Assembly: GCA_002269645.1 (NCBI GenBank)
Contig: NIVC01000952.1
Coordinates: 39,059-103,058, forward strand
Source of the DNA: Macrostomum lignano
Lineage: Eukaryota
Direction: 5' to 3'
Length of the DNA: 64,000 nt
The translations under genes and the position numbers were made by a program. Numbering within the stretch: the first letter of the stretch is position 1; the number at the start of each line of letters is the position of its first letter. Under the pieces are notes generated by a model. It did not search any database. It was not told the origin of the DNA and saw only the letters and a program-made list of their open reading frames with translations. This document shows, piece after piece, positions 1 to 64,000 of this stretch.

Positions 1-221
1 ATCACGCTCGTTCAGCACCTGCCAATCGAATGTCCAGCCGCAGGATTCGGTTCGAAAGATGCTCCACAATTTGAGTGCAGCTGCCACCAGAATTGCCACC
101 ACAACGAGCCATAAAAGCCACCGACCAGCGGGTAAAAATTGCTCCCAAGGTTGCTGAGAGATCTCCAGGCCGCTGGCAGTGGCCGGCCAGTACTGACCAG
201 GCATCGCCTGGGGCGGCAGTG

Positions 222-252
<31 letters not shown>

Positions 253-1048
253 TTGTTGTTGCTCTCGCCTCTGCATGGAGCCTGCTAGTAAGTTTAAGCA
301 GAATACAGTAAAATGTTTTATAGTGATTCAGTGTTTATAACCCATATAGTGATTCAGCATACAGCTTCGAACTCACCAATTGCAGTCCTGTGCTGCTGCC
401 CGTCCTTAGAGGCCAGAAATAGGCAAATTCGGCTCTGGCACAGTTCAAACTCGCAGCTCAGTGGGTAGTCCAGCCTGTCGGCCAGTGCGCCCAGAGTCTC
501 CGCCAGCTGACCGAGTCGACGAGCCCTGTTGAAAAGATCCGTGTGAAATTACTAACAGTGAGTTCAATTAGCATCTAGAACATGAATAAATGGACTTAAA
601 TGAACGCCAATGCCAAGTTCTTGCAAAATTTATTGATCTTTGCTCCGGTTGCGACTCACTCAGTTCCAACATCCGGGTCGCCGCGGTCGACTTCGTCGGC
701 AAACTTGATCACGTGACGCAGGAAGGCGGCCTCCAGCCGGCAGACCAGCCGTTCAACTGCTCGGCTGCGCTGCAGCCACAGCTGGGAGGTGTCCGCCAGC
801 ATCCGGCGCCATCGACGAGTTCGATCGGCATCGGCGGACTCGGCCTGGATGGATACGGTTGAGTAGGCCGCTCTCAGCGATTCGCAATCGATTTCATCGG
901 CGGCCAGCTGCAAGCAGTCGGCGTGGATCTCGGCGATGCCCGGCAGAGCCGACCGGTAGGAGGCATCGCGATTGGCCAGGCTAGCCAGGGAGCTCGACAG
1001 GTGCAGTCGCATGTGGCTGACGTCCCGATAGTGGCTCTCAGCTGCCAT
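1..1048 (-). CDS. Single-pass membrane protein with helical N-terminus, poly-Q and C-terminal TM (possibly KASH-like); 3' end off-window
   Basis: Exons 1048-660, 525-377 and 284-<1 join in frame through GTGAGT donors and CAG/TAG acceptors (phases 2 and 1). Product ends ...QQQQHQPLPP...WLLWLVVVAILVAAALKLWSIFRTESCGWTFDWQVLNERD. Confidence 0.6.
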
Positions 1049-2415
1049 GCCTTTGCTGGTTTTGCTGTCAAAAATTATTTACAAGCTTTAAGCTAGCTTC
1101 GTTTGAGACTCGATCCCATGGATCTCCGCTGCACTGCACTGCAGTGCGGTGGCTCTAGAAATGGCTTACGCTCGTAGTTGAAGAAGCGGGTTAAGCCATA
1201 AACCAAAAACTACCAAAAGGAGCTGGATTCCGTGACACAAATGAAATAATCAGAGTGTAGGAAATTCAAAGTCAAGTTCCGCGTTCTCATGTGCGCTTTA
1301 ATTGGCTGAGAGAAAATTTTTTCGTGGAAATGTTACTTAATATATATGGAGGCGTCTTGTCTATGGCCTGCCTCGCCCAATGAAATGACTTGGGTGATTG
1401 GGTAAGTTCCTTTTTTGGGCTCCAGGAGACTCCAGGAGAGAGAGCGGAGGGGAAGACTCGACAGGAGAGAGAGCGGAGGGGAAGACTCCAAGAGAGAGCG
1501 GAGGGGAAGACTCCAGGGAGATAGTTTATGAGACCTGAGATATATCTGACTCTGCTGAAAGAGTAACCTTTAGCTTTAACCATCATATATTTCTTTTTCT
1601 ATTTTCAGAAAAAGACTACCTCTCGGCGGCTGCTTGTGTTGAGTTTTTATCTCATCCTACGAGTCGTATGCATCACTGTGTGCGGCTAGCTGCCTATGAG
1701 CCAGCTCCCATGAGCCCCTGGAGTCTACCCTGACCATGAGCTGACTGCCACCCCAGTACACCCAGCTATCGTTTTCATCGCGCTTTATCGAGCTGTCATT
1801 TTGCGCTTAAATTTAGTTGCATATCTTAAAAATCACCTTTCGGGCTCGCTTTTGTCCTCTCCACTTCTGATTGGCTGTTGCATGGCGTGGTCCGTATTAA
1901 TTTCATCCTCAACATCAGTCGTTGCTTGCTGATTGGATAGGTTTTAGTGGACCCCGTAGCTTCGCTCGCTTCTTCACTGAGGTTCAGCCCTATTTTTGGG
2001 CAATATCCAATGAACTCTCACTGCTACCGCTGTTCCAGGCTAGTAAGAGTCTGTGATTGCGTTCACGCCGGCGTTAGCCCAGTTTAAACTTCTTTAGACA
2101 TCGATCTTCGACAGAAGAAAAAAACAGCGTTGTACGACCACACCTGATCTAAACATACTGAACCAGCTACGTACGTAGAACTGTAATTTGTTCTTTTTAA
2201 GGCTCTCCTTCAGAAAAAAGATTGCTTATTAGGACTGTGCTGGCTACAATGCAAAAACTTCTGTGACAACTGGGACCCTAGCTTGTAAAACATCAGATAA
2301 GCGAGGATTCTGGTTGTTTATATAGTTTAGGGTTCAACTTTGACACGTATCCAAGAATGCTCTAAAATTAAGTTAAATTTACGCAGCAAAGCTGAAGTTA
2401 TGCAGTGCTTAAAAG

Positions 2416-4353
2416 ATGTACTTCAACAGCGAAGGCATCAGCGAAGCCGCATCATCGCCCAGTCTGTGCGACTTTCGACGCTGTGCAGCCGCTGGCGATG
2501 CGCATTTTCGGCTTCCACCGGATGACGGAAGCTCCTCTGTCAACGCCTTCAACGCTGACACCCCGTTGAGCTGCAAACGGTCCCCAGATCGAAGCAGAAA
2601 GACCTATAAGCTTACTCGATTCAGCACTGCGGAAGTTTGCCTGACCCCGGACTTGCAGCAGGCGGTTGTCAGGTCACGGTCAGCTGTGGATTCAAGGCCT
2701 CGCTCAGAGAATACAGTTGTATCGTCACTGAATGAGAAAGCGACTGCAAGCAGGAGGACTCACTGCTTCTTCGAGAGTATCTTCCTCAGGAGTTTGCCGG
2801 TTACTCCAGCTAGGGAAGTGTCTCACAATTTGCTGCTCGAGTCCTGCACACCTATGCCAACGCCAGTGGAGGCAGACAGACCAGTAATCAAGACAGTGAG
2901 GAAGCATAGGTGCATCGTTTTTTGTAGCTCAACTCCGGCACAGGTGCTACCATCGCCAAGGTCGTACTTGGTCCCGTCGAATCTCGACTGCCCCTGCAAC
3001 CTTCGCTGCATTGACTGTCCGACTGGAGACGCCATCGAATGGCCATCGAGCGCACAAAACATTCTGCAGAAGTGCAGTTCAACGACACACTGCGTCAACC
3101 GCAGCTTTCGGTATTCTCTCGAGCATCAAATTACATCCCGCGTCTCTGACGACCCATCACCTGTCTTGGCCGTAGAATTCAAGGAGGAATTCAACCTTCA
3201 GCTGGAGCTGCTGTACCAGCAACCACAGAGCTGGCAAAGCTGTGCAGAGTCTACAAGCGAGTCAATTTACCTACAACCGGCTGTTTCTCGGCGAGAAAAA
3301 GTACTTTTCTACTGTGAGCTTTCCGACTCTGACGAGACTGTGACGGACTGGCAGATGGCTGCATTTAACAAGCTGCAATGTCCCCCCGTGACTGCACGTT
3401 GCATCAGGGAGAAACCGACTGCGTCAGCTGATTGGCAAATGGAGCACTGGCGCATACAGTGCAACGAGCCACAGTGCGCACCTCTCACTGAGGTTCCGTG
3501 TCCGGCTTTGCATTACTCAAGTGGAGCCAGTACTGGCGACTGCGGCTGCACTACCGACTGTCAGCAGATGAAGCCTCAGTGGCCGCCTGCACCTGATCCA
3601 CATTCATCACATCGAACTCGCGACAGCGACTGCTGCACATCAGTTAGCTACTCAAATGTGCACTCAGCACCAGAACGACGTGTAGACACGAGATGGCGGC
3701 AGCGTCGGCGAGCTCCCTTGGATTCACCGTCAGCTTCGGCGGTCTCAACTCAGTCAGCAGAGACCGAATCAGCCGTACTGCATACGGCCATTGCAAGAGG
3801 CGGATTCGACCACCTTCTGCAGACGCTGGAGAGGGCGAGACTGCGGTACAGCGGCTCTGCTGTCTCTGCAACTTTCTCCTGTCCAGGGACGGGTAGTGGA
3901 CGACGTCGCCGGAGGCAGCAGAGCAAGACGTGCAGCTTTCAGACATGCCCTGCAACCTGCGATCTTGGCAGCGAAAATGATAGAAATGAATTAGAGATTG
4001 AAGACGAAGATGTCGAGGAGTCTGAGCTTGAGAACACGCAGGTACTCGACGGAAACCAGTCGAACTTCGAAGACAACGACTGCAGCGATGAGTTTTGTGC
4101 CTGCGACACTCAATATTGCAGCTGCAACTTTAGAACTTGTTGCTGCGAAGGCGACTATCAGTGCAATGACGGTCTTGCAAAGCCGTCTGTGCAGCCTCTT
4201 ATCGACCATTCGACCGCATCTCAGCGGGAGCGCCGGGAGGCGAAAATCATCGACTCCATGTCGCAGTCGCTGCTCACGCTAACGAAGAGCTTGGAGTCGT
4301 GCATGCGTCACATTCGCGGCACAGTGGCGGAGCTGCAGAGCTGCAGCGAATAA
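2416..4353 (+). CDS. Intronless 645-aa orphan ORF, Ser/Cys-rich, with acidic patch, Cys cluster and C-terminal coiled-coil-like helix
   Basis: Long non-repetitive open frame; cluster FCACDTQYCSCNFRTCCCEGDYQC; no recognisable family motif. Confidence 0.5.
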   Translation: MYFNSEGISEAASSPSLCDFRRCAAAGDAHFRLPPDDGSSSVNAFNADTPLSCKRSPDRSRKTYKLTRFSTAEVCLTPDLQQAVVRSRSAVDSRPRSENTVVSSLNEKATASRRTHCFFESIFLRSLPVTPAREVSHNLLLESCTPMPTPVEADRPVIKTVRKHRCIVFCSSTPAQVLPSPRSYLVPSNLDCPCNLRCIDCPTGDAIEWPSSAQNILQKCSSTTHCVNRSFRYSLEHQITSRVSDDPSPVLAVEFKEEFNLQLELLYQQPQSWQSCAESTSESIYLQPAVSRREKVLFYCELSDSDETVTDWQMAAFNKLQCPPVTARCIREKPTASADWQMEHWRIQCNEPQCAPLTEVPCPALHYSSGASTGDCGCTTDCQQMKPQWPPAPDPHSSHRTRDSDCCTSVSYSNVHSAPERRVDTRWRQRRRAPLDSPSASAVSTQSAETESAVLHTAIARGGFDHLLQTLERARLRYSGSAVSATFSCPGTGSGRRRRRQQSKTCSFQTCPATCDLGSENDRNELEIEDEDVEESELENTQVLDGNQSNFEDNDCSDEFCACDTQYCSCNFRTCCCEGDYQCNDGLAKPSVQPLIDHSTASQRERREAKIIDSMSQSLLTLTKSLESCMRHIRGTVAELQSCSE

Positions 4354-5021
4354 GATTCAATCGTATATAGTTAGTATTTATCTCAATACCTGTCGCAAGT
4401 AACTTGCAGCGAAAGCCTACTGTATGAGTTGGTATATGAGCATAAGTTTGTAAAGTATCATACATTTGTATTTCATTTTTTGATGAACAGCTGCAGACGA
4501 GTAAAAAAGAAAGCTGATTGTTGACTCGATCAGCCTTGATTTTTTATAACTGGAGGCAGCCATTTTTGGCAAGCAGCGAGGATTTTGGCTGTTCAAATCC
4601 AAGCTTTTGTTTTTCAAGGTCTAGATCCCTGTGCGAGCATACATACCACAATTTTATACCTTGTAGCTAATCCAAGTTGCTTTAGTTAGTGATTAATTGG
4701 ATGTAGGCTTACAAATGGCCTCCTTAGGGCTTACCCAGGAGGGACTAGGCTTTCAAGACTCGAATGGCGCAAAACTGGTTGACTGCATTATGAACTTGAT
4801 CGCTGAATTGTCCTCTTCGAACAAAATGTTCATTTTCTGGGGTGTATACGTGCACCCCATGCAATAGTAAATAGAGAACCATAATCTTAGTCATGCAGTG
4901 ATCATGGTTGAAAACGAAGGAGAAAAGCGCCAAAATGAATTCAAGAAAGCGAATTTAAAGCGGAAATCCTGTAATTGTTTTTAAAACGCAAGTGTTTTTA
5001 AGGTATTATGTAGTTATTTAG

Positions 5022-5281
5022 GGGCCTTTTCATATTGCTTGCTCTGGTTCCAGAACCAGAACCAATTTGTGAAGTATAACTTTTTGTCTCCATAACTAGA
5101 GGGAGATACGTGCTATAAAGTTTTTATTATTGAATGACAATCACCAAGAAGAAAGTGAAAAATTGTGCTAAGTTAGGTTGTTAAGGCAGTCAAATATTAA
5201 CAGAGTTTAATAGTTATACTGCTGTTTTTCTTGGAATTCCGAACCGATTCTGGTTCTGGAATTGGTAATATGAAAAGGCCC
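5022..5281. mobile_element. 260-bp MITE, PIF/Harbinger(Tourist)-like
   Basis: TIR GGGCCTTTTCATATT / AATATGAAAAGGCCC, shared subterminal TTCCAGAACCAGAA, 3-bp TSD TAG on both sides. Confidence 0.75.
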
Positions 5282-5589
5282 TAGGTTGTTGAACTGTATT
5301 TTTTAGGTATGAATTCGAATTGGATTTAATAGGACGAACGTTTTTAGTTTCACGTGTTTCACCTCTTGTGCCAGTTCTGATCGCTAGACAGTGACTCTAA
5401 GCGCAGGGAAATGTTATTGTAAAGTACCAGGGTGCCTGAAAGACATGTGAGAAATTTTAAAACTAGTGTTGGCACAGTAGTTTGCGCAGGCCGCAGAGTC
5501 AATTTGTTCTTTTCATTTGAGTAACAACTGCTTAGCCTACCTAGGCCGATCATTGTGCCAGTGAATATATATGTCGTAGGTAGCAGGTA

Positions 5590-7340
5590 GGCTATACCTA
5601 TATGTCGTAGGTTTTAACTTTAGTGGCTAGGTGGTCCTAATGGCCTAAGTCTAAGATCAAGGATTAACTCAATATCACTCAACTTCAATAGGGACACATA
5701 TCTATTTTTTAAGATTAGATAGGCCCTAGGTCTATAAAATAAATGAATCCCCTATTATAAAGTCAAGGAACCTTCTTAGGCCCCTATCCTTTATGCTCCA
5801 GCCCCAGTAGTTGGTTTAAAGCTATGCCACACAGTTTAAATTTGAAATTTGTACCTTTGTATCAATAAAATATATCTAGGTCTATTTATAGACATAGACT
5901 AGCAATCTAGTCATTCTAGTGCCCCCTTTGGGGTGTACAATAAGCTAAGAGCAAAAATTGTTCATGAAAAATATTTAAAAAAGCTCATTTTCTTTTCTTA
6001 AGCATATTTCCTTCTTCAGTTTTATAAATAATCTTATTCAAGTAAAATTAAATTGTCATAGAAAAATATGTTTGCTATGATTATGAGTCTCTTTCTTTTT
6101 TTCTAAAATTAATAGAAATACAACAAAATATAGTTTTCACGAATAGAGGCCTAATAGACATTCCCCCTAAATAGAAAACATCCCCAAGATAAGCAAGCAA
6201 GCATCCTCCTAAATAGCAAATAGCAAAATAGATAGCAAGTATCTACCCAGATAGCAAGCATCTTCCCAGAGGCCAGATAGTAGGCCTAAGCATCCCCCAA
6301 ACAAAAAAACAAAACAAAAACAAAAATATTTTGTAGTTATATTCAAATTAATAGTGATATTTTGCAAGCTTTTCCATTGTAGAAAACCTACTATATATTC
6401 AAATTTGCCTTTAGCATTTAATAGCCTATTGGCAATTTATAAGCCATAGTGTGGAACACCCTGAATATATGTCAGACAAAAAATCTCCTACAATTTTTTT
6501 GGTATGCCAGTGTATGCCAAATTTTTTTCCAATCCAAAATTATAATCCCAGAAAAAACAAACCTCATTTCTAATGTTGCAGTGCACTAAATGACCTTTTT
6601 TGCTCCTTTGTTTCACTTTTTTGCTTTTTTGCTTTTTTACATATATGTTCCTACAATTCCTACACTTTTTTACTATCCATTTTTATATGCTAGATAGTAT
6701 ACCAAGTGTATGCCAAAGTTGTGAGTGTATACCAGATTAATCTAGCATACCACCTCTCTTTTGGACTATGGTTTATAAGCCCAGGACCCTCACTTAAGTC
6801 CCTGACCCTACCAATATATATTTGCTTTTTATCTTTTATTTCATGATAAAAATTAATTTAATCTAGCTAGAATAACCAAAAGCCTTGCAATAAGGCCTAG
6901 TACTTATAAAACTTATCCATAGAGGGGATAAGCCTAAATATATAAAAGGACTATAGAAATTTTTTGCTAGGCTATTTTTTGTAACTAGTATTTAATTGCA
7001 TGTTTATTTAATAATAATAGATATAATTCAACATATCAAAAGTTGTTTTTGATTAGAAGCATTAAAAATTCAACAAATGGTAATACAAAGAATGCTACTA
7101 AGATACCTTATAATACAATTAGACAATCTATAGATATATAATTTCTTATCTAGTGCCCTTATTAAGATTATATTAAATACTTTTTAATTCTTTTTAAAAC
7201 ATCTTTTTTGGTTTCTAAATTGTTTTTTTATACCTATCTTAAAGTAGATAGGGCTACTATTGTCTTCTAGTGAATAGTTGGAATTAGACAGGTATAATCC
7301 TATATTATAATTGAGACACCCTCAATAAATTATAATAATT
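5590..7340. other. AT-rich, almost CpG-free decayed transposon region
   Basis: About one CpG (near 6140) seen in ~1.75 kb; many CTAG/TATAG. 6170-6300 carries GATAGCAAGCATC motifs also found inverted at 31250-31440. Confidence 0.65.
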
Positions 7341-7357
7341 AGACACTTAGGCAGTAA

Positions 7358-7658
7358 CATACATGCGCAACCTCCAAAATTCAGTCGGCCATGCGACTTA
7401 GTTTTAACAAAAATGCGACGTAGTTTTTGGCCAAAAATGCGACTTACATGTAGTTAAAAAAACCATACGCAAAATTAACGCAACTTTGGGTAAAAGGCAG
7501 GAGTAACTATGACTGTCTTATTAGGTCAAAATGCCTCGTCAGCTACTTGGTAATACTACTTTGGTATTTTTTCGGGTGGGCATTTTTGCGACTTCCTTGA
7601 TTGGCTGCCAAATCGGTCGGCCGGATCGGCCGACTCGGCCGACTGTTGCGCATGTATG
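7358..7658. mobile_element. 301-bp MITE (hAT/P-like) containing a 28S rDNA fragment
   Basis: Perfect 14-bp TIR CATACATGCGCAAC / GTTGCGCATGTATG; 8-bp TSD GGCAGTAA at 7350-7357 and 7659-7666. Confidence 0.85.
7488..7553 (+). pseudogene. Short diverged fragment of 28S rRNA (R2 / I-PpoI target region)
   Basis: GGGTAAAAGGCAGGAGTAACTATGACTGTCTTATTAGGTCAAAATGCCTCGTCAGCTA resembles the conserved LSU GGGTAAACGGCGGGAGTAACTATGACTCTCTTAAGGTAGCCAAATGCCTCGTCATCTA (recalled sequence). Confidence 0.8.
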
Positions 7659-7769
7659 GGCAGTAAACAGTAAAAAGATATCTTATTAAATTAAATATCT
7701 AGAGATAGATTCCCTATCTTGCAGCAGACATCCTACTAGACAATGAACATCCCTATCATATAGTGGACA

Positions 7770-8075
7770 TCGATCCCTATCAGATAGTAGACACCCCTAT
7801 CAGACAATGGACACCCCTATTCTATCAGATAGTGGACACCCCTAGAAACCCCTTGGAAACCCCTTAAAAACGCATTGGACACCCCTAGAAACACATTGGA
7901 CACCCCTAGAAAACATTAGACACCCCTAGAAAACATTAGACGCCCCTAGAAAACATTAGATACCCCTAGAAAACATTGGACACCCCAATCATTCAGTGGA
8001 CACCCCAATCAGGCAATGGACACCCCAATCTTGCTGTGGACACCCCAATCAGGCAGTGGACACCCCTACCCAGTA
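7770..8075. repeat. Degenerate TGGACACCCC(TA/AA) tandem repeat
   Basis: Repeated core visible; it produces the spurious MDTP... N-terminus of the 7976 ORF. Confidence 0.75.
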
Positions 8076-8137
8076 GTGGAATCGCTACCCATCAGACACC
8101 CAAGGTTATCCTGTCCGCACCGAACAAACCCCCTCAG

Positions 8138-8740
8138 TCCAAGCGCAAGCAGGCGAAGCGGTTCGCCGCGGTGAAGCGCATGATCAGCCTTAACGATGGC
8201 CGGATCCGCAAGCGCGACCGGGACAAGCCGGCCGGCAAGAAGCGGAAGCCAGCCGAGACCAACAGCGACCCGCTGCCTGTTCGGCACAAGACCGCAGTCA
8301 GTTCCGCAATGTTTCTGCACTACAACACCCAGATTGGGCCGCCCTATCACATCCTGCTGGACACCAACTACGTCAACTTTGCTATTAAGAATCGCTTGGA
8401 CGTGTTTCAGTCGGCCATGGACTGCCTGTACGGCAAGTGCGTCCTGTACGTCACCGACTGCGTGTTGGCCGAGATGGAGAAGATGGGCGAGAAGTACCGG
8501 GTGGCCTTGAAGATTCTGCACGATCCCCGGGTGCGCCGGCTGTCCTGCCTGCACAAGGGCACTTACGCTGACGACTGTCTGGTTCGCCGCGTCACCGATC
8601 ACAAATTCTACATTGTGGCCACCTGCGATCGCGACCTGCGCAGGCGACTCCGCCGGGTGCCCGGCGTGCCCATCATGTACGTGCACGCCAGGCGGGTCAC
8701 GGTCGAGCGGATGCCGGACGCGCTGGGTGCTCCGCGTTGA
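8138..8740 (+). CDS. FCF1: rRNA-processing PIN-domain protein FCF1/Utp24
   Basis: Motifs YNTQIGPPYHILLDTNY, MDCLYGKC..TDCVLAEMEK, CLHKGTYADDCLV, YIVATCDRDL..R.R.VPGVPIMY, ERMPD. Coding begins at acceptor CCCTCAG|TCC (8138) with no genomic ATG at the homologous position. Confidence 0.95.
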   Translation, partial: SKRKQAKRFAAVKRMISLNDGRIRKRDRDKPAGKKRKPAETNSDPLPVRHKTAVSSAMFLHYNTQIGPPYHILLDTNYVNFAIKNRLDVFQSAMDCLYGKCVLYVTDCVLAEMEKMGEKYRVALKILHDPRVRRLSCLHKGTYADDCLVRRVTDHKFYIVATCDRDLRRRLRRVPGVPIMYVHARRVTVERMPDALGAPR

Positions 8741-8809
8741 ACTGCTTGATTGACTGATTGATTGATCCGTTGAGCGACACGTTGAGTTTTGAATTCGGTA
8801 TTGAAATTT

Positions 8810-10130
8810 GCGAAAATGGTAGATTCGGTAGTAAAATGGCAGATTCGGCAGTAAAGTTAACAGATTTGAGTGTCAAATTAACATTATGTAGAAAAATGGC
8901 AGATTCGGTAGTAAAATAGGCAGATTCGGGTGTAAACTGAAAGATTCGGTAGTAAAGCTGGTAGATTCTGTAGAAAATGGCAGATTCAGTAGTATAATTA
9001 GCAGATTTGGGTGTCAAATTAACAGAATCTGTAGAACAATGGCAGATTCGGCAGTAAAGTTGGTAAAATCAGTAGTAAAATAGGCAGATTCGGGTGTAAA
9101 ACTGGAAGATTCGGTAGTACATGTAAAGCTGGTAGATTCGGTAGAAAAGTGGCAGATTCGGGTGTCATAACGCAATCTGTAGAAAAATGGCAGATTCGGT
9201 AGTAAAATAGGCAGATTCGGGTGTAAACTGAAAGATTCGGTAGTAAGGCTGGTAGATTTAAAAAAATCGGCAGAATTGGTAGTAGTAAAAAAACAGTTAA
9301 TATGGTAGTAATTTCCGTTGTCAATGCTGATTGTAAATATAACTCATATAAATATAAGTTTGATAAGCAAACCCGCTTGTCCAGTGCAACCATTTTCAGT
9401 TATGGTCTCTTGGAATTTCAAGTTTCATTCTCTCTGCGTATGCAGAACGTGTGCTTTTTGGAAAATTGAATAATTTGGAAACTCCTGTCTCAGGAGTTTC
9501 CAAATTAGCAAGTTTAGCAGTTTGCTTTGGCAGATTCTGTGTCAGTTAGATTTGGCAGATTCTGTTTCAGTTAGATTTGGCAGATTCTGTGTCAGAATTG
9601 GCAGATTATGTGTCAGAATTGGCAGATTCTGTGTCAGAATTGGCAGATTCTGTGTCAGAATTGGCAGATTATGTGTCAGTTAGATTTGGCAGATTCTGTG
9701 TCAGTTAGATTTGGCAGATTCTGTTTCAGTTAGATTTGGCAGATTCTGTGTCAGTTAGATTTTGCAGATTCTGTTTCAGATTTGGCAGATTCTGTGTCAG
9801 ATTTGGCAGATTCTGTGTCAGTTAGATTTTGCAGATTCTGTGTCAGATTTGGCAGATTCTGTGTCAGATTTGGCAGATTCTGTGTCAGATTTGGCAGATT
9901 CTGTGTCAGATTTGGCAGATTCTGTGTCAGATTTGGCAGATTCTGTGTCAGATTTGGCAGATTCTGTGTCAGATTTGGCAGATTCTGTGTCAGATTTGGC
10001 AGATTCTGTGTCAGATTTGGCAGATTCTGTGTCAGTTAGATTTGGCAGATTCTGTGTCAGATTTGGTAGATTCTGTGTCAGTTGGATTTGGCAGATTCTG
10101 TGTCAGTTAGATTTGGCAGATTCTGTGTCA
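8810..10130. repeat. Two related minisatellites: ~20-bp GGCAGATTCGGTAGTAAAAT (8810-9270) and 21/26-bp GTGTCAGATTTGGCAGATTCT (9525-10130)
   Basis: Direct tandem units; shared GGCAGATTC core. Confidence 0.9.
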
Positions 10131-10210
10131 ATTGAATTATCAATGGAAGATTCTGCTTCAGGATCAGCAGATGCTCAAAACATACAATGAACAAAAACTT
10201 CTGCTTTCAG

Positions 10211-11482
10211 GAGCTCCTTGACGACCTGCCGTGTCTGAACCTGCCCGTTCCTCTGCTGGGCCTGTCCAAAGCTGCTGACGCCGCTGCCACCCCGCCCTGT
10301 AAGCGCGGACGCCAGCGCGATCGGGAGCTGCTGCGCCGCCTGCCCGGCCGTCGGTCGCGTCAGTCTAGCGGCGATGCGTGCGCCGCGGCAGCGAAACTGA
10401 TGGCCGACGAGCCGCCGCCCTGGTGGATGCGCGATATCGGCGCCGTGGTGACGACTCCTGCTGGCAAGAACGATGAAGATCCAGTGCTGCTGGACGAGAG
10501 CTTTTGTCCGATTAAGAGAAAGTGAGTAGCTTTTTTTCTTTAGTATATTCTGCAGTAGATTCTATGCTAGATTGGTAGATTCTATGGTAGATAGGTAGAT
10601 TCTTTGGTAGATTGGTAGAATCGATTCTATGGTATAATAGATTGGTAGATTATTAGATTCGATGGTAAATTTGTAGATTCTATGGTAGATTGGTAGATTC
10701 TATGGTAGATTGGTAGATTCTGTGGTATAATAGATTGGTAGATTCTATGATAGATAGGTAGATTCTATGGTAAATTGATAGATTCTATGGTAGATTGGTA
10801 GATTCTATGGTAGATTGGTAGATTCTATGGTAAATTGATAGATTCTATGGTAAATTGGTAGATTATATGGTAAATTGGTAGATTCTATGGAAGATAGGTA
10901 GATTATTTGCTAGATTGGTAGATTATATGGTAGATAGGTAGATTTTATGGTAGATTGGTAGATTCTATGGTAGATTGGTAGATTCTATGGTGCATTGGAT
11001 ATATTGGTAGATTCTGTGGTAGATTACTTAGTGGACATCTCGAAAAGGTAGGTTGGAAGATTCTATGACGGGTTAATTGGTAGAAGACTGAATTAATTTC
11101 GATGCTCAATTGTCATTCATCCTTGCTCTACGAGTACCATAATCTACTTTTTCCTTACATCAGTCAGTAGTGTGCAACGCATTTTACATTCGAATTTCTA
11201 CTTGCTCTCTCGCCCAGACCGGCCCCCGAGACGCCGAAGGCTCCGCTGTCTGAGAAAAATTCTCGGCGTAAGAAAAAGGTTGCCGCGGTCAGGGCCGAAG
11301 CCAAGGTCAAGGCCGAGCCAGGGGCCAAGGCCAAGCGGGGGGTCAAGGCCGAGCCGGGGGTCAAGGCCAATCGGAGTGTCAAGGCCGAGCCGGGGGTCAA
11401 GGCTGAGGACAAGGAAAATTCCGGCAATAATCGCCGAGTGTCACTTCGGCTGGCCCTGGCCAACAGTCTTCAAAATTATTGA
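10211..11482 (+). CDS. Orphan basic protein (~192-199 aa) with four VKAE motifs and a KEN box
   Basis: Exon 10211-10521 (acceptor TTTCAG, donor GTGAGT, phase 2) joins exon 11218-11482 in frame: ...CPIKRKPAPETPK...VKAEPG..VKAEPG..VKAEPGVKAEDKENSGNNRRVSLRLALANSLQNY*. Start is either ATG at 10187 or a leader-supplied AUG. Confidence 0.7.
10550..11025. repeat. 20-bp intronic minisatellite GATTCTATGGTAGATTGGTA
   Basis: Tandem units inside intron 10522-11217. Confidence 0.9.
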
Positions 11483-11924
11483 GGGAATCGATTTTTTATT
11501 TGCTTTTTTACGTCAGTGACTGTCGATGTACTTTTATTTTTAATCTCGGTCGCTGTTGATTTTTAACAACTTTATCAATAATTTGTCATCTTGATCAGTC
11601 TCTCCTTTCGCCGCTTTTATTACTTTATTAATAATAATTTTCGATTTTCTGCATTTTAGTAATCGATGCTTTTTATGGACAGTGTTACTACTGTCAGTAA
11701 TATTTTCGTTCAATTGCTGATCTGCTGTGTGGAACTAAATAAAACTAAGTTACTTTCGATACATATCGGTCAGACAAGACTGGTTTCCAACTTGTTTATA
11801 GTTTGTTTAGAAAATGAAGCTCTGGAAACTTGGTACTGTGTGTAATTTACATGATTACATTGCATGGTGTACTTGTATTGTAATAAATCATTTGCAACTG
11901 CAACGTTTACTTGAGATTTGCTAG

Positions 11925-12770
11925 ATTTCACAAACATTTCACAAAATCCAGATTGGCGCCACATTTCACAAAATCTAGATTGGCGCCACATTTCACAAAA
12001 TCCAGATTGGCGCCACATTTCACAAAATCCAGATTGGCGCCACATTTCACAAAATCCAGATTGGCGCCAAATTTTACAAAATCCAGATTGGCGCTAAATT
12101 TTACAAAATCAAGATCGGCACTTAATTTTACAAAATCCAGATTGGCGCCACATTTTAAAAAATCCAGATTAGCGCCACATTTTACAAAATCCAGATTGGC
12201 GCAAAATTTTACAAAATCCAGATTGGCGCTAAATTTTACAAAATCCAGATTGGCGCCACATTTTACAAAATCCAGATTGGCGCCACATTTTACAAAATCC
12301 AGATTGGCGCCACATTTTACAAAATCCAGATTGGCGCCACATTTTACAAAATCCAGATTGGCGCCACATTTTAAAAAATCCAGATTAGCGCCACATTTTA
12401 CAAAATCCAGATTGGCGCTAAATTTTACAAAATCCAGATTGGCGCCACATTTTACAAAATCCAGATTGGCGCCACATTTTACAAAATCCAGATTGGCGCC
12501 ACATTTTACAAAATCCAGATTGGCGCCACATTTTACAAAATCCAGATTGGCGCCACATTTTACAAAATCCAGATTGGCGCCACATTCTACAAAATCCAGA
12601 TTGGCGCCACATTTTACAAAATCCAGATTGGCGCCACATTTTACAAAATCCAGATTGGCGCCACATTTTACAAAATCCAGATTGGCGCCACATTTTACAA
12701 AATCTAGATTGGCGCCACATTTTACAAAATCCAGATTGGCGCCACTTTTACAAAATCAAGATTGGCGCCA
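11925..12770. repeat. 27-bp minisatellite CACATTTTACAAAATCCAGATTGGCGC
   Basis: About 31 tandem units between two convergent genes. Confidence 0.95.
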
Positions 12771-12823
12771 TGTCTACATACCGGATTCAGATACAGGTAA
12801 AGCTACAGATCAGATAAAATAAT

Positions 12824-15783
12824 TCATTTATCAGCTTCTGCAACATCAGATTGTTGCTGCTTCTGCTGAACGCGGACCATCTGGGCGGTGAGCAGGCACA
12901 TCTCGCCGCCGCTGTCTCTGGTATCGTGAGCGGCCAGGTACAACAGGTCCAGCCACCGGTGAGTGGCCAGGTGTCTGGGCAGGCACAGGCCCAGCGGAGC
13001 CAGAGGGATTCGCTGCACCAGGCTGAAGCTGGCGGCAGGATGAGGCAGGCAGCTGGACTCGGGCAGCGGGGCCGCAGGTCGGTAGCGATAGACACTCAGG
13101 CAGTTGGCCGCCTGGTCTGCCAGCAGGACGGCGCCCCAGTGGACGCAGAGGCCGCCCCAGCGGCGAATTGGCGAGCGGCTTCTGGCAAATTCCGTGACCG
13201 CCGACGGCTGCGGGCTGGTTGTGGTTGTCTGCGAATGATTTTTGCTGCTGGGTGATTTGTCATGTTGGATATTATTGTGCATATTTCTATATTGTCCGTG
13301 TAGGTGGGTACACGTCTGATAGTGGGTAGAAGCCTAAGGGACTGAGAGGGTAGAAGCCTGGTAGACTGAGAGGGTAGAAGCTTGGTAGACTGAGAGGGTA
13401 GAAGCCTGGTACACTGAGAGGGTAGAAGCCTGGTAGACTGACAGGGTAGAAGCTTGGTAGACTGAGAGGGTAGAAGCCTGGTACACTGAGAGGGTAGAAG
13501 CCTGGTAGACTGAGAGGGTAGAAGCCTGGTAGACTGAGAGGGTAGAAGCCTGGTAGACTGAGAGGGTAGAAGCCTGGTACACTGAGAGGGTAGAAGCCTG
13601 GTAGACTGAGAGGGTAGAAGCCTGGTAGACTGAGAGGGTAGAAGCTTGGTAGACTGAGAGGGTAGAAGCCTGGTAGACTGAGAGGGTAGAAGCCTGGTAG
13701 ACTGAGGGTAGAAGCCTGGTAGACTGAGAGGGTAGAAGCCTGGTAGACTGAGAGGGTAGAAGCCTGGTAGACTGAGGGTAGAAGCCTGGTAGACTGAGAG
13801 GGTAGAAGCCTGGTACACTGAGAGGGTAGAAGCCTGGTAGACTGAGGGTAGAAGCCTGGTAGACTGAGAGGGTAGAAGCCTGGTAGACTGAGAGGGTAGA
13901 AGCCTGGTATACTGAGAGGGTAGAAGCCTGGTAGACTGAGAGGGTAGAAGCCTGGTATACTGAGAGGGTAGAAGCCTGGTAGACTGAGAGGGTAGAAGCC
14001 TGGTAGACTGAGAGGGTAGAAGCCTGGTAGACTGAGAGGCTACATGTACATGCAAATCAGTCAGCACCCGTCAGCACTGTGCCGAGCCGTCAGCAGGTCG
14101 AATGCCAGCACGCCGCGCTCGTGCGCCACCAGCAGCAGCCGCACCGCAAAGTGCGGATCGGCCAGCACGGTCACGTGACTCGGCCGGAGCAGCCGCGGAT
14201 GCCGCAGTTCGGCCAGCGGCGCCAAGGTGGGCAGCGCCAGCCGCTGCAGGCGGTGGTTGAGCTGGTCGGCCACCCAGACGCTGTCGGCGTCCACGGCGCA
14301 GCCGGCGGGCCGGTTGAACTGGCCGAGCCGGGAGCCCGGCGGGCCGCAGCACCTGGACAGCACCGGCTGGCTGCCAGCCCCGGCCAGCGCCTGCAGCAGA
14401 AAGACGCCGTGGATGGCGGGGCCGGCGCCTGCGCACACCAGCTGGCCGGGGGCGTCCCGGCCGCGGCTGGCCAGGCCGAGCGGGCCGCGGTGCTCCAGTC
14501 CGGCCGGCCGGTAGTGCCGGGTGTGGCGCTGCTGCTGCTGGTGCCGCGAACTGGAGGTCGTCGGGTGCAGCTGCGTCACAGCGTAGGCCTCCTGGCCGCC
14601 TGCGGCGCAATGGGTGTCCGTGATTTGTAGATTGTGGTAGACTGACATCATTCTGGAGAAACTGACATTATTCTGGAGAAACTGACATCATTCTGAGGAA
14701 ACTGACATTATTCTGATGAGACCGACATCATTCTGGAGAAACTGACATCATTCTGGAGAAACTGACACCATTCTGAGGAAACTGACACCATTCTGAGGAA
14801 ACTGACATCATTCTGAGGAAACTGACACCATTCTGAGGAAACTGACATCATTCTGAGAAAACTGACATCATTCTGGAGAAACTGACATTATTCTGGAGAA
14901 ACTGACATCATTCTGAGGAAACTGACATTATTCTGGAGAAACTGACACCATTCTGAGGAAACTGACATCATTCTGAGGAAACTGACACCATTCTGAGGAA
15001 ACTGACATCATTCTGAGGAAACTGACACCATTCTGAGGAAACTGACACCATTCTGAGGAAACTGACATCATTCTGATGAGACTGACACCATTCTGAGGAA
15101 ACTGACACCATTCTGAGGAAACTGACATCATTCTGAGGAAACTGACATCATTCTGATGAGACTGACATCATTCTGAGGAAACTGACACCATTCTGAGGAA
15201 ACTGACATCATTCTGAGGAAACTGACACCATTCTGAGGAAACTGACACCATTCTGAGGAAACTGACATCATTCTGATGAGACTGACATCATTCTGAGGAA
15301 ACTGACATCATTCTGAGGATACTGACAGCATTCTGAGGAAACTCACACCCTTCTCAAGACTGCATAAACTGTGCTCAGATGCGCAGCTCCAGTCCCAGTC
15401 CCCCCAGACCGCAGCTCACCAGTGCCAGACAGTTTAGTGGTGACCAGCAGCGCCTCGACCGTGGAGCTGAACGCCATGCCGGTCAGACTCACCGCCGCCG
15501 CTGCAGACGGGCCGCCCTTGCTGCCCTTCTGCTGCTTTCCAATCTGCATCTTGTGCGGCAGCAGCAGGGTGAAGCACTTCTCATCCTCTTCTTCCTGTTC
15601 AGACTCCTCGTCCGATTCTTCATCGGCAGCTTTCCCAGCTTCCTCGCCATCGTCGTCGCCGCTGACGAGCTCTTCGTCCTCTCCTCGATCCAGCCTCTGC
15701 GCCTCATCGTCAGCCAGCAGCAGCAGCTCCTGCCGACTAGACTGAGCCGGCTGATTTGGCAGCAGCTCAGCCTCCGCCTGCAT
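12824..15783 (-). CDS. NHL-repeat (beta-propeller) protein with acidic N-terminus, ~481 aa
   Basis: Exons 15783-15347, 14652-14068 and 13247-12824 join in frame (phase 2/2). NHL motif GPPGSRLGQFNRPAGCAVDADSVWVADQLNHRLQ. The frame is open 5' to an acceptor near 15817, so the N-terminus may be longer. Confidence 0.75.
13335..14040. repeat. 24-bp intronic minisatellite GACTGAGAGGGTAGAAGCCTGGTA
   Basis: Tandem units within intron 2 of the NHL gene. Confidence 0.95.
14641..15346. repeat. 20-bp minisatellite ACTGACA(T/C)CATTCTGAGGAA forming the whole of NHL intron 1
   Basis: Array runs from the donor (15346) to the acceptor (14653) and on into exon 2. Confidence 0.9.
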
Positions 15784-16309
15784 ATCTTCTTCGCCGGTTG
15801 TTTTTGCCTCATCAAACTGAGCTCAAAACTCATCGCCGTTTTAATAGAGCAGGCCAGCCCTGGTCACCCCATTACAGACTCTCTCTCTGCCTGCTCACCT
15901 CAGACCGCAGATAAAAAAACAGAGATATTTCTGTAGCACAATTCACGCAAACAATGCTGGGTCTGATACACTAATAGCGCTCTCTCTCCACCCTCAGTCC
16001 GAACCTAGACCGCACCCGAAAGATCGCAACTAAAGATTATGCACCCGACAGCCTGACTGTCGGTCTCTTAAAGCTGCACTATCAGGCTTTCCAGCAGAAT
16101 TATAAATACATTATGAGCAACGATAAAACTTTTAAAAACTTAGGAAAACTGAAAAAGCACCAGCAATGATTGGCAGGTGGACTTGTTGCTGGAATCCAAA
16201 GACTGCTGGGCAGCAGAGTTGCATACGGGCGAGTTCGCTTCTAGACTGCATGCAGTAAATACTGTGTTGTAGTACAAATGCTATGACTCACTTTCTACCT
16301 TCTAGCTGA

Positions 16310-17285
16310 CACCCAAGCATCTCGCGTCTGACACCCAAGCATCTCGCATCTGACACCCAAATATCTCGCATCTGACACCCAAGCATCTCCGATCTGACAC
16401 CCATGCATCTCCGAGCTGACACCCAAATATCTCGCATCTGACACCCAAGCATCTCGCATCTGACACCCAAGCATCTCCGATCTGACACCCCAAGCATCTC
16501 GCATCTGACACCCAAGCATCTCCGATCTGACACCCATGCATCTCCGATCTGACACCCAAGCATCTCGCATCTGACACCCAAGCATCTCCGATCTGACACC
16601 CAAGCATCTCGCATCTGACACCCAAATATCTCGCATCTGACACCCAAGCATCTCGCATCTGACACCCAAGCATCTCGCATCTGACACCCAAGCATCTCGC
16701 ATCTGACACCCAAGCATCTCGCATCTGACACCCAAGCATCTCGCATCTGACACCCAAGCATCTCGCATCTGACACCCAGGCATCTCGCATCTGACACCCA
16801 AGCATATCCGATCTGACACCCAAGCATCCCGCATCTGACACCCAAGCATCTCCGATCTGACACCCAAGCATCTCGCATCTGACACCCAAATATCTCGCAT
16901 CTGACACCCAAGAATCTCGCATCTGACACCCAAGCATCTCGCATCTGACACCAAACATCTCGCATCTGACACCCAAGCATCTCGCATCTGACACCCAAGC
17001 ATCTCCGATCTGACACCCAAGCATCTCGCATCTGACACCCAAATATCTCGCATCTGACACCCAAGAATCTCGCATCTGATACCCAAGCATCTCGCATCTG
17101 ACACCCCAAGCATCTCGCATCTGACACCCAAGCATCTCGCATCTGACACCCAGGCATCTCGCATCTGACACCCAGGCATCTCGCATCTGACACCCAAGCA
17201 TCTCGCATCTGACACCCAGGCATCTCGCATCTGACACCCAGGCATCTCGCATCTGACACCCAAGCATCTCCGATCTGACACCCAA
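16310..17285. repeat. 22-bp minisatellite GCATCTCGCATCTGACACCCAA
   Basis: Tandem units; open in all three minus frames only because of the repeat. Confidence 0.95.
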
Positions 17286-18984
17286 GCAACACCCAAACGC
17301 AACTGAAACTCTTGAAAAAAGCAGAAGGCAACAAAGCCGCCAGTCAGGAAATTGCATTCAGTTGAATTTCACACGCATCGAGACAACGAAGGGTGGCGGC
17401 AGAGACGCTCGCATCAGAAATATGGATTGATTTATTTTTCAGTTAAATTATTAAAAACAGCACGGGTGAGGCATCAAGAAGTTTGCTATAATAATTGATA
17501 GAATCAGTGCTGATATAGAATCTTTGCAAAGCACAGGCAAGCAACAGGATTACAGGTGGAGAACTGCGATGGTCTGTGCGGCATCGCAGTTCCGATCTCG
17601 CATTGGCCGGAGGCGAACTCAAGTACATGTAGAAAGATGGGGAGGGCAGAGCTCGCTCACTGACAGCTGGTTCTGTGTGTACAACAGCTAACGGAGAAGG
17701 GCACGTGTGCTAACTATAATTAAATTAGATTTGGTGTACACAGGAGGTGTAAAACAAGAGCTGCAAAGCAGTGAACGCGCATCTATCGGTGCAAGAGATC
17801 CGGCATAATTTCGATTAAAACAAAAGCTCAACCGGTGCCTTAGCAACGGTAATTTATAGCGTCAACAAGCGCCGCTGGGCGAGCCTATAAAAAAGAATAA
17901 ACTTGAACACAAAACTTTGCTAGCATTTTGACGAGGACACTACTATAGAGCTATAAAGGTCAGTAGTATAGCCAAAATATTATTTATTAAATTTACTATA
18001 CTACTAACAAAATCGATGAGTAGTAGGATATATATTAAAACAAATTTTAATTTAGTTCTCGCAGTGAGGAGAGGGAAATGAGCGAAGAAACAACACGCTG
18101 ACAGAGCGGTTCCAATTTACAGTTCGGGGCAGCCAGCCAAAAAGTACTTTTTAATACTGCCGATGTACCGGCCCGCTATGATTGGCCAGGCTGAGGGGGG
18201 GGGCTTGCCGTCAGCTTTGTTCAACAGGTACCGCTAATTAACAATAGAAGTGCAACAGAGACAGACGAGAGCGCCTACTGAACAGTAGTATAATTAGCAT
18301 GGGATAGTGAGTAAGAAGCATAATTAATTGCATTTACACACAGGCGGAGGGGAAGTGCAGTCTGGGATCTGGGCACACTGGCTGATTGCAACTTGGGCTG
18401 CATGGTCAACAGATTGCCGAATTTTGTTGCTCATAAAAACAGACTTTGCGACAGCCGGGCGTGCACTGGCTTCACCCGGCTAATCCTGAATCCTGGTTTC
18501 CCATAGACTGGAAGCCAGGGGCCGCACAGACTGCCGGATGAAAAAGTGCACATGTACCGGCAGACAGATATCTAAAACGAGCTGGTCCTCTAGAAAATAA
18601 AATATTCAATACAGTTAGCTGGCAGGACGCATCAGAAATCCTCAAGCGGCAGTCCCGCATAAATTCTCTATAACAGCCTATAGAACGGGTGCGCAATTAT
18701 ATTTTTAAAAATGATTTGCAAAAATCCAAGGGCAGGTTAGCTACTAGTAGTAGTTGATAAGGACGCGTTAGTGCGCACGCGTTATCCTATATTGAAGCAG
18801 ATTTAACAGAGAAGGAAAAAAACTAGAAAATTATTGAAAACGGGGAAATTTGAAGCAGTCAGAAGATTGCCAATTGGAGGGGAAACGGTTTGATCAGGGC
18901 AGGGACAGCTGACCTCGGCTCGGCTCGGGAGGCCAGGAAGGTGGATCTGCGAATGGCGTGGGGAAGCTGAGGCAAATAACTGCT

Positions 18985-20627
18985 GTCTGTAATCAGTGTG
19001 TTGTTGGTCTGTAATCAGTGTGTTGTTGGTCTGTAGTCAGTGTGTTGTTGATCTGTAGTCAGTGTGTTGTTGATCTGTAGTCAGTGTGTTGTTGGTCTGT
19101 AGTCAGTGTGTTGTTGGTCTGTAATCAGTGTGTTGTTGGTCTGTAGTCAGTGTGTTGTTGGTCTGTAATCAGTGTGTTGTTGGTCTGTAGTCAGTGTGTT
19201 GTTGGTCTGTAATCAGTGTGTTGTTGGTCTGTAGTCAGTGTGTTGTTGGTCTGTAATCAGTGTGTTTTCGGTCTGTAGTCAGTGTGTTGTTGATCTGTAG
19301 TCAGTGTGTTGTTGATCTGTAGTCAGTGTGTTGTTGGTCTGTAATCAGTGTGTTGTTGGTCTGTAGTCAGTGTGTTGTTGGTCTGTAATCAGTGTGTTGT
19401 TGGTCTGTAATCAGTGTGTTGTTGGTCTGTAGTCAGTGTGTTGTTGGTCTGTAATCAGTGTGTTGTTGGTCTGTAGTCAGTGTGTTGTTGGTCTGTAATC
19501 AGTGTGTTTTCGGTCTGTAGTCAGTGTGTTGTTGATCTGTAGTCAGTGTGTTGTTGATCTGTAGTCAGTGTGTTGTTGATCTGTAGTCAGTGTGTTGTTG
19601 ATCTGTAGTCAGTGTGTTGTTGATCTGTAGTCAGTGTGTTTTCGGTCTGTAGTCAGTGTGTTGTTGATCTATAGTCAGTGTGTTGTTGATCTGTAGTCAG
19701 TGTGTTGTTTATCTGTAGTCAGTGTGTTGTTGATCTGTAGTCAGTGTGTTGGCAGTCTGTAATCAGTGTGTTGTTGGTCTGTAGTCAGTGTGTTGTTGGT
19801 CTGTAATCAGTGTGTTTTCGGTCTGTAGTCAGTGTGTTGTTGATCTGTAGTCAGTGTGTTGTTGATCTGTAGTCAGTGTGTTGTTGATCTGTAGTCAGTG
19901 TGTTGTTGATCTGTAGTCAGTGTGTTGTTGATCTGTAGTCAGTGTGTTTTCGGTCTGTAGTCAGTGTGTTGTTGATCTATAGTCAGTGTGTTGTTGATCT
20001 GTAGTCAGTGTGTTGTTGATCTGTAGTCAGTGTGTTGTTGATCTGTAGTCAGTGTGTTGTTGGTCTGTAGTCAGTGTGTTGGCAGTCTGTAATCAGTGTG
20101 TTGTTGATCTGTAGTCAGTGTGTTGTTGGTCTGTAGTCAGTGTGTTGTTGATCTGTAGTCAGTGTGTTGTTGATCTGTAGTCAGTGTGTTGTTGATCTGT
20201 AGTCAGTGTGTTGTTGATCTGTAGTCAGTGTGTTGTTGATCTGTAGTCAGTGTGTTTTCGGTCTGTAGTCAGTGTGTTGTTGATCTATAGTCAGTGTGTT
20301 GTTGATCTGTAGTCAGTGTGTTGTTGATCTGTAGTCAGTGTGTTGTTGATCTGTAGTCAGTGTGTTGTTGGTCTGTAGTCAGTGTGTTGGCAGTCTGTAA
20401 TCAGTGTGTTGTTGATCTGTAGTCAGTGTGTTGTTGGTCTGTAGTCAGTGTGTTGGCAGTCTGTAATCAGTGTGTTGTTGGTCTGTAGTCAGTGTGTTGG
20501 CAGTCTGTAATCAGTGTGTTGTTGGTCTGTAGTCAGTGTGTTTTCGGTCTGTTGTCAGTGTGTTGTTGGTCTGTAGTCAGTGTGTTGTTGGTCTGTTGTC
20601 AGTGTGTTGATGGTCTGTAGTCAGTGT
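18985..20627. repeat. 22-bp minisatellite CTGTAGTCAGTGTGTTGTTG(A/G)T, probably a 3'UTR intron of MARK
   Basis: About 74 units; starts immediately after a GTGAGT (20633, minus strand) located 5 nt past the MARK stop codon. Confidence 0.9.
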
Positions 20628-20638
20628 ACTCACGATAA

Positions 20639-28628
<7,990 letters not shown>

Positions 28629-28779
28629 TTAATAAAGAGCCAATATTGGTCAGCTCCAGATGGCTGGAATCCTGGGACAGGCTGGGCTAACTGGCTGAAT
28701 TCAATTGGCAACAATGTTTTCAGCCGCTGAGTTGAGTCATCATGCATCAAATTGCAATAAATATTGTATACAAACACAA

Positions 28780-30014
28780 TTAATATGCTGATTATGTATA
28801 ATTATAAAAATTATATAATCTATTTTGATAACTTTCATTGCCTTGCAATAGAATGCAAGCAACTCTGAAAACTCATTTGCAAGAGTTCCTAATTATAGAC
28901 TGTATGATTGACTTTATTTACTCTTTTAACTAAAAGACAATTAGCAGTGCTTAATATAATTGGATTATATATGGTAAACTTTGTGCTCATTCTATTTCAA
29001 TGTTGTATATTTTAAGTTCCCTTGACATGTCAATATATAACATATGTATCCTAAAAAAAAATTTTTATTTACCTTGGAAGCTAACCTAAATGAATGGTAA
29101 TTAAAACTATGCTATTATTGATTAAATAAAAAACATGCATATTATATAACAACTTTGTTGATTTTAAATGCAAACATATGCATTATAAGAAACACTGTTA
29201 AATATGGGCCTACCAACAAGGCCGGATTAGCTAGCAATAAATGTCTAACCCATAAGCCACAATGCCTAGTTTTATTATATGCATAGCCATATTCACAATT
29301 AGGAGTCAAACAATATCATATTTTCAAGACTTTTGAGACTTCAGATCTATACTTATAAGATAATTGAGATTCAATAAAGATTCAAGATTAAGCCTAATTA
29401 GCAACTAGTAGTCTTATTTACATTATTTTATCTATTTAATGCTAATATTATTATTTGTTAAATGTGTACAATGGTGACAACAAAGGGAAAAATATTAATT
29501 TTTTAGCTTGTTAATAACTTGATATATCAAATATAGTATATTTGTATAATATTATATTATCATAGTCACAAAGAGTAAAATAGTCACAAATATTGACTTT
29601 TCTTGAGATCTCAAAACTAAGATTAAGACTGAGAAAAGTGCCAAAATCTTGATGATTGAGACTGAAATTAAGATCTTATCTGACCCCAATTTACAATGCT
29701 TACATACAAAAATTAGCCAAGGGTTTCATATAATTCATAATCTATAAAGACCAACCCTAAAGCATAAAGTATATATGCCTAAATGACTGAAAAGTTGAAG
29801 TCATTATATACTTAGTATATATAATTTAATTATATATGCAATATTTATGCACTTGCATTTGTTTGAGAATCAGTAGAGTGGGCAAAACCATCTTATTGCT
29901 ATTTATGGGATAATTTTGCCAAAATTTGTTGTTTTAAGATTTTTGTAATCCTTTTGTAATTATTAAAAAGTAAATGAAATTGTTATTTTATACATATATT
30001 ATACATATAACATA

Positions 30015-30047
<33 letters not shown>

Positions 30048-31500
30048 TTCTTAATTACATACTATTACATTACTAATATTATTCTTAGACCTATAGTCTA
30101 AACTTAAGCAAAAAAGCTTTTTATATAGTCATAGATTCATTTTATAGATAAAGATCTCAATTTTGCAATTGCAATTGATATTTAAGATTTTGACTTTTTT
30201 TCAATTGAATCTTGATTTTAAAAAGTGCCAAGAACAAAGAGCTCTAGGTTGAAAAACCATATTTTAAATATAGTACACATAATACTAGAAATTAATATAA
30301 ACACTGAATTCAAACAAACTGGTTTGAAAATTATTGCCAAAAATTCAACTTATTTTAATGTTATATATTGGGTAAAATAGAAAGTTCTTGGGATTTATGA
30401 GGATAACTATAGAATTTCTAGAAGCCAAATATGCAGAGGTATAAAAAGGCCATTGACTGCTATAAAGCAACACAAATTCAAGTTTTAGCTTCAGTGCTAT
30501 AGTACTACCACATTCTAGATCATGTAATATATGCCCAGAAATTCTAGTGTCCATTGGCCTTGCATGCCAGAAATAAACGTGCATAGTTAACATATATCAC
30601 TCTTAAAAAATAGTATGTGTGCATATCTAGCATGTATTTTATAGAATCCCACAGAAGAGTTACACTGTGTTAAATAGAAAAAAGATAAATAAGTTCATTT
30701 TTAAGAATAAATTTCAAGTTTTCTAAGTTTTTAAAGCTTGTAATAAGGCATTTGAACAAATCTTTTGCATGTATTGATTTTTTGCTGTAAATAGTGTTGC
30801 TGAAAAAGCATAAAAATCAACCAAATTGTTTGCAAAAAAGGTTTCTATACAATTCAAAAAAGGTCTTTTGTTGTCATAACATAAAAAGGTCATTTACTGT
30901 CCCAATAATGGCATAGTTTTAGGAATGGGATGGGTATGCACTCAATTTTTTGGCATGCATTTGTAATTTTTTAATTTTTTTCAATTTATGTTTAAAAAGG
31001 AACTTTTTCATCTTTTTTTATTTCACAATAACTCTTCTATATGATTCTATAAAGTGCATACCAGGTATACTATGCACACATACTATTTTCTTAGGAGTGA
31101 TACATGCCAATTTTATAAGCCTACTTTTGGTGTGCAAGGCCAATGCATGCCCTAATTTTTGGGCATACTATATGATCTAGAGTATAGAGAAAAAGTGATT
31201 TTTTTAAAAGTATACCAAGTTTAGTTTTCTAAAATATATAATTTTAGATGCTTGCTATCTGGGGGATGCTTGCTATCTGGGGGATGCTTGCTATCTGGGG
31301 GATGCTTGCTATCTTGGGGATGCTTGCTATCTTGGGGATGCTTGCTATCTGGGGGATGCTTGCTATCTAGGGGATGCTTGCTATCTAAGGGATGCTTGCA
31401 ATCTGGGGGATGCTTGCTATCTGGGGGATGCTTGCTGTTTTGGGATGATTTCTTTTTGCATTGCACTTCATTTGAGTATTTTGTCTCTTTTCTTTGTGAA
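28780..31500. other. AT-rich, almost CpG-free decayed transposon region with (TA)n and an 18-bp tandem repeat (31250-31440)
   Basis: Only two CpG seen (near 29223 and 30578) in ~2.7 kb. Confidence 0.7.
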
Positions 31501-32521
31501 GGCTTTATTTCGCTATCTTTTTGTTACTTGTAGAGAACAGAGATTCTATACAGATGCCCCCAACGGGGGGCGAAGATTGCTAGTAAATTATCTAATTCTA
31601 ATTCTTCTTTCTATATATGCATTATGCATAAATTATTTTAACCTTAAAACTGCACTAAAAATAATTAGGGCCTAGTGTATGTGTATCACTCTTTTTAGTT
31701 ATGGCAGGGCCTATAAGTGTGGAAATATAACAGTACAATTAAAACTATTCTTAGACTGATTTATTTTTCGAAACTAAAACATCCCCTTAGCACTTTGCCT
31801 TGTGACTTGAATAAAGGAATAGGAAAAAAGGAAAAAATGAGCTATAGGCCTAGCTATCAGGCTAAGGCCAGGGAAGGGCAGTAAGGCTTACACTTAGAAA
31901 TCTTTGTGATTTATTGCATAAATTCCTTAAAAACTTTCTATTTGTTTAATAGAGCTTTAACTAGTAAACATAATCTTGATATAGTTAAAAGTGTCGTATG
32001 TTCCACTACCAGGTGTGTGTTAATACTGAGTTAAGACCAAAAAATAAAAGAAATTAGTTTACTAATTATGTTTGATCAATTGAATTTAAATAAAGCAGAA
32101 GAATATATTATAGGATCAATTCCATGTGAAGTCGTGAAGATTGGTTAAAATCGAAATGATTATCTATCTCTATCAGAGGAATCAAATGTATAACACACAC
32201 AAGGAAACCTAATTCAAGGAAATGAGTAAACTTTCAAGGAAATCTTCTCGAAAGGGTGTATTGTTTTAACAAATTGCTTTACTTACATCAGCAAATATGA
32301 ATATCAGAAGTTAAATATCAGTATGATTTGCATTTGATTTTTATAGAAATAAGAAGAACTATATAATTTACAAAATTCTAGGAAGCAAATTAAAATACCG
32401 ACTATCACCGTTGAACGATGGCTTCGTGGATTTTGGATTCAGGCTCAATCTCTTATCTTTTTGCTCTTTATAAATTAAATACGTAAGGTCTTAGATTGGC
32501 ATAAATAGAGCTAGGGACAGA

Positions 32522-32637
32522 GGGCCCGTTCTATAAAGCCATCGTAAGATAAGATCGTTCTTAGCTCCTATCTCCGTAGTGTAAAAGTTCCGACGTACGA
32601 TCGAACTTACGCTACGACAGCTTTATAGTACGACCCC
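32522..32637. mobile_element. 116-bp MITE, Harbinger-like
   Basis: Imperfect TIR GGGCCCGTTCTATAAAGC / GCTTTATAGTACGACCCC; 3-bp TSD AGA on both sides. Confidence 0.6.
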
Positions 32638-33849
32638 AGAGTGTACGCGATCACTGACTGAGAAAGATATGCAGTGACGCAATGCTGTACAGAGAGAAGA
32701 GAAGGTATGAAAGTAAAGAAGGGGAGAAAGGAGACAAATTAGTGAAGGGAGAGGACAGGAGTGGAGAGGAAAGGAGAGGCCCAAGGGGGAGCAGAGGAGA
32801 AAAAAGTAAAGAGAGAGAAGATTGAGAGAAGGAAGCTGAGATCGAAGAGATATAAACTATTTATTTATCAGGCCGGATTGATATTGTGATAATTAAGTTT
32901 CAAAAGACCCGAGGGCCGGATAGAGAGGCTTCGCGGCTGCATGTGTCACCATGGTGCTGTATACACTGAGATGCTTGGTGGTACTGGCCATGGCTAGATC
33001 GAAAAGGGCAATTGCCAACAAGAAAAAAAATGTGTCTAAAAATAATTAAATCTTTCCTGACATGAAGTACATCTGTAACATCCGTATTATGGATGAAGCA
33101 CATCGCTTCAATGTACAATTGTACATGTAGTTGCGTCAAATGAACTTTACATGTACATGTACGCTCGTAATTCGATAACACCCGTCCCGATATATCAGAG
33201 AAGTATTTACCATTGAAATCTGAATTATCATGCATGTCATTGTTGCAAGAAAAACTTCGCTGAAAAATGATGGACAATTTCCATTAAACAGTTTTTTGAA
33301 ATGCACATGCACGTACAACATGTACCTTTAATTTTTTCATAGCTCACATAGAAATGCTTCACGACGTAAGTCACGCAGTCGAGGGCCTGCAGCGCATTGT
33401 ATTTCGATGGGCAACAGAAAACTGTTTAGCTCCCTGATAGGTGTTGTTGTTGCCCAGTCAATCCTTCAAACAACACCAATATTGGCCAAGAAGCGTCCCA
33501 AAGTCAGGCTTGGGGATTCGCCCAGAGTCGTATCATAGTCGTTGGTGGTAAAATATAACATGTAGTCAAAGAAGTAGGAAAGAAGTGACTCTAGACGTGA
33601 CTCTAGCGAGCTTTAACGACAGGATGTCGACACGTTGAAAGTCGCCAAAAAGTTGTCAAAGGTTCGCTTAAGACTTCAATTTGAAGCGTTTTATTGTCTG
33701 CGACTCTGAAGTGACTCTGGGGCCGTAGAGCCGTACCTGAGGCGTGCCAGAGTCGCTGTAGAACCGCTGCTGAGTTGTGTCTGAAGCGCATCTGCGTCAC
33801 TTTATGAATCAGAATCGCATTTCGCATTTGTAACAACTCTGTTCAATCT

Positions 33850-34050
33850 ACTTGAGCTCGTAGAAATCTTACGATTCTGCAACTCACGTGATGAGCTCGT
33901 GACTCAACAGGATCGCCTCTCCGTCGCATTGCGGTCGTTTGAGTCGTTAAAAAGTCGCACGAGTCGCCTTCAGAGTCGCTAAGAGTCACCAGTGAGTTGT
34001 TTGAAATAACTCTTTAGCGATTCTGCTGGTCACGGTAACGTTTCAACGTG
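33850..34050 (+). repeat. Dispersed repeat, second copy at ~40880-41042
   Basis: Shared AATCTTACGATTCTGCA..CACGTGA..GTCGCATTGC.GTCGTTTGAGTC.TTAAAAAGTCGC..CAGTGAGTTGTTTGAAAT..TTTAGCGATTCT..CACGGTAACGTTT. Confidence 0.75.
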
Positions 34051-34389
34051 GTAGTTAGCTAATGTAGTTTGTGCTTCGGAGCCGCGAATTCATTATCCTT
34101 TAATCCAAGACAGCTGTGCCAGCAGAGTTATTATTTTCTAATTTATTGAAACAAAAATTGCACTCTATGTACATGCATGGACACGGGAATGTACGGGGTA
34201 ACCTTCCTTGCAAATACCTTTTCCCAGCAGAGTATGATTAAAAAGTTAGTAGACACTGTAATACATGTAAATAAAAATACATGGGATCGCAAATTATACA
34301 GCTTAAGAAATGTAAAGTCAATTTAAATTACAGCGAACAACCAGATTTGTTTTAATAAAAGCAAAGCCAGTCAATGAAAATCGATCGCG

Positions 34390-35132
34390 CTAAGCCGCAG
34401 TTTTCCGCAGTCCCGCCATGGCGGCTGCAGTCTTCGGCCTGCCGCCTCCCGTGCCGACCAGCCCAGGCGCCGAGGCTGCCGCGGCTGCCGAGGTCAAAGA
34501 CGCGTCGCCACCGCCACTGCCGCCGCTGCTGCCGCCACCAGCCGCTGCTGCTGCAGCCAGCAGCGAATCTTCCGCGGCGTTGGCGGCGGTCGCGGCCGCC
34601 ACCCGAGCGGCGGCGGCGGCGGTGGCCGGCCGGGGCAGCAGGCGGGCGGGCACGGAGGTGGCGCCGATCCAGTCCGTCCGCTTTGCCTCGAGAATTCGCT
34701 GCCGGTCCAGCAGCCGCATCGCCGAGTCGCCATCGTCCTCGTCGTCCTCAACGCCCGCCTCGTCCTCGCCGCCTGGAGCGTCGCCGCCGTTGCGAATCCG
34801 GCGCCGGCGCGGCGGCAAGTCCGGCAGGCAGCTCGCCTGTCGGATTCGGCGTTTGTTGAACCAGTCGTCAACCGAGGGCGTCAGCTTGGTGTCCATCATG
34901 TGCGCCAGGTCCACGAGAAGGTCGCGCTCCGTCTTCTCGTTGTCGCGGGTCCAGGCCGACCAGTCTCGGTTGAACTTGGCGCACTCGCTGCCCAGCTGCA
35001 GCTGCATCTTCATGTTCTTGTCGCGGACGCGGATCTCAGCGAACGGTCGGGCAGTCTTGCGCCGGCCCCGGCTGCCCCGCTGCTGCTGCTGCTGCTGCAT
35101 GCTGCGCCTGTATTTGCTGCTTGCTCGCGACA
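34390..35132 (-). CDS. Orphan protein exon (poly-Q, helical core, Ala/Gly-rich tail); first exon unresolved
   Basis: GC-rich 247-codon frame after acceptor CCCTTGCAG|TG. Complex core MKMQLQLGSECAKFNRDWSAWTRDNEKTERDLLVDLAHMMDTKLTPSVDDWFNKRR. Confidence 0.6.
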
Positions 35133-36070
35133 CTGCAAGGGCTTGGAACTCAACTATATAGCCTTATTGTATTCAATAAGCTTTCACCTGCCTGTCAGCG
35201 CAACCACCAGCGCAGCAGAGAAGGGAAATTGCAAAAAAAGAGACGCTGGGTTGGCCTTTTGTTGCCGTTGGCGATCTCCTTCCTATAAATTTTATTCTTC
35301 TTTTGCACCGGGAATCCGTGCCTGTGCCTGTGCCGTGCGTCTGGCCAAGCGCTAAATGCGCAGTCTGAGACGAGCGGAGACACTTGAGAAGAATGGATCG
35401 TCTGAGAGGGGAGCTTTTCTATGCACTTGGCCTCCAGGCAGGTCCGGACTTGCAACCCCCCTCTGTGCCAGGAGTATAAGCTCACTCACCCGCTTTCTCT
35501 GTCTCTGAGTTTGCTCTGATGGATACAAAAGAAACACACAAGGTAAGAGAGAGAGAAGACTCTAAACACTTTTTCGCCGGTGCCTAACTCGCTTACAGAC
35601 TGAAGCAGTCCTCCTTCTCGTGTCGAAATGTCGCCAACTCATGGCAGTTTAACCAGCAAGGGGACATTGCTCAGTGTAGTTAAATGAGTACTGGCGCCAC
35701 TTGATGCACTGCAGGACCACAAGCAAGCAATCCAAGCTAGTTATTTGTGCAAACAGTTTTGCATCGCCCTACTACTGACAGTAATATAAAACACTCCCAG
35801 AGCTATACCGCACAATACTCAGGTTGGCATGCCTACGCCAATTCAAAATGAATTTAAGGCAAGCACCGGGCTGCAGCTCCAGTATTGAATTTTAAGTGTG
35901 TTGGTCACAACTCGTGTGCAGCGGCTATTGAAGAGTCTGCTTTAATCAAATATACCAACAAATGGCGCACAGATCCATACAGAGCATCACCAGAATGCTA
36001 TTGAAATTATCAGACAGCTGAGAACTCGGGCTTCGCGAAAGTGAGTTGTTAATATTCTACGGTAGAATGC

Positions 36071-36513
36071 TCAGACGGCCTCTTGCTGCGGCCACCAGCG
36101 CTTGTGTCCGTGTCCGGAGGCAGCCGCCACTTCGCGCACCTGGGCGGGCTCGGACGGCTGGTCCCAGGCCGGCTGCCCGCCGTTGTGATGCCGCTTCACC
36201 TCGATGTTGCCGGCATCGTAGTACTTGACTGGCCACCACCGCTTGTGCACGCTGCATGCATTGGTTTTGGGGGGGGTTGTAATTAGGCAAGCGAGTCTGT
36301 CGAACTTGACAACTTGAGGAAATCAGCCAGTCAGTCATGACTCACCCGCCGGCTGACGGGTGCGCATCGGCTAGGAGGGCGCAGCTGCCGAATAGGGCTG
36401 GAAAAAATTAATAAACCCCGTTATTTTTAGTCAACTCAAACAACAAATCCAACGCCAAGTCGGGTATGCTACTTACCAACGGCTAGAAGTAGTACGGTTG
36501 GCAAGAGTCGCAT
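36071..36513 (-). CDS. 89-aa secreted peptide (neuropeptide-like) precursor with three KR sites
   Basis: Exons 36513-36477 (donor GTAAGT), 36397-36346 (donor GTGAGT) and 36251-36071 give MRLLPTVLLLAVALFGSCALLADAHPSAGGVHKRWWPVKYYDAGNIEVKRHHNGGQPAWDQPSEPAQVREVAAASGHGHKRWWPQQEAV*. Confidence 0.85.
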
Positions 36514-36606
36514 TTTTTTCTGCTGCACTGGGAGCTAGGAGCGTGGAGTCGGGTAGGGCGCGGTCAGGCGGGACCATGCAAGCGTTGGCTGGGAGTGGCG
36601 GAGCGC

Positions 36607-36662
36607 TTATATATTGTATTGCATCTCAAGCGACTTTGACGAGCCAATGACCTATCAGGTCA
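36607..36662 (-). promoter_or_regulatory. Core promoter of the prohormone gene: TATA box, CCAAT and an everted AGGTCA repeat
   Basis: TATATAA on the minus strand at 36613-36607; CCAAT 36644-36648; TGACCT-ATC-AGGTCA 36648-36662. Confidence 0.6.
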
Positions 36663-37133
36663 AGTCAGTGCAGAACCAATTGGATCAATTTGTCTAATCT
36701 GTAATCGTATGCGCGATATGACTAAAAATTCGCTTTGAAAATTTGCCGCATTAGTAATTAATTGAATTGAGAGTCAAATTCGCCTGGGGCAAAAAACTTC
36801 TCGCTGTTTTACAATCCACTGTTGAGAAGGGGGGCAGAGCAAGGCAGCGCAGCGTCCCCTGGTTCGACTCCAGGTTAGATTAGAAAGTCAGGGCCGCTGT
36901 ACACCGAGTGAGCGTGTGCATGAGTGCGAGCCTGCGGACAGTGTTGGCACGCTTGCATGTGCTCAGGATATGGAATGCGATCTCAAGACATCATTTTTTC
37001 CGATGCGAAAGAAAATTAGCGCTTCTCGCTGCAACAGGCGGTACGACAAATACAAGTTCTCTACCGACCTGCAGCTGATTTCTACGAAAGTCGAGGGTAG
37101 CGTCTATCGCCAAGCGCAGGCGCACCCTGTCAG

Positions 37134-37578
37134 GGGGCATCACAAACCCGAAATATCACAAATCCGAAATATCACAAATCCGAAATATCACAAACCCGAA
37201 ATATCACAAATCCGAAATATCATAAACCCGAAATACCACAAATCCGAAATATCATAAACCCGAAATATCATAAACCCGAAATATCACAAACCCGAAATAT
37301 CACAAACCCGAAATATCACAAACCCGAAATATCATAAACCCGAAATATCACAAACCCGAAATATCACAAACCCGAAATATCACATACCCGAAATATCACA
37401 AACCCGAAATATCACAAACACGAAATATCACAAACCCGAAATATCACAAACCCGAAATATCACAAACACGAAATATCACAAACCCGAAATATCACATACC
37501 CGAAATATCACAAACACGAAATATCAAAACTCCGAAAGTGCTAAAATATCCAATGATATTTCAGGTTTATGATGGGAA
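37134..37578. mobile_element. Non-autonomous element with a 16-bp tandem array CACAAACCCGAAATAT in its left arm
   Basis: About 24 units at 37140-37525; one inverted unit (GATATTTCAGGTTTATGATG) near 37555-37575; no TSD found. Confidence 0.5.
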
Positions 37579-38015
37579 CTTAGGGAAGTTCAAAATTTTG
37601 GTTTAGCAAACCATAAAATAAGAGTTCGAAGACTGCGAAACCACATGCCATGTGGGGGTTAAAAGTGAAGTTCAATTTAAGTGCAGTTGGAACTTTTATA
37701 GCGCTCCTCGTGATAAATTTGAGCTGGAAATCTCTGATAAGGTTTCAAATTTTTAAAACCTTACCGCAGAGGACAAGGTATTTTTACCCAATGAGTCAAT
37801 ATTAGAAAGTCTAGCAAAAGTTCATCAAAGCCAGAATGAAACTGCCATGAGGCTTCATATTTGATTCATAAATAAGCCGAAATACTCTGTTTCTGCACAA
37901 GATTTACATTCCTACAATACAACGTGATGCAACTCCAATCGAAAGCGCTTAACCTTGACTTGAGCTGATTACATTGACTCCACAGTTTTGGATTCAATTA
38001 AAAAAACTCAGAGAC

Positions 38016-38324
38016 AGTTAAAATCAACATAGATTACAATTAATTCTTTCTACCGACGCGTTTCGGACCAACAATGGCCATCTTCAGGGTCTAGTGTATT
38101 TTTAACACTCACAACAACTTTATATAAGTGAACAAATGTTAACTGTACAGTCCAAAGGGCATGTCATGTCATGTCACGCGCCCTTTGGACTGTACAGTTA
38201 ACATTTGTTCACTTATATAAAGTTGTTGTGAGTGTTAAAAATACACTAGACCCTGAAGATGGCCATTGTTGGTCCGAAACGCGTCGGTAGAAAGAATTAA
38301 TTGTAATCTATGTTGATTTTAACT
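38016..38324. repeat. Perfect 309-bp palindrome (145-bp arms, 19-nt spacer) made of Penelope-like terminal sequence
   Basis: 38016-38160 is the exact reverse complement of 38180-38324; spacer ATGTCATGTCATGTCACGC. Confidence 0.95.
38250..38290 (+). ncRNA. Minimal type I hammerhead ribozyme (mirror copy on the minus strand at 38050-38090)
   Basis: CUGAAGA (38253-59), stem II GGCC/GGUC with AUUGUU loop, GAAA (38276-79), palindromic ACGCGU, GUC cleavage triplet ending 38285, short stem I ACC/GGU. Confidence 0.75.
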
Positions 38325-39371
38325 TTTGTTTTTCTCTGCCTGCTAAAGCGTGCTACCTTACCTCAGAGACAGTTGGTGTCGATTCCTGGAGAACATGCCT
38401 TCCAGATGGCCCATTGACCAGCTCCCTGCTCAGGCAGGTTCACCAAGAGCAAAGGCAAGTCAGCTTCTATACATTCATTCAGGGGTCATCAGCCAGACCG
38501 CCCAGGGACACACCAGCACCCTCAGGATAATTAGTAGCAAGCGTTCCTACACCGCAGAATTTAATTGGAACACAGCAATTTTTCCCCAACGCAATCGATT
38601 TCCTGGGAAAGGAGAAAATACGGGAAAAAGGCTAATAAATCCACATCGCGCCTCGGCGCTCGTTAATGGATGGAAATGGACAGACCGGGCGTGCATTAGG
38701 CAGAGACCACACCAGACTAATCGAATCAAAATGACCCCAACAGACCCCAGCCGGCTAGCGCAATCATCCCCGATATGGAACCGAAGCGCAGTCAGTCGGT
38801 TTCAATTCAGAAAAAATGGTTATAGCGATGCAGATGAAATGACAAAATCACATATGCTCGAGAAGAGAGAAATTATCATCGAATTTTACATTTCATGATA
38901 GCAATTGAAAGCAGAAAGCTCGGAAAAGCACTGCGGTTTTGTAAACTAATCAATGAGGCCAGAATCCCTGGTTCGATTCCCTGTGCAAACACATTCATTT
39001 TTCTGTTTGACGATCCTACAGACAATGCATTGTTTGTAGTAATGTATTGTTCTGCATTAAAAATGTGAATAATGATCGTCAAATTGCTAAACAATGACGT
39101 TGCGCCAGTGTGCCTCACAGCCCTCTAAAGCCTTTCAGAAAAGCCTCTGTACTGAAAATGGCCTCAGTATAGCTTGGCCATAGACAAAATTCCGCTCCTT
39201 TTTCCATGGAGTCCTCTTTCTGCTCACAGGGTGTGGAAATTGATTGCCTTAGTTAGAAAACTTATTGCGCCTTCCAGCAATTTTGGTTTGGGCCATAGAC
39301 TACACTTTGACTAGGCTCCGTGTACACTTTTAAAAGCGTCCATCGGAAAATTGACTGAAACAGCGATATTA

Positions 39372-40371
39372 CTGTGCCTTTTGAACTTCGGATTAGTCAA
39401 AAGTGAGTTCAAATTCGTCAGCGTATGCAAAACTATATAGCGCTCAAGGGGAAGAGAATGAGTGTCTATGGTAAATTTTTAGAGAGAGTGACTTCGAATT
39501 CGTCTAAGTAAGTGAAATTCGTCAGTGCAAATACAGCCTGATCAGAAAAAGTGTCTGCTTTGTCCATGGTAAGAAAAGGTGTCTATGGTAAATTTAAGTA
39601 AGAAAGTGGATGAATTTCGTCTGTGGAAAAGTAGCCCAATTGCCTGAAATCTTCATTTCATGCTTTGATTGTTGTCAGAGATGCCCTACATGAGAATTTC
39701 GTCTGTGGATCGCTCTAGACTCGTGCGATGTTTTCAACAAGGACGAGACTGGAGACATCTCACAATTGAACTGGATATCAAGATGACAACTGCCAGTGAC
39801 ATCATCAGGAGATATGTTGATGATGAGGGTAGGATCGATCTTAACGCGCGTGGCGATGCAGTGAGACCAAAGTTTTCTGAGGAGATGCTCGGGGCGTTGA
39901 CGAGGTATGTGGAAGAGAAGCCGACTGTGACCCTCAAAGAAATGCAGCAAAAAGCTTGTTGCAGATTTTCCCGCTGCTCCTGCTGTGACAACGCAGGCAA
40001 TCAGTCGTCGGCTTGATGGGACTTTGTGCGTTACATTGGCTGTTTGTTGTCATGTAGGGCATCCCTGACAACAATCAAAGCATGAAATGAAGATTTCAAG
40101 ACATTGGGCTACTTTTCCAGACGAAATTCACTCACTCTCTTACTTAAATTTACCATAGACACCTTATTTTCTTACCATGGACAAAGCAGACATTTTTCTG
40201 ATCAGGCTGTATTTGCACTGACGAATTTCACTTACTCAGACGAATTCGAAGTCACTTTCTCTAAAAATTTACCATAGACACTCATTCTCTTCCCCTTGAG
40301 CGCTATATAGTTTTGCATACGCTGACGAATTTGAACTCACTTTTGACGAATCCGAAGTTGAAAAGGTATAT
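39372..40371 (+). mobile_element. Internally deleted Tc1/IS630-type DNA transposon with ~320-bp TIRs
   Basis: 39372-~39692 is the inverted copy of ~40051-40371; TA on both flanks. The centre encodes an HTH fragment (RSRLVRCFQQG..LDIKMTTASDIIRRY..G..RG..RPKFSEE..L..YVEEKPTVTLKEM); no DDE domain. Confidence 0.8.
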
Positions 40372-41217
40372 TAAATATAGGTGTAAAAACTGGAATAAAG
40401 ATGGTCTATTAAAAAAAATGTGGCGATTTATGCCTGCACAAAAATGCAGAATGTCTAACGATCTTTATATTATAAAGCTTAATCCAAGGACTGATGAACT
40501 TTTGGACAAGCTTCCAGTCCAGATACTACAATTGAGAAGTCCCTGGCTATGCTAAGTAAAACAAACTAAAAACATTGTACAGAACAATAGGAATGAATAA
40601 AATTGAGTACTAGACAGTAGCTCCGGATTACTGAATGAGAGCCTAGCAGGGAGTTACTAATTTAATGTAAGTATAACTTGTAAATCTCAAGTGCACAACA
40701 TTAGAAATTCAATGCATACCATAACTATACATTACAGTGCATGCCAAGTTGTTATAGAAATAACAGCCTTCTTATATGTTCGCATTTCTCATTTTATTCA
40801 TATAAAAACTTACTCTACTTGACTTCATTAGAAAGTTATGCGCCAACACAAACATCTCTTGGACGACTTTTTTCCGCGAGATTCTGCGGAATCTTACGAT
40901 TCTGCAAATCACGTGACGCGCTCGTCACTCAACAGTCGCATTGCAGTCGTTTGAGTCATTAAAAAGTCGCCAAGGGTCACCAGTACAGTGAGTTGTTTGA
41001 AATGGCTGTTTAGCGATTCTTGTCACGGTAACGTTTTCAACGGGAATAATGCGATTATAATGCGTTCGCTTGATTCGAAGTTGAAATTGTGAAGGCAGAA
41101 TAACAAATCCATCACGAACGGCACTAGCGATTATAAGGCATAAAAATAAGGGCTAAAAATTTATTTGTATGTATTTTAAGGTAGATTTTCGATAAAAAGT
41201 ACAGAGTGCACTACTAA

Positions 41218-44200
41218 TCAAGGCATGTACAGCCGCTCGCACTTCCTTTCAGCTGATGACGCAACGTCACCGGCGGGCCGGCAGCTGTCGGTCACCCAGT
41301 CGGCCGTGACAACGTGGATTCGGCGCCGCTGGTCCCGGCTGGCGGCCTCTCGAATCTGTCGCAGCCGGCTGGCGTCCTCGTCAGGCCGAACCACCGCGTG
41401 CGTCACCGACGGAGTCAACGAGGCGGCGAGGCGGCCGCCGGCCCGACGGACATCGGCGGCAAGTTCGCGCCAGCGGCCGTCCGGATCTCGGCGAGTTGTT
41501 GGATCGCCTGGTGGGGCGGGGAGAATTGAACTGCATTGCTCTACTACTGACAGTAGTAGCACTGGTTACCGATTCAGGCGTCTTTTGGGGAGGTCAGGAT
41601 CGGCTTGGGGCGATTCTTGAGGTGGTTTGATGGCGATTTTTGAGGTGATTTGAGAGCAATTTGGAGGTGCCTTGAGGGCGATTTTAAGGGCCGTTCACCA
41701 ATGAGGAGGCAGCAATCCAGATACACAGTGCAGCCGGCCAGCGGCAGTCCCACATCGTCCGGCAGCAGCTCGGTCGGCCATTCAGCCTCGACTTCGTCAT
41801 CGTCCGCATAGTCGTCGGCGGCAGCAGTTCCCGAAGTCGACTGGCCGCAGTGAGTTTTGTCCAGCAATTCTCCGAGAGCCTGCGGCGTCACCGGCTTCGT
41901 GTAGCTGTCGCCGAACTCGTCGTGGCTGCCGACCGCCGCCGACGCCGCGCGCTCCTCTTTGGCCAGAGTGGCCGGCCGGGCAAAGTGGACGAACTGGCGG
42001 GTGAGCGGCAGCAGGCGGCCGGCCTCCAGGCTGGCCAGCAGCCAGTCGGCGGTGGCCACATCGTGCCGGCCGCTGGCGATCAGGTTGCGCGCCCTGGCGT
42101 TCACCGAGTGCGCCACCACGCAGCGGGTGGCCCTGCCGGGATTCTGGACGACCCGGCCGCCGGCGGCCAGCACCCGGCGCTCCAGCTCGGCTTTGGGCGC
42201 CGCCTCCAGGCCGTTCAGCACCATCAGCTCGCAGCCGGTCAAGAAGCCGGCCGTATCGGCAGCGGCCGAGACACCGACAAACTGAGAGCCAACCTGGGGC
42301 CGGGCTGCCGCCGCCCTGGCTATCGGAGCCCGACGCTGTCGTTTCCGTCCTGGCGGCGACGTTGTGGATGACGCTGCCGCTCCATCTTCGTTGTCTTCGC
42401 AGTCGTTGTCGTCACGATTGCCGCCGACGGGCAGCACCGAGCGGGCCAGCTTGCCCTGACTGCGCAGCCGCAGGGCCGTCAGCTGGGCGACGCTGGTCGC
42501 CTGCCTGCAGGTTTTGTCTTCGCGAAAGCCGACAACGCGGGGGAAGCGCAGAGTGTAGCCTGTGGCGTAGGCGTCCGAGGCCACGATCTCGCTGGCCCGG
42601 ACCTGCAGTGCGGTCATGAGCAGTGAGCAATCTATGAGCAGTGATGAGCAATCTATGAGCAGTGATGAGCAATCTATGAGCAGTGATGAGCAATCTATGA
42701 GCAGTGATGAGCACTGTAATCTATGAGCAGTGATGAGCACTGCAATCTATGAGCAGTGATGAGCACTGCAATCTATGAGCAGTGATGAGCAATCTATGAG
42801 CAGTGATGAGCACTGCAATCTATGAGCAATGATGAGCACTGCAATCTATGAGCAGTGATGAGCACTGTAATCTATGAGCAGTGATGAGCACTGCAATCTA
42901 TGAGCAATGATGAGCACTGCAATCTATGAGCAGTGATGAGCACTGCAATCTATGAGCAATGATGAGCACTGCAATCTATGAGCAATGATGAGCACTGCAA
43001 TCTATGAGCAGTGATGAGCACTGTAATCTATGAGCAGTGATGAGCACTGCAATCTATGAGCAGTGATGAGCACTGCAATCTATGAGCAGTGATGAGCACT
43101 GCAATCTATGAGCAATGATGAGCACTGCAATCTATGAGCAATGATGAGCACTGCAATCTATGAGCAGTGATGAGCAATCTATGAGCAGTGATGAGCACTG
43201 CAATCTATGAGCAGTGATGAGCAATCTATGAGCAGTGATGAGCACTGCAATCTATGAGCAGTGATGAGCAATCTATGAGCAGTGATGAGCACTGCAATCT
43301 ATGAGCAGTGATGAGCAATCTATGAGCAGTGATGAGCAATCTATGAGCAGTGATGAGCAATCTATGAGCAGTGATGAGCACTGTAATCTATGAGCAGTGA
43401 TGAGCACTGCAATCTATGAGCAGTGATGAGCACTGCAATCTATGAGCAGTGATGAGCACTGCAATCTATGAGCAGTGATGAGCACTGCAATCTATGAGCA
43501 GTGATGAGCACTGCAATCTATGAGCAGTGATGAGCACTGCAATCTATGAGCAGTGATGAGCAATCTATGAGCAGTGATGAGCAATCTATGAGCAGTGATG
43601 AGCAATCTATGAGCAGTGATGAGCAATCTATGAGCAGTGATGAGCACTGTAATCTATGAGCAGTGATGAGCACTGCAATCTATGAGCAGTGATGAGCAAT
43701 CTATGAGCAGTGATGAGCACTGTAATCTATGAGCAGTGATGAGCACTGCAATCTATGAGCAGTGATGAGCACTGCAATCTATGAGCAGTGATGAGCACTG
43801 CAATCTATGAGCAGTGATGAGCACTGCAATCTATGAGCAGTGATGAGCACTGCAATCTATGAGCAGTGATGAGCACTGCAATCTATGAGCAGTGATGAGC
43901 ACTGCAATCTATGAGCAGTGATGAGCACTGCAATCTATGAGCAGTGATGAGCACTGCAATCTATGAGCAGTGATGAGCACTGCAATCTATGAGCAGTGAT
44001 GAGCACTGCAATCTATGAGCAGTGATGAGCACTGCAATCTATGAGCAGTGATGAGCAATCTATGAGCAGTGATGAGCACTGCAATCTATGAGCAGTGATG
44101 AGCAATCTATGAGCAGTGATGAGCAATCTATGAGCAGTGATGAGCAATCTATGAGCAGTGATGAGCAATCTATAAGCAGTGATGAGCAATCTATGAGCAG

Positions 44201-47200
44201 TGATGAGCAATCTATGAGCAGTGATGAGCAATCTATGAGCAGTGATGAGTAATCTATAAGCAGTGATGAGCAATCTATGAGCAGTGATGAGCAATCTATG
44301 AGCAGTGATGAGCACAGACAGCAATTAGCCGACCTGAACCACAAAGGAGTTGCTGGGATCAATCCACACGTCCGGCCGCTCCCGCTGCCCATCAGCCAGC
44401 CGGAAGGCCTCCGGCGGGCTGCGCTTATCGAACCGCTGCCAATGCTGAGCCATCTTCATGTTGTACTCGAACAGAGTCTGCTTGGAGTAGCCGCTGCCCA
44501 CCTTGCAGAAGCTCAGGTACTTCACGCTGGCACCGCCATCTCCATCATCGTCTTCGCCGCCACCCGCCGCGCCAACGTCGTCCTCGCCGACGTCGGGCAG
44601 GGCGCAGAGGAAGTGGCTGCACATGCCGGCCCGGTGGCCACTGCCGAAGTAGCCGCCAACGATGACGCAGTCGACATCGTCAACGAGGCCGCCGACGAAC
44701 TCCGGCTTGAGCTTGAACCAGCCGGCCTTGCGGCTCGCCACGCTGTACACCGAGTCAGCCAGCTTGGCCATCAGGCCTTCTTCGCGCGATTCAATTGCGG
44801 CATTGAATTTCTCCACAGCTTCGGCCTGTGTGGAGGCCAGGCTCCACTCGGAGATGAGCAGCCGGCCCGGCACCGGGGCCAGCACCTGTTGATGCAGCAC
44901 CGGCTCTCATTGTAGTGACGCCTGACACCCCACCCCCTGATGTCACTCGCCCTGACACCCCACCCCTGATGTCACTCGCCCCGACACCCCACCCCCTGAT
45001 GTCCTCGCTTGACACCCCACCCCCTGATGTCACTCGCCCTGACACCCCACCCCCTGATGTCACTCGCCCTGACACCCCACCCCCTGATGTCACTCGCCCT
45101 GACACCCCACCCCCTGATGTCACTCGCCCTGACACCCCACCCCCTGATGTCACTCACTCTGACACCCCACCCCCTGATGTGTCACTCGCTCTGACACCCC
45201 ACTCCCTGATGTCACTCACTCTGACACCCCAACCCCTGATGTCACTCGCTCTGACACCCCACTCCCTGATGTCACTCGCCCCGACACCCCACTCCCTGAT
45301 GTCACTCGCCCCGACAACTGAATCAGTCATCATTGTCACTCCCTCCGGCACCTGAATCAGTCATCATTGTCACTCCCTCCGGCACCTGAATCAGTCATCA
45401 TTGTCACTCCCTCCGGCACCTGAATCAGTCATCATTGTCACTCCCTCCGGCAACTGAATCAGTCATCATTTTCACTCCCTCCGGCAACTGAATCAGTCAT
45501 CATTTTCACTCCCTCCGGCAACTGAATCAGTCATCATTGTCACTCCCTCCCGCAACTGAATCAGTCATCATTGTCACTCCCTCCGGCAACTGAATCAGTC
45601 ATGATTGTCACTCCCCCGGCAACTGAATCAGTCATGATTGTCACTTATTCGGCAACTCAGTCATCTATTGTCACCCCGCAGTCCCCAGCCAGCTCACCAA
45701 CCTGATTATCAAGAATTCTTTTCCGCTCAACAAGCGGCCGGTCGGTGAGCACTCGGCCGTTGAGCAGGATGAGGTCGAACACCACAAAGCAGGGCACGTA
45801 GCCCCGCACGGACACTCTCTTAATATCGAAGTCCTGCGCCTTGGAGCCCATGGTGTTGGTCTCCAGGTTGAAGCCCATCATCTCGCCGTCAAGAATGCAG
45901 TTGTCAACGCCGGGCAGGAAGGCGGACGCCAGATGCGGAGTCAGGTTGCCCGGCCCGTCGGGAGCCGCTCCGTAGGTGGCCGTCCACTCCAGGCCGCTGC
46001 GCGACCAGTACCTGTAGCCGCTGCCCGACTTGTGCAGCTGCATTCGCTCGCCATCAAACTTCACTTCGAGCAGGAATGGCCGGCCGGCGAACAGTTCGCC
46101 CAGCTGCAGGACGCTCGCCGCCTCGCCCAGCATCGGCCGGAACGGCGTGTTCAGGGCGACGCCGATTTCGTGCAGACGGACGCCTGGATAGTGCAGGCTG
46201 GTGCACACCTGGGACAGGTGGAAGATGGTGATGATAATCCAATTCAAAATCTCACTGAGAGTCATGATAATCCAATTCAAAATCTCACTGGAGATCATGA
46301 TAATCCAATTCAAAATCTCACTGAAAGTCATGATAATCCAATTTAAAATCTCACTGAAAGTCATGATAATCCAATTCAAAATCTCACTGGAGATCATGAT
46401 AATCCAATTCAAAATCTCACTGGAGATCATGATAATCCAATTCAAAATCTCACTGAAAGTCATGATAATCCAATTCAAAATCTCACTGAGAATCATGATA
46501 TGATAATCCACCTCAAAATCTCACTGAAAGTCACGATAACCACCTCAAAATCTTACTGGAGATCATGATAATCCGCTTCAAAATCTCACTGAGAGTCATG
46601 ATAATCCACCTCAAAATCTCGCTGAAAGTCATGATAATCCGCTTCAAAATCTCACTGAGAGTCATGATAATCCAATTTAAAATCTCACTGAGAGTCATGA
46701 TAATCCAATTCAAAATCTCACTGAGAGTCATGATAATCCAATTTAAAGTCTCACTGAAAGTCATGATAATTCAATTCAAAATCTCACTGGAGATCATGAT
46801 AATCCAATTCAAAATCTCACTGGAGATCATGATAATCCAATTCAAAATCTCACTGAAAGTCATGATAATCCGCTTCAAAATCTCACTGAGAATCATGATA
46901 TGATAATCCACCTCAAAATCTCACTGAAAGTCACGATAATCCACCTCAAAATCTCACTGGAGATCATGATAATCCGCTTCAAAATCTCACTGAGAGTCAT
47001 GATAATCCACCTCAAAATCTCGCTGAAAGTCATGATAATCCACCTCAAAATCTCACTGGAGATCATGATAATCCGATTCAAAATCTCACTGAGAATCATG
47101 ATAATCCACCTCAAAATCTCGCTGAAAGTCATGATAATCCGCTTCAAAATCTCACTGAGAATCATGATAATCCACCTCAAAATCTCGCTGAAAGTCATGA

Positions 47201-48985
47201 TAATCCGCTTCAAAATCTCACTGAGAGTCATGATAATCAACCTCAAAATCTCGCTGAAAGTCATGATAATCCGCTTCAAAATCTCACTGAGAGTCATGAT
47301 AATCCAATTCAAAATCTCACTGGAGATAATGATAATCTATTCAAAACCTAAAAACTTGAGTCAGGATAATCCGTTTCAAAATCCCAGGTTCCTATGATAA
47401 ACATGCGGCGCACCTTCTCCAGACTCTGTGTGACATCGTACAGTGCCTCGGCATCGGGGTGGAAGGCGGACAGCACCGTCTTCTCGCTGACGCCAGCCCG
47501 AATGTCGCGCAGCACAATGCGGATGAGCCACTTCTGCTCCAGCGCGGTGGTCTGCTTGATCAGCGCGAACAGCTGGCGCTTCACTTCGTCTCGTTTGTTG
47601 GCCGCATTTGCCGCGCTCATTGCGGTCAGGTGATTGTTCACCTGCGGGCGGGGCGGCTCTGCTGCATGCTCTGCGTGTAAGCACACGCGCCAGCCATGAG
47701 CCATCTAATCTAGATGCCTATCCTACAACTCCTAATGTCTACCCCCCTAACTCTCAATGTCTACCCTCCAACTCCTAATGTCTACCCCCCAACTCTCAAT
47801 GTCTACCCTCCAACTCCTAATGTCTACCCTCCAACTCCTAATGTCTACCCTCCAACTCCTAATGTCTACCCTCCAACTCCTAATGTCTACCCCCCAACTC
47901 TCAATGTCTACCCTCCAACTCCTAATGTCTACCCTCCAACTCCTAATGTCTACCCTCCAACTCCTAATGTCTACCCTCCAACTCCTAATGTCTACCCTCC
48001 AACTCCTAATGTCTACCCCCCAACTCTCAATGTCTACCCTCCAACTCCTAATGTCTACCCCCCAACTCCTAATGTCTACCCCCCCCAACTCTCAATGTCT
48101 ACCCTCCACCTCTCAATGTCTACCCTCCACCTCTCAATGTCTACCCTCCAACTCTAAATGTCTACCCTCCAATTCTCAATATCCACCCTCCAACTCTGAA
48201 TGTCTACCCTCCAATTCTCAATATCCAGCCTCCAACTCTGAATGTCTACCCTCCAATTCTCAATGTCCACCCTCCAACTCTTACTGTCTACCCTCCAACT
48301 CCTAATGTTTAACGTCCAACTCTTAATGTCTATCCTTCAAATCTCATTTCTATCCTTCAAATCTCATTTCTATCCTTAAATCTCAATGTCTAGCCATCAA
48401 ATCCTTGTCTACCACCCAACCAAACGTAAGAACAGCCAGTCTCCGGCCAGATGCAGCTCTCACCTGCTGCACAGTCAGCGCGCCCTGCCGCGGGCACCGG
48501 TGCTGCAATATGAAATAAGCGGTAGCCGCGAAATCCCCAGTGGTGGCGGCCGACTGTCCGGGATTTTTATAATTCAGCAGCTTCTTCGCCTCCGGACTGT
48601 CCCGGCCGAGGCAGAGAATCTCTATGTAGATCTTGGCCAGCATGAACTCCTTGATGCCGTAGGCTGGCCGGGCGCGGTCGCTCAATGGCAACAGCAGACG
48701 CATGGCTGGATAAAATGAGTCTTGCTGCTGCTGTTGCGACTGTGTCTGCTGCTGGGGCTGCTGGGGCAGCGGCTCTGGACCGTGCAGCTCAGTGTGCAGC
48801 TGTCTCCAGGTAGCCATGAACTCCTTGATTGGCCCGAGCTTCTCCTTGTGCCCACGGAGCCGGCTGACCCGTTCGAGCAGGCCCGCCAGCTGGTTGAAGG
48901 GCACTCGGGAGGCCACGGTTGGCGAGCCGGCCGAGGCCTCAGCTGACTGCGAGTTGCCGCTGCCTGCCGCCGACATGGCCGCCAT
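41218..48985 (-). CDS. LIG4: DNA ligase IV, 1000 aa, with two BRCT domains
   Basis: Exons 48985-48464, 47641-47414, 46208-45702, 44885-44334, 42602-41699, 41507-41218, all in phase. Motifs RPAYGIKE..LAK.YI, EVKFDGERMQLHK (adenylation Lys), ILDGEMM, FVVFDLI, REEGLMAK, WFKLKPEF, TLRFPR, BRCT GGRVVQNP and VVTADWVTDS. Confidence 0.95.
42615..44315. repeat. Mixed 21/26-bp minisatellite AATCTATGAGCAGTGATGAGC(ACTGC) filling LIG4 intron 4
   Basis: Covers ~1.70 of the 1.73-kb intron. Confidence 0.95.
44920..45680. repeat. 30-bp and 34-bp minisatellites in LIG4 intron 3
   Basis: GACACCCCACCCCCTGATGTCACTCGCCCT then CTGAATCAGTCATCATTGTCACTCCCTCCGGCA. Confidence 0.9.
46228..47345. repeat. 33-bp minisatellite in LIG4 intron 2
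   Basis: GTCATGATAATCCAATTCAAAATCTCACTGAGA units. Confidence 0.95.
47715..48390. repeat. 21-bp minisatellite AATGTCTACCCTCCAACTCCT in LIG4 intron 1
   Basis: Tandem units. Confidence 0.9.
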
Positions 48986-49009
48986 TCAACTGGAGAAGAA
49001 GACGAAAGA

Positions 49010-50350
49010 CCTTTGCCTCACCGACCAATCAGAGAGTAGCTAACCTTTGCCTCACCGACCAATCAGAGTCGCTAACCTTTGCCTGACCGACCAATAAGAG
49101 GGTCGCTAACCTTTGCCTCACCGACCAATCAGAGAGTAGCTAACCTTTGCCTCACCGACCAATCAGAGTCGCTAACCTTTGCCTCACCGACCAATAAGAG
49201 GGTCGCTAACCTTTGCCTCACCGACCAATCAGAGAGTCGCTAACCTTTGCCTCACCGACCAATCAGAGAGTCGCTAACCTTTGCCTCACCGACCAATTAG
49301 AGAGTTGCTAACCTTTGCCTCACCGACCAATCAGAGAGTCGCTAACCTTTGCCTCACCGACCAATCAGAGGGTCGCTAACCTTTGCCTTACCGACCAATC
49401 AGAGGGTCGCTAACCTTTGCCTCACCGACCAATCAGAGAGTCGCTAACCTTTCCCTCACCGACTAATCAGAAAAGTCGCTAACCTTTGCCTCACCGACCA
49501 ATCAGAGAGTAGCTAACCTTTGCCTCACCGACCAATCAGAGAGTCGCTAACCTTTGCCTCACCGACCAATCAGAGAGCCGCTAACCTTTGCCTCACCGAC
49601 CAATCAGAGGGTCGCTAACCTTTGCCTCACCGACCAATCAGAGAGTAGCTAACCTTTGCCTTACCGACCAATCAGAGGGTCGCTAACCTTTGCCTCACCG
49701 ACCAATCAGAGAGTCGCTAACCTTTGCCTCACCGACTAATCAGAAAGTCGCTAACCATTGCCTCACCGACTAATCAGAAAGTCGCTAACCTTTGCCTCAC
49801 CGACTAATCAGAAAGTCGCTAACCTTTGCCTCACCGACCAATCAGAGGGTCGCTAACCTTTGCCTCACCGACCAATCAGAGAGTAGCTAACCTTTGCCTT
49901 ACCGACCAATCAGAGGGTCGCTAACCTTTGCCTCACCGACCAATCAGAGAGTCGCTAACCTTTGCCTCACCGACTAATCAGAAAAGTCGCTAACCTTTGC
50001 CTCACCGACTAATCCGAAAGTCGCTAACCTTTGCCTCACCGACTAATCAGAAAGTCGCTAACCTTTGCCTCACCGACTAATCGGAAAGTCGCTAACCTTT
50101 GCCTCACCGACCTGACAGCCACAGAGTGCATGAAGGTTTCTCTCTGACCAGCCACAGAGTGCATGAAGGTTTCTACCTGACCAGCCACAGAGTGCATGAA
50201 GGTTTCTACCTGACCAGCCACAGAGTGCATGAAGGTTTCTACCTGACCAGCCACAGAGTGCATGAAGGTTTCTCTCTGACCAACCACAGAGTGCATGAAG
50301 GTTTCTCTCTGACCAGCCACAGAGTGCTTAAAGGTTTCTACCTGACCAAC
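49010..50350. repeat. 32-34-bp CCAAT-containing minisatellite (49010-50110) and 33-bp minisatellite (50110-50350) between RPS12 and LIG4
   Basis: CTAACCTTTGCCTCACCGACCAATCAGAGAGTCG about 32 times; CCTGACCAGCCACAGAGTGCATGAAGGTTTCTA about 7 times. Confidence 0.95.
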
Positions 50351-50764
50351 CAAAGTCCCTGAAATTTTCGTCCTTAAACAATCAGTGAGATGTGGTGTTC
50401 TCCCTGACTAATCACAAAACAGTTAACACAACTCAACTCAATGATAAACACTGTTTGGAAACTCAAATTGAAATTAGAACACAAGTCAAACAGACAGAAT
50501 TTCCAGTCCAATAAATGCGATCCACATCTAACAGTATGGTCGCCACTCAATCCTTTTTTATTTGCGATTCATTTTCAATAAAGAGTTGATTTTTTCTTAA
50601 CATTCAATGGAATAAACCAATAACAGCTGGCAGCATCTTGAAGCGAATGGATGGAGCAACCTGACAAAGGAACGCTGGCGAAAACAGGTCACTGCTAAGC
50701 CGGCCAAACACAATGTCACTAACAAGACAAACAATATCCGTCAGGCCATCGCAATCAAAAAAGT

Positions 50765-51688
50765 TTATTCAGCACCCGCCTTCAAGAGAAAGTCCAGAGC
50801 CTGCGAGGCCTGGGAGGAGCCCAGATCCTGCAATGTAGAAAAATAGTTATAAGATGCAATGCGTGCTACCTAAAAACCAAATATAAAAGTAGTTTTTAAG
50901 AATAACAGGAGAAAAATTAAGAGCGTACACGAGAAAAGTGATGAACGAAAAACGTTTGAAAATAAATAAGAGGCATGCAATGTCTACTAATGAGTCACGA
51001 GGGCCAGGTCTGCACTTTTGGTAAAGTCAAAGCTAACCTAATTTCCAATTAGATGGTATTTTTATACTACGGGTATATTAATATGCGCAGTTGTATATGT
51101 AATTGTATGTAATATTATATGTAATAATTGATTACACCTGCCCCAATGCCAGATGTGCAACCGACAGCTCAGCCGCAGCTATTGCGCGGCGTAAAAACCC
51201 CTCCTTGTTTGTATTGTGGGATGTGTAAGATGCATTTGGGTGATACCTAATTTACACACTACTTTCCATAATGCGATAAGTAGCAATATTGGAGTATTCA
51301 AATGGATTTTTTTGAACTCTCACAAAATAAGTTTAACAGCGCTCACCCGAACGACAACGCAGGAGCACTTGACGACCTTGCGCGGCTTGCCCTCCTTGTC
51401 AATCTTGCACAGGCCGGCCCACTCGCCCAGCTGCTTGGCCTGATCCACCTTCACCAGGCGGATGCCGTGCTCGGTGCACAGCGCCTCGACCAGCTTGCTG
51501 TAGTTGGCCTCGTCACAGTCGCTGGCCAGAATGCACAGGTGAGCGGCTCGCTTCTCCAAGGCTTTGGTGGCCTCGTGCAGGCCCTTGGCCAGGCCGTCGT
51601 GCGCCATGGACGTCTTGAGCACCTCCTGGACAGCTGTCTCAATGGTCATGGGGCCGCCGGCGGCAACATCTCCTTCCGTGTCGCTCAT
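50765..51688 (-). CDS. RPS12: 40S ribosomal protein S12 (eS12), 134 aa
   Basis: Exon 51688-51347 ([49 protein letters not shown]...[27 protein letters not shown]) plus exon 50827-50765 ([20 protein letters not shown]). Confidence 0.97.
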
Positions 51689-52956
51689 AGTGCTGGTGAA
51701 TGCGAAATTAAATGTTCACAACACGGACGTCCTCCTGCGGGCGCGCGGGAGACAAGACAACAAAATTTGAGCTTGACGTTTTGGTTTTGTTAAAGAAACC
51801 CAGCTGAGAGCAACTCTGATATTAGTTATATCTTTTTATAAAATAACTTATTAATGCTAGGCTTAGGTATATCTATAGCTCCATGCAGTGTATTAATACA
51901 AAGAACACAAATTACACACTAAAATCGAACCAACTTATAATATAATAACAGTAAATGATTTTTATAACAATATAAATGAGCCATAAAATCAGCATGGCCA
52001 CATAATAAGTCTATGAAAATATATCTATTTATTAGTCTTATGGATAAAACTGATATAAATATTATGGGAAAAAATACTGCTTGCACTAATTGACTAATTC
52101 TAAATTAAAAAATGTTGTACTATATACTCATACTCATCTATAGCATTAATCTGTATATATCATCTAATTTATGAAATGCAAATGTTTAAAACTATAGTTG
52201 CAATGCTAATACAATATAGCATTAGTATCAATAAAGAAATTGTGGATTTAAAAGAAGCAAAGAAAGAAGCAGAGTCTATAGAAGCCTCTATGGATAAAAT
52301 AGTTCCAAATATGTCTCATTTTACTTAGTAGCAGATATAACTAAATATATTGATATCCATGTTTCCTAATAGAAAAAAAGGCAGTTCATGTTATTAAGTC
52401 TCCTAAGTAGCCCTATTAGTAGGGATAGGAGAAGGGTTTTAAAGAGAAAGGATACAATTTTATGCAAAAACTTTAGATTTGATAGCTTCTCAATAAGTAC
52501 AAATATTTTTAGGTTGCCTATAGACTAGTCTGACTCGCCTATTAGCACTTTCTAACACTTGCAATTGATGGGCTTAAAAAATAACCCACCTATACTCTGT
52601 ATGCCCACTTGCAAAGTTGCTAGCAAATAAATAGTTTTAGAAGAAAAAGATGTTTTGTCTACTTAGCAAACAAACTATAAGCAGACAAATGAAATTATTA
52701 ATCTTTAACAAATTAAATATAGAATACAAAGGCTACAATATTATATTTTTTGTCCTCATGATAAGTGTAACTTAGCTTCATAGCAAAAATTTACAAGTCC
52801 TATTATGAACATTTCTGATTTGCAAAAAAAAGTTTCTCTTAAGAAGACAAAAAACCATCATCAAGTTCTGGGTGCACATCAAAATGGCCATATGCAAAAT
52901 GGCCTCACAATGGAATGGCCACACTATCAAAACAGCCACATGTCAAAATGGCTACA

Positions 52957-53744
52957 GGGCAATTCCATATAATTATGGTCGTAACATGACAGGCTATTTT
53001 TACTTATAAAATGAAATCTAATAATAGAATACACTAAACCAATATTTTAAATGAAAGATTTTTTTGTCAAGAATATTTTTATAGAGTTTCATGTAGATAT
53101 CATCATTAATATAGATGCTATTAAACCTTGAATGGCACTTCTGGTCGTAACGACAGGATTTTTGACAGATAGAAACTAAAAGGTAAAAGTCTTATAACAT
53201 TTTTCATTTTTGATATTTTGCAATAAATTTTTTAAAATTTGACTAAGAACATCTTTAGAAATCATACTCTTTTTGTAGAATATATAAACTCAAAAAGGCA
53301 ACAAAGATACAAAAGAAAAGGCAGCCTTATGGTCGTAACATTCTGGTCGTAACATATTTTGTTCTGTCAATTCAGTAACTTAGAGGTACCAATATATTAA
53401 AAATATAATTGATTTTTTGTTCATCAATACTTTTATCTGATGATGCAAGTACTATACTTTTATCTATAGTTTGTTTCAACCTTCCAAAGCTTTCTATTTG
53501 TTTTTAAAAGGTTCACAAACTTAATGATGTCTTTTGCTTAAAAAACTGTCCAAATTTTTACAAAAATTACTTTTTGCCACTTGATAACATACTAATCTAA
53601 CATTTTATCATTCATTTATTCTTAGATTGTAGATGTTACACATAAAAAACATTTGGTAAAAAAATTGGCTAATCAGGCAGTGGCAAGCAAAAATATTGAC
53701 TTTTTTCTAATTTCCAAATATGTCCATCTTATATGGAATGAGCC
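52957..53744. mobile_element. 788-bp non-autonomous element with 4-bp TSD (Sola2-like, tentative)
   Basis: TSD TACA (52953-56 / 53745-48); ends GGGCAATTCCATATAA / TTATATGGAATGAGCC; removing it restores the host left arm. Confidence 0.7.
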
Positions 53745-54429
53745 TACATATAACAAATTTTTATAAGTTGCGTATGTGTGTGAGTTAGTTTAGTTGAGTT
53801 GAGTTAGTTTAATGTTAGTTTATTTTGCTATACAATATGCAAATCACAATATACTAAATCTCTAATATGTTTCTAAAGTTATTTAATTAAGTCTTTATGC
53901 TAATATATCAAGTTATTTGAGTTATTAGATACTTGCTTACAGTCCAATGTTTATAGACTGTAAGAAATTGCAGATCGGATTTGAAATTCAACTTGATAAG
54001 AAACGCATAGGACAATTTTGAATAAGTATGTGAACAAATGTACATGTATTTAAATGAATATAGCCACAAAGTAAAATAAAATTAGTAAAATTTCAATTAG
54101 TAAAATTAGGTTGATATCCTAATTTCAAATGTCCGCAACCTCCTGCTTGAGCAGCTGCCACTGCTTGGGGCTCTCAAATTCAGCATAGTTGTGAGCAGAC
54201 AAGGTGGCAAAAGAGCAAATATTTAAATATATTTGGACATATATAAATATATTTGCATATTGTATGACAAAATAAACTAACGTTGTGTCATACCTTATAA
54301 AAATTTGTTATGTGTGGTTGTTTTGATGGTGTGGCCATCCAAATTTGGTATATGTGGCCATTTTGACATGTGGCCATTTTGATAGTGTGGCCGTTCTGTT
54401 GTGAGGCCATTTTGCATATATGGCTATTT

Positions 54430-55173
54430 GGCAATCTTCAAGTTTCGTTCGTTAAATTATTTTTTCAATGATTTCTGAACTATATTGCTCTGAGATGATT
54501 ATTTTCGAGCTCTCCAGTGTACCCAGCCCTTTCCTAGCTGAGAAAGTAGCAGCTTTGTTAATATTAACCTCTAAGGTACCGTAAAGCCGTTGGTAGGCAA
54601 AGGAATGTCTATGGCCCATATTACGGTAATGTAATAATGATGTGGCTTTCACTGACATGGCATTTTAGCAAAGAACGTTTATGGGGAATAAAGATGCTAC
54701 TGTACGCAGCTTTAGGAGTGGCATGGAGTAATATCCATTAATAGACAAGCAGCTAATACACTATAAGACTAATACACTATGGCATATGGCGCGAGTTCAT
54801 ATGGCGCCGTCTGCACCCTGTCAATCCATTTGGGAACATCTTATACTAGATTGCACATTACTATAATGTCTAAGCATTGAGTTCTATGTGCTAAACTGTT
54901 GCTACTGAACTGGACTGCTACTACTGCCCCTGTTGTACCCCACTTTGTTACTATTTCTGTCTGTTTGTACTCAGCGTTACATGTTAGCTTTGCTTGTTTG
55001 CATCTTATATTTCCAGCTTTATGGTACCTTAGAGGTTAATATTAACAAAGCTGCTACTTTCTCAGCTAGGAAAGGGCTGGGTACACTGGAGAGCTCGAAA
55101 ATAATCATCTCAGAGCAAGATAGTTCAGAAATCATTGAAAAAATAATTTAACGAACGAAACTTGAAGATTGCC
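54430..55173. mobile_element. 744-bp MITE with ~170-bp TIRs and 8-bp TSD (Merlin-like termini GGCAA, tentative)
   Basis: GGCAATCTTCAAGTTTCGTTCG...GGTACC near-perfectly inverted; TSD GGCTATTT at 54422-29 and 55174-81. Confidence 0.85.
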
Positions 55174-56952
55174 GGCTATTTTGACGTGGATTCCAAGTTC
55201 TATACCTTGCTTAGGCTATCTCTAATAGAGATACACACAATTATGCATCAAGCCATGGCAGACTCTTGCCTATCATATGATACTGTTTGCTGCTAGATCG
55301 CAAATGTTTTTGATGGCAAAGAGGACATTCAAGATTAACCTCAAAGTAGAAGGCCTTGATAGTGCAAACAATACAATTGGTGCAGAAGATAAAAGTTGTT
55401 TTGCAAAAGATTGAAACCATCTTCTCATGGGGCTAGGAAATTCTTCCACACACACCTTATTTGCTGGATCTTAGCATGCGACTTTTTTCTTTTCTCCAGG
55501 ATCAAGGAGACAATGTGAGGGCGAGGCTAACATTTTAGCAGCAAGGAGGAAGTCAATGTCCAATGAGGCTTATCGCGAAGGAATGATAGCCATAACAAGG
55601 AGCAGCATCAGTGCCAGCATTGATGCACTTGTGCGATAGTGGGAAAAATGCCTTGAGGCTGGCAGCGAATATTTTGAGAGATGAGATGCTGATAGGCCTA
55701 GACTAGAGTTTTATCTTTTAATATCGCTTAGTTTTATGTCTATGTTTATAATTATAGTCTAAAAGAGGCTAGACTAAGCCTCTAAAAGAGGTATAAGCAT
55801 GCGAAGTTTATCTTTAGTTGCTTGCTTCTCATTCGGAAGTGTATTTGAAGAATCTGTACTATATTATAATAGGCGTAGCTAAGCAAATATCTTAATAGGC
55901 TTAAAAATAAAACTTAAAACTTAAACTTAAAAAAATTAAAAATATTTTGCTAACAAACTAGTACAAAAATAATACTTACGATGTAGCTTCACCCAAAAAG
56001 TACTGGCTGGATTACACTTTCGGATTGTTACACGATCGTCTTTTCTCCACAAAAGCCCTGCAGCTGAGTAAGTAATTTAATACGAATTAGCGTCCGACGC
56101 ACCTTTGTTTAAAAAAGTGGGACTTTTAAAATACTATAACAATAAAGCAATAAAGTAAACTATAAGAAAGTTTGATAAAAACTCTTTAATACTAAAATTA
56201 GTCGAAATAAATAGGTTTGTATTACAATCAGATATTGCGAGTTTTTTAATAGAAATACTAAGCATTGCCCACGTAGTTTTTACTCCCCCACCAGAACCAG
56301 AACAAAGCAAGCCATGCACTAAATTTAAGAACGTACTACTAATATAAGTTTTTTGTGCACCTTCTTAAAGAAGAACCGAGTCGGCCGCCCTCAGGACCAT
56401 TAAGATATTCAACGATTCTACCAGAAGTCATTGAAACTTTCCATAAGTGCTAGTACAGTTTACATGTATTATCACACAATCAGCACAGTTCACACGTTCG
56501 GCCAGCTTGGGAAGCCTCCAAGTTTAAATAGCACGTCGACCGCATATGTATGCATCAGCTTTGACTTTGTTGGTCCAGTTTGCAAGTGGTTGTCCATCGA
56601 TCACATGGTGTCACTCATTGAAGAAGGCGCGACGGCGTTTGAATGACAAATCAGAATACATGTATTTGATGGGTTCGGCCTTTTTCAGCCTACAGCTTCG
56701 GGCCTCAGAACTCAGAAATGAATCACTTAGAACTCTGGCCTCTCACTCTTGTCAGATGGTCAGCCCTATGGTAGCTAGACTGTGGGCGAGCAGCTAGGCC
56801 CTTATAGCTAAGAGAAGACAGCGAGAGACAAGCAGGGAGAATTTGAAAGGTAGAGATTAGCTAATCCGCAGATTAACTAACCCGCTGCCACCCGTCCGTG
56901 CGCCCCGGCTCACCATACCGGAGCTATCGAAATCGGACTTCCAACGTACTAG

Positions 56953-57051
56953 CAAGGACCACTAGACCACTAAACAAGCGGGCCTTCAAATAATTTTGCA
57001 ATATTTACGAGTGTTGCGTCCTGATACAACGGTAACTTCTAGTGGTCCTTG
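56953..57051. mobile_element. 99-bp MITE (P/hAT-like)
   Basis: Perfect 14-bp TIR CAAGGACCACTAGA; 8-bp TSD CGTACTAG at 56945-52 and 57052-59. Confidence 0.75.
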
Positions 57052-58121
57052 CGTACTAGAGGGGCACTGCATTTACCTGCCATCTAGTGCCTTTTAGCTG
57101 TCTAAATCTCGAAGTCATAGCCGAATAGAAGGGACGCTGCTGGGACTAAGATCGCATTGGCCATGCAGGGACAGAGAGGACTTCTGCAGGGGGTTCTTGC
57201 GCTGGCGAGCCTCTATACACTACTAAATGTACTATTTCATTACCAAATTCCCAGCTAAGTACATGTATAAGTACACGCAACTACACGCTTTTGGCACTAA
57301 ATGTGTTAACGCGTCGACAGATAGCGATGATGTAGATGTATTGTTACTTTTGGAGACCTTCTGACTAATATTTATCTCGTTTTAGCCGCTTAGCTGCCTG
57401 CAGAGACCGCGCGAAAGCGCCAGTCTGGCACTAATAATTCGCATGCTTATCATATTTCTGAGAACGACTGATTGACTGGGAACTGCGCCGCTTCTGGTCC
57501 ACTGTGACCTCTGCCCCTAGATCTAACCACTCATCTCAGCTGGCATTGCGAAAAAAGAAAGAAAACATTAAGCCTTTAACTTCCAGATTTAACTTTCTCG
57601 CTTAATCCGCAATCCTAGACACTTTAGATTGAGTTAGAGCGAATGGCTACTTTTAATATTAACTGACATGACACTTCTGCCTCGAGTTTGGCACACAAAA
57701 GCAAGTAAGCAAAAGTGCAAATCCTATCAGACTACCTAGGAAGGGGTCAGACAAAGGGCGCACCCAGTTAAGCAGGTCAAGAAAGCTTCTCACCAAACCA
57801 ATCAGAGGACCTATCTGCCGGTAGCCAAGGAATCCTCAGAGACCGCAGCGCTTGGATGGGATGCTGCTGCTGATCTTAACTGACGAGTGCCGCCGGTACT
57901 CTTCACCTGCCAGTTGTCGTTGCTGCTCTTAGATCCCTGCCGGGAAATATCGATGATGCTTCTCAGGGGGAACTTAGCTGCTGAAGCTGCTGCTGCCGGG
58001 GGAAGGGGGACCAGACGTCGAAGACGCAGCAGATGCCGAAGGGGCCGTCTAAGACGGGGTTAGGACCGTGCAAGAAGGGAGGTCCAAGCAGGCCTTTTCG
58101 AGCGCGGGTCGAGTTGCCGCC

Positions 58122-58253
58122 TTTTATAGCTCTCATGCGGCCGATTTGTTATAACGCGCGCCGAATTTTCTGATTGGCTGAGAGCTTTTGTTAAAATAGG
58201 CGCCGAATTTTCTGATTGGTCGAGCCGGGGGCAGTCAGGTCGACTCTGATTGG
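58122..58253 (-). promoter_or_regulatory. Orphan Pol II promoter: three CCAAT boxes plus TATAAAA
   Basis: TGATTGG at 58173, 58215 and 58249 (CCAAT on the minus strand); TATAAAAG 58128-58121; no ORF found downstream. Confidence 0.55.
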
Positions 58254-59091
58254 CTGAGCTCAAGACCCCAAAACCCACCCCACGAGGTGGCCTTCAGACC
58301 CCAGGGAAGATGACAGGTGCAGTCATAAATCATGCGCAGAACATAATAAAAGCAACTTGTCTAGACACCCTGGCGCCAAAAGTGACAGCAAAACACCCAT
58401 AAATTAAAGGAGAAAGTAATAGAGCGAGTGGGGAAAGCTGGAAAGACCTCTTTGACCCAGACAGGCTGGAGCCAAAAGTGACAGCTAGACGGCCATAAAT
58501 CACTGAAAACAGTGAAAAAGCCGCAAATCTGGGGTCAGAATGGGGTTGAAACCATTCCTCCCAGACTTAGTGTCGCCTGTCTAGACTGCTAGAGGTCAAT
58601 CCGTCTCAAACCCAGACAGTCTGACCTTCAAAGATGCGTAAACAATCCAAAATTAGAATCCTAAGAGAAGTACATTGAGTATTTATCATAATTAATAGTG
58701 ATGGCATAAATTAGTGTAGAACTTAGCCTGGAAGAGAGAATGGAGAGAGATTCCTAAGCTAGCCTACTGACAGTAGGGGAAAAGCGCATCGAAGCGAAAT
58801 GTGCGGTTTAAGGTTGCAAAAAGATGCGTCCTCATCATATTTGCTTGAGACTGTAATTGAAGATTCATTACCTGTACATGTATATATGTTGAAGCTTGCC
58901 TCGAGGCTTGATCAGCCTAACTAGATAAATTCACGATAGGGTGTCCATAGTCATCTGGTGCCATCTGTCAATGTTCAAAAAGCCTCTCATAACTTCGATT
59001 ACTGAACTTTCCAGAAAGTGTCAATTCAGCAGCTGAACTTTCCCGGACGCCTGTATATCATTGCAAATCGTTTCACTACCAATTACCAGGG

Positions 59092-59478
<387 letters not shown>

Positions 59479-60676
59479 GTAGTGTGATAAATAGGCAATT
59501 AGATAATAGCATGCACGGTGAGCAATTATTTAGGCCCTAGACAAACCTACTTGGAGCGTCAGAGATTTTAAAGCTATTAATCCTAATCGCCTATCGCCGG
59601 TCGGCGAGTTCTACCAGTCTTCTCCAATAGCCGCAGATACAGTACAAGAAAATAAAGAACACGAGGAAACACAAACCGAAAGATTTAGAGAGTGATAATC
59701 CTATTTCAAGAATAACTAACTTGATTGACGGTTTAATTTGATTAGCTGAGTTACAAGATTTAGACAAACGACGTAGATAACTAGAGTTGACAAAACGACA
59801 ATAACGGTTAATAAATAATGATTATATACGCACTGACAAGCGGATCTTAGCTTGAAGAAGAAGGAGGCACCGAACACAGGACCACGGAGAAGACTCCTAA
59901 CCCCTGGCCTAAGCCAGAACCTACTCTCAAACGAGAGCCCTGCCGAACCGACCGTTCAACGGAGTACCGACTAAGTTCTATCGGCACTGCCTTCAGTGTA
60001 ACACTGGGGCCCTCGGGGTCGAGGCCGCGTACTTGATCAGATCCGACAGTCTCTGTCTAACCGCGCTTGATAGCGACGACTTCAGACAGGAATTTGCCGT
60101 AGACGTTACGCCACAAGACTACTGCGGTTGGGCGGGAACAAAGATATGGACCGGGGGTGATGAAATCAAAACGCCTCAAAGCGCGAACCAACAAGGGGAG
60201 GAAAAATCGGGCCACCGGCCGGGAACTGGACAAGACAAAACCGGGGAAAGGAGAGAAGCGAGATCCGATTGCCAAAACACACTTTCATATATAGTCAGAG
60301 TCAACCCCTCACAAACCCCCTCAAGCCGGGTGGTGGTCGTCTGGCCGGCCGCTTGCTTAAGCCGAATTGAACTGTGCCCGCGGCGCCGGGTAGAACTGAA
60401 ACTTGCCGCGTGCCAGGGTCCAGGCCGGTTCTGATTGGCTGGCCGCGCAAAGCTGGGGTTCGCAGACAACTCAACCCTCCGCTGAGTCACAGATGGCGTC
60501 TGATTTCTAGCCTGTTTACGCAAAATTGATTCTAACTAACAAGGAAAAAGTACACCAAAAACGTATGACTAACTAAGCAAAATAACAATTCAATAACAAT
60601 ATAGAAACTAATGCAGTCAATTTACAACAAAATAAACGCAAAGATGCTCACACTACAGTAGAGAGAGAGAAGAGAG

Positions 60677-63600
60677 GTCACGGCGTATTAAAATATTATT
60701 TTAGAAAATAGGCTACCGGTTTCAAGCCTCTGGGCTCTTCGTCAGGCCAAAAATCTGTGGTGCAAAGCAAGTTGGTCTTTTAAGTATTATTTTTCTTAGT
60801 CTGATAAAATTGATGAGTAGTTGTACATATGAAGGATGTACATTTAAAACCCTGTTTTGTCTGGCTCTAACTTGACCCAGAGGCTTTCACCATTCATTTC
60901 AATCGACGGTATATTTAGTATATTAAAAAATTGTTTTTTCGAAGTACGATTAAATAAAATGCGGTATTGAGGGTGGGAGCATAAAAATCGATATTTGTGC
61001 GTACAATTAAGCAGTTTGAATAAAATACACGACAAAGTGAATAAGTATTGTAGTTCAATAGGTAAAAAGAGCGCATTGGTTAAAACGATTCAATGGTTTC
61101 CTGGCTGGGACTTAAACTTATTGGGAGCCAGGAGGCTCTGTAAATTTCGTTGCCGTGTAAATGCGGGCAGTATGCGGGAGCCTGGTTTATTTTGTAGCTT
61201 CTCAAAGTTTTTAGCAGTCTCGTTGGCAAGCCAGACCGTAGATGGGTGAAAAGGAAGGACCAGAGGGATGGGTCGGAGATGATTGTCAACCCTGATGTTC
61301 GTACCTGGCGGTTTGCCAGTCCCCAGTTTTTTAATCCAGATTGGTTCCCTTAGTTCGATTTTGTTGTTATTAAGAACTTGTTCGATAGCAATGGAGACAA
61401 AGTTTGCAATCGAGTGATTGGGGGTGAGAAAGTGCTCTGACCCCGAAGTCACGACCCTCCTGTTAATATTTGACCTGTGTTGGTTCATTCTATCTCTCTT
61501 TGTTCTTCTAGTCATCCCTACATAGAAGATTTTCCCAGGGTGGCACTGGTTGAAGGAGATGCCAAAGATGATGCTCTTGGAGCCACAGGACAGGCTCTGA
61601 GAGATTAAAAAACCAGAAGCCGGTTTCAGCCCCTGGGCGGAGAGAGCAGGCGGTGAGTGAGTGCAGCATTTGCAGCGGGATGACCCACAGGGATGGAACC
61701 CTTTGGGAAGCAGACCCAGATTGGTCGTTGGTCCGCAGTCCAGTTCATAAGTTTGAGGACCTCCTTTTTGCAGTTTCTAATAAAAATCTTCAAGTAGCCT
61801 AATTGCTTGAGTTCCGATTTTAAAGAATTGAAAGCATCGTTGAAAGACTTGTAGTCATCACAGATACAGGCGTACCGAAGGACTTGGGATTTTACTACCC
61901 CTTGAAGGTGTGTGACGGATGGAAGGACTGTCGGTGCAACAATCTATGAGTGTCTGTTTCTTTTGAAAACAGTTGTGTAGTGAAGCGGTTTTCAGCTTTC
62001 TTGATGGTCCTGTCAAGGAAACTGACCTCAGTTGATGAGGAGCTGACGGTGAGTTTGATGTTGGGGTTGATTGAATTTAGGTGTCGAACAAATTCTGTCA
62101 GAGCTTCAGCCGGGTGGTTCCAGTGAATGAATATATTATCTATGTACCTAAAGTAAATTTTCGGCTTATAAAGAGCTGTTCTCAGGGCAGTTTCCTCCCA
62201 GAGGCTCATGAACAGACAGGCATAGCTGGGCGCAAATTTGCGCCCCATGGCTGTACCTCTAAGTTGTAGGAAGATCATTTTGTCAAATTCAAAGTCATTC
62301 CTGTACAAACACAGTTCCAGTAGCTTTATTATTTTAGCATCCGGTCTAATGGGATCCGGGTATCGGTTAAAGAATTCCTGGATCGCTGCAATGCCCTGGT
62401 CTATGGGGATCATGGAGTATAGACTCTGGCATCACAGGTTGCCAGAGTCGAACCTTCCGTGCAGCTTTTATCCATAAGGTGTGCCTTGAAGTCATACGAG
62501 TCCTTAACGAAAGTGGGTTGCGCTTGGCAATCGTTTAAGAAAGAAGTCTATGTACTTTTCTGCCCCAATTGCTTCAGAACTGCATCCGCTAACAATAGGT
62601 CTGCCTGCTGGGACCGAAAGGGGATCAGCCAGGTGGCCGGGTCCTTGTGAATTTTGGGGAGCAGGTAGAAATGCCGGGGACGGAAGTTCTCTCCGGGACA
62701 AAGAAAAGAAAACTGTTTCTTAGATATGAACTTTCTGTTACATAAATCGAGGAAGATCCTCCTGATAAGTTCCGCAGTCTCGGGTTGCAGTGGCTGGTCC
62801 AGCTGTTGATAGGCATTAGTGTCCAGCAATTGGTTGTAGGCTGCGAATTCGTAATCCTTGGGGTGCATGATGACCACTGCGTTACCTTTGTCCGCCTTTT
62901 TTATTAGGACGGAGCTGTTTCGCTTGAGCCCCTAAATCGCTCTGGTCTCTGGTACCTCTAGGTTGCCTTTGATCTGTACCGTTGTCAAATTATCTACCAG
63001 TTTTTTGTTCTCAAGCACAAACAAGTTGCACTCATCCTTCTAAGTCTGCGGGGGACCTCCTTCCCTGATTTCCCGGTGAAAGGGGGCGGGCTGGTATTGG
63101 CGAGACCCTCTTTTTGAAAAAGTCTTTCCAGAAAAGTTTACGATGAAATTCCGTCACGCAGTTCCTCAGATCCTCGAAATCAAGGGCTTGGGTTGGGATA
63201 AAATTGAGTCCCCTATCTAGCAGCCTCGTCTCAGATTCAGAGAGTTTGAAGGTGGGGTGTAGATTCAAAATGCTGCCTTCCAGGTTGGGAAGCCTACAGT
63301 AGTCAGCTAGTTTAAAGTTCTCAGCCAGGAAGCCAGCGCCAGTATAAAGTCAGGCGCTGAGAAGGATACAATTGGTTTAAGAGGAGGAGAGGCAATAAAA
63401 GTAACAGGTGAGAGTTTCTTACTCAGAATTTGAGTCGAATCTTCACCGCTGGCAAAGGGCGGAACCAGAAGGATCTTACGTGCCAGACTGTCCGCTCTTA
63501 GTAGATCGATGGCCTCAGAGAGCCACTCTAGCCAGTGGTCTGTGCTGAGCAGCTCGTCCGGCAGGACCAGCACCGTTGACCGAGCGCATTGCCGGTTCCG

Positions 63601-63686
63601 CAGGGCGGCCGACCTCAGTAGGGATGGTAAGGTTGACAGTGAGTACACATGCACCTCTGTGATTGCCGGCAGTTTGAGGCCCTCGA
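60677..63686 (-). mobile_element. Decayed Penelope-like retroelement (RT + C-terminal GIY-YIG), bounded by (GA)n tracts
   Basis: ILNLH..KLSESE..LLDRGLNFIP; IKKADKGNAVVI; FYLLPKIHK; RPIVSGC (frame-shifted); GTAMGRKFAPSYACLFM; YFRYIDN; PCGSSRCKCC; SIIFGI...FYVGMTRR..RDRMNQH; EPIWIKKLGT..PPGTN. At least five frameshifts and one TAG. Confidence 0.92.
60711..60748 (-). ncRNA. Minimal hammerhead ribozyme at the 3' end of the Penelope-like element
   Basis: Minus strand GGC-CUGACGA-A-GAGCC-CAGA-GGCUU-GAAA-CCGGUA-GCC: core boxes, 5-bp stem II, palindromic stem III, stem I GGC/GCC; same orientation as the RT ORF. Confidence 0.75.
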
Positions 63687-63719
<33 letters not shown>

Positions 63720-63743
63720 GAGAGAAGAGAGAGAGAGAAAGAG

Positions 63744-63774
<31 letters not shown>

Positions 63775-63799
63775 GAGTGAGAAAGAGAGAAAGAGAGAA

Positions 63800-63847
<48 letters not shown>

Positions 63848-63848
63848 C

Positions 63849-63881
<33 letters not shown>

Positions 63882-63906
63882 CGAGAGAGAGAAGAGAGAG
63901 AGAGAA
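63687..63906. repeat. (GA)n microsatellite
   Basis: Direct observation. Confidence 0.98.
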
Positions 63907-64000
63907 AGCTGAGCCACAAGCCTTGAGCGGGCCGAATTCAAAGGACCGAGGGCCGGAGTTTGCCGACCCCTGTCCTACAGATACATGTCACTATAATTGT

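Follow-up and report, generated by a model that had tools for sequence, protein, structure and literature searches.

Positions 36071–36513 of a 64,000 nt stretch of Macrostomum lignano DNA (the window, meaning the whole stretch that was analysed) raise two linked questions, namely whether they hold a spliced gene, and whether the product of such a gene is cut into small secreted peptides of the kind that serve as neuropeptides. A preliminary description, made from the letters and a list of open reading frames, had proposed a hidden three-exon gene for a neuropeptide-like precursor that releases two peptides beginning with Trp-Trp-Pro (WWP). The reading favoured here, with a probability of roughly 0.6, is an independent gene of three exons, driven by a TATA box and coding for an 89 aa pre-pro-peptide.

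Gene structure, database records and promoter

The gene is read from the minus strand, which the preliminary description had not specified, and consists of three exons (36513–36477, 36397–36346 and 36251–36071) separated by introns of the GT..AG type. The coding part of exon 1 (nt 36477–36513, 37 nt) runs from Met1 into codon 13, of which it contains the first base, and specifies the start of the signal peptide. Intron 1 (nt 36398–36476, 79 nt, phase 1) begins with GTAAGT and ends with TTCCAG, its 3′ end reading TTTTTTCCAG. Exon 2 (nt 36346–36397, 52 nt) supplies the remainder of the signal peptide (to nt 36363 if this is cut after Ala24) and the N-terminal propeptide, and is followed by intron 2 (nt 36252–36345, 94 nt, phase 2, GTGAGT..ATGCAG), which interrupts a Gly codon three residues ahead of the first Lys-Arg (KR) pair. 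The coding part of exon 3 (nt 36071–36251, 181 nt including the TGA stop at 36073–36071) encodes the three KR sites, the two WWP peptides and their intervening spacer. The spliced CDS of 270 nt gives a protein of 89 aa, MRLLPTVLLLAVALFGSCALLADAHPSAGGVHKRWWPVKYYDAGNIEVKRHHNGGQPAWDQPSEPAQVREVAAASGHGHKRWWPQQEAV, and this translation is the same as the one obtained in the preliminary description by joining three small exons with consensus splice sites in frame. Splicing is the only reason why a simple list of ORFs does not show the gene; as an unspliced ORF, exon 3 has a GTG start and amounts to 59 aa, just under the default list cut-off of 60 aa.

The gene is, however, not hidden in the sense first proposed. 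The window belongs to contig NIVC01000952.1 of M. lignano and matches it at 100% identity over the 20.4 kb that surround the gene, so the gene is BOX15_Mlig013973g2. Its product is deposited as PAA74368.1 (89 aa), with a CDS identical to that of the window, is also found in UniProt, and has been annotated since 2017 as "hypothetical protein"; the gene is thus annotated though uncharacterised. Further entries cover near-identical sequences: PAA70515.1 (Mlig013973g1) is labelled "partial", is 110 aa long and reads through the 5′ UTR, while PAA70533.1 (Mlig028624g1, UniProt A0A267FA04) carries the change V70L. UniRef also holds A0A1I8ISX4, a protein of 115 aa that differs at its 5′ end and bears the automatic name "WW domain-containing protein"; this entry we take to stem from the annotation of an earlier assembly. 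The GenBank annotation was built solely on RNA-seq transcripts (StringTie, TACO, the TBONE boundary pipeline and TransDecoder ORFs; PMC5730564), and its models carry exactly this CDS, so a spliced transcript with exactly these junctions, on which the preliminary description had made its gene model depend, does exist.

Two more genomic copies (L001 and L003) are 96–98% identical to the window copy (L002). All three share a DNA ligase gene upstream and a gene for a 236 aa low-complexity protein downstream, and in L002 and L003 a MARK/SIK/MELK-type kinase gene lies further downstream. The DV1 assembly of M. lignano is described as redundant and polyploid (PMC5730564), and the presence of three near-identical copies fits this description. 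Variable columns among the copies number 3 of 270 in the CDS versus 41 of 837 in non-coding sequence (p = 0.0037), a signal of coding constraint that is weak, though significant, because the copies are about 98% identical. Within exon 3, only 1 of 181 columns varies, against about 5% in the flanks; two of the three changes in the CDS are synonymous, the other replacing Val by Leu in the spacer. The CDS is also distinct in composition, with a GC content of 0.67 (GC3 0.79) versus 0.43 in the introns.

These data bear on the possibility that the ORF arose by chance, in a transcript that is non-coding or mis-assembled, and yields no functional protein. The ORF is short, contains no recognisable domain and has homologs only within the same species, all of which would be expected of a chance ORF. 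Against this stand the high GC3 relative to the introns, the lower variability of the CDS among the copies, and the occurrence of the same CDS as in the GenBank models in the separate entry A0A1I8ISX4. The explanation is highly improbable, and the comparison with the paralog given below excludes it. That the gene is real can be regarded as practically certain: it is transcribed, spliced and under selective constraint.

The promoter region contains a TATA box (TATATAA, nt 36607–36613, minus strand) exactly 100 nt upstream of the ATG, in agreement with the distance of about 100 nt that had been noted for it. The ORF deposited for one of the sister copies (A0A1I8ISX4, P0004), which is transcript-derived, starts 18 nt past the end of the box; this agrees with transcription starting about 25 nt past the box, a spacing as expected if the box positions the start. 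ORFs deposited for sister copies extend upstream of the Met by 21 codons (P0001) and 26 codons (P0004), and indicate a minimum 5′ UTR at nt 36514–36588 (minus strand), a stretch that contains an in-frame TAG in the window copy. An inverted CCAAT box can be read from the sequence some 30 nt further upstream than the TATA box (ATTGG on the gene strand, nt 36644–36648, minus strand), and the promoter of the paralog is likewise built, with ATTGGCT upstream of TATTATAA. A perfect palindrome of 15 nt, TGACCTATCAGGTCA (nt 36648–36662), lies just upstream of the core promoter and consists of two AGGTCA-type half-sites with a 3 nt spacer. A search allowing up to one mismatch returned 1 match versus 0.17 expected; the palindrome is the same in all three genomic copies and does not occur in the promoter of the paralog, and whether it forms part of the promoter is uncertain. 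At the other end of the gene, a likely poly(A) signal (ATTAAA, nt 35941–35946, minus strand) is found 124 nt past the stop codon and is the same in the three copies.

The precursor and its predicted products

The protein begins with a short n-region (Met-Arg), followed by a hydrophobic core of 13–19 residues and by small residues at positions -3 and -1 of the possible cleavage sites. Mean Kyte-Doolittle hydropathy is 2.39 for residues 3–22 versus -1.17 for the remaining protein. Modelling with AF2 on the small family alignment returned a helix at residues 3–20, no strands, and pLDDT values mostly below 50 elsewhere, although this is a weak test because the alignment is shallow. Hydropathy, the -3/-1 residues, the modelled helix and the layout of the paralog all fit a predicted N-terminal signal peptide. 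Its cleavage site is ambiguous, with one candidate between ADA and H (24 aa) and another between SCA and L (19 aa), the latter suggested by alignment to the paralog, where the corresponding cut would fall between CSA and R. The hydrophobic N-terminus on which the preliminary description had based its signal peptide is therefore real, while the released peptide HPSAGGVH that it had listed is insecure, because either cut may apply; the fragment might in truth be LLADAHPSAGGVH. This N-terminal fragment is without conservation and is unlikely to matter.

The KR pairs occupy residues 33–34, 49–50 and 80–81. None is preceded by Arg at P4 or fits the furin pattern R-X-K/R-R, as can be read from the sequence, so the sites are of the PC1/3 or PC2 type and not of the furin type. 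Cleavage at these sites would yield two WWP peptides. Predicted peptide 1, WWPVKYYDAGNIEV (nt 36197–36238, minus strand), is flanked by KR codons at 36244–36239 and 36196–36191, and predicted peptide 2, WWPQQEAV (nt 36074–36097, minus strand), is preceded by a KR pair at 36103–36098 and followed by the stop codon. Their predicted [M+H]+ values are 1739.843 and 1043.494, respectively. The remaining elements of the original layout were borne out in the sequence: three KR sites, the motif HKRWWP occurring twice, a spacer of 29 aa, and no Gly as an amidation signal ahead of any of the three KR pairs. A six-frame translation of the entire window contains WWP three times, and two of these occurrences are in this gene. 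When the mature part of the protein was shuffled, a hexapeptide repeat arose in 22 of 200,000 shuffles (about 1 in 10,000).

Both peptides are mildly acidic, with a predicted net charge of -1 each, and the protein contains only two Tyr residues. A cationic antimicrobial peptide and a Tyr-rich eggshell protein were considered as other identities, and both were ruled out by composition.

Searches for a folded domain were negative. No Pfam family was matched at E ≤ 10, and no PDB chain by the mature part in a sequence search at E ≤ 10. The precursor appears, from sequence and model alike, to be a small protein (89 aa) with no sign of a globular domain. This has a direct bearing on the automatic UniRef name, which implies that W36 and the segment W59-D-Q-P62 belong to a WW fold, a three-stranded module with proline-rich ligands. 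A superficial likeness to the WW consensus (PF00397) does exist: two Trp are spaced 23 residues apart, the second is followed by x-x-Pro, and an H-N pair is present. The Pfam WW model, however, is among those unmatched even at E ≤ 10, the β-sheet is absent from the AF2 prediction, and the central aromatic pair of strand 2 is missing. In the paralog, the Trp residues are 29 residues apart instead of 23, and there is no H-N pair. WW domains are, moreover, cytoplasmic or nuclear modules, while this protein carries a secretion signal and is predicted to be secreted. A WW-domain protein is accordingly a very remote prospect, and in the lack of a Pfam match, a PDB match or a predicted fold the name "WW domain-containing protein" is unsupported and misleading, a point that the present findings correct.

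Conservation between two paralogs

When 1.84 billion representative proteins were searched exhaustively with phmmer, a single further relative came up (P0005, E = 1.7e-7). It is BOX15_Mlig007078 (PAA58252.1, PAA83139.1 and PAA88489.1; UniProt A0A267GT56), a protein of 90 aa that is also from M. lignano, also has three genomic copies, and shares 39–46% identity with the window protein, depending on the alignment used. Its layout, a signal peptide MKLITVLLVALIAAAAICSA followed by RPLEVRRFGG-KR-WWPVKYYDADNIQV-KR-VGHGRPSLELPASAWDNYPDSYIS-KR-WWPVNPHEGSGN-RRRR, repeats that of the window protein in the order signal peptide, propeptide, KR, WWPVKYYDA.NI.V, KR, a spacer with AWD, KR and WWP. For its two predicted peptides, WWPVKYYDADNIQV and WWPVNPHEGSGN, the calculated [M+H]+ values are 1796.864 and 1379.613, respectively. 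The gene plan is also the same, with three exons, an exon 1 of 37 nt, a phase 1 intron 1 and a phase 2 intron 2, the latter inside a Gly codon 2–3 residues ahead of the first KR. The genomic neighbourhood is different, a tetraspanin gene adjoining the paralog.

Alignment of the two proteins reveals a conserved unit, KR-WWPVKYYDA[G/D]NI[E/Q]V-KR, together with a second KR-WWP. Invariant columns are mostly those of this unit (K33 R34 W W P V K Y Y D A. N I. V K49 R50) and of K80 R81 W W P, and the twelve others are dispersed over the signal peptide, propeptide and spacer. Peptide 1 is identical at 12 of its 14 residues, and both KR pairs that flank it are kept, as is the third. Over the 18 codons from KR to KR there are 7 synonymous and 2 non-synonymous differences (pS 0.69, pN 0.05), compared with a pS of 0.62 and a pN of 0.57 in the signal peptide. 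Silent sites are thus near saturation, so the duplication must be old. The combination of saturated synonymous sites with a preserved peptide, and the retention of the reading frame, of the intron phases and of the length of exon 1, are what exclude the chance ORF discussed above.

Selection has kept the 14-mer and its flanking dibasic pairs nearly unchanged, while the spacer has changed in both length (29 aa in the window protein versus 24 aa in the paralog) and sequence. Such peptide-centred conservation is the pattern typical of precursors cleaved at dibasic sites and a recognised mark of processed neuropeptide precursors, as far as can be judged from one pair of paralogs, to which the comparison is confined because no member of the family has so far been seen outside M. 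lignano. Molluscan precursors are likewise conserved only in their bioactive peptides (PMC4200219), and the 14-mer is presumably the conserved, bioactive product here. Peptide 2 is less well preserved: its KRWWP is kept, and the rest differs, the paralog having a longer second peptide (WWPVNPHEGSGN) that ends in RRRR. The paralog departs from the window protein in other details as well. Its propeptide contains an RR pair and ends in GG-KR, the sole possible amidation site in that protein, and the residue following its second KR is Val. According to cleavage rules established for insects, Val after KR may disfavour cleavage.

Both spacers contain a short AWD, offset in the alignment, and a few conserved Pro and Gly, and these could point instead to a small protein that stays intact. 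They also speak for a different account, in which the product is a small Trp-rich secreted protein or peptide of non-neural tissue, either intact or cut at KR outside the nervous system, for example in prostate or seminal fluid, in adhesive or rhabdite glands, or serving in defence or as a pheromone. WWP and AWD, both conserved, would then be structural or binding motifs and not the "messages" of a hormone. The secretion signal, the small size and the absence of an amidation signal suit such a protein as well as they suit a prohormone, and restriction to one lineage with fast divergence is common for the reproductive and gland proteins of Macrostomum (PMC5977470, PMC7336406). The conservation pattern argues the other way, since all three KR pairs persist despite the differing length and sequence of the spacer, purifying selection is centred on the 18-codon KR-peptide-KR unit, and a predicted fold is absent. 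A weaker point is that the gene identifiers do not appear in the supplements of the seminal-fluid screen, a study that may use other identifiers. Overall, a non-neural protein of this sort, although the main rival, is rather unlikely, and a secreted peptide precursor processed at its KR pairs is the probable identity of the product, judging from its sequence features.

Relatives, known prohormones and a possible role

Wider searches did not extend the family. A profile built from both sequences and run against 5.8 billion proteins found nothing past the two M. lignano clusters, and the patterns WWPVKYY and DA[GD]NI[EQ]VK, back-translated and searched against JGI metagenome contigs, gave no relative. 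Protein searches detected no similarity to described prohormones or to flatworm families (FLP, NPF, npp, spp), although a likeness limited to a short motif would escape them. The peptide strings, including the N-terminal Trp-Trp-Pro motif, do not occur in the searchable literature. Similarly, the identifiers Mlig013973, Mlig028624 and Mlig007078 were found neither in the full-text literature searched nor in the supplements of PMC5816591, PMC7336406, PMC12896417, PMC5946080, PMC5977470 and PMC5730564. Identity with a described prohormone, the finding that would have removed the novelty first suggested for the WWP peptides, was thus encountered neither in protein searches nor in the literature. 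The suggestion was right in that respect and too broad in another: with relatives so far seen only in M. lignano, the gene is a lineage-specific orphan and not the member of a new spiralian family. On present sequence data the WWP peptides appear to form an undescribed two-gene family, so far restricted to Macrostomum and filed among hypothetical proteins.

The protein shows the four sequence-level features of the generic prohormone class, i.e., a predicted signal peptide, dibasic sites, peptide-centred conservation and the lack of a domain, and would be placed there on these grounds. Its closest known counterparts in terms of probable working are probably the orphan prohormones of flatworms, including the planarian spp genes. 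Smed spp-1 to spp-19 were found by searching for a signal sequence with multiple dibasic sites (Collins et al. 2010, PMC2953531), and mass spectrometry and in situ hybridisation subsequently confirmed them; the flatworm npp genes go back to McVeigh et al. 2009, as cited in PMC2953531 and PMC4490696. Like these, the window gene codes for a short precursor in which a signal sequence and several dibasic sites are the only recognisable features, is lineage-restricted, lacks named homologs outside flatworms, and would be expected to mature by way of PC2 and then a carboxypeptidase. It differs in that protein searches detect no sequence similarity to any of them, and in that its peptides are non-amidated and start with Trp-Trp-Pro. 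The planarian spp genes, furthermore, have mass-spectrometric and in situ support, whereas the peptides of the WWP gene are predicted ones.

A possible course of maturation can be outlined on the model of such prohormones. The signal peptide would be removed upon co-translational entry into the ER, after which a convertase of the PC2/PC1 type would cut behind the three Lys-Arg pairs in the regulated secretory pathway, presumably in dense-core vesicles, and a carboxypeptidase would trim the basic residues. The expected products are the non-amidated peptides WWPVKYYDAGNIEV and WWPQQEAV, plus fragments of the spacer, with the N-terminal Trp-Trp-Pro common to both peptides as a candidate recognition element. 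The D-amino-acid peptides NdWFamide and achatin carry their D-residue at position 2, and by analogy Trp2 of the WWP peptides could be isomerised as well, though this is speculative.

The most likely role of the products would be that of a neuropeptide or peptide hormone acting on a putative receptor, with a presumed neuronal origin. A suitable convertase is available in the nervous system: the PC2 homolog of M. lignano is expressed there, and hatchlings do not survive its knock-down (PMC4490696), while the pc2 promoter marks neurons across the whole nervous system (PMC12435804). Counting against a neuropeptide, the predicted peptides are without exception non-amidated and mildly acidic; both properties are allowed for neuropeptides and are less typical of them. 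That the product is a true neuropeptide can be put forward only tentatively. The same caution applies to the fuller proposal that the WWP family (Mlig013973/028624 and Mlig007078) may represent undescribed neuropeptides restricted to Macrostomum or the Macrostomorpha, with the invariant N-terminal Trp-Trp-Pro as the receptor element, the 14-mer as the main ligand and a dedicated orphan receptor, a possible outcome though somewhat less likely than not.

One further comparison was with the molluscan PKYMDT peptides, which have been proposed to be proctolin-like and, as far as is reported, are confined to molluscs (bioRxiv 10.1101/2021.03.03.433790). Like the WWP peptides, they lack amidation, come from a spiralian and are cut from a precursor with dibasic sites, and there is a faint likeness between P-K-Y-M-D-T and P-V-K-Y-Y-D-A. 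In the WWP peptide, however, the similar residues are internal to the 14-mer and offset by one, and the protein searches found no similarity between the precursors. The resemblance was too weak to suggest kinship with the PKYMDT or proctolin peptides and is treated as coincidence.

Lineage-specific orphan genes of prohormone-like type are common, with dozens in every spiralian surveyed, so the WWP gene opens no new category and will not surprise a specialist. It may be useful all the same in M. lignano, a transgenic model species in which the neuropeptide complement is far less charted than in planarians. A two-gene orphan family with a sharply conserved and easily synthesised 14-mer offers a concrete handle for building a reporter line as well as for RNAi, peptidomics and the deorphanisation of receptors. 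It also serves as an example of how lineage-specific peptide precursors can remain unnoticed among "hypothetical proteins".

The window was also searched for further paralogs and scanned for Rfam families and tRNAs, and none were found. It contains two sizeable ORFs that match no Pfam family (nt 34390–35133 on the minus strand and nt 2416–4353 on the plus strand). Between 7.8 and 50.4 kb the window is rich in minisatellite arrays, mostly with periods of 15–41 nt; these are unusually dense and apparently lie in introns of the flanking kinase and ligase genes.

Start codon and database name of the WWP protein

The WWP gene (BOX15_Mlig013973g2, 36513-36071, minus strand) occurs in three near-identical genomic copies (L001, L002 and L003), of which L002 is the window copy. 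Relative to the other two copies, L002 has lost 2 nt and 1 nt in the 5' UTR (within 36514-36545), and these small deletions result in an in-frame upstream TAG. The transcripts of L001 and L003 are free of any upstream stop, which explains why one sister copy was deposited as a "partial" protein of 110 aa (PAA70515.1), and also accounts for the 115-aa version in UniProt (A0A1I8ISX4). The Met common to all copies is the true start of the protein. The UniProt entry was automatically named "WW domain-containing protein", a designation that is unsupported by Pfam, a PDB sequence search, structure prediction or comparison with the paralog (Mlig007078, a diverged sister gene elsewhere in the genome), and which looks like a database artefact.

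A palindrome near the WWP gene promoter

Next to the core promoter, on its upstream side, lies a perfect palindrome, TGACCTATCAGGTCA (36648-36662), comprising two AGGTCA-type half-sites separated by a 3 nt spacer. An inverted CCAAT box, some 35 nt before the gene's TATA box, overlaps with the palindrome, whose sequence is unchanged in all three genomic copies. The promoter of paralog Mlig007078 does not carry it. A search of the window allowing up to one mismatch returned a single match, compared with 0.17 expected. The palindrome might be a nuclear-receptor-type element, or else a coincidence.

Neighbouring genes and other reading frames

The WWP gene has neighbours on its own strand to either side: on the upstream side an ATP-dependent DNA ligase that contains a BRCT domain (PF01068, PF00533; 41574-46511 and beyond), and on the downstream side a protein kinase of the MARK/SIK/MELK type (22776-23834), which has a UBA domain and, in the deposited model, also a KA1 domain. 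About 940 nt downstream of the WWP gene, and sharing its strand, is a single-exon ORF (34390-35133), for which GenBank lists a 236-aa gene in each of the three copies. This gene and the DNA ligase adjoin the WWP gene in every copy, while the kinase was observed only next to L002 and L003. The ORF product matches no Pfam family; its low-complexity tracts are poly-Gln, Arg-rich, acidic or Ala/Gly-rich. Opposite it lies a mirror ORF of equal length, a pattern typical of GC-rich low-complexity sequence. An uninterrupted ATG ORF of 645 aa (2416-4353, plus strand), also without a Pfam family (E <= 0.01), could be a lineage-specific gene, a repeat-derived ORF or a large exon.

Tandem repeats

Between nt 7800 and 50400 there are more than 25 minisatellite arrays (for example, 18985-20627, 26645-28256, 42627-44315 and 49009-50112), alternating with exons of the kinase and DNA ligase genes. 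Units are mostly 15-41 nt, differ from array to array, and are present in up to about 75 copies. The (AGAGGGTAGC)n array at 26645-28256 explains why both GC and AT skew are extreme in its 2-kb bin. Two long (GA)n/(AG)n dinucleotide microsatellites are found at 59094-59478 (about 190 copies) and 63687-63905 (about 110 copies).
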